Assembly: GCF_032062105.1 (NCBI RefSeq)
Contig: NW_026917963.1
Coordinates: 62,001-126,000 of the forward strand
Reading direction: 5' to 3'
Length of the DNA stretch: 64,000 nucleotides
Source of the DNA: Saccostrea cucullata
Taxonomy: Eukaryota
The notes under the pieces are model-generated. The model had not been told where the DNA came from. It did no database searches and worked only from the letters and a program-made list of their open reading frames with translations. The translations under genes were made by a program, and so were the position numbers. Of this stretch, positions 1 to 64,000 are shown piece after piece. Within the stretch, counting starts at the first letter, position 1; each line of letters opens with the position of its first letter.

Positions 1-186
1 GTCGTTTTTTCTCGAACCTTCACCTTTTCCTGTTGGTTTTATAGTTATGAAATATTACTGTTCTCTGTGTTCTGTGCCCGGCAAAACATTCTTTTCACCA
101 TCAGAATCAGAATTGCTGCAAACCCAATATGCTGTTATGTCTGTCACTAGTGTATATATTTTTATATGGAGTAATTTCTCTTGCAG

Positions 187-3100
187 TCGTGTATTTAGGA
201 CCGCTTATTTCTCCAATGGGTATGGTCCTATCTGGCAGGATAATTTACACTGTCTAGGCAATGAGACAGATATAGGAGACTGCGCCTCCAATGGTTGGGG
301 GAACACAGACTGTGGACATGGGGAGGACGCTGGAGTTTCTTGTGGTGAGTAGTTTTGTCACTGTTGTGAGTAGTTTTGTTACTGTGTAGGGAATTGTAGA
401 TGACTGCCTGTGGTATTGGATTCCAAAGGCATCGTAGTTTTGCTAATGGATGCAGTAATGAATGAGTGTCTTGTGATGAGTAGTTTTGTCAGAGTTGTAA
501 GTAGTTATGTCACTGTGTAGAGAATTGTATTGGTGACTGCTCCAATGCTCGGGCTAATGGATGCTGGAGTGTCTTGTGGTGAGTAGTTTTGTCACTGTTG
601 TGAGTAGTTTTGTCCCTGTGTACAGAATTGTATCAGTGACAGCTCCAGTGCTCGGGGTAATGGATGCCGGAGTTTCTTGTGGTGAGTACTTTTGTCTCTG
701 TGTAAGGAATTAAATAGGTGACTGTGATTCCAAAGGCTCGAGGTATCACGGACATTAGAAACTGAATTGCTATATTGTGAGTAGTTTTTTCACTATCCCT
801 GTATAGGTAAATTTTATATGAATGTGTCTCGAATGCTCTGGGTAACATGGACAGTGGACGCTGAATTAAAATTAAGTGAAAAGAGCGTTATCGAACTATG
901 ATACAGACATAATGTTTCTTGAGTGATGAGAGTTATTTCTAAAATTTAACATTATAAGAGATTTAAAGTCAAAACGAAGTTGCTAATTTGTGCAAAATTA
1001 ATGTATCCATACCTTTATTTTTTTTTTTACAAATGTAACTTACATATTGTATTTTTCCATTTTCTCCTATGAACACCTTTTCTATATTCATATGGTGCTA
1101 CATTAGTTTAAAATATATTTTATTCATTAAGAAATGGTGCTACATTAGCCTTTTATCTATTACATAGAACACTATTTAACTATTTCAATACTTTTTGCGA
1201 TAATATCCACATCAGAGTGTTTTTTATTATAGATCCCATTGACTTTGGACAAGTTCCTTCCTTTCAAAGAACAACTAGGGGTAATCCTTGTGTTTTAACT
1301 TCTACTCCTTGCCTGAATGGCGGAACCTGCATTGTCAGCGCTAACTACGGATATACCTGTCAGTGTGCTCAGGGATTTGGGGGACCGTACTGTCGAAATG
1401 GTAAATTTTGTCCAATTCAAAAACAGTTCTTACATTATATTTGCTCTGTTCTATATGAACAGGGCTGTCTCCTTCTCATGGGTGATAAGGATTTTACATC
1501 TTATTTCAGTTTCCTGTGGAATTTTCGTTGAACATTAGATCAAGTTTTGTTTACAATGAAAGCATAATATATTCAGTTAGTGGTAAAATGTATAGACTAA
1601 ACAAAATTTAAAAATGGTTAACTATATATAAAGTTTAGTCATTTTTCATTTCAGTACCTTTGAAACTTCATAATAGAGACATAATAATATATCCAACGAA
1701 TGAATTATTTTAGAAAACTGTTGCAAACATGTTGTGGTCCTTCAAGATTCGCAAGGCATATATATTCATTATATTTTTTTTATCAAATATAATCTTAGGG
1801 GCCATACTGTTTTAGTCTTTCACTTTTTTGCAATATAGATTTTTTATTGAAAAAAAAATCTTTATATTAAATTCGTATTAAATTCTATTTTAAGGACTTG
1901 CACGAACAACACCAAAGGACGCTTGTCGTAGCAATCCTTGTCAAAATAACGGCACTTGTTATCAATCTAATCACCACAATGGGTATCATTGCTCGTGTTC
2001 GAGTGGCTTTACTGGGAACTCTTGTGAAACTATAGGTATGCAATGCAATACAAAAATAATCATCTATTTTTTTAAACTCTTATTGTAAACTTTTTGACTA
2101 ACTCTATTTTATTTTTTTCTTAAAAGCATAATTGTGTTCCTCAGAAAATCTAAAATAAGTTGTAAAAATGTTGTTTCCAAAGACATATAGGTTTGTAATT
2201 ACTTTTAGATTCTTAATCTCAGATTTGGGATTCGTATCAAAAACGCCAGACTGTTTTGATCAAATTAAGAGTTAATGGAATCATGCAGGCATCTGTTTTT
2301 GTTAAAAAAACAATAAATTATATAGTTTTGTTGCCAAAGATTGACTTGTTTCCATTAAAGAGCGAATTACTAGTAGTTGTTTTCATTTGTACATATTCAA
2401 CAGAATTTAAGTTTATCTCAATATTATTATAGATATTGATGTAAACTCAATCGTATCAGTTGGATGTCTTGACAACGCATGGAACATTTCCGTATATCTT
2501 CCCTCTTTACAATCGAAATACCCGGATTTTAAGCCTAATGAATGTTATATAGGCATCGACAATATAAACTGCACAGGATATTTGAATGGAAGTTACTTAT
2601 ACTTCAGGCATGATTACTCGGAATGCAACACCAAAGAAAAGGTATTTTTGGTCTCAATTGTTTTAAAATATAAATGATATACAGATACTTTTAAATTTGT
2701 TATAATTAAATTCCTTTAAAATGCAAGTATCTGGTTTGATTTTAGTGCATCAAGTAATAATTCCTTACGATTTATTATTTCCGAAGACACATACAGAGAA
2801 AGTATTGAATCACACGAAATAAGTAAAATTTAAAATTTTGGTCGATCTAGTCATAAAATGATTTGTTTTCAAATTATAACCATCACTTTAGAATGGCCAT
2901 TTCAATGATAGTTAAAATAATTAAATTTTGTCAATTAATACAAGTCTTCTTTTATTCCTTCTCTTCAGAATTTAACAGAAGGTTTGGAATACAGCAGTGA
3001 GCTGATGTGTCCCCGCCATGATCGACTTTACCACTTCATAATCCGAGAAGTGCGCCTCCGGAGAACTCTTCTCTGCAAATTCTTCTCTCTAAACAGTGCT

Positions 3101-4141
3101 TCCTCTACTTTAAGGGACCGACTTGTGCACCTTCAGTATTTTTCTGATCCTTCGCTTTCGCGCTCAAAGTCTTTTGATAATTCTCAAGTTGGAGATAAAG
3201 TATATGTAAGGGCATTTAGTGACGTCACAGATAGCCATCTCAAAATGAGGCTGTCCTATTGTTATACAACACCAGCAATCGTCACCGAATCAAAGATGCA
3301 ATATTTCATAATTCGAAATGGGTAAAATATTTGATTCTTGCTTCTTCAGTCCAAGATTTCTATTGTCTATCATAAGATTGTAAGAAAAGTGCAAAACAGT
3401 ATATCAGAAAATACAAATTTTAAGCTCTTGCTCATTACCTGCAACCTAATCGATCTTTTGGATTATGAATATACAACTTTCACAGAATAAAAAACGTTTT
3501 TCATGGTTCTGGCACACGTTTTGTACGAGAACTTACTGTATGAGTGGATGTATCATTTTGTAGGTGTGTAGTTGATCCAAATGCAGTGATCTTTTACCAG
3601 TCTACTCACGAAACAAGATTCTCTTTTGAGTATATTCAGTTCACCAACAGCCACGATTCTATCAGTCTATACTGTAACGCTACATTCTGTCATACAAACG
3701 ATCATTCTCCCGCCTGTCAAACCACGTGTCATAGTCACGTGGTCAGAAGATTAAGGGGACATAAGAATGACATTGATTTATCAGATGAGGATGATACATT
3801 TAAAATGGATGTAGGCAAGTAAATACAATTGTTAATTTTGAAGGCAGTAACGAACCATAATAAAAATGACTTTGTACGTTTCCAATAAAGCATTTCTTAA
3901 TGTAAAGGAGGAAAAAGTAGTCCCTCCATTGATAAGTTCAAACAGTAAGATGCATTTAATGTATGCTCAATCTTTATTACTTACAGATGACAAACAGGTG
4001 ACAAATGTCAAGTCGAAGAAGGACTCAGCCTTGACGCCAGTGACTGTGATATCTGTGATTATTGGAGTCTGTGTTTTAGCGGTGTTAGCCATTGCAGTGA
4101 TTGTGAAGACAAAACGAAACAGGACTACTCTGAAGTTGTGA
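187..4141 (+). CDS. 3' part of an SRCR-EGF-EGF-ZP-transmembrane protein (DMBT1/uromodulin-like); exons 187-344, 1233-1400, 1895-2035, 2433-2641, 2969-3321, 3564-3814, 3987-4141; 5' exons lie outside the window
   Basis: SRCR C-terminal half (GPIWQDNLHCLGNETDIGDC...CGHGEDAGVSC), two EGF exons (CLNGGTC...CQCAQGFGGPYC; CQNNGTC...CSCSSGFTGNSC), ZP-like exons (CYTTP...IIRNGC; RFSFEYIQF...LYCNATFC), basic furin-like RRLR, hydrophobic helix VTVISVIIGVCVLAVLAIAVIV, then TGA. Splice phases are consistent. Confidence 0.88.
320..860 (+). repeat. Degenerate tandem duplications of the SRCR exon 3' end plus its splice donor
   Basis: The unit (gctggagt.tcttgtg)gtgagtagttttgtcactg recurs near 330, 465, 565, 665 and 775, interleaved with decayed gactgc.tccaatg exon sequence. 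Confidence 0.75.
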
Positions 4142-4779
4142 AATTCTTATTTTTGTACCTCATTTAACTAAGAAAAGACACTTCCTTACGTGTCTCAATC
4201 TTCAAAGGGATGTCAGGAGATTTGATTTCTGTTTATATGTATTATGAGATATGACATTATTATCAACATCTTTTGCTGGTCGGGAATCGATAGAAATGTC
4301 TGTTTATTTATGTCAAAAAAGGTGTCAATCTTGACATTTCTCCTAATTGGAATATTTTACAGTGTATATGACATATTTGGTAATATTTGATTTTATTCTT
4401 TAAGTATTGTTTTGATAAATATAAAAATATTTTCCTCTTGTTTATAAAATATTTAAATTTACAGTTTCTGTACTAAACATAAAGTTACTAACCATTAAAA
4501 AACCGAGGTCACCGTATCGCAGAAGGTCAAAATTTTCGAGAGGAACGTTAAACAGCAATCAAACAATCCTCTTTCCTTCAAACTTATTTTAAATTATTTC
4601 ATTATTCTTCGTTACTGGGTTGAAGCTTATTTTTCAAAACCCTCCATCTCTGCAAACAAGGTTTGGGGGTCTAAAAATATTCCTGCATGAATGTCTTCTT
4701 GTCAGAGCTTTCAATAATTCCAGGTTCTTGGCGATAAATTCCACACACGATAAATTAAAGTCCAGGCTTTTTTTATTAT

Positions 4780-5960
4780 CATTGACAGCTTTTTTTCAAT
4801 GAAAATGGAACCCGTAAATTTACTTACCTTGCCATTGGTCATTTGCAAAATTATTTTGTGAAAAAAACATTCTGATTTAAAACACAAGTATTCTGAAGTT
4901 GACATCAAAAAGATGCTAGAGTTTCTGATTAACAATATCTATGTTGTTTGGGGAGACCAGGTCTTCCAATCGTCCCGTTGTAAGAAGACCTATTTTTGTA
5001 TTCATATGAAGCAGAATCTGTGGAAAATATGTGTGAAAAAAAGAAGAAAACACTTGCTGTGGCCTTCAACTTGACATTTAGATATATCGACGACGTATTG
5101 TCAATTAACAATGGTAATTTCCATTCTTATGTCGATACGATACATCCTGGTCAGGGGCGTAGCAACCGGGGGGGCAGGGGGGGGGGCGAAATAGGATTTT
5201 CGACTTTGGGCAACTTTTCCTTTTTTTTTTTATTTGCTAGTCAACTTTTTCAGGTAAGTAAAAAATTTTTTTTCTCTGGCTGCCCCCACCCACTTTCAAA
5301 AACGATGCTACGCCACTGCTGGTGAGCTTGAGATAAAAGATACCACAGAGTCTGACACATTTGTTTCCTATTTGGATATATTACTTGAATAAGACATTAA
5401 TGGTAATCTAACAACCAAGGTCCTTTATAAACGGGATGACTTTAACTCTTCAATCGTCAACTTCCCTTAATTATGCAGCAATATGCCTTCATCACCTGCA
5501 TACGGAGTTCATATATGTATATCTCAGTTGATTGGATACGCAAGAGTATGCTCTACGTATGAACATTTTTATAAAACGAGGTAAATTATTGACAAACAAG
5601 TTGATGTATCAAGAATGTAAGCAGACGCGTTTAAAGTCATCATTTCGTAAGTTCTATGGTCGATACAATGACCTTGTAAGCAAATAAAATTTATCATTGA
5701 GTCAAATGCTGACTGACGTTTTTCATACTAATTGTTAGTCCATTATTTATACACTGAATTGACGACGTATTTTCCCGTTATTTCCCGATCATGACAAGGA
5801 GCACACGGTGAGCGGTTGTGACCGGTCGGCAGAGGTTGCTCACTCCTCCATGGCACCTGATCCCACCTCTGATGTTTTGGAGGTCCTTGTTTGCTCTGCT
5901 CCTGTTTTGTATTGTTTTATCGACATTCAGTCTTGAATACTGTTCGTTATCTCCATATGT
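4780..5960 (+). mobile_element. Degenerate Penelope-like retroelement fragment (RT 3' part and 3' UTR)
   Basis: Translation gives LFLYSYEAE, FRYIDDVLSINN, then across stops and frameshifts KRDDFN.SIVNFP..SN.PSSPAYGV and SQLIGYARVCS. It ends with the conserved 3' motif tgaccggtcggcagagg...ggcacctgatcccacctctg. The family assignment is from recall. Confidence 0.7.
5152..5318. mobile_element. MITE with CAG...CTG termini and 5-bp TSD CTGGT, inserted in the Penelope-like RT
   Basis: TIR cagggg cgtagca / tgctacgccactg; ctggt at 5147-5151 and 5319-5323. Removing it restores the RT frame IHPG|ELEIKDT. Confidence 0.9.
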
Positions 5961-7746
5961 TTCATTGGCAAAAGTATTGATAATAACATTGGTATGTCAT
6001 GAACTGAGATCAGGGTTACCACCAATTTGGTATAAATTTCTCAAAAATTTTCACAATCTTGTCACGTGACTCTAACACACATGAAGACATGAAAATACAC
6101 ATTACACACAAAATCTTGATGTAAGGATTGTTAACGTTATAATAAGTATATTTTTGATTGAATTCCTTAAATAGATTTTTCGTAAGTTTTCTGACAATTT
6201 GAAAAATAAAAAAGTCAGTTTAGCATGAGAGAATGTATTTGTAAACTTGTGGTCTTCTTGTTTAAATGAGATTAATATCGAGTTCGTTTCATCAACTTTT
6301 TTGTCAATAGTCGATAACTTGCCTTATTCCTCTACGTAAAGCATACTCTTGCGTAACGAAACAGCTGGGAGATGAGGGAAGTATTGACAAGGGAAAAGTT
6401 ATCTTGTTTATCAAATATTTTTTTTTTTGTAATTTTACAATTACATGTAATGTATATTTCTAGTAAGATATTCAAATATAAAACAGATGTGTAAGACTCC
6501 TTGGAATCTTTTATTTTGAGTACATGGAGACATACATGTTTGGTATCAGTGTAGCAATTAAAAAAGGATATTGTTATTTGATAAAACGACTTCGATAATT
6601 CCTAAAGGTTGAATTGAAGGTCACAACAAGAAACATCTTTTTATATTAAGTTTCTTAATATATATCCTGCTTCATATGAATTCAGAAAGATTACTGGAAG
6701 ATTTCTTCTCCAAAATCAAAAGATACTGCCAATTAGAAACTCAAGCATCTACAAACAATAAAATGCCTTTCTATGTCAATCTGATAAAATTCAGAATCAT
6801 ATAGCACATTTATTTGCTTCTTTCATAACAAACTTCTTATTACAAGAGACCCATATATGTCTATGGTTTTATGTACATATATTTTTCTGCCATGTTTAAT
6901 ACTGTAAGTAGAAATATATGGTGAGGATGTAAAGAATTGAAGAAATATTGTGTGTATCTAATTAATTATTTAATTTTGCACGAAGACCAGTTTTAACAAT
7001 TCATGACTGACCAGTCCTATTGCAAAATAAAATTTTGAAAGGCCAAGTTCAACAGGTAGGTCAATTTGACCTTCTTTTTCGGTAATCGACACATTTTGGG
7101 ATCCTAAATACTTTGTTTTTCTAATCCACTCTGTTACTAAAATATTTAAATTTAAACCAAAAAAATATATGTTTCTAATTTAACACCTCTGCTTCCCCAA
7201 AAAATAATAAATAAAACGTTCTGAAAATGATTCAGAGAGTAGCTCACGATGACTTATTCTTTGGTTGAGGCACTCCCGGGAACTCTAATGCATCAATTTT
7301 AAATTCTGATAATCGTAGGCTTCCAAATGTGCAAAATATGCATCAATATTATATGTTTCAGTGCATGATAAAAATACCTTTGAACGATGTCTTTGTAACT
7401 GAGCTCAAGTGTGGTGGAAGGATACAAAACGGACATAACAAATGCCACCTATATATAAGCAGAAATTTTAGTGAGGATTCAATTTTGGCATTTTAGTGAG
7501 GGCTAAATTTACTAGTAAATATCACTGAAAATTCCACATTTCTGGGTTATCATTATCTTTGTATAACGCTAAAATTACTTCCCTTTAAAACTAAATATCA
7601 ATTTTATATCATGAGAACAGGAAATGAATCTTGCTAAAAATTTCACTTGTATGGGATATGCTTTATTCATGATCTTCCTTAAAATAACTTTGAAGAAATA
7701 AATTTCCCAAACTTGTTGTACTTGTCTCACTGGATTCTGATATAAA

Positions 7747-8007
7747 CTGTTTGTCAACTTTTATTTGCGAAGACTTTATTTCGCCATTTACCAGGAGTAA
7801 ACTAGTTCGCAAAAATTGATTTTCGCGTCCAAGGCTTTATTTTGCGATCTACCAGGGGTAACCTAGTTCGCAACGATTAATTTTCGCGACCAAGGCTTTT
7901 TGGATCTGTTGTTAATAGAAAGAGACGTGAAGGACTGGTTCACGGCAATAAATATGCGCAATGCTATCGCAAAAATTTCTCGCACGCAAATAAAAGTTGG
8001 TTTACAG
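7747..8007. mobile_element. Tc1/mariner-type MITE (CTGT...ACAG, TA flank on the right), degenerate
   Basis: ctgtttgtcaacttttatttgcg versus cgcaaataaaagttggtttacag-ta; internal ttcgcg repeats. Confidence 0.65.
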
Positions 8008-8554
8008 TATACCAAGTTAGCATTTCTTTGAATTTCAATGCATTCAGATTGGCTAATTAAACAGGATTTTTTCACTTTCTGAAGTAATTTTATCCATTTT
8101 CTTAACATAGTGTACACTACAGTAATTACATTGTACTTGTATGCAATTTTATTTTGAAGGGAGAGTCTTGAATTGTCTACTATCCTGGAACCGAGAAAAA
8201 AATGTTTACTCTACATTGCATATCTGTAGTGCTGTTGCTCCTGAAAATTACATTCATGAAGAATGCTTTACTTAGCAATCTAAATACTCTGAAAGCAGCA
8301 AAATAGCATATTAATTAAAGACTATATATTTATGTTCTTAAAGTTGAAGAAACATTTAATTTTTTTTACTTTTATTTGAAAGAAAATGCTCCATTACAAA
8401 GAATTAATTTACATGAACTGAAAATTTACTTTGATTCTGAATAATGTATTTGAATTCAGCTATATATTTTTTTTTGAACTTCTTACACTCCCAAAATTTC
8501 ATACCATATTAAAGTACATCTAGACGATGGTGATATAAGAATGAATTACAAATA

Positions 8555-8741
8555 CAGTGGACCCTCATTTATCCGGACGCTTTGGTTCCCAGTTAATTTG
8601 TCCGGATATGTGAAGCATCCGGATATCTGAATCAACAGTTAAACAAGACAAAATAACATTTAAAAATTTCGTTCCGATGAAAAATCGTCCGGATACTGAA
8701 GCATCCGGATATCTGGCGTCCGGATATCTGAAGGTCCACTG
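8555..8741. mobile_element. Tc1/mariner (pogo/Tigger-like) MITE
   Basis: TA-cagtggaccctca ... tgaaggtccactg-TA; internal tccggata repeats. Confidence 0.85.
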
Positions 8742-9430
8742 TATGTGAAAACATGTCTCTTCAGAAATCCATGACGTGGAAAATTCAACATATTACTACA
8801 GTATCTTACACAATACCTAGTAAAAATTCACACAAAATTTAACATTTTACAATTACACAACTCACAGCCTTATCAGGCTTATTTTGAACAGATTCTTACA
8901 GTATAATAATTGTGATTTTTATTCATAGTAGCTTTAAAACATAATTATGACCTAAACAGATACAATGAATCACTTTTACAATGAAGCAAAACAATGCATT
9001 CCAGGCAATTCAATTTAAGCATATTTTATTGTGATGTAAAATATAATTTATATGAATAATAAAACCTCAGACAAATGATCCTGATTACCATGATTGTGAA
9101 ACCGAAAATAATGAAACACAGCATACTGCATAAAAGCATCTATACCATTTCAAAAAATGTTCAAATTTTTATGCACATTCTTTTTTTTAATGTTTTAGCT
9201 ATATAAATAACAGAGAAGACTCATTAATTTATAAAACTATAAAATTCATAGAATTCCTTCTGATTTTTTTTTTAATTTATATGTTCAATTCAGTGTAAAT
9301 ATGATGAAGTTGTTCTGTTGTTTATATTCAGTATCCATTGTTTATATCCAGTCCCTGTTGTTTATATCCACTTTTCATTGTTTATATCCCTCTCATTTCT
9401 ATCCAGTCTCTATTTATATTCCTCCAGTGT

Positions 9431-12400
9431 TTACTTCTTTCTCCCTCCTCTCTCCTTTAGCTGTAGGGAGATGGTACCTCCTTGGACTACATTGTAGTAA
9501 GCCAGAGAGTTGGAATCTTTCACAAAGATACCCTAAAAAACAGCAGAACAAATGTCAAGCAACAGAAACAATGGTGCCTGACATGATACAGGACAGAAAC
9601 AGCATACCCCCGTACATCTATGCTGCTGACCCTTGTTTGGTGTTTACAAGGAAGTCTATTGCTGTATACAGGGTTATTTTGGCCACACATTATTTTCGCC
9701 CTTTCACACTTGCAGACAATTTTGTCCCATTAAATTCGCACATCCATAGTTTTATTTAAGAAATTATACTGTATTCTTTTAATTCACCCGTTTTGAATTC
9801 GTTCAAATAAGGGAAGGGCGAAAGAAGCGAAAATAAAATGGGCGAAAATTTCCCTGTTGCCTTCTAGAAAATTTTAAAAAATTTCCCACTTGAAATAAGG
9901 ATATGTATGAGTTAGGTATTAATCAAGAACAACTTTTTATACAAAACACTGTTTTTCATTAAATCTAAACTGATTATTCTGGAATGGATCTATCTCTAGT
10001 GAAAATGGTTTGCATTTCTTTGTACGAAATTAATATTTTTAAGTTTCCAAAGACCATGGTGTCACACCCATTCAACCACCATTAACAATGCTCATCAACC
10101 TGGATGGAACATTTGTAATATTACAAGTTTATACACATATATAAAGCTCAAGTCTCACCTCATATTGAAGTTTCTGTTTACCAGCTGGGATGCCAAGGCT
10201 TTCATTCAGTTTGGCTTTCATTACAGAAATCTGCAACAGAAAGAATTTCTGTGAAAAATGATAATTTAAGACTTGTTGAAATACTTTAATCACTGTCAGA
10301 CATTTGGTCCGACAAAGTCAAATGTTCTGTCGGACCAGTCAAAGTTTTGTCAGACCAGATACATGTACCTTATCATCAGGGCTCGAGCTGTGATTCGCCA
10401 TTGTCGCCAATTGCGAATTTTTTTCAAAAGTGGCGAAAAGAAATTCATAAGTGGCGAAAATGTAGTGATTTTTTAGATGTACCATGTACAAAATTTGTGT
10501 AGTCCTGGTTAGCTTCTTTGTTTATTCAATGTACACAGATAAGTCCCTTTGTTTACTTAATGCAGCAGAGGTGTGAAAACTGAAACCTACATACAGGAAA
10601 TCACGTCTCGCTTGAACGAACAATGCTAATAATAATAATAATAATAATATCCTTTATTTATACAGGATTGCACAATTAGTTTACAACTAGTTTACATTGT
10701 GGTCCTGAAAACATATATACAGACAGATGATTATGTACAGAAACATAATACTCAGTAAATGTAAAGCAAGTAGCTACTAAAATCAATATATACACATGGT
10801 TTGTGTTACGTTACCACCAAAAACAATCATATTTACCATCTAAGTAATTATATTTTAATTTGACGACTGGTAATAATTTCTTATGTATGATGTTTTAAAA
10901 CTTTGCAAAGATGGACAATTCTTTAAAAAATTCTGGTAAATTATTCCATAGCTGGGAACCATAAATTGTGAAAGATCTTCTATAATATTCTGTTTTAGCC
11001 CTCGGAATGTACAATGAATTACTTTGACTCAATCTTGTAGCTCTGTTGTTTATTTCATGTACAAACTTAAAAACATCTAAATAATCTGGAGTTAATCCGT
11101 GAAGAACTTTAAAAACAAGGATGACAGTTCTATACATAAAATAATCATTAATTGGCATCCATCTCAGTTGTAAAAACATTTCCGATGTAGGTGTATAAAA
11201 AGTTGTATTCAAAATCACTCTAGCAGCTCGCTTTTGGAGTTTACATAGTTTGCTAAGACTCTCTTTGTTTTGTTTGCTGACTAGGTAACTAGCCTGGAGC
11301 AATAAAGGTTTACAAAATTGCTTGAAATAATATGATTTGGATTAAACAAGGGGGGATAAAGTGTTATTCGGAGATGAAGTTTGTAAATAAAAGATTTTTA
11401 TTAACAAAATCTGGATCTATGTAGATCGTTTTTTTTAAAACCGAAAGTAGGGAAACATGACGAAAATTGTCAAGAATGGCTTCAAATTTTGCCTAATGTA
11501 AATTTAAAAAAGTGTACATTAATACACCATTAACTGACAAAGAGTGAAAAAGAAATTGGTTTGGAAACAGAATTATCTTTAGTTAGTAAATTACAATAAC
11601 ATGAGCTTGCATATTAAACCCTAGAGTCTCCAAGCTGTTAAGTTTCAAACCTAATTTTCATTACTTTTTAATTTACTTCTTTTCACAATTAATTAATGAA
11701 ATTATGAAAATTTCCATTTTTAAAAAAATGTCATATTTTAACTAGGTCTTTAGCCCCCCCCCCCCCCTCCTTCCCAGGCTAAAAAAAATATAAACAAGAG
11801 GACTTTTCTGTCAAGAGTTGGCTGATATCAATACAATATCAAATTAATTGTGTAATTCCAACATTATTATTCTTTTTTTAAATGGATACTACCACAAGCT
11901 TTAAACATTACAAATTTAAAACAATATCTGTGTCAGATAAACATAATAAAAAAATTGAATAACAAAAAGTGCATTGCATTGTCGATAAATCAGATGTAAG
12001 TATGCCTTTTCTTAAAGCTTGTGTCGCGAAAAGTGGCGAAAAATATTTTCGGTCCAGTGGGAGCCCTGCTTATCATGGTTATTTTCCTTTCTTGGGATAG
12101 AGAATCTTTAACAATAGACATAAATGACACCTTTTATGACTTTGCTATAACAAATATAATTGGCTATTGTCAATATACTGTGTATGTTGCCATTTTTTCT
12201 GTGTTTGTGACCTTTAACTACACATCCTGATCCCGACCTTTCTCAAATTTGCAATACGCTCAATTTTTTTTTCAAATGGTCACCCAGACCATTGTTCTCT
12301 TAAATGTTATCGGTTTAAACAAATTTTTACCGGCCATGCTGACAGGATCGATGGATTTCAACAAGTCTGAATTTCAATATTCTATTTTCATAGGACTATG

Positions 12401-27600: not shown

Positions 27601-28864
27601 ATTGAGTGATGGAGCTATGGTGCGATAGTACTTTCATGGAGCTATGGTGCGATAGTAGCAACGCATGTGACAACGGGTAACACAACGGTAATGCCACATG
27701 CGTGGATATTAGACGGTTCACCGACAGAAATGTAAATGTGAATATCGAAAACCTTTAATGTGACACGTTGGTTGACAATGGTTTTCCTTGGGGTGTCAAT
27801 TTCGACTGTTACCCTCGAAAACAGGCACCATTTATATAATGGCAATGATACCATTGCTCGCATCGTCCGTCATCACACCATCGTGTCATCGTCATCACAC
27901 CATCGTCATCGCATTATCATGCAATCACTTCATTTTTATTGCATCATTGCTTCATCATCATCACATTATCGTGTCATCGCATTATCAACACACACCTGGA
28001 CGGCGTGATGATGCGATAGTGAACTGCATGGCCCTATCCGGATTCCATAGGATTTGGCTTTTTTTCTTACGTGTTTAATGTTGTTTACACAAATATTAGT
28101 GATATTACATATGTTCTTTAAGTCTTATATCATTTGAAACCATAAGCACAAAAGACCGAAAAGGTGTTGTTTTTTTTTCAATAAAGACACTAGTGCAAAG
28201 AAATAGGGCTGTATCAATATATCGATATATCGATACGTATCGATATTCAAGAATCATATCGTATAAAAAAATAACTTCCAATACGTATCGGGCAGACATT
28301 TTTTCTTCAAATTCTGTTTAAAAGATGGGAATTTCAATCACCAAAGATTATATTTTACTTTTTTTAATTTAAACCTTCAATAATTATATAATTTCTAAGG
28401 AAATAACACAGTTTTAATAATTATTACAAAATACAAAAAGACATTTTTTCGAACATGTTGATTTTAATGTCATCAAAAGTTTTAACTGAAGTGTTATCTT
28501 TAAAGACAATGAGACAAGAACTGTAAAATGGGTAATAAAACACCTATTTGTTATGAAATGTATGCATTAAAATGATTTAGAAGCCTTTTCTGATGGAATT
28601 GTTTCAGAATCCAATATATTGCATATCGCTTTAAAAAATATTGTATCGTATCGTATCGAAATTTTTGGCTCAATACACAGCCCTACAAAGAAATAACTTT
28701 CTGAGACCGCAGACAACGTTTGGACTGCGCAACAGACACAGCTAGAGGATACTCCTGACTTCCGGAGGGGGGTAGATGATCCCAATCACAGGTTTTGCCA
28801 CAGCAAGCTCCTCCTCCGTCTTGCCTTGATTCTCCGCGGGTAAATTCATCGTTACTGGAGGCAT
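9431..28864 (-). CDS. SF3A1: Splicing factor 3A subunit 1 (SAP114/Prp21), 766 aa; exons 28864-28753, 26754-26590, 26477-26455, 26229-26096, 25658-25499, 25285-25223, 24365-24275, 24039-23968, 23600-23524, 22207-22103, 21818-21647, 21419-21318, 19654-19482, 14534-14392, 14092-13866, 13316-13111, 12624-12523, 10230-10159, 9532-9431
   Basis: IIYPPPEVRNIVDKTASFVARNGPEFE (SURP1), DVVKLTAQFVARNGRQFLT (SURP2), YAQIDWHDFVVVETV, SPITGEKIPASKVQEHMRIGLLDP, a Pro-rich region, and a C-terminal ubiquitin-like domain ending KERGGRKK*. The 19 exons sum to 2301 nt with all phases matching. Confidence 0.97.
9662..9858. mobile_element. Degenerate CTGTATACAGGG-type MITE in the last SF3A1 intron
   Basis: ctgtatacagggttattttggcc versus gggcgaaaatttccctgt; internal ttcgc/gcgaa repeats. 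Confidence 0.55.
10377..12068. mobile_element. hAT-like non-autonomous element, copy 1 (8-bp TSD CTTATCAT), carrying a nested LINE fragment
   Basis: cagggctc ... gagccctg termini; cttatcat on both sides; highly similar to 19832-20886. Confidence 0.92.
10628..11274 (-). mobile_element. 5'-truncated CR1/L2-group LINE (ORF2 C-terminus, 3' UTR and (ATT)n tail)
   Basis: LQKRAARVIL...LRWMPI...VFKVLHGLTPDYL...RRSFTIYGSQLWNNLP followed by aataaa and an ATT microsatellite tail. Absent from the sister copy at 19832-20886. Confidence 0.85.
13608..13815. mobile_element. Tc1/mariner-type MITE with TA TSD
   Basis: TA-ctgtatatcact ... agtgatttacag-TA. Confidence 0.8.
14596..15696 (+). mobile_element. Helentron-type non-autonomous element (HINE/CvA-like) carrying about six copies of a 146-bp satellite monomer
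   Basis: 5' aactagaactgtc...ataccccccgc; the core ccagtgaccttgaac recurs at 14702, 14848, 14994, 15140, 15284 and 15430; (ACAG/ACGG)n microsatellite at 15564-15648; 3' hairpin atacccgcccaaacttcgtttgcggggggtat. Confidence 0.88.
15927..16728. mobile_element. MITE with CAGGG...CCCTG termini and 5-bp TSD TCAGG
   Basis: cagggattgacattaac / gttaatgtctacccctg; tcagg on both flanks; subterminal gggcaagt/acttgccc repeats. Confidence 0.85.
16881..19433. mobile_element. hAT-like MITE (8-bp TSD ATTATATC) interrupted by a CACTA element
   Basis: cagtgtttgaaa / tttcaaccactg termini; attatatc at 16873-16880 and 19434-19441. Confidence 0.85.
16911..19133. mobile_element. Non-autonomous CACTA/EnSpm element, about 90-bp TIR, 3-bp TSD AGC
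   Basis: Begins CACTActaagtcaaaaacg and ends cgtttttgacttagTAGTG; agc on both flanks; subterminal actga.aaacttaga repeats; internal (CT)n at about 18617-18671. Confidence 0.92.
19832..20886. mobile_element. hAT-like non-autonomous element, copy 2 (8-bp TSD TTTCGAAA)
   Basis: cagggctt ... gagccctg; tttcgaaa on both flanks; colinear with 10377-12068 minus the LINE. Confidence 0.92.
21420..21646 (-). other. GC-AG intron (SF3A1 intron 11)
   Basis: Donor AAAG|GCAAGG and acceptor tttttcag|CG give YDPK-A. There is no GT before the in-frame stop. Confidence 0.85.
22314..23380. mobile_element. PIF/Harbinger-type MITE, TTA TSD
   Basis: TTA-ccccccgttcacaca ... tgtgtgaacgggggg-TTA; CpG-rich with many cgtag/ctacg repeats. 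Confidence 0.9.
24501..24932. mobile_element. MITE with 13-bp TIR, TSD not resolved
   Basis: tggttctcaggcc ... ggcctgagaacca. Confidence 0.65.
25321..25482. repeat. Two-copy tandem duplication of about 83 bp in SF3A1 intron 5
   Basis: tgacaat.attacacttgtacacataaacctga...agaaatgcaaaacttta.atgagaattcaa.aaaatgca occurs twice. Confidence 0.8.
26911..27370. mobile_element. MITE with about 45-bp TIR inside the U12 intron
   Basis: caggtccagt..aagactatttctacctacatagctattaata versus tattaatagctatgtaggtagaaatagtctt..actggacctg; TSD unclear. Confidence 0.8.
27533..28047. mobile_element. TA-TSD MITE with (CAT/CATCG)-rich interior
   Basis: TA-tggaatcaggatagggc...gcagttcactatcgca versus tgcgatagtgaactgca...gccctatccggattcca-TA. 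Confidence 0.85.
28204..28685. mobile_element. hAT-like MITE, 8-bp TSD CAAAGAAA
   Basis: tagggctgt ... acagcccta; caaagaaa on both flanks; subterminal tatcg/cgata repeats. Confidence 0.9.
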
Positions 28865-28904
28865 TTTTGCAGGATTCGTTTGGCTTTCGCCGCTTTGAAT
28901 CGCA

Positions 28905-28918
28905 TAAAATGGCTGCCA
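28905..28918. promoter_or_regulatory. YY1-like motif about 45 nt upstream of the SF3A1 ATG
   Basis: aaaatggctgcc in the short GC-richer patch just 5' of the start codon; motif match only. Confidence 0.4.
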
Positions 28919-29279
28919 AGGGCACACAACTCCGGACCAAAAATTATTTGCTAACTCGTATACACTGAATGATTCGTATTCACGAGTAATATTGAAACTA
29001 CGTTTATTTTCCTTATATAAATAATAAAATAAACAAATTTAATTTATTTTTCTCCTTTTAAATTTTCACCAGTCCCAATTGATTCCTACATACCATGTTT
29101 CTGACTTTTGCTGTTTAGAATACAGTTGACAAATCCCAATATTGTTTTCTTACTATTCAAAACTATTCTGCAGAAATGATGATGCATACAGCAAAATTTA
29201 TTTGATTGATGTGTAGGACATCCCTTTTAAACTATGTAGTGGGAGAGGACACATAGTCACATATGTAGAGGACTACAAT

Positions 29280-29354
29280 GTAGACCAGGTTTTGATCCGA
29301 GCCCCCTGAATCACGTCCAGATGTGCTCTACCGACTGAACTACTGTATCCGGCC
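29280..29354 (-). mobile_element. Degenerate tRNA-derived SINE head
   Basis: The reverse strand reads ggccggatac-agtagttcagtcggtagagcac (A-box-like) ... ggatcaaaacc (decayed B-box); no intact cloverleaf. Confidence 0.5.
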
Positions 29355-30554
29355 ACCAGCGAGCGAATCCCACTGGCCATTACATGTGATTTCATCATTA
29401 ATTACAAATATAAGCTCTTAATTTAAAATGGAATTGCATGTACAGAAATACACAATCATGGGAAATATTAGCCATTGTAAATTAAAGAGTCTTTCTGACC
29501 TGGAAGACTGTGCAGTGTGATAATGATTTATTGGGGTAAATATGAAAAAAAAAAATCAGTTTAATACAGTAAAACTCAATTGTCCTGGACACTTCCTCAT
29601 AAATCCTTAGTTTTACTTTTTCTAATCCATTGGTTGTGTAATGACTGCTTCCTCAGCTAAAGTCAAAAGTATCGCACTGTGAGCCTCTAGCATGCTGGAG
29701 AAGTGTAGTAATGACATAAATAGAAACTGAATTTTTGTCTAGGCCATCATTAAAAAATTGTTTGTTTGGAAAAGGGTTTCTAGAAATTAATTTTTTTTTT
29801 TTAAATTGAAGATAAATTTTAAATTTTTGATTAAAATCTTAGTAAACAGTAAATAAACTTTTTAAAAAAGTATCTACCATTAACAGAAAAACCTTAAATT
29901 TTACATAGAGTTGTATTTCAACATATATAACTGGAAACAATTTATTAAATAAAAAAAAAACAATAAAATTTTTTGAATTTCTGAGGCGGGAGGCAATTCC
30001 AAACAAACAATGACCAGTTTAAACATATATTGGCATTTTTTAAATTTTAATTCTAGTTCTCCCTATACATGTTAAAAAAAAATTATACAAAAAATGGCTG
30101 TCAAATACAGGAAAATATGTGTATCAAATGATGAAAAATAAAATCCTCAACAAAATTATCATGCAAGTCTGATCCATCACTTTGCACTGGATCATAGTGA
30201 AAAATATTGCTTTGTCCAAATGGACATGAACTCAAAACACAATTATTTGCAACATAAGTACAAGTATAATTTACAATCTTCATCATCGGGGTCATTGCAA
30301 TACTTTCTCCATTGACATTTGGTAACTTTCTTGAGTCTGAAAACAACTGTCAGTGAATACTTTTTCGGTCTAAACAGCTAAAACAATAATTGTCCATAGT
30401 CAAACTATCTTCATTAATTGTCAAAGTCACCCAGATCAACACTGGAATTTTTTGTAACCAAAAAATATGACACTATTGTTCAACGCAACACTTTGTCCAT
30501 GTACATTCTGTGTCATTCCAGAGTCTGCTATTAACACCAGTGTTAAATTATTTT

Positions 30555-33500
30555 TCAATCTAACACAATAACCTTGCTGGTTGTCAAATCTTCATGATCG
30601 TCTAAATCACACAGATCAATCACAATGTCTGTTCCCAAAAATGTGGCCTCTTTCTTCACTTTCACATTCTCAACTGAAGAACCACTGCTCTGAGACATCA
30701 CTTCCACATCTTCCTTAACCCTATCTGAAATTCCCGGATCATTATTCCCATCCAGTGTCACAATGTTTGAATCCACAATTATTTTTTCTTCACCGGTCTC
30801 TTTTCCGTTACTTCCTTGTGAGTCGTAAGCTGTTCCGGCAAGTCCTTGAGATAAATCAACACTCTGTCCTCCCAGATCCCTCCCTTGACTGTGGCGGAGA
30901 TGTGAGGGGTAGGGAATAGGGACCACCGCTATACCCATGTCCCTCAGGTCCTGAGCAGTGACGTATTTGATGGAGAGTTTACTTCGGAGGGAATGAAGAT
31001 CCCAGTAGTCTGTGGAACGATATGCGTTCTTGAGCTGCAAGACACGGCCTGCCTTTGTAGTGGTCATCAGGTACTTGCCTAAAAGAAGAACAAGGAATTG
31101 GATAAAACAACCTTAAAAATATTTCTTTTCTAATATCCAAGTTAATGGTTTAAACTTTGCTTTCTTAAATTAGAACATATATCTTTAATCACATGTAATA
31201 ATGGTAATACATGTAACTAGGAATCCCATCTCTGTAAATTACAATTGATTATCTGAATCAGCAGATCAAATGTAATCATGGTAATAGAAAAATTTCTATT
31301 TCAGTTGCAATATCTATCTAGACACAACTGATATCCTCTCAATAATGTTACATGTAATACATGTAAAACACATACAAATGGGATCAACTGTTAGTTTACC
31401 AGCCATCATAAATGTGTGATCTGTGTGTTCTTTTGCATCTTTGCAGTGAGTATTCTATAAAACAAATTTTTTTCTCTAACCTTGTGTGATTCTCATGCTG
31501 TCCTTTTTGGAGCCGGAGGTAAAGTCCAGTTTGCGATTTCTGACTGATGTCTTTGTTGTCTTTAAGGTGGCATCCCAACACTCCACATCGATCCACCCCA
31601 CACGATCTGGTGATGGAGCCTCAGACTAATTAAGGCAAAAGTATTAATTAAAAGTAATGAATTAAGATATTATAAATCATATAAATATATAACCAATTAC
31701 CTGTAAATAAACACTTAAATCATATTAAAATATTTAGAAAATATTAAAAACTTTTCTTAAATAAATCAATCATTGTCATTGGGCCATTTTAAACAAGTTG
31801 TTAATTTTCCCTCGCCCAACCAAGTGCCTAAAAAATTGCTTTTTCGACCTCCTAGAAACGATTTTTTTTCTTTTTATTCCTGGATTTTCTCATCCAGTCA
31901 ATAAGTTTGTTTCAATTTTTTTTAGAAAAAAAATTCCCCCACCTACAAAGCAACCCTATCTTTTTTTTAGCCTTAGTTAGGAGAGGGCACACAAACTTTA
32001 TTTTACAGATGGCCTTACCAGTAATTGCCTATCTAACAAACCTGTGATTGCTTTAGACTGGGCATTGAGAATAAAAATTCTTTCACCATAATTCCATCTC
32101 GAAAGCCTTTAATAAGCCTGCATGGAATAAAAAGTTAATCATCATTCTTGAAACCTTGAATGTTTATAACATGTATAAAAAGATGTAGAATGTGAAATAT
32201 TCATTTCATCTTTGCCTTTCTATGCTTCCTATATAGCGTCCTCTTTACACAAAATCTCAATGAATTCAGAACCAAAATTTTAGACGAAGAGTATTTCAGT
32301 GAAATTGAATCCAAATAGTGATAAGGATTTTGAAGAACAAAAAAATCGGGCTCTGTTTCTTAAAGAAGCTTACTTATTCTCTCCCTGTTGAATGCTCCGT
32401 GACGTAACTTTCTGTCCGTCAATGAACACCCTGTAGTAGAAATGATGGTAAGATCTGTGTCCTGGTTTTGCTGATATACAAATGGAAAATGGTGTCACTG
32501 GCTGTTCCTGAAGTATAGAAAAATTCCTCTTGTTAAATGCAGTGCACAGGTCTGAGGCATGCATGTTTACTTTACATCAGTTCTTTTTTTCATCCAACAA
32601 ATACCCATTTTCTAATAATTTAGGTGGGCAGCCCGGCACAGAATCTGGCAAAAACTATTTTATACTATAATTTCGAGCGCAGCGAGCGTCGCGAGCGTCG
32701 TGAAGCGACACTTTTTAACGACATCAAAAAGTTGCTGCACATTTTATACAACAGTAATTTTGACCCACAATGCATCACTTCGTACACAAACGCTAAAGCC
32801 ACGTTCTTGCGAGAATAATGACAAAAGTAAAATGAAAAATAAACTTGCCTTGATTTAATGAATTTATCTGTTTTTGCAAAAAAATAGTCATAAACTGATT
32901 GAAATCAGATTGAAATCAGCCCTGTTCAGGCTTTAGTTTGGTAAAGCAACACGCAAACGACGCCGTGTGACGTCAGAGTCTTATACGCACCGAATGTCAC
33001 ATGCGATTTGACGAGTCAGATCTAAATAAAAACTGGATAAGTATCTGCGCTCGCCCTAACCGATGCACCGTCAACATGTACATGTAGTACACTAATGCAG
33101 AATAATAATTTGTTGGTGTCGGGAAGCAATGTTGATAGATTTCATGGGTCACACATACCCACAAATTTACATCCCCAGAAACATTTGTTAACTGTGATTC
33201 ATTGAAACTACGATAAAAACAAGTAAAGGCAAACCCATGAAATTACGAATCCATGAACAAATAAAATTTTGCTTGACTATGAACATTGATCCCCGAGAAT
33301 TAAAATTATTCCATAGTATATGAATACTTATGGCATGACGCTGTGTATGTGGATTTTTCACAGATTCATCATTGTCACAAAGATCATGTATCACATAGAT
33401 TATTTTTAAGTTTAATTTTAAGCAAAGAAGAAAAATTCAAATGCAGCAAGTGTCTATATTTTTTCTCAGTTATAAATTTAACCCTTTTCTCACCTGAGTT

Positions 33501-33655
33501 TCTATTTCATCTCCAACCCTTTCCTCTGTTTTCTGTTTAAAGCTGAAGGGGGAGAAGAAATCACACTCTACATAACACACCCCACCACGGACGTATTCCG
33601 GTAGGACTGTGTCACCCACCAAAATACTCACAGAGAAATCCTCATTGGATGGCAT
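30555..33655 (-). CDS. Uncharacterised 346-aa protein: beta-rich N-terminal domain resembling fungal DUF7918-type proteins and an acidic tail with SIM-like motifs; exons 33655-33494, 32507-32374, 32117-32042, 31625-31481, 31078-30555 (probable 5' UTR exon with its donor near 33835)
   Basis: Five GT-AG exons with matching phases sum to 1041 nt, ATG to TGA without internal stops. Motifs LPEY, CYVE, FSI, VFIDG, EFLFS, VGWIDVECW, IKYVTAQDLRDMGI, VKKE, IVIDL, VIVLD. The gene model is well supported; the family call is tentative. Confidence 0.8.
32674..33080 (+). mobile_element. Helentron-like non-autonomous element with the same end structure as 36251-36709
   Basis: Starts cgagcgcagcgagcgtcgcg and ends ctgcgctcgccctaaccgatgcaccgtcaacat; the ends match the reverse complement of the insertion in the 5' LTR. 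Confidence 0.65.
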
Positions 33656-34609
33656 GCTGATAAATCATAAAAAGTGATTTCACATCTTATGATCTTTTTT
33701 AGGAATTTACCTAAAAAATAAAAGGAAAAAAATCACGAGGAGAAATCTCTCTTTCACCCCTCCAGGTATGAATAACTTAAACAGTCTCGTTAAATACAGA
33801 TTCTTAAAGTAACTAAAATTAAAAACCATACTCACATTCTCCAACAAATACCGTCCGAATTTCCTACAATTTTTTTCATTTGTTGTAGTCAATTCGGTCT
33901 TGAAAGTATTCGAGATAGTTGCAAGTTCATGTATTATCAAAGGCGTACTTTAATAATAATAATAATAATATCGATTTGAACATTAAACATAAGTAATTTA
34001 TTGATTATTCCACTTAATTATATAGTTGCTCTTGTTAAAAATCTTTTTTATACAGGGAGTGGGATGAGGTAAAAATTTTACCCACTGAATCACAAGTTTA
34101 AAATTATACTTATGAATATATCAAGATAACAATTATAAATAAAGTATAATATTGTAGATGTTTTCTCATTTCAAACTGGTGATAAAATGAAATTTCCGTT
34201 TTGTCATATTATTGTATGCACCCCCCTCCCCCGAATCCACAAGCACTAATTGTTTAACCCATAGTATAACATGTATATAACTTTAAAAAAAAAAAAGGTT
34301 TGTGTAATATTTGCAACACAGGGGAGATTGATGATGGATTTCATTTCCTATTCAGTAGGTTAACATTTAAAATTTAACTTTGAATTTGATGAATTTTTTT
34401 CCAGGAAAATTTTCAAATATGTCCTATAAATACTAAAAAAAATTAAATAAACGTACTTTGCTTTAAATAGTTTTATATTAACCTGTGCCCTGAAATTCTA
34501 ATTGCATATGCATTGCACAATTATTGTCCAAATGATTGTATAATTTTTGTATAACCTCACATTCTTTTCTAAAATATTGTTTAAATGCATGAACAATTGA
34601 TGCTTCTTA

Positions 34610-34882
34610 CAGCGGCGGATCCAGAATTTCAAAACGGGAGGGCGCAGTAGAAGGTAAGGCTGCATGGAAGCCCTTGTGGGTCCTGTGGGTCCTGTGGGTC
34701 CTGTGGGTCCAGGGCAAAGTCTTAGTGGAGGTCTGGAGGCAAAGCTCTTGGAAAATGAGGAAATTCTAATGAATTATAGGTGTTTCTTCCTTCGATTTTA
34801 GGATAGTACAAATAAAATTTCAAAAAAGAAATTCAAACGGAAAGGGGGGGGGGCGCACGCGCCGGCCCTGGATCCGCCTTTG
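34610..34882. mobile_element. MITE with 5-bp TSD TCTTA
   Basis: cagcggcggatccag ... ctggatccgcctttg; tctta on both flanks; internal (tgtgggtcc)x4. Confidence 0.85.
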
Positions 34883-36250
34883 TCTTATATATATGTTACA
34901 TATGCCTTTGACAATACTAGTAATATTGTATTTTGTTTGTGCAAATATAAAAAATTCATATTTGAATTAATTATAATACTATGGGTTTATAATAATTTAT
35001 AACTGAAAGTGCATGTGTCCCGACCCCGTGAAACAACAAAAACTTTATAAGAATTCAAATCAAACATGTACCATTTTTCATGTACACGGTAAGGTGTTGA
35101 AAATAGAATTTATTTTCCGTTTTTCATTAGTTTAAAGTGTTTTACCAACATTAAAGAGTTATCCCTCTTTGCTTTCTCATAAGATTTTGTCTTGGATTAG
35201 TCGTCAGAAAAAAATTTAGCAGTTTTTCAAAGGTGTTATATTTCATGATATCACGAAATATCTAAGTGCGTAAACTACATTAATTAATCAGATGCCGCGA
35301 AAATTTGAACTCCCCCTGTCCCCCCGGCTGTGTAAAATAAAAAAAAAACGCCCTCCGAGAAAAGATGGTGTGAGCCATAAATTCCTTGATAACCTTAACA
35401 CAATGTTCATCATAAGCTCACGAAACAAACACACGAACCTTTCCTAATATTGAAAGAGTCAGTTTCATGTATATGAAGCAAATTGCCCCCCCCCCCCCCT
35501 TCTCTCTAACGATGACTTATATAACTTCAATTCAATCCAATTCATTTACTGACAACACCATTGTTGTGGAAAGAATAGAAATGCGTCTTGATCGTATAGT
35601 GGTTTATTTAGACTCTGTTATTAGAGAGGTTTAGTTACAAGTGACGTAACAACGTGTACGCGTAACATTGACGTACACGTTCTATTTGACGTCAACGTCA
35701 ATATATGATTTAGTTATACGTACACTTGTACGTATGCAAATTTCGTGATTGAACAATAAATTAATTGAACGCATTGTATTTATTATATTTAATTTAGACA
35801 AATCAATGGTGAAATGGAATTTATACTTACTTTAGTCATAGATATCATAAACAATGATCAATTATTATATGTTTTGTCATCTCAATGCAGTGAATCGCTC
35901 TAAATATTGTTACGTTTCACGAAGTGTACCTGTGAAATTCGGGTTAACTCTTGTTTACAAGTTCGGAATAAATGGACCCTGAACCCGATGTTTATAAACT
36001 ACGTACATATTTGTCAATGAACAGTTAACGAAGGAAATGAACACTAATTGATTTAATATGACTTTATTAACTTAACTTGTATAATTTAAAGACAAAGTGA
36101 TGTATTTTGTATGTTTTATATGGGTACAACGTTATTATTTTATGAGGTATTTTTGATAGTCAAAACCCGCTAACTTATTGATTGTATTGATTGTGACGTA
36201 ATATAGGTATCTGATTGTCTCTTACGTCATCATAACAACTTTTGTCTATA

Positions 36251-36709
36251 ATATGTTTTACGGTGTGACCGTTGGGGCGAGCGCAGTTGTACCATCAAAA
36301 ACACTTGAGATCAGCCACTTCGAACGTCAAGCCGCACGAGATATCTCGACTAGCTGTGACGTCATACGACGTCACAAAGCTCGTCGGAGCTTACGGAGAC
36401 AGCCGAGCGTCTGTTTGAAACTATAGAACAAGTGCATTTTTTGTCGAAAAACATTGCAGAGTTATTTCTTGTTTCTTTGAAAGATTTCTACAAACTGAAA
36501 GTCTGATATATGCTTTACGTCATTATTTATTTATTTATTCGGCAATATTCGCGCAAAGGACATTGGGTAGTGCAGGAATTCTGGGAATGTTGCACAGAGA
36601 AATTTGGCTGACGTATGTACAGATTTCAATCCGAATTTCCTCTGTTCTTACACGTTAGTCTATTGAGCTCGCTTCGCGAGCGTCGCTTCGCGACGCTCGC
36701 TGCGCTCGC
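36251..36709 (-). mobile_element. Helentron-like element inserted into the TATA box of the 5' LTR
   Basis: Absent from the 3' LTR (gtctatataaacc); TA duplicated; asymmetric inverted repeat gcgagcgcag (36277-36286) / ctgcgctcgc (36700-36709) plus a small hairpin acggt-gtg-accgt. Confidence 0.8.
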
Positions 36710-37056
36710 TATAAACCAGCTGTTTTGGGTTTAGACTTCAGTCGGCTGTGGGGAGCGACTCGGAGCACACAGCCTTCCCTGGTAAGGGAAAAGTGACCTA
36801 AGTCACTTTGGGGAACGACTCCGTATACTTCGGTTATAAGTCGGTACCAAGTCTATGTATACGAAACCATTAAGGGGACCAAGATAGTAGGAACGTCCTG
36901 TATTGACCATCGGTTGGTCACCTTTTTCTTAACCAAATAACGTTGTACCAACCAAGTTACAGTGTACCATTTTGTGTGTTTATAAATGAACCATTTGATC
37001 GTCTTAATAAATGTTATAAACTTTAAACAAATGTTATTCCTAACAAACATTATTTA

Positions 37057-37280
37057 AAGTGACCAAAAATTGGTCATTACGTCAACCAAAGAAGTGACCA
37101 AAAATTGGTCATTACGTCAACCAAAGAAGTGACCAAAAATTGGTCATTACGTCAACCAAACAAGTGACCAAAAATTGGTCATAACGTCAACCAAACAAGT
37201 GACCAAAAGTTGGTAATTCTGTTAACCAATTATAAGTGACCAAAAATTGGTAATTCCATTAAACAATTTAGTGACCAAAA
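37057..37280 (+). repeat. 35-bp tandem repeat in the LTR (4 full units in the 5' LTR, 5 in the 3' LTR at 40585-40760)
   Basis: Unit aagtgaccaaaaattggtcattacgtcaaccaaa(g/c), followed by decayed units. Confidence 0.9.
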
Positions 37281-37398
37281 TTGCTCATTAACCATTACAT
37301 AAATTGTGACCAACGGAACCATCAAATCTCGACCAAGTGACCAGAAAACTAATAGCGGCCCACGAGTTTATTACACGATACCCTCGGTCTCGTTACAT

Positions 37399-37416
37399 TG
37401 GTGGCAGCGGTGGGAT
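37399..37416 (+). promoter_or_regulatory. Primer binding site complementary to the tRNA-Leu 3' end
   Basis: tggtggcagcggtgggat, 1 nt after the LTR, is complementary to ...AUCCCACCGCUGCCACCA. Confidence 0.88.
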
Positions 37417-48384: not shown

Positions 48385-51300
48385 TTAAATGATTGATTCC
48401 CTGTTGACTGGTTCGAATCGCTCGTCATGACTCGACGTACTCGCCTGACTCGAGCTCTGACACATGTGAAGTTCGAGTTCCGAGAGTCTGTGTTCGACGT
48501 CCCATTGCTGTCTGTGCAATTTGGCCGTCATGGAGGCGTTTTCTGTTTCCAAGGAAACCAAACGTTCTCGGAGCGTGTTGATTTCTTTGAGTAAAACGTC
48601 ATTGGGTGTATCGTATGAAAAACTTTGTGGGCTCACGGAGCCATAGTTCGATATGTTATACCCAGGGGATACTGGAACTAGAGCAGGCTGGGGGTGATTT
48701 TGTGGGGACAGGTTGATGTGAGACGATGAAAGGTTATCCGAGCGACTTGTGGCAAGACTGGGCGAAGACAAAGGATTCATTGTATTTGACACACAATATG
48801 GAGACAAAAAATTCATTTGTTGAGGATGGTTTTGAAACGGATATGTATGAGTGTAGGTAAAGCTCAGGGGCGATAACTGAGCGGGACTTCCGCCGGCGTT
48901 ACTAAGAATAGGCGTTGCCGCACTGATGGTCGGTATGTTTGGAGTTTGGCACAGACTTCTGGGTGAGATCGGGGGACTATAGCCTGGGTGTCCAATGGAC
49001 CGGGTAGGGGTGGTGCCTCCCGTATATGACGTCATCGTCCCCACGTTGGTGATGTCACAATTTTCAATCTGTATTGAGTTTTGTTCAGCAGTAATTTCAG
49101 CGTGAGCATTTTCACCCGTTTCTGAAGAATTTTCATCTTGAGTCCCTTCGTCACCGCTTGAGGGTGACTGTTTTGGAAGACCAGCCGGAAGAGTATGGTG
49201 ACGAGTTATCATCATGGCTTCTAAGGGAATTTTCCCGGATGATTCTACAAGCCCCGGTGTGCTCTTGCTTCTTGCCAGCGCTACAAAGTATTGGAAGCCA
49301 AGTTAATGATAGAATAAAACACAGAGTCAATAGGCTGTTTATGCTTGTTTTATGTTTGACTGCAGAAGAATGTGCGAAGATTAATTATTTTCCCCTATAA
49401 ACACAAACATTCTATGGAAATTATCTTGTCATTTAGCATTATAGCTTTAGTTAGTAACTCGGTAATTTGACTTTTATACATATATACATGCAAGACAATT
49501 TAAAGCGTAGTGCTAAAATGATATATGATAATCGGTGCTTATGGAATACTCATCGCTACTTATGATATATAGGCTATTTTCATATACATTTTTTCATTTT
49601 GATCGAAATATTTTTGAAAGGGAGCTAAACACACCTTTTTCAATAGGGATCTTTTTAGTTTTCTCTAGCCTTTTAACAGCTATAGCTTCAAGTTTCACCC
49701 TGGCTGCAGGATATTCTTTCAAAACATCCCAGAGATCCTGTTTAGAGAGTCGGAATAGGTCCGAATATCCTACAGAACGAACTGACGCTGTCCGTCGGTT
49801 ACCGGAAGTCCCCATGTTAAGAATGCTGATTTCCCCAAAATAACTTCCGGGTTTAAGAGTAGCAAGCACCGTTTTCCCGTTGTCGGCGACCACGTGCAAC
49901 CTGCCTCTGTTGACAATGTACATTTCCTTGCCGACCTCACCTGCAAATTAAATTTACAAAATGTAAAAAATGATAACTACTCCAAGTTAGTAGTTCTTGC
50001 AGATTTCAATAAAAGTACAGAAAGGAACACAGTTTGATTAAATTTTGCATTTTGGGAGGAGCAAGGTTGAGAATAATGGTTGAAAATCATAGTCGTCCAG
50101 TTACTCATCTTCGCTAATGGTTTCCGATCCGAAAGAGTAGATTTCGGATCTAGCTGCGAAGATGCCAGCTACTGAGCTTTTTCGGGTTTGCCGAAAAGAT
50201 ACGAATATATGTAGCGAGACTGTAACTGCAGAGGACAATTTAGCGAATCAAAACGTGGTGGAAAAACCTTCTTGAATTGAATGATTATACATGCAGGTTT
50301 ATCTTGCAAGGGAATGATTTCAACTTTCAATTAACGAATTTCCAACTTATTGTGGACATTTTAGAAAATTGTAAAAAGATTAATCATATTTTGATCCAGA
50401 AAAATATTATGATAGAAACTCCTAGGTCATCACTTTTATGCATGTGGAATCGTAGCTAGTTCAAGAAAATCAAAATAAGCCAATAAGATTATATTGGACT
50501 CAATGGAATACTAGTATATAACCAAACCTGTATTTTTCTTCATCATTTTTATGAAATACAAGAGATTTATGAAATCAATTATAAGCAAGCATTGTAGAAG
50601 GTTGGTTTCATTCAATATTAATTTTCAGGGCTACTTATAATCTTTGATGTTCCATTTATCTCGAGATTCAATCCACGTATATTGTCGTAATTACAACGTA
50701 CAACAGAATACACGCTCTTAAAATTAATTAAGTTCAACCAAAAATCTCGATGATTTATTAAATATTGATGTTCATGTTTTGAAATAGCCCAAAGCAGACT
50801 TTAATTGTTGGGGGAGTGTCTTATCAATAATTGAACAATGGGTTTTAATGGTTTATACATAGTCCCTCGAACTACCGTCAACTAATGAAAGAAAAAGTTT
50901 ATCTGTAAATAAGAAACTCTTTTCATAGAGACACGTACAATATTATTAAGGTAAATTGGATATTTTTTTCTTGTGCAGCATTAAGTATGGGCAACAGAAA
51001 ATGGGCTACCGTGCTCATCTGGTCCTACTTCGCAAAACATCATACGACTGTCATGTTGTAAATTTTGAATTTACCGGGTGGCAGTAAATACAAAATTTAC
51101 AACATGACAACAGTTGTCATGTTGTAAATTTTGTATTTACTGCCACCCGGTAAATTCAAAATTTACAACATGACACGACCAAGACAAAGAATGGGCAACC
51201 ATGTAATTTTTTGTTTTAAGAAGTATGATTTGTATCTCTTCCCCCCCCCCTGAACACTACTTATTAACAATATAAACTAATGTTCTAAAATTATTAATTT

Positions 51301-54206
51301 GTCTTTCGTTCTACTGTAGTTTAGATATTTGTTGAGGAATGGGACATTTTTTGTACTAGTCGTAAGATTTTTTTTTGGGAAAGGGTCGACCACAGTATAT
51401 ATGATAGTTTCCTAGTGTAGCATGGATGTAATATTTGTTCATTTTATTTTTCGGAGATTTTATTATTCATACATGTGTGCATGTGTAAAATTTAAAGCTT
51501 CTTTTAGCCAAATCATAATTCTAGATCAAAATTAAGTAAACTTTCTACGATGTTCCAAATCCTTAGGCTACTTTTTTTCACATGTCACCCTTTTAAACCT
51601 ATTCAACTTTTCATCAGTTTATACGTCTAGGCATTATTTTGAAAATGTTGAATGAAAAGTTGAAATCTAATTAAACATACTTAAATCAATGATAATGACT
51701 GAATATTTATTTGAAGTTATTGGCACTTTCGAAAAAAAATCATTTTCATTTCAATCCTTGAAAATTCTTCATCTAAATCTTTCACCCGCCTAGAAAAAAA
51801 AAATGTGAGAGAATCGCTGACCCTGGTATAAAGAAAACATCATCGATCTCTTCGTCCTAATTTAATTCCGCTAACACCAATCTGAAAACGAGATTCCACC
51901 GCGGGGCAAGTACGTTCGCCGCTCAACCTTTTCTAGATATATTTTCAAATATAGCGAATAGATTATCCCCGTACAAAACTGACATTTTTCTTTTGTCCAT
52001 CGAAGAAACCAATTAGGGGTGATATTGTAATGCAAATGGAGAAAGGAAATATTTGCCACTACGAGTCACGCCATTGCTTTAAACATCGACAAATTGAAAC
52101 AGCGGCCATAAAGCGAGACATTTGTGACTTTGTCTTTTGTTCTTTTTTACTGTTTCATTAGATACAAAGCAATCAATAAGATTCTCTGCATTGACCAGAG
52201 GCACTGGTTCGCAGTAGAAGGCCACGTTTTTGTCTCTCTCTATCGCTCTCATAAATATGTATGGCAATTAACCCTTTCGACTTTGAAATCTTTCATTGCC
52301 GCCTTTTCCGATTATGGGGTTTCTGTGGCCAAAGAATTCTTTATCATTAATTATTTTCCCTTCTGTATAATTCTCTAAATTTTTAACTCAACAAAACCAT
52401 GTGTTGTTTGTAATTTCAATACAGCCTTGCCTTAAAGACAAATCATTACAAAATCTTTTTTTTTTTTTTTGGTTAATTTTCTTTTTTTTTATGATGGTTT
52501 TAAAGTCTAATCACTTTTCTACAAATGGCGCCCATAAAGGGAAGTCCTTAGGGAACGTCTACTAATTATCGTTCCTAGTTCTTTTGTCGGCGGTCGAACG
52601 GTAAGACTGCAATCTACATTTAAAGGAACATATAACACAAGGAACATCCGCACAATTGCAACCATCCAGGATGTGAAATATACAATTGTCAACGTCACTA
52701 ACTGTTGATGCTAACCCTGGCCAAAGGCATTGAACCATTATGATAATAATCTATAATTTAAGCAAATTAGAATGTATACATGAATATTTTTCAAGAAATT
52801 TCAATTTTGAATGAACTACGACACTTTACACCGGTATATTTCATGAAACACTGTGCAGATGTGAAACATTGTATAAACTGTGTAGTTCAAGTAATTAATA
52901 TGTTATTAATATTAACTTTACAATATCTTGTAACAAATTTATATCCTTCAATTATCATTTTCGAAGCAAAACCGTTAACATTATTTTGACGACCTCAACA
53001 TAAAGATAATTGTGCTAGTTGAGTTCATGAGAAAATGGACATATATAGTTTTCGAATTTACAGAGAATCTTATGGGAAAGTATTTTGACTTGTACGTAAA
53101 TTTTATATAAGCTTCAAAATGTAAAAGCTACATAAAGGTCTTTCCCTTAACATCTTACATTTTCTCAGATTTTTAGAACATTTTAAATTGTATACCAAAA
53201 CAGCTGAAATGTATCATTAAAGAATTTTCATTTTTTTCGTCACCCAAGACTTAATAGAATTCTACTTTTCTAATTCCAAATGATATTTCAAGGGACCTTG
53301 TGAGATTTCATGGATTTACATAAAGTGAACCTGCAGACGGTACTTTAACCAATATGATATATGATAATGTCTGTAAAATACTTGTAAGCATGTCAGTTGT
53401 ATATAAGCGCATTTCCTTTTACAAGCATTTTGTCTTCATTACTGTGCACTCTCTGACTTAACAAGGAACCTAATTGCATGTCAATACATGTGCAACGGCA
53501 GCGTTCAAAGTCAAAACGAGGTTAATCTTGCCTGCAGAAAAGGACTTCATTGAATTAGCAATTCAAAAATCCAGTTGTAAATTCAATAGCAGTACCTTAC
53601 AAAGCGCTCTAGTTATGGTAAAGAAGGTTCAGAAACATCTTTAAGTACAGATAACGTTCTTATCAATTTTATTGACTATTTTCTGTACTGAATAGTAAGA
53701 GGCTCGCGGGTCGTGACAGTCACCTTAGGAAACTGAATATTCTTACAGGTTTTCCGATACATCGTTTTGTCTCTGTCTTTTAGTATACTTAAATGTTGTT
53801 CCTGTAGCTATGTTACAGAAAAATTGGAGGGAAATGAATGGAAGTATTCATATTCTCCTCCGATTGACATAGCTCTTGGATTTTTAATTACGACAACAAT
53901 TGAAGTCATTACCTTTCCTACAAATATAATCCCCAGGCGAGAAGAGGACGGGTTTAAGGCGCAGCACCAGTTCACACAAAAAACCGGCGTCCGTGTTTTG
54001 GAAGATTTCCACCCGTTTTAGAGTGTCTAGGTGCACGTGTATGGCAATTTCCGCCTTAAGTTTGTCTGGTAGAAGGGCCAGAGTTTTTTCCTCGTCGGTT
54101 GATTTGTTGCAGTACCACAGGTAGTCGAACCACTTGATGACCCGGTCTTGCAGCCGGATAGGTACCCGTCGTAAGGACATATACGTCTTCACCCCATCCA
54201 ACTTTC
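48385..54206 (-). CDS. 3' part of a cyclic nucleotide-gated cation channel alpha subunit; exons 54206-53913, 49940-49635, 49280-48385; upstream exons not found in the window
   Basis: C-linker [15 protein letters not shown]...[10 protein letters not shown]...[21 protein letters not shown]; [24 protein letters not shown]...YFGEISIL...[16 protein letters not shown]; Ser/Pro-rich tail with a terminal coiled coil. Phases are consistent. Confidence 0.94.
51049..51175. repeat. Perfect 127-bp palindrome (63-bp arms, 1-nt centre) in a CNG intron
   Basis: The arms are exact reverse complements around 51112, and each arm is itself a hairpin. Confidence 0.9.
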
Positions 54207-54597
54207 CTAAAAATTTCAAAATAAAATGCTTTAGTCCAACTTGTATTCGCAGGAGAGAAGTATCCGTAAATTTGCTCTTCACTTGCAAAAATTTCTTCTC
54301 GTGAATCAATTCCATGCATTTTTCTTATACTTTTAAGTCGCAAAAAAATAATTTTCGTAAATTTATTCCAAAAAAGATATATAGCAAATAATTAAGTTAT
54401 TAGTTTACAGTAATTGATAGATTGATAGTCAAATAATTAATTGAGAAATAAAAATGTGGTGCCATGTGACTATGGTTATCTAAATAAATGACTGATTAAT
54501 GAGATTTTTTTAGCAAGACACCAGCTGCATGGATCTATTTGAACAAAAAAATCTTATTTTTGGTATAGGTCATTGAAATATTAATCATCTAGTAGTA

Positions 54598-55537
54598 CGA
54601 GGGTTGTTAGAAAAGTTCGCGGACACATTTAATTACAGAAAATCTATTGTGTACTGTAAAGTATGACCTATGTCTGAATGAATTTACACATTTTGTTTAT
54701 TGGTATGTAAAAAATCAGGTCCATATAATAAAATCTTAAAATTTTACAACTATTTTTACTATAGGGTTATGGGATTTTTGACGTGAGGCGACGTGACAAC
54801 CAGATTTCAACCCTTTAAGCTTTGCCGCAGTTCTATAAATCTTTCATTTTTTCATATTTTTCTTATCTATTTTCTACTTTAAAATTGAATATCTATAAGA
54901 CAAATTTTTCAACTTATTTTTGAGATGTTATAGCAGTCAATTGATCAAATATTGCAAAACCATAAAGGCGCAACGCAACGTCCTGCGATATGTGGGTCTT
55001 AGTATATTCAAAAATTCCATTCTTAAAAAAAAGAACTTTTCTTTGTATGTGTAGGATACATTGAACATTTTAATCTCATTTTAGACATTTTCCTGTCTGC
55101 ACACATAATTTTTAAACATCAGTTCATAAATCAATGACGTTCCGATTCTTAGCTGTGTTTTTACGCGTTGATCATTTATAAACGGCTATACAACAGCCAT
55201 ATACCCTCCAATTTAGTTCAAAATTTCTCCCAATGACGTTTCCTGCATACTTTAGCGGCAGGTAAAATATCATAAATCTCTTGGATACAATTGTGCAATT
55301 TTTTTATTTTAATAAATAGTCTTTGTGATGTAAACGTGCCAAAATGTAGCATGCTCCGTGAAGCAAGATTTATCGAAATAAAAATGCCGTATATTTTTCA
55401 TTAATCACCGGAGAGCACCAAATTCTTGTATATTTATTGGAAAAAAGTTCAAGATTATATCTGGAAAGTTTGACCGGTTTCGAGGAAATAGCGCGCTCAC
55501 AATAGAACTTGTCCGCGAACTTTTCTAACACCCCTCG
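54598..55537. mobile_element. Non-autonomous mariner-type element, TA TSD
   Basis: TA-cgagggttgttagaaaagttcgcggaca ... tgtccgcgaacttttctaacacccctcg-TA. Confidence 0.9.
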
Positions 55538-56357
55538 TATATTAAAATTCCATTAAAAAAAGGCTTTCTACATTGACAAACCACGACAAAAAACATCAGT
55601 TCATAAATCATATAGTCTTGCGAAATCGGGTACTCACTTGCTTTTCCGATCGAGTAATTGGATACTCGGATGGGTTTTCTTTCAACCTCAAAACACCCCT
55701 TTTTGCAGTATATAAACTTAATAGTTAATACGTAGTGTTTCTTTAACATGTTTAAATTTGTTCTTAAAATCTTAAATTTACTAACTTAAAAAACGCTGCA
55801 TGTTTTTAATACATAATGAATAAATAAATTAAAATATAAGACGTTCTCGCGTGAGAAAGAAAATGGTTTTTAGTAAACATGAACTTAGTGATTTTATGGC
55901 AATCAACTTTAGTGCTTTTGAGAAATGATGATAAAAATGATAAAAATGTAGATGATAATGATTGAGCTAAAAAAGGAAACGATCATAATTTCTTTTTGCA
56001 CAAAGATCACAAGTTCAAAGCTTATGATATAATTATATATCTGACTTTTCTGCACTGGTGGTGTGTGACTTGATGCTATTTTATTCACTGAGCAAACGAT
56101 AAGACACAATGAGAACAATTCACGCATCTTATGGCGACAACAATAATGAACCTCATGTTGGTTTATTATACACAACGGTATTTTATTGCTCTCGTAATAC
56201 AGTACTATTTGAATATTGGTCTATCTCTAAAAGACTGATCCTATGAATACATTGTAGCTGCAAATTATTGCATGTATGAAAAATTGCACTCGAAAATAAG
56301 CAATGGCGTTTTACTCATATAAATTGTTAAATTCAGTTAAACTGTCAAGAATTAAAG

Positions 56358-56690
56358 AGAACAAATCTCTGTTATCCTTGGACTTTCAGTAAGGCGCGGC
56401 CTTCTCGACGTTACATCATTGGCGTCTGAAATTTGCACAGCATTTCATTCGATGTTGAAATATACATGAGATAGAAATTCGGGCGAATGTCAAGAGGGTA
56501 GCAATTATCTCATTAATTTCAGAGTCTCCTACGGCAACGAGGTGGGGCTAGTTATCTCATCTTTGTCAACAACAATTAAAATTTGCTGATGTTATTAATT
56601 TTTTAACCAATGAGATTGAGAGACGCTAACTATGTAGCTCCAAGAATGCCACGCCTCACTGAAAGTCCAAGGATGACAGAGAATTGTACT
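56358..56690. mobile_element. MITE with about 50-bp imperfect TIR
   Basis: tctctgttatccttggactttcagtaaggcgcggc versus gccacgcctcactgaaagtccaaggatgacagaga. Confidence 0.75.
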
Positions 56691-59600
56691 AACTGATGCC
56701 AGACCTCAGGCACCGCCCCCCTCCCGTTTGTGTTAAAAATAAGTAGGGGTGTCTTGTGTACGAGGTAAGTACCGATGTGATAAATAATTTAAACATCGAG
56801 ACTTCCTGTATCTTTAATAAAAATTCTTATTTCTCCTTTTGACAATTACTTCATTAAAGTATATTTACTTCATTCAAATATATTCAGATAAATAACTACA
56901 AGTGAACGAAATCTGGAAAGAAAACACTTGGTGCCTATAGCTTTGAGCTGTAAAGAACTTAATGCTTCTTGCAAGTTGATTTCTCTTCATAATGTCGACA
57001 AAAACATCTAAATCTGTCTAAATCTTTGTATTGTCTAAAATATTTCATTTTGCCTCATTGATCATTATTTGCTTAACGCTCAGCAGTTAAAGCCTTATTC
57101 CTTCGAATGGAGTCCGCCGCAGATTTACCCATGATTAGTCTCACCGAATCGCCACCTTAATTAAGCCGCATAAGGAAGCAAATCAAACATGGCTTCCCTT
57201 GAATTATAGCGATAGAGGGAGAGGGAAAAAAGGTTCTTAATCACTGCTCGCTCTTATTTTGAGCAACTGTGATTCTTCATTGCTATAATAAAGTAGGAAA
57301 AGACGCCCTTTGGTGCTAATATAGATGACTGATTACAAAAAAGGTCGAGATTACGAAACTGTCTGAGGGATTCCGAATGTAAAACTCGTGTTGTGCCATG
57401 GATGCTGGAAACATTCATTGGATTTTTATGGAGATGCACATTGGTTTTGCATGTGACTTTCATATGCCAGTAACGGTTTCATTTATTTGTTTGTGAAGGT
57501 CAGAATCGAAATGCTTCAGTCTGCAACTATAGCTTTTATTGGGGACGATAAAGCAAACGGCTTTTTTTCCTTACAGGAGAGAAATGTCTTGCAAGATAAA
57601 CGTTTTAGTTGCATTTTAATTTCACTTTTTTCTTCTTTTGCAAATCGTTTTTTCAGTCTTACTTTTAACAATAAGAATATATATTTAAAAACTAAAAATA
57701 TAACTACCAGTACGTTAATTAGGAATTTACTTAGTATGCCATGTCGCCTTTTAATTGACAAGTTTATGACCTTGACCACTAACCCTTTCATCTAAAAATA
57801 GATAGGAATTCCTCTTCAATGACGTTAAGAGTCTTATTATAAATTTCGTTGCAAAAGCTCAAAGACATCATCTGGAGCCATTCTATGCATTGCATAAATT
57901 TCTGACTCTGGACCTTTTGACCTTGATATCAATGCGTATGCTAAATTTTCAATGCAAGTTGAAGTGTTCCAAAAACTAAAACGTATACATATAAACATGT
58001 TAAGTTATACTCAGAAAGTATAACTGGTGAAAATCTATCACAACAGACAATTAATTGGAAATCATGTTTTGTTAACTGTCACAACCGATAAGTCCAGGCC
58101 ATGTTAAGTTGTAAGATGTATGTGCCTGTCGATATATATTTTTTCACTTCGTTTTTTTCCCCTAGCAGACAGTATTTACACTTGAGATTTGATTATCTGA
58201 TGCCTTAAATCAATTTAAAGCCCATTGTAGAAGCTATAATTAATCAATGCTTTCTTTTAATGGCAAATCGCACGGATTACTTTCAATCAAGTTCAAGCAC
58301 GGTGTTTCAATATTTACAGAAAACATAAAGAATTTACCCATCCTTACAATTTTGTCCATATATATGTTTTTTTTTTCCTTTTGATTCGTGATATGAAATA
58401 AATATAAATTTCTATTAATGTACATTAAGTGAATCCTATATGACGCTCGAAACGAATACAAAGTTAGATCACCACTTGTCATATAGTATCATGGGATGAA
58501 AAGCTCATAATCAAGCTATGTAACTGTAATTATCGAAAAAATAATCTTGAAAACAACTTTTTAGATTGCCCCTTGCTCTTGTTTAATATATTTATTCTCG
58601 TATTTATATATATATGCTCTATTAAATTTAATGCGAACTTTTTTTGACGAATGTTCCATTCTAACATTAATTAAATCAATACTGGCACAAATGTTGCGTC
58701 AAGATTATACGACTGATGAAAAAAAAATACTGTAGGACACTTGCACTCAATTTCAATACATAAAACTTAATATTGAAAAAAATCACATGTCTAGTTGAGT
58801 AATTTGAGAGGGAGGAAGAAAGAAAAAGGGAGAGGGAGAGGGAGGGGGAGGGGAAAGATCAGGGATAGATTGCGTCAGCTGTATGTCGATTTTTGACTTA
58901 GGCTCTCATTCTTCTTTGGAATTACACACCTACATGTCGTTAATTTAATACATTAAATGGGCAGATCGATCGTCCAAGGACAAATGAGGAAATCAGACAG
59001 AGGCCTGAAGTTGATTTATTCAAGTATTCACCATTCAACTCAAGGTTATGCTGTGAACAATGGAATGAACTCAATATACTGTGTAGGCATCGTCAGAGCC
59101 CGGTGCCTTTTATCTATGTGCACTTATATGTATGTTTATCTGACATTTGTTGGGTGTCGGGTTGCATAATACTTATACTATAAAATTATATGCCTACATT
59201 TTCCAGTATTTTCCGACTTCTTTTTTTTTTTGCACAATTTTAAAATTCGTCCTTCTATGATTAAATGATGTTTTTTTAAATTCAACATTGTGTTACTGGT
59301 TAAACTGTCTTGATAATTAACAAGCCTTGTCAACTTAGCAATGCATTTCACAGACCAATCGGCGTTTAATGTGCAATGGGTATATCAGTAACCATTTTCA
59401 CGAATGATGACCTTTGACTAAGTGATTCCAATATCTAAAATGGACCAAAACGCTTTATATATAGAAGTGTCCTTATAACATTTTGGAGCTTACAACTTAA
59501 ACATATTCAATTTAATATCGCGAGTGTACGATGACAACAACGACCTTGAACTTTAACCTTGAACTTATATCAAGAAAGTCCAAACACTTTGGTTGTCATG

Positions 59601-59759
59601 TACCTCTAACCATCTACCGTGTTTCGTAAAAATTAAACAGAACAAATTTAAGCGAACAAATTGTCAAGACCCACATAAAATTGAATGTACATATATTCTA
59701 CTCTAAGCCTTAGTCTATTTGTCCGTTTGTCTGTCAGGCAACGTAAGGTGACTCGATAC

Positions 59760-59980
59760 TGTTTGTTGTTGTTGTTGTTGTTGTTGTTGAAAGGATTTCA
59801 GTGTCGCGTCAGTCTAATGTTGTCCGACAGACAGACGGACGAATAGAACTTATTACCTTCATTTTTATGTGGGTATTAACAATTCGTTTAATTTACATTA
59901 ACAATTCGTTTAATTTACTTCTGGATAAAGAAGTATGTGGGTATTAACAATTCGTTTAATTTACTTCTGGATAAGGAAGC
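59760..59980. repeat. (GTT)n microsatellite, decayed ACAG/ACGG tract and a short tandem duplication
   Basis: gtt repeats at 59765-59789; tatgtgggtattaacaattcgtttaattta is repeated. Confidence 0.6.
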
Positions 59981-62900
59981 TTGATTTTGTGATAATTACG
60001 TGTCTTTATACGTTTTCCTATAGAATGCTTCACTGTAATAAACTGGTAATAATACTGATATGGTTTCAAATCTTGGAATGCTAGCATTTTATTAGTCATA
60101 TTAATCAGGGGCTAGTTTGATTGCCTCTGTGTGTTAATGTAGAGATTTCGTTTAAAGCAAAGATGATTACAAATTAAAGTTCCCAACAGTAGCTACAAAT
60201 ACAATTTTTTTAATATGATGTACTTGTATAGTTGCATCGTGCTCTACGAGAGAACAAAATTCTAACTAGATCCCAAAAAGGCTTTAAACGTTTACCTAAC
60301 TTAGGGGCCATGAATTTCATAACTTAAGAAAAGCACTTTTATTATAACCGTGTACTTAGTTTGTTTGTCTTTAAGTTAGTGTCTAATAACCAGGAGGTGA
60401 GAAGATTTTTCTCCCCAAAAAATCAAGCATTTCACTTTATGACCAATAGAATTCAGACCCAACATCAAAACCTTTTACTGACCATGACTTTGAATAGAGG
60501 ATCAGCATGACCCAGATGACCTAAAAAGCTGGTGATTCCATTTCGTCTTAATCGAGAAATTCTTTGCAAGCCCAGTAACCAAATTTGGCAGAATGTAACC
60601 GAAGAAACATTCTCATTGAAAGACTCTCAGTATTTATTTAGATTTTCTATTTTTGTGAATACATTTAAAGACACCGTCATACAACTTGTAGTGTTTGTTC
60701 TAAATGTATCCGGAGTCATCACTCTCGCATTTCAACTGCATTGTGTATAGTAGTTCGTTTTGATGATAATATCAATTATTATTAATTTACATTATTTCTA
60801 TCAAAAGATCATATTTCATTCGCCGACCACTATCCATTACGAAAGGATTTAACACTTTCACGTGGGACCAAGAGACCCGAGGAGTCGATTCGTCTGGGGG
60901 TCGGTTTCCGCTTGGTATCGCTGTTACACTCCATCTCTGAACAGGGGAAGTAATTAAGATTTTTAACGGCTTTCAGCAATAAACCCTTCGGATATAATAT
61001 CTATAGAGACCCAACAGTTCTTCTACGATGACAATAGTTAATGAGGCGTATTGTTTTATTCAATATTAAACAGTCGGGATGATATAATGGTAGGATTTAC
61101 TGCCCTATCATGTAACATTAGTTATTTCCCCTTGTAAATTTCTGATCCAAGTTGCCGTATGCTTGCAATAAAATACAGCATATATATCTCTGTATTAAGA
61201 TTTTTTGAAATTTGATTGATTTTTGAGAAGCAGAATGAATCGTTGCTAACTACAATCTGGAAAAAAAGATATATACGCATATGTATAAAAATTATGCTTG
61301 GGTGAGTATATTATGGTCTTGTGTCTGTCACGTGATCAGATGATATAAATAGTAAGTGCTTGCTGCTATTCTACAACTTGTTTAAAGGAGTTGTTACTAT
61401 GCTAAATTATTTGTTCAATGATATGAGTACCGAGTAGCAAGTCACATAAATATCATGTTGATATATATAGGCCTTGTATATTTTGCCTGTTTGAAAGCGA
61501 TGATGCATATGTTGATATATTTTGTCTGATGAGTACTATGATATATATATAAAATGTGTTATACTAGACTGTATGTTGTTTGAACGAGTGCTATAATGCA
61601 CATGTTGATATATGTTGTCCAAATAAGTGCTATGAAAAAAAAACATGATAAAAAAAAAACAGTGCTTAGAAAGAGTCAGGCAGAGATTCATATCAACCCG
61701 ACCCCCTCCGGCAGAATTTTTGACATAAGATGTAAAGGTATATAATTAAAACAAAGTTTTAAGCGCCCCTTCTAACCCAAGCCGAGAAAAATCGAACCCG
61801 AGACTGCAATACGTTTTATGCGGAAGCCACAGGGCCTTCAAATAAGATAATATAACGACGTTCGCCAAAGATGAAGATTAGAAAATAACACAAAGAAACA
61901 TTTTAGCCTGCGTTGCAAAAAAGAAAAAAAAATCAAAATCATTAAATTATTATTGAATATGACAAAAGGGCTTTGAAACCAAGGGCATTAGCCCTACACA
62001 AACAATGCAGGGACCGATCAAGTATCATGATATGGTCGTTTACAACTGTAGAAGACATTGTTATATAGAGAGAAAGAGACTCGGATGACGAGTAATCGGT
62101 TTACAAGATGTTCAACAAGTACAGTCTACAGCAGAGACCATCGGCGTGGAGCCACGGGATTCTAGACACTGCAGAGTGTTTGGACCAGTAAGATTAAATC
62201 CAAATGTTTGCAAAAATATCGATCGGTAATGGTTGAAGAGAAAATTTGAAAAAATAATATGACGTAATCGGAAGATGGAAAAAAGGGTGACACCAAAAAG
62301 TCAGCATTGGCTTCAGAAAGGTTGCGAAAATATAGGGATCACTTTCGTTGAAGTAACCTAAATTTTGGATATTCTTATCTTTTCAGTGTTATTTTTATAC
62401 CTAATTTAAAAAAAAAACTATACCGATATAGCATGTACCCATGTGATAAAATTGACAATTGTGTTCTCAGCAGTTTAAGAAAAATTTGGGTTTATAATGA
62501 ACAAACCAAATCAACATTTTCTCAAATTGATATCATTTATGAATTTCTTTTAAATTAAAGATTTTAGGAGCTTTATAAAAATGGTTAAACCACAAATAGG
62601 CATTGAGGCCTAATACAGTTAAACAACAATGCGATACTACTCGTCACTTCCGGCTTTTTTTCGGTTTTCTCAGAATAACCACATGTTAACAAGGTCCATT
62701 CTAGAGAACGGCTTATGGCGATAAGATATTAACGAACAATGACAGTCAATGACGCGTATTAATTCCTGGTATTAGTTTTGTTTATGTCTGTAAGGTTTTA
62801 CCAAGGGATTTATAACTGAGTGCTTTGCCCGCGTACGTATGTGTACATCATTTACCGCTTCAAATGGTAATACGGACATTTTCGTTAACCTAAATAGAAA

Positions 62901-64000
62901 ACCGAAGTCTCAATAACAGCTACTGCGAGAAATAACATGTCTTTCATTAAAGATTTTATAGGTGATTCTAATTGATAAATCTGCAAAATCTATCTATATT
63001 AAATCTCATAAAAAATGAACATTTTCTTGTCTTAATCAAACTGTATATTCATAAAACCTTAGACGTTCCGTTCGTTGTTTTAAAAAATTGTATCACTTCT
63101 TTCTATTAAGGCTGTTGCTGAACACTGCAGTCCATTTTTTCATACAAAAGACACAAGGATCACAAAATGAAAAAAAATAACACGTTCGCTTCTGGCAATT
63201 GAAAACTTTTAAACCTAAATACTTTATTTATTGAAGTCAAGTCATTGAATGGACATCTGGCAAGTGCTACAATTATGAGTTGGTTCCTTTTCAATAAAGT
63301 TGATGTCTGTATTTTTTAATTCATCTCTTAAGTAAAAAAGTCTCGTTGAAGTCTCGTCATGGCAGAAAAAAGAAAAGAAAATGGATGTCTTTATTTATAA
63401 GAGTAAAAATATCAGTTCGGAAAATTCTTATTGATCTTATGATCCTATCAGATTCGATTTTTAGTGCTACACGAGCGCATCTATTCGTTAACCGAGAAAA
63501 ATCCCCCCAAATGTAATTTCCATTTTCAGAATTCTCAACAGCATTTGGTTGAAGTGATATTATAAGGTAATAAAGTTAAAATATGTATCATCTGGGAATA
63601 AATCCTTAGGAGTAAAACAGCCAAATCGATCTCAGCTAGTTGTCTGTATAAGACAAAAATCAAATTTTTCATTTTGTTCTTTAGTTAAAGTACAATTGCA
63701 TAATGTATTTTAAAAATGGAAAAGATAGAGATAACAAACAGGTGATCGATTTAAAATTACAAAAAATACAAATCTGTAACAGTGCATAAAACAAGAACCC
63801 CCTGGAACTTCCAGAGGTGAAATAAGATGCATGTGAGAAAGCCTTCCCTGCCAATCGGTCACTACCAGAATGGACGCTATGTATTGAGCAGGTAGAAAGA
63901 GTATTCCGGAATCACATTTCGCAAAAAATAAATATTAAATAAATAAATAAAACAAGTTCACAACAATTGATATGAAATACGTCAGTCAAAAATATTACAC

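What the first reader, a model, noticed from the sequence alone, without database searches (positions are those of the whole stretch)
30555..33655. Uncharacterised spliced gene resembling a fungal-type DUF domain in an animal genome
Seen: a clean five-exon 346-aa CDS that the ORF track shows only in fragments. The motif order (V.ILVG...LPEY, CYVE, FSI, VFIDG, F.FS, G.I.V, .KY.T...L..MGI) matches my recollection of the mostly fungal DUF7918-type family, whose members also tend to end in VKxE and IDL motifs. I recognise no vertebrate or insect orthologue. Inference: either an ancient family with patchy loss or an old horizontal acquisition that has gained introns. It lies directly upstream of SF3A1 on the same strand.
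Basis: partly seen in the sequence, partly recalled or inferred. Interest (0 to 1): 0.75.

Follow-up and report, generated by a model that had tools for sequence, protein, structure and literature searches.

The report
Oyster gene related to fungal DUF7918
This is a real, spliced and expressed oyster gene for an uncharacterised protein whose folded front half is a distant relative of a mostly fungal domain of unknown function and whose floppy tail carries short motifs typical of SUMO-regulated nuclear proteins.

Summary
On the minus strand, five exons (33655-33494, 32507-32374, 32117-32042, 31625-31481, 31078-30555) with GT..AG introns give 346 codons plus a stop. Each exon's translation lies exactly in the NCBI protein 'uncharacterized protein LOC134268328 [Saccostrea cucullata]'. 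Contigs of RNA runs from a close relative carry all four joints.

The gene is single-copy in this genome. Relatives were found in 21 named species: bivalves, gastropods, two hemichordates, a nemertean and an octocoral. No vertebrate, insect or nematode turned up.

The DUF7918 link is real but distant. The window protein scores 17.7 bits against Pfam's cut-off of 27. Three unnamed relatives pass the cut-off, and one of them hits the mollusc-only profile at 1.6e-48. The ESM Atlas puts it next to fungal DUF7918 clusters by features and by structure.

Residues 1-225 model as an Ig-like beta-sandwich with no specific PDB match. The tail is disordered and acidic. It holds conserved psiKxE sites and a C-terminal VIVLD-type motif.

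An ancient family with patchy loss is favoured over horizontal transfer. Function is inferred, not shown. The scan's only earlier notes are on this same window.

The parts
33494..33655 (-). Exon 1 (codons 1-54, ATG at 33655): start of the beta-sandwich domain, MPSNEDF...VSILVGDTVLPEY...CYVE
   Evidence: Family-profile match E 1.1e-20. Joint 32506/33493 in 4 of 4 runs.
32374..32507 (-). Exon 2 (codons 55-98 plus 2 bases): WPVTP-type strand, FSI, VFIDG
   Evidence: It is the only exon with a Pfam DUF7918 hit on its own (E 0.049, 14.1 bits). Family-profile match E 5.6e-13.
32042..32117 (-). Exon 3 (1 base plus codons 100-124): GFRDG...EFLFS
   Evidence: Family-profile match E 1.8e-5. Joints on both sides.
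31481..31625 (-). Exon 4 (codons 125-172 plus 1 base): GWIDVEC strand and the conserved SKKD loop
   Evidence: Family-profile match E 1.6e-12. Joint 31625/32042 in 3 of 4 runs and 31077/31480 in 4 of 4.
30555..31078 (-). Exon 5 (2 bases plus codons 174-346 plus TGA): end of the domain and the whole tail
   Evidence: Family-profile match E 5e-35. As a phmmer query it found 12 proteins with E <= 0.001 among 1.84 billion representatives.
30912..31078 (-). Part of exon 5 that codes the last strands of the DUF7918-like domain (to residue ~228), including TTKAGR and IKYVTAQDLRDMGI
   Evidence: AlphaFold2 strands 185-188 and 192-213, pLDDT 79-90. Pfam alignment reaches residue 222. Coordinates.
30558..30911 (-). 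Disordered acidic tail, residues ~229-346
   Evidence: pLDDT below 50 for 228-346. Over the last 125 residues (222-346): 23 D/E against 10 K/R. 82% identical to S. echinata but 13-21% to mussels and gastropods, against 91% and 46-56% for the domain.
30648..30659 (-). VKKE (residues 313-316), a psiKxE SUMO-acceptor-type site
   Evidence: 26 of 29 tails hold at least one [VILF]KxE: 36 seen against 5.1 expected, and 0 of 1000 shuffles reach that number.
30588..30629 (-). DIVIDLCDLDDHED (residues 323-336): hydrophobic core VIDL followed by an acidic run, as in the SIM consensus
   Evidence: Consensus hhXh/hXhh flanked by acidic residues, from passages of PMC8616421.
30558..30575 (-). KVIVLD at the very C-terminus (residues 341-346)
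   Evidence: 15 of 29 tails end in [VILA][VILEQ][VILE][VIL][DE], against 0.02 expected from shuffles.
33656..33700 (-). 5' untranslated region (at least this far), with a short out-of-frame upstream ATG at 33668
   Evidence: Contigs reach 33689-33700. An 8-base gap at 33662 is seen in 3 of 4 runs. Sequence read.
30500..30554 (-). Start of the 3' untranslated region (it continues below the laid stretch)
   Evidence: The spanning contigs run 364-406 nt beyond 30503 (table 8).

Best explanation
This is a real, single-copy, expressed protein-coding gene of the oyster Saccostrea cucullata, annotated at NCBI only as an uncharacterised protein.

Shown here: the first ~225 residues form an all-beta, Ig-like sandwich. 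This domain is a divergent animal branch of the DUF7918 superfamily, whose Pfam-recognised members in the Atlas clusters are mostly fungal. The last ~120 residues are disordered and acidic and evolve fast, apart from short motifs. The family is present, with one named protein per species among those found, in bivalves, gastropods, hemichordates, a nemertean and an octocoral. Inside bivalves its tree follows taxonomy. The gene is therefore old in animals and vertically inherited, and it was probably lost in lineages such as vertebrates and insects, where no relative was found.

Inferred: the protein is most likely a nuclear adaptor tied to the SUMO pathway. The sandwich would bind a still unknown partner. 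The tail would be SUMO-modified at its psiKxE lysine (K314 in VKKE). It would also bind SUMO through SIM-type motifs: VIDL plus an acidic run, and the C-terminal VIVLD, which recalls the C-terminal IIVLSDSD of Daxx. I put about 0.9 on the gene and the family assignment and about 0.35 on the SUMO mechanism.
For: Gene model. Splicing and conservation in a relative: all four joints with CT..AC ends on the + strand (GT..AG on the minus strand), and two contigs spanning all five exons at 92-97% identity. Single copy: five exon matches, all inside the window.

Distribution: 21 named species from four animal phyla (taxonomy).

DUF7918 link: Pfam 17.7 bits, collinear over 60-222 against 40-224 of 228. 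6 of 30 aligned relatives match at E <= 0.1. P0038, P0046 and P0047 are over the cut-off, and P0038 is hit at 1.6e-48 by a mollusc-only profile. Atlas features: 27 of 30 hits in the DUF7918 set, top score 0.93 with 203 shared features. With DUF7918 clusters left out, the best score falls to 0.76. Atlas structure: TM 0.84 and 0.68/0.76 to fungal clusters.

Fold: pLDDT 75-91 over most of 1-115 and 131-215, all strands.

Tree: all 12 named bivalves fall in one 16-row clade, with oysters, mussels, scallops and unionids each starred.

Tail: psiKxE 36 seen against 5.1 expected, 0 of 1000 shuffles as high, present in 26 of 29 tails from lineages whose tails are otherwise 13-21% identical. C-terminal motif in 15 of 29 against 0.02 expected. 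SIM and psiKxE consensus and the Daxx SIM come from passages of PMC8616421.
Against: The window protein and most animal relatives are below Pfam's gathering score (17.7 against 27). 24 of 30 aligned relatives give no DUF7918 hit at E <= 0.1.

The five exons searched alone gave only one weak hit. A search of the whole genome with the Pfam model listed only one unrelated weak candidate (E 7).

No fungal sequence was in hand, so homology to fungi rests on the Pfam model, the Atlas and transitivity.

My loose count of SIM-type cores in the tails is not above shuffles: 36 against 28.9, and 78 of 1000 shuffles reach it. The tails are related to one another, so the shuffle figures overstate independence.

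Classical NLS-like K[KR]x[KR] patches occur in only 7 of the 29 tails, and not in the window protein's.

No PDB structure gives a functional lead: best Foldseek E 0.018, best VIA Z 6.0. The runs laid are contigs from a relative, so they show neither strand nor expression in this species.
Confidence: 0.75

Rival explanations
1. The gene came into an early animal by horizontal transfer from a fungus (or another microbial eukaryote) and later gained its four introns and its tail.
For: Pfam-recognised DUF7918 clusters in the Atlas are dominated by Ascomycota and Basidiomycota. The animal distribution is patchy, with no vertebrate, insect or nematode among the hits. The relatives that score best against the Pfam model are five tail-less, unnamed proteins that form a clade apart from the animal rows (99/98).
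Against: The family is present in Cnidaria, Hemichordata, Nemertea and Mollusca, so a single transfer would have to predate the cnidarian-bilaterian split. At that depth it cannot be told from vertical descent within opisthokonts. The bivalve part of the tree follows taxonomy. The gene is single-copy, has four introns and sits between ordinary animal genes. No bacterial or archaeal relative was confirmed: 10 pattern matches, 0 confirmed.
Confidence: 0.1
2. The domain is an animal-specific Ig-like sandwich unrelated to DUF7918. On this view the sub-threshold Pfam hits and the Atlas neighbours reflect a shared common fold and composition only.
For: 17.7 bits is under Pfam's cut-off, and 24 of 30 relatives give no hit at E <= 0.1. 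Ig-like sandwiches are very common: 48 PDB chains reach Z >= 5 and none stands out. The Atlas tool itself warns that a top score of 0.9 or more arises for 4 to 10 in 100 shuffled proteins.
Against: The Pfam alignments are collinear and nearly full length. Three clear relatives pass the curated cut-off and join the animal proteins at E 1.6e-48 to 5.5e-64. There are 203 shared Atlas features. Leaving DUF7918 out drops the best feature score to 0.76. TM is 0.68-0.84 over 182-220 residues to fungal clusters.
Confidence: 0.07
3. The family assignment is right, but the tail motifs have nothing to do with SUMO. The C-terminal VIVLD and the VIDL stretch would be another kind of short linear motif, for example strand addition to the protein's own sandwich or to a partner, or a degron. 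The [VILF]KxE sites would be a by-product of a V/I/K/E-rich tail.
For: The count of SIM-type cores is not above shuffles (36 against 28.9). The SIM consensus is degenerate, and many predicted SIMs are not real (passage of PMC8616421). Scallop tails end in KFL[IV] instead, and several tails lack the C-terminal motif: 14 of 29. No experiment bears on it.
Against: psiKxE is seven times over the shuffle mean, so composition alone does not give it. The C-terminal motif is fixed in position across oysters, mussels, a gastropod, a hemichordate and an unnamed clade, while the rest of the tail diverges. Acceptor sites together with hydrophobic-acidic motifs in one disordered acidic tail is the usual picture of SUMO-regulated proteins (recalled; consensus).
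Confidence: 0.4
4. The model is an annotation artefact or a decaying pseudogene.
For: It is seen only as fragments by an ORF finder. No function is known.
Against: The frame is intact over 346 codons and the introns are canonical. Spliced contigs occur in 4 of 4 runs laid. The domain is 91% and the tail 82% identical to S. echinata, and the domain is 46-56% identical to distant molluscs. There are 24 invariant columns over 30 relatives.
Confidence: 0.02

Closest known systems
Pfam PF25534, DUF7918 (domain of unknown function; the Atlas clusters carrying it are mostly Ascomycota and Basidiomycota)
   Same: Same order of conserved blocks, with a collinear alignment over profile positions 40-224 of 228. 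The N-terminal V.ILVG..L.EY block matches profile positions 2-17 in relative P0041. Same predicted fold: TM 0.68/0.76 to a DUF7918 cluster. Nearest family by language-model features.
   Different: The window protein scores 17.7 bits, under the cut-off of 27. The precomputed Pfam column is '-' for every named animal protein found. It comes from an animal, has four introns, and carries a long acidic tail with psiKxE and C-terminal hydrophobic-acidic motifs. Whether fungal members have such tails was not tested.
SUMO-interacting tails of Daxx, PIAS and RNF4 type (works-like comparison only, not homology)
   Same: Hydrophobic cores of the hhXh/hhhh kind next to acidic residues (VIDL+CDLDDHED; VIVLD at the C-terminus). 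Daxx's SIM is IIVLSDSD (passage of PMC8616421); that it lies at Daxx's C-terminus is recalled. A psiKxE acceptor site lies in the same disordered region.
   Different: No sequence relationship. No RING, SP-RING or other catalytic domain. SUMO binding is untested. The loose SIM count is not enriched over shuffles.
Uncharacterised ~180-340-aa proteins of large DNA viruses in BFVD (baculovirus p22.2-type ORFs, ascovirus, iridovirus, nudivirus, nimavirus, pithovirus, marseillevirus, mimivirus-like)
   Same: Foldseek gives 23 matches with E <= 0.001, the best at 1.6e-6 with probability 1.00. The Atlas also lists a Uroviricota cluster at TM 0.58 and bacterial clusters at 0.63.
   Different: TM is only 0.28-0.55 by target, rmsd is large and identity is 7-14%. 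None has a known function. No sequence-level link was tested. Some weaker hits carry RING or ubiquitin-like domains, which the oyster protein lacks.
Generic Ig-like beta-sandwiches in the PDB (ASF1, MSP/VAP, PapD-like/ASH, fibronectin-III, Ig C2)
   Same: About 90-117 of the ~225 domain residues superpose at rmsd 2.6-4.5 with Z 5.0-6.0. ASF1 chains are common among the top weak Foldseek rows (E 0.018-0.09).
   Different: No match stands out: Z < 8 for all 48,161 chains, and no Foldseek E <= 0.001. The domain is about twice the size of these modules, with long hairpins and a conserved flexible loop at 160-180.

Membership tests
Pfam DUF7918 (PF25534) | Whole-protein score at or above Pfam's gathering cut-off (27 bits) | tested here: not met
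   P0013, which equals the window's protein, scores 17.7 bits, E 0.0039. S. echinata P0001 scores 15.5 bits. Exon 2 alone scores 14.1 bits and the other four exons give no hit. Relatives P0038 (49), P0047 (32.1) and P0046 (30.5) do pass.
Pfam DUF7918 (PF25534) | Collinear alignment over most of the 228-position profile | tested here: met
   Residues 60-222 against profile 40-224. P0038 residues 60-225 against 52-224, and P0041 residues 7-22 against 2-17.
Pfam DUF7918 (PF25534) | Homology by transitive profile search to proteins that pass the cut-off | tested here: met
   A profile of 10 proteins (6 named molluscs and 4 unnamed rows that later grouped with molluscs, A1) hits P0038 at 1.6e-48. 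Profile A3 hits P0046 at 5.5e-64 and P0047 at 2.0e-63, but A3 itself contained P0038.
Pfam DUF7918 (PF25534) | Same predicted fold as recognised members | tested here: met
   The Atlas's own model of P0013 has TM 0.68 (by query) and 0.76 (by target) over 182 residues to a cluster in which 45% of members carry PF25534. TM is 0.84 over 220 residues to a Mucoromycota-dominated cluster without Pfam. Both sides are predictions.
Pfam DUF7918 (PF25534) | Direct profile-profile or tree relationship with fungal seed sequences | not testable with these tools
   No fungal DUF7918 sequence could be fetched. All three word-indexed searches and the one exhaustive search returned only the animal and unnamed clade.
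SIM-containing SUMO-binding proteins (functional class, not a homology family) | hhXh/hXhh core of I/V/L flanked by acidic residues | tested here: inconclusive
   Present in the window protein: IVTL+D, VIDL+CDLDDHED and C-terminal VIVLD. The C-terminal motif is conserved in 15 of 29 tails against 0.02 expected. The overall count of such cores is 36 against 28.9 in shuffles, which is not enriched.
SIM-containing SUMO-binding proteins (functional class, not a homology family) | Measured non-covalent binding to SUMO | not testable with these tools
   This needs a pull-down or NMR titration.
SUMO substrates with consensus site | psiKxE motif in an accessible region | tested here: met
   VKKE at residues 313-316, inside the segment with pLDDT below 50. 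26 of 29 tails have at least one: 36 against 5.1 expected. The motif is met; the modification itself is untested.

The most novel reading that the evidence does not exclude
DUF7918 may be an ancient opisthokont beta-sandwich module. Its animal branch, kept in marine invertebrates (molluscs, nemerteans, hemichordates, octocorals) and not found in vertebrates or insects, would have gained a SUMO-acceptor plus SUMO-binding tail and would act as a so far unrecognised reader or adaptor of the SUMO pathway. The same fold would also have been taken up by baculoviruses and giant viruses, in some of them next to RING or ubiquitin-like domains. That would point to a general role as a substrate-recognition module in ubiquitin-like signalling.
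Probability: 0.2. Interest if true: 0.55.

Novelty: new variant of a known kind. Interest (0 to 1): 0.35.

Why it matters
It gives a first family assignment and a testable functional idea to a conserved 'uncharacterized protein' of oysters, mussels, scallops, abalone, acorn worms, a ribbon worm and a soft coral. It also widens a domain of unknown function, so far recognised mostly in fungi, to animals. If the tail motifs work as they look, the protein would be a simple entry point for finding out what DUF7918 does. The practical weight is modest. Patchily distributed conserved hypothetical proteins are common, and nothing here overturns current views.

Tried and rejected
- Pfam on the five exons one by one gave only one weak hit, on exon 2.
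- Searching the whole genome with the Pfam DUF7918 model listed only one unrelated weak candidate on another contig (E 7). It did not list the window's own exons, so that search was uninformative.
- PDB by sequence gave nothing: best E 0.26.
- Foldseek against the PDB gave no match at E <= 0.001.
- VIA-align against 48,161 chains gave only generic Ig-like sandwiches with Z <= 6.0.
- PHROGs gave nothing for P0013 or P0038, and only weak hits (E 0.012-0.19) for P0037 and P0045.
- A scan of bacterial and archaeal genomes found 10 pattern matches, none confirmed. Only one peptide pattern was used, so this blank is weak.
- The full-text library returned no paper for 'DUF7918' or 'PF25534'. I found nothing in print under those names. 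Subscription journals are not covered.
- A paper search on baculovirus 'p22.2' led only to a genome table with no function (passages seen).
- I considered ASF1-like histone chaperone function, because ASF1 chains are common among the top weak Foldseek rows and the tails are acidic. I rejected it as unsupported: E 0.018-0.09, TM 0.13-0.28, and ASF1 is not among the 50 VIA rows shown.
- My loose SIM-core count was not enriched over shuffles, so I rest the SIM idea on positional conservation only.
- Rows dropped before counts. The tail statistics used 29 of 36 full-length relatives. P0023 and P0045 were left out because my anchor pattern did not match them. P0038, P0040, P0046, P0047 and P0048 were left out because their tails are only 6-18 residues.
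- The tree used the first 262 residues of 36 rows. Fragments P0002-P0004, P0006, P0007, P0009-P0012, P0039, P0041, P0042 and P0049-P0051 were left out.
- Supplementary files of papers were not consulted, and none bears on a claim here.
Full report
**What is there.** Reading the minus strand between 33655 and 30555 gives five exons: 33655-33494, 32507-32374, 32117-32042, 31625-31481 and 31078-30555. Their lengths are 162, 134, 76, 145 and 524 nt, which sum to 1041 nt, or 346 codons and a TGA. All four introns begin GT and end AG. I translated each in its own frame by reference.

**The model equals an annotated protein.** A search with exon 5 alone (collected) found 12 proteins with E <= 0.001 among 1.84 billion representatives. 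The best was a 345-aa protein, P0001. A word-indexed search with that stored protein returned P0013, 'uncharacterized protein LOC134268328 [Saccostrea cucullata]', 346 aa. The five exon translations sit in P0013 exactly, at 1-54, 55-98, 100-124, 125-172 and 174-346. The two missing residues are the split codons.

**Is it expressed and spliced?** One run search listed 23 runs that each hold only 5-6% of the sampled words. I laid four of them, from four studies, on 30500-33700. Depth falls on the five exons and is absent from most intron bins. The exception is a repeat in intron 1, about 32750-33080, where many short contigs with unlike flanks lie.
- The joints 31077/31480, 32116/32373 and 32506/33493 are present in 4 of 4 runs, and 31625/32042 in 3 of 4.
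- All have CT..AC ends on the + strand. With the stated shifts of one base, they are exactly the exon ends above.
- Two single contigs (1483 nt in X2, which is on record as RNA, and 1506 nt in X14) run through all five exons.
- These contigs differ from the window: 46 of 575 letters in exon 5, and 2-8 letters per exon in exons 1-4. They therefore come from a close relative or a divergent strain (coded organism A).
- They show that the spliced form exists and that the exon structure is conserved. Being contigs, they show neither strand nor level.
- The oyster genome has no second or intron-less copy. A profile of the family finds five matches, all of them these exons, with E from 5e-35 to 1.8e-5.

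**Relatives.** Three word-indexed searches returned 11, 36 and 38 proteins. They were run with P0001, with a 10-row alignment A1 and with an 18-row alignment A3.
- The named records come from 21 species:
  - Bivalves: Saccostrea (2 species), Ostrea, Mytilus (2), Pecten, Ylistrum, Argopecten, Mizuhopecten, Sinanodonta, Potamilus and Tegillarca.
  - Gastropods: Gigantopelta and Haliotis (4).
  - Hemichordates: Saccoglossus and Glandiceps.
  - The nemertean Lineus.
  - The octocoral Dendronephthya.
- No vertebrate, arthropod or nematode protein appeared. That means 'none found' with tools of limited reach; it does not prove absence.
- The other hits are unnamed transcriptome or metagenome proteins.
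- A maximum-likelihood tree of the domain (36 rows) puts all 12 named bivalves in one 16-row clade (support 86/75) with Gigantopelta as its sister (89/83).
- Oysters, mussels, scallops and unionids are each starred. Relations among phyla are left open.
- A starred branch (99/98) separates five tail-less unnamed proteins from the 31 other rows, which hold all the named animal proteins.
- This pattern fits vertical inheritance of a single gene within molluscs and an origin at least as old as the cnidarian-bilaterian ancestor.

**The DUF7918 question.**
- Exon by exon, only exon 2 touches Pfam DUF7918 (E 0.049, 14.1 bits).
- The stored whole proteins score 17.7 bits (P0013, E 0.0039, residues 60-222 on profile 40-224 of 228) and 15.5 bits (P0001). 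Both are under Pfam's cut-off of 27.
- Of 30 aligned relatives, 6 match at E <= 0.1.
- The tail-less relatives do better: P0038 49 bits, P0047 32.1 and P0046 30.5 (all over the cut-off), then P0048 22.2 and P0040 21.
- P0038 was found by alignment A1 (named molluscs and their close unnamed kin) at 1.6e-48. So the animal proteins are tied by strong profile scores to proteins that Pfam itself accepts.
- Independently, the ESM Atlas places P0001 next to DUF7918 clusters by features. 27 of 30 hits are in that set, the top score is 0.93 with 203 shared features, and the taxa are Basidiomycota and Ascomycota.
- With DUF7918 clusters excluded, the best feature score for P0013 residues 1-228 is only 0.76.
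- By structure, the Atlas's own model of P0013 aligns over 220 residues at TM 0.84 with a Mucoromycota-dominated cluster without Pfam. It aligns over 182 residues at TM 0.68/0.76 with a Basidiomycota DUF7918 cluster.
- I conclude that the domain is a true but divergent relative of DUF7918. I do not file it as a member as Pfam now delimits the family, because the curated score is not met.
- I could not fetch fungal sequences.
- The full-text library returned no paper for 'DUF7918' or 'PF25534'.

**Fold.** AlphaFold2 with the 30-row alignment gives an all-beta domain for residues 1-225, with 10-residue pLDDT means of 75-91 over most of it. There are low-confidence loops at 118-131 and 160-179, and a disordered tail from 228 to 346.
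- Foldseek finds no PDB match at E <= 0.001; the weak rows include many ASF1 chains, plus UNC119, PDE-delta and Fc-receptor sandwiches.
- VIA-align over 48,161 chains finds 48 with Z >= 5 and none with Z >= 8. All are Ig-like sandwiches aligning about 90-117 residues.
- PDB sequences give nothing. So the fold is a large Ig-like sandwich with no informative solved relative.
- Against predicted viral structures there are 23 matches with E <= 0.001, the best at 1.6e-6. All are to uncharacterised proteins of baculoviruses (p22.2-type ORFs), an ascovirus, iridoviruses and giant viruses; weaker rows (E 0.0035-0.03) include nudiviruses, a nimavirus and an abalone herpesvirus. A few still weaker ones carry RING or ubiquitin-like domains. 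TM by target is only 0.28-0.55, so I keep this as a lead.
- The most conserved sequence block outside the strands, (Q)ANKKD...G.Y.M.TTK.GR (SGSKKD...TTKAGR in the oyster, residues ~160-184), falls in a low-confidence loop. It may be a binding site, but this is inference.

**The tail.** Between oysters and mussels or gastropods the domain is 46-56% identical, but the tail only 13-21%. The tails keep short motifs all the same.
- [VILF]KxE occurs 36 times in 29 tails against 5.1 expected from shuffled tails. None of 1000 shuffles reaches that count, and 26 of 29 tails have at least one. In the window protein it is VKKE at 313-316 (window 30648-30659).
- Fifteen of 29 tails end in four aliphatic (or E/Q) residues followed by D or E, against 0.02 expected. 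Here that is VIVLD.
- Two more tails end in IIID and three in ALLD (read from the listing).
- An internal VIDL followed by CDLDDHED (323-336) fits the SIM consensus: an hhXh or hXhh core with acidic flanks.
- The psiKxE acceptor consensus and the Daxx SIM IIVLSDSD are described in passages of PMC8616421 that I read.
- Against this reading, my loose count of SIM-type cores is not above shuffles (36 against 28.9; 78 of 1000 reach it). The tails share ancestry, so shuffle figures overstate independence.
- NLS-like basic patches are found in only 7 of 29 tails, and not in the oyster's.
My counts partly bear it out.

**How it most likely works.** Shown: it is an expressed single-copy gene, with a folded N-terminal sandwich under strong constraint and a fast-evolving acidic disordered tail that holds conserved short motifs. 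Inferred: it is a nuclear adaptor whose tail is SUMO-modified and binds SUMO, while the sandwich holds a partner. I give this mechanism about 0.35. The main rival is that the motifs serve another purpose.

**Origin.** An ancient opisthokont family with patchy loss is favoured. A transfer would have to predate the cnidarian-bilaterian split. No bacterial or archaeal relative was confirmed: 10 pattern matches, 0 confirmed, from a single pattern.

**Surroundings.** SF3A1 follows on the same strand. An N-terminal-looking ORF lies at 28742-28927, and Surp-module ORFs at 26549-26728 and 25103-25681. Only 25103-25681 was scanned against Pfam (Surp, E 3.5e-22); the ORFs are listed. The name SF3A1 and the Surp reading of 26549-26728 rest on my recollection of its sequence. 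The spanning contigs continue 364-406 nt below 30503. That leaves roughly 1.2 kb between the two genes.

**Verdict.** This is a divergent animal branch of a known domain of unknown function, with an added tail: a new variant of a known kind, of moderate to low interest.

Noticed in passing
window 32750-33080 (intron 1 of the gene): This is a repeated element. Many short contigs of the RNA runs lie here at 90-95% identity, with unlike flanks and internal skips. So it is present, and perhaps transcribed, at many places in the relative's genome (tables 5, 7, 8).
   Followed up: no
window 19440-28927, minus strand: An SF3A1-like gene lies here. It has an N-terminal-looking ORF at 28742-28927, Surp-module ORFs at 26549-26728 and 25103-25681, a proline-rich ORF at 21597-21815, and further ORFs down to 19440. 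It begins about 1.7 kb below the stop codon of the DUF7918-like gene.
   Followed up: partly
window 37456-39851, plus strand: This is a remnant of an LTR-type retroelement. A 442-aa ORF has Retrotrans_gag and a zinc knuckle. A 321-aa ORF follows with an aspartyl protease and an integrase C-terminal domain. No reverse transcriptase appears in the ORF list. I only observed it.
   Followed up: no
window 48385-54343, minus strand: These are exons of a cyclic-nucleotide-gated-channel-like gene, with cNMP_binding at 49594-49923 (E 1.8e-13). A 276-aa Ser/Pro-rich ORF at 48385-49215 ends in a heptad-like stretch and has no Pfam match. It may be the channel's C-terminal exon.
   Followed up: no
window 47-4141, plus strand: ORFs here carry an SRCR domain (47-352) and an EGF domain (1217-1531). 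A later ORF (3866-4141) has a hydrophobic stretch that looks like a membrane anchor. Together they are probably one multi-exon receptor-like gene.
   Followed up: no
window 33656-33700: The 5' leader has an out-of-frame upstream ATG at 33668 that opens an 8-codon ORF overlapping the start codon. The relative's contigs lack 8 bases at 33662 in 3 of 4 runs, so this small ORF is probably not conserved.
   Followed up: partly
P0013 residues 160-184 (window 31481-31517 and 31044-31078): This is the most conserved non-strand block of the family, (Q)ANKKD...G.Y.M.TTK.GR (SGSKKD...TTKAGR in the oyster). It lies in a loop with pLDDT below 50 and spans the exon 4/5 junction. It may be a binding or modification site.
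   Followed up: no
model m3f42ad0172ce against BFVD: There are 23 Foldseek matches with E <= 0.001 to uncharacterised proteins of baculoviruses (p22.2-type), an ascovirus, iridoviruses and giant viruses; nudiviruses, a nimavirus and an abalone herpesvirus appear among weaker rows (E 0.0035-0.03). Still weaker rows carry RING or ubiquitin-like domains. The Atlas also lists bacterial clusters at TM 0.63 and a phage cluster at 0.58.
   Followed up: partly
P0026-P0030 (Tegillarca and four Haliotis proteins): In these species the tail has grown to 323-362 residues, with 82-127 acidic residues and repeats such as KEDGD. This led automatic pipelines to name them after HMGN5, dentin sialophosphoprotein or a sodium/potassium/calcium exchanger. 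Those names are misleading.
   Followed up: partly
L001 = G000:C22520:101418-101549, minus strand: This was the only candidate when the whole genome was searched with the Pfam DUF7918 model: E 7, 15.8 bits, a 54-aa open frame. It is probably chance. The family-profile search did not find it.
   Followed up: partly
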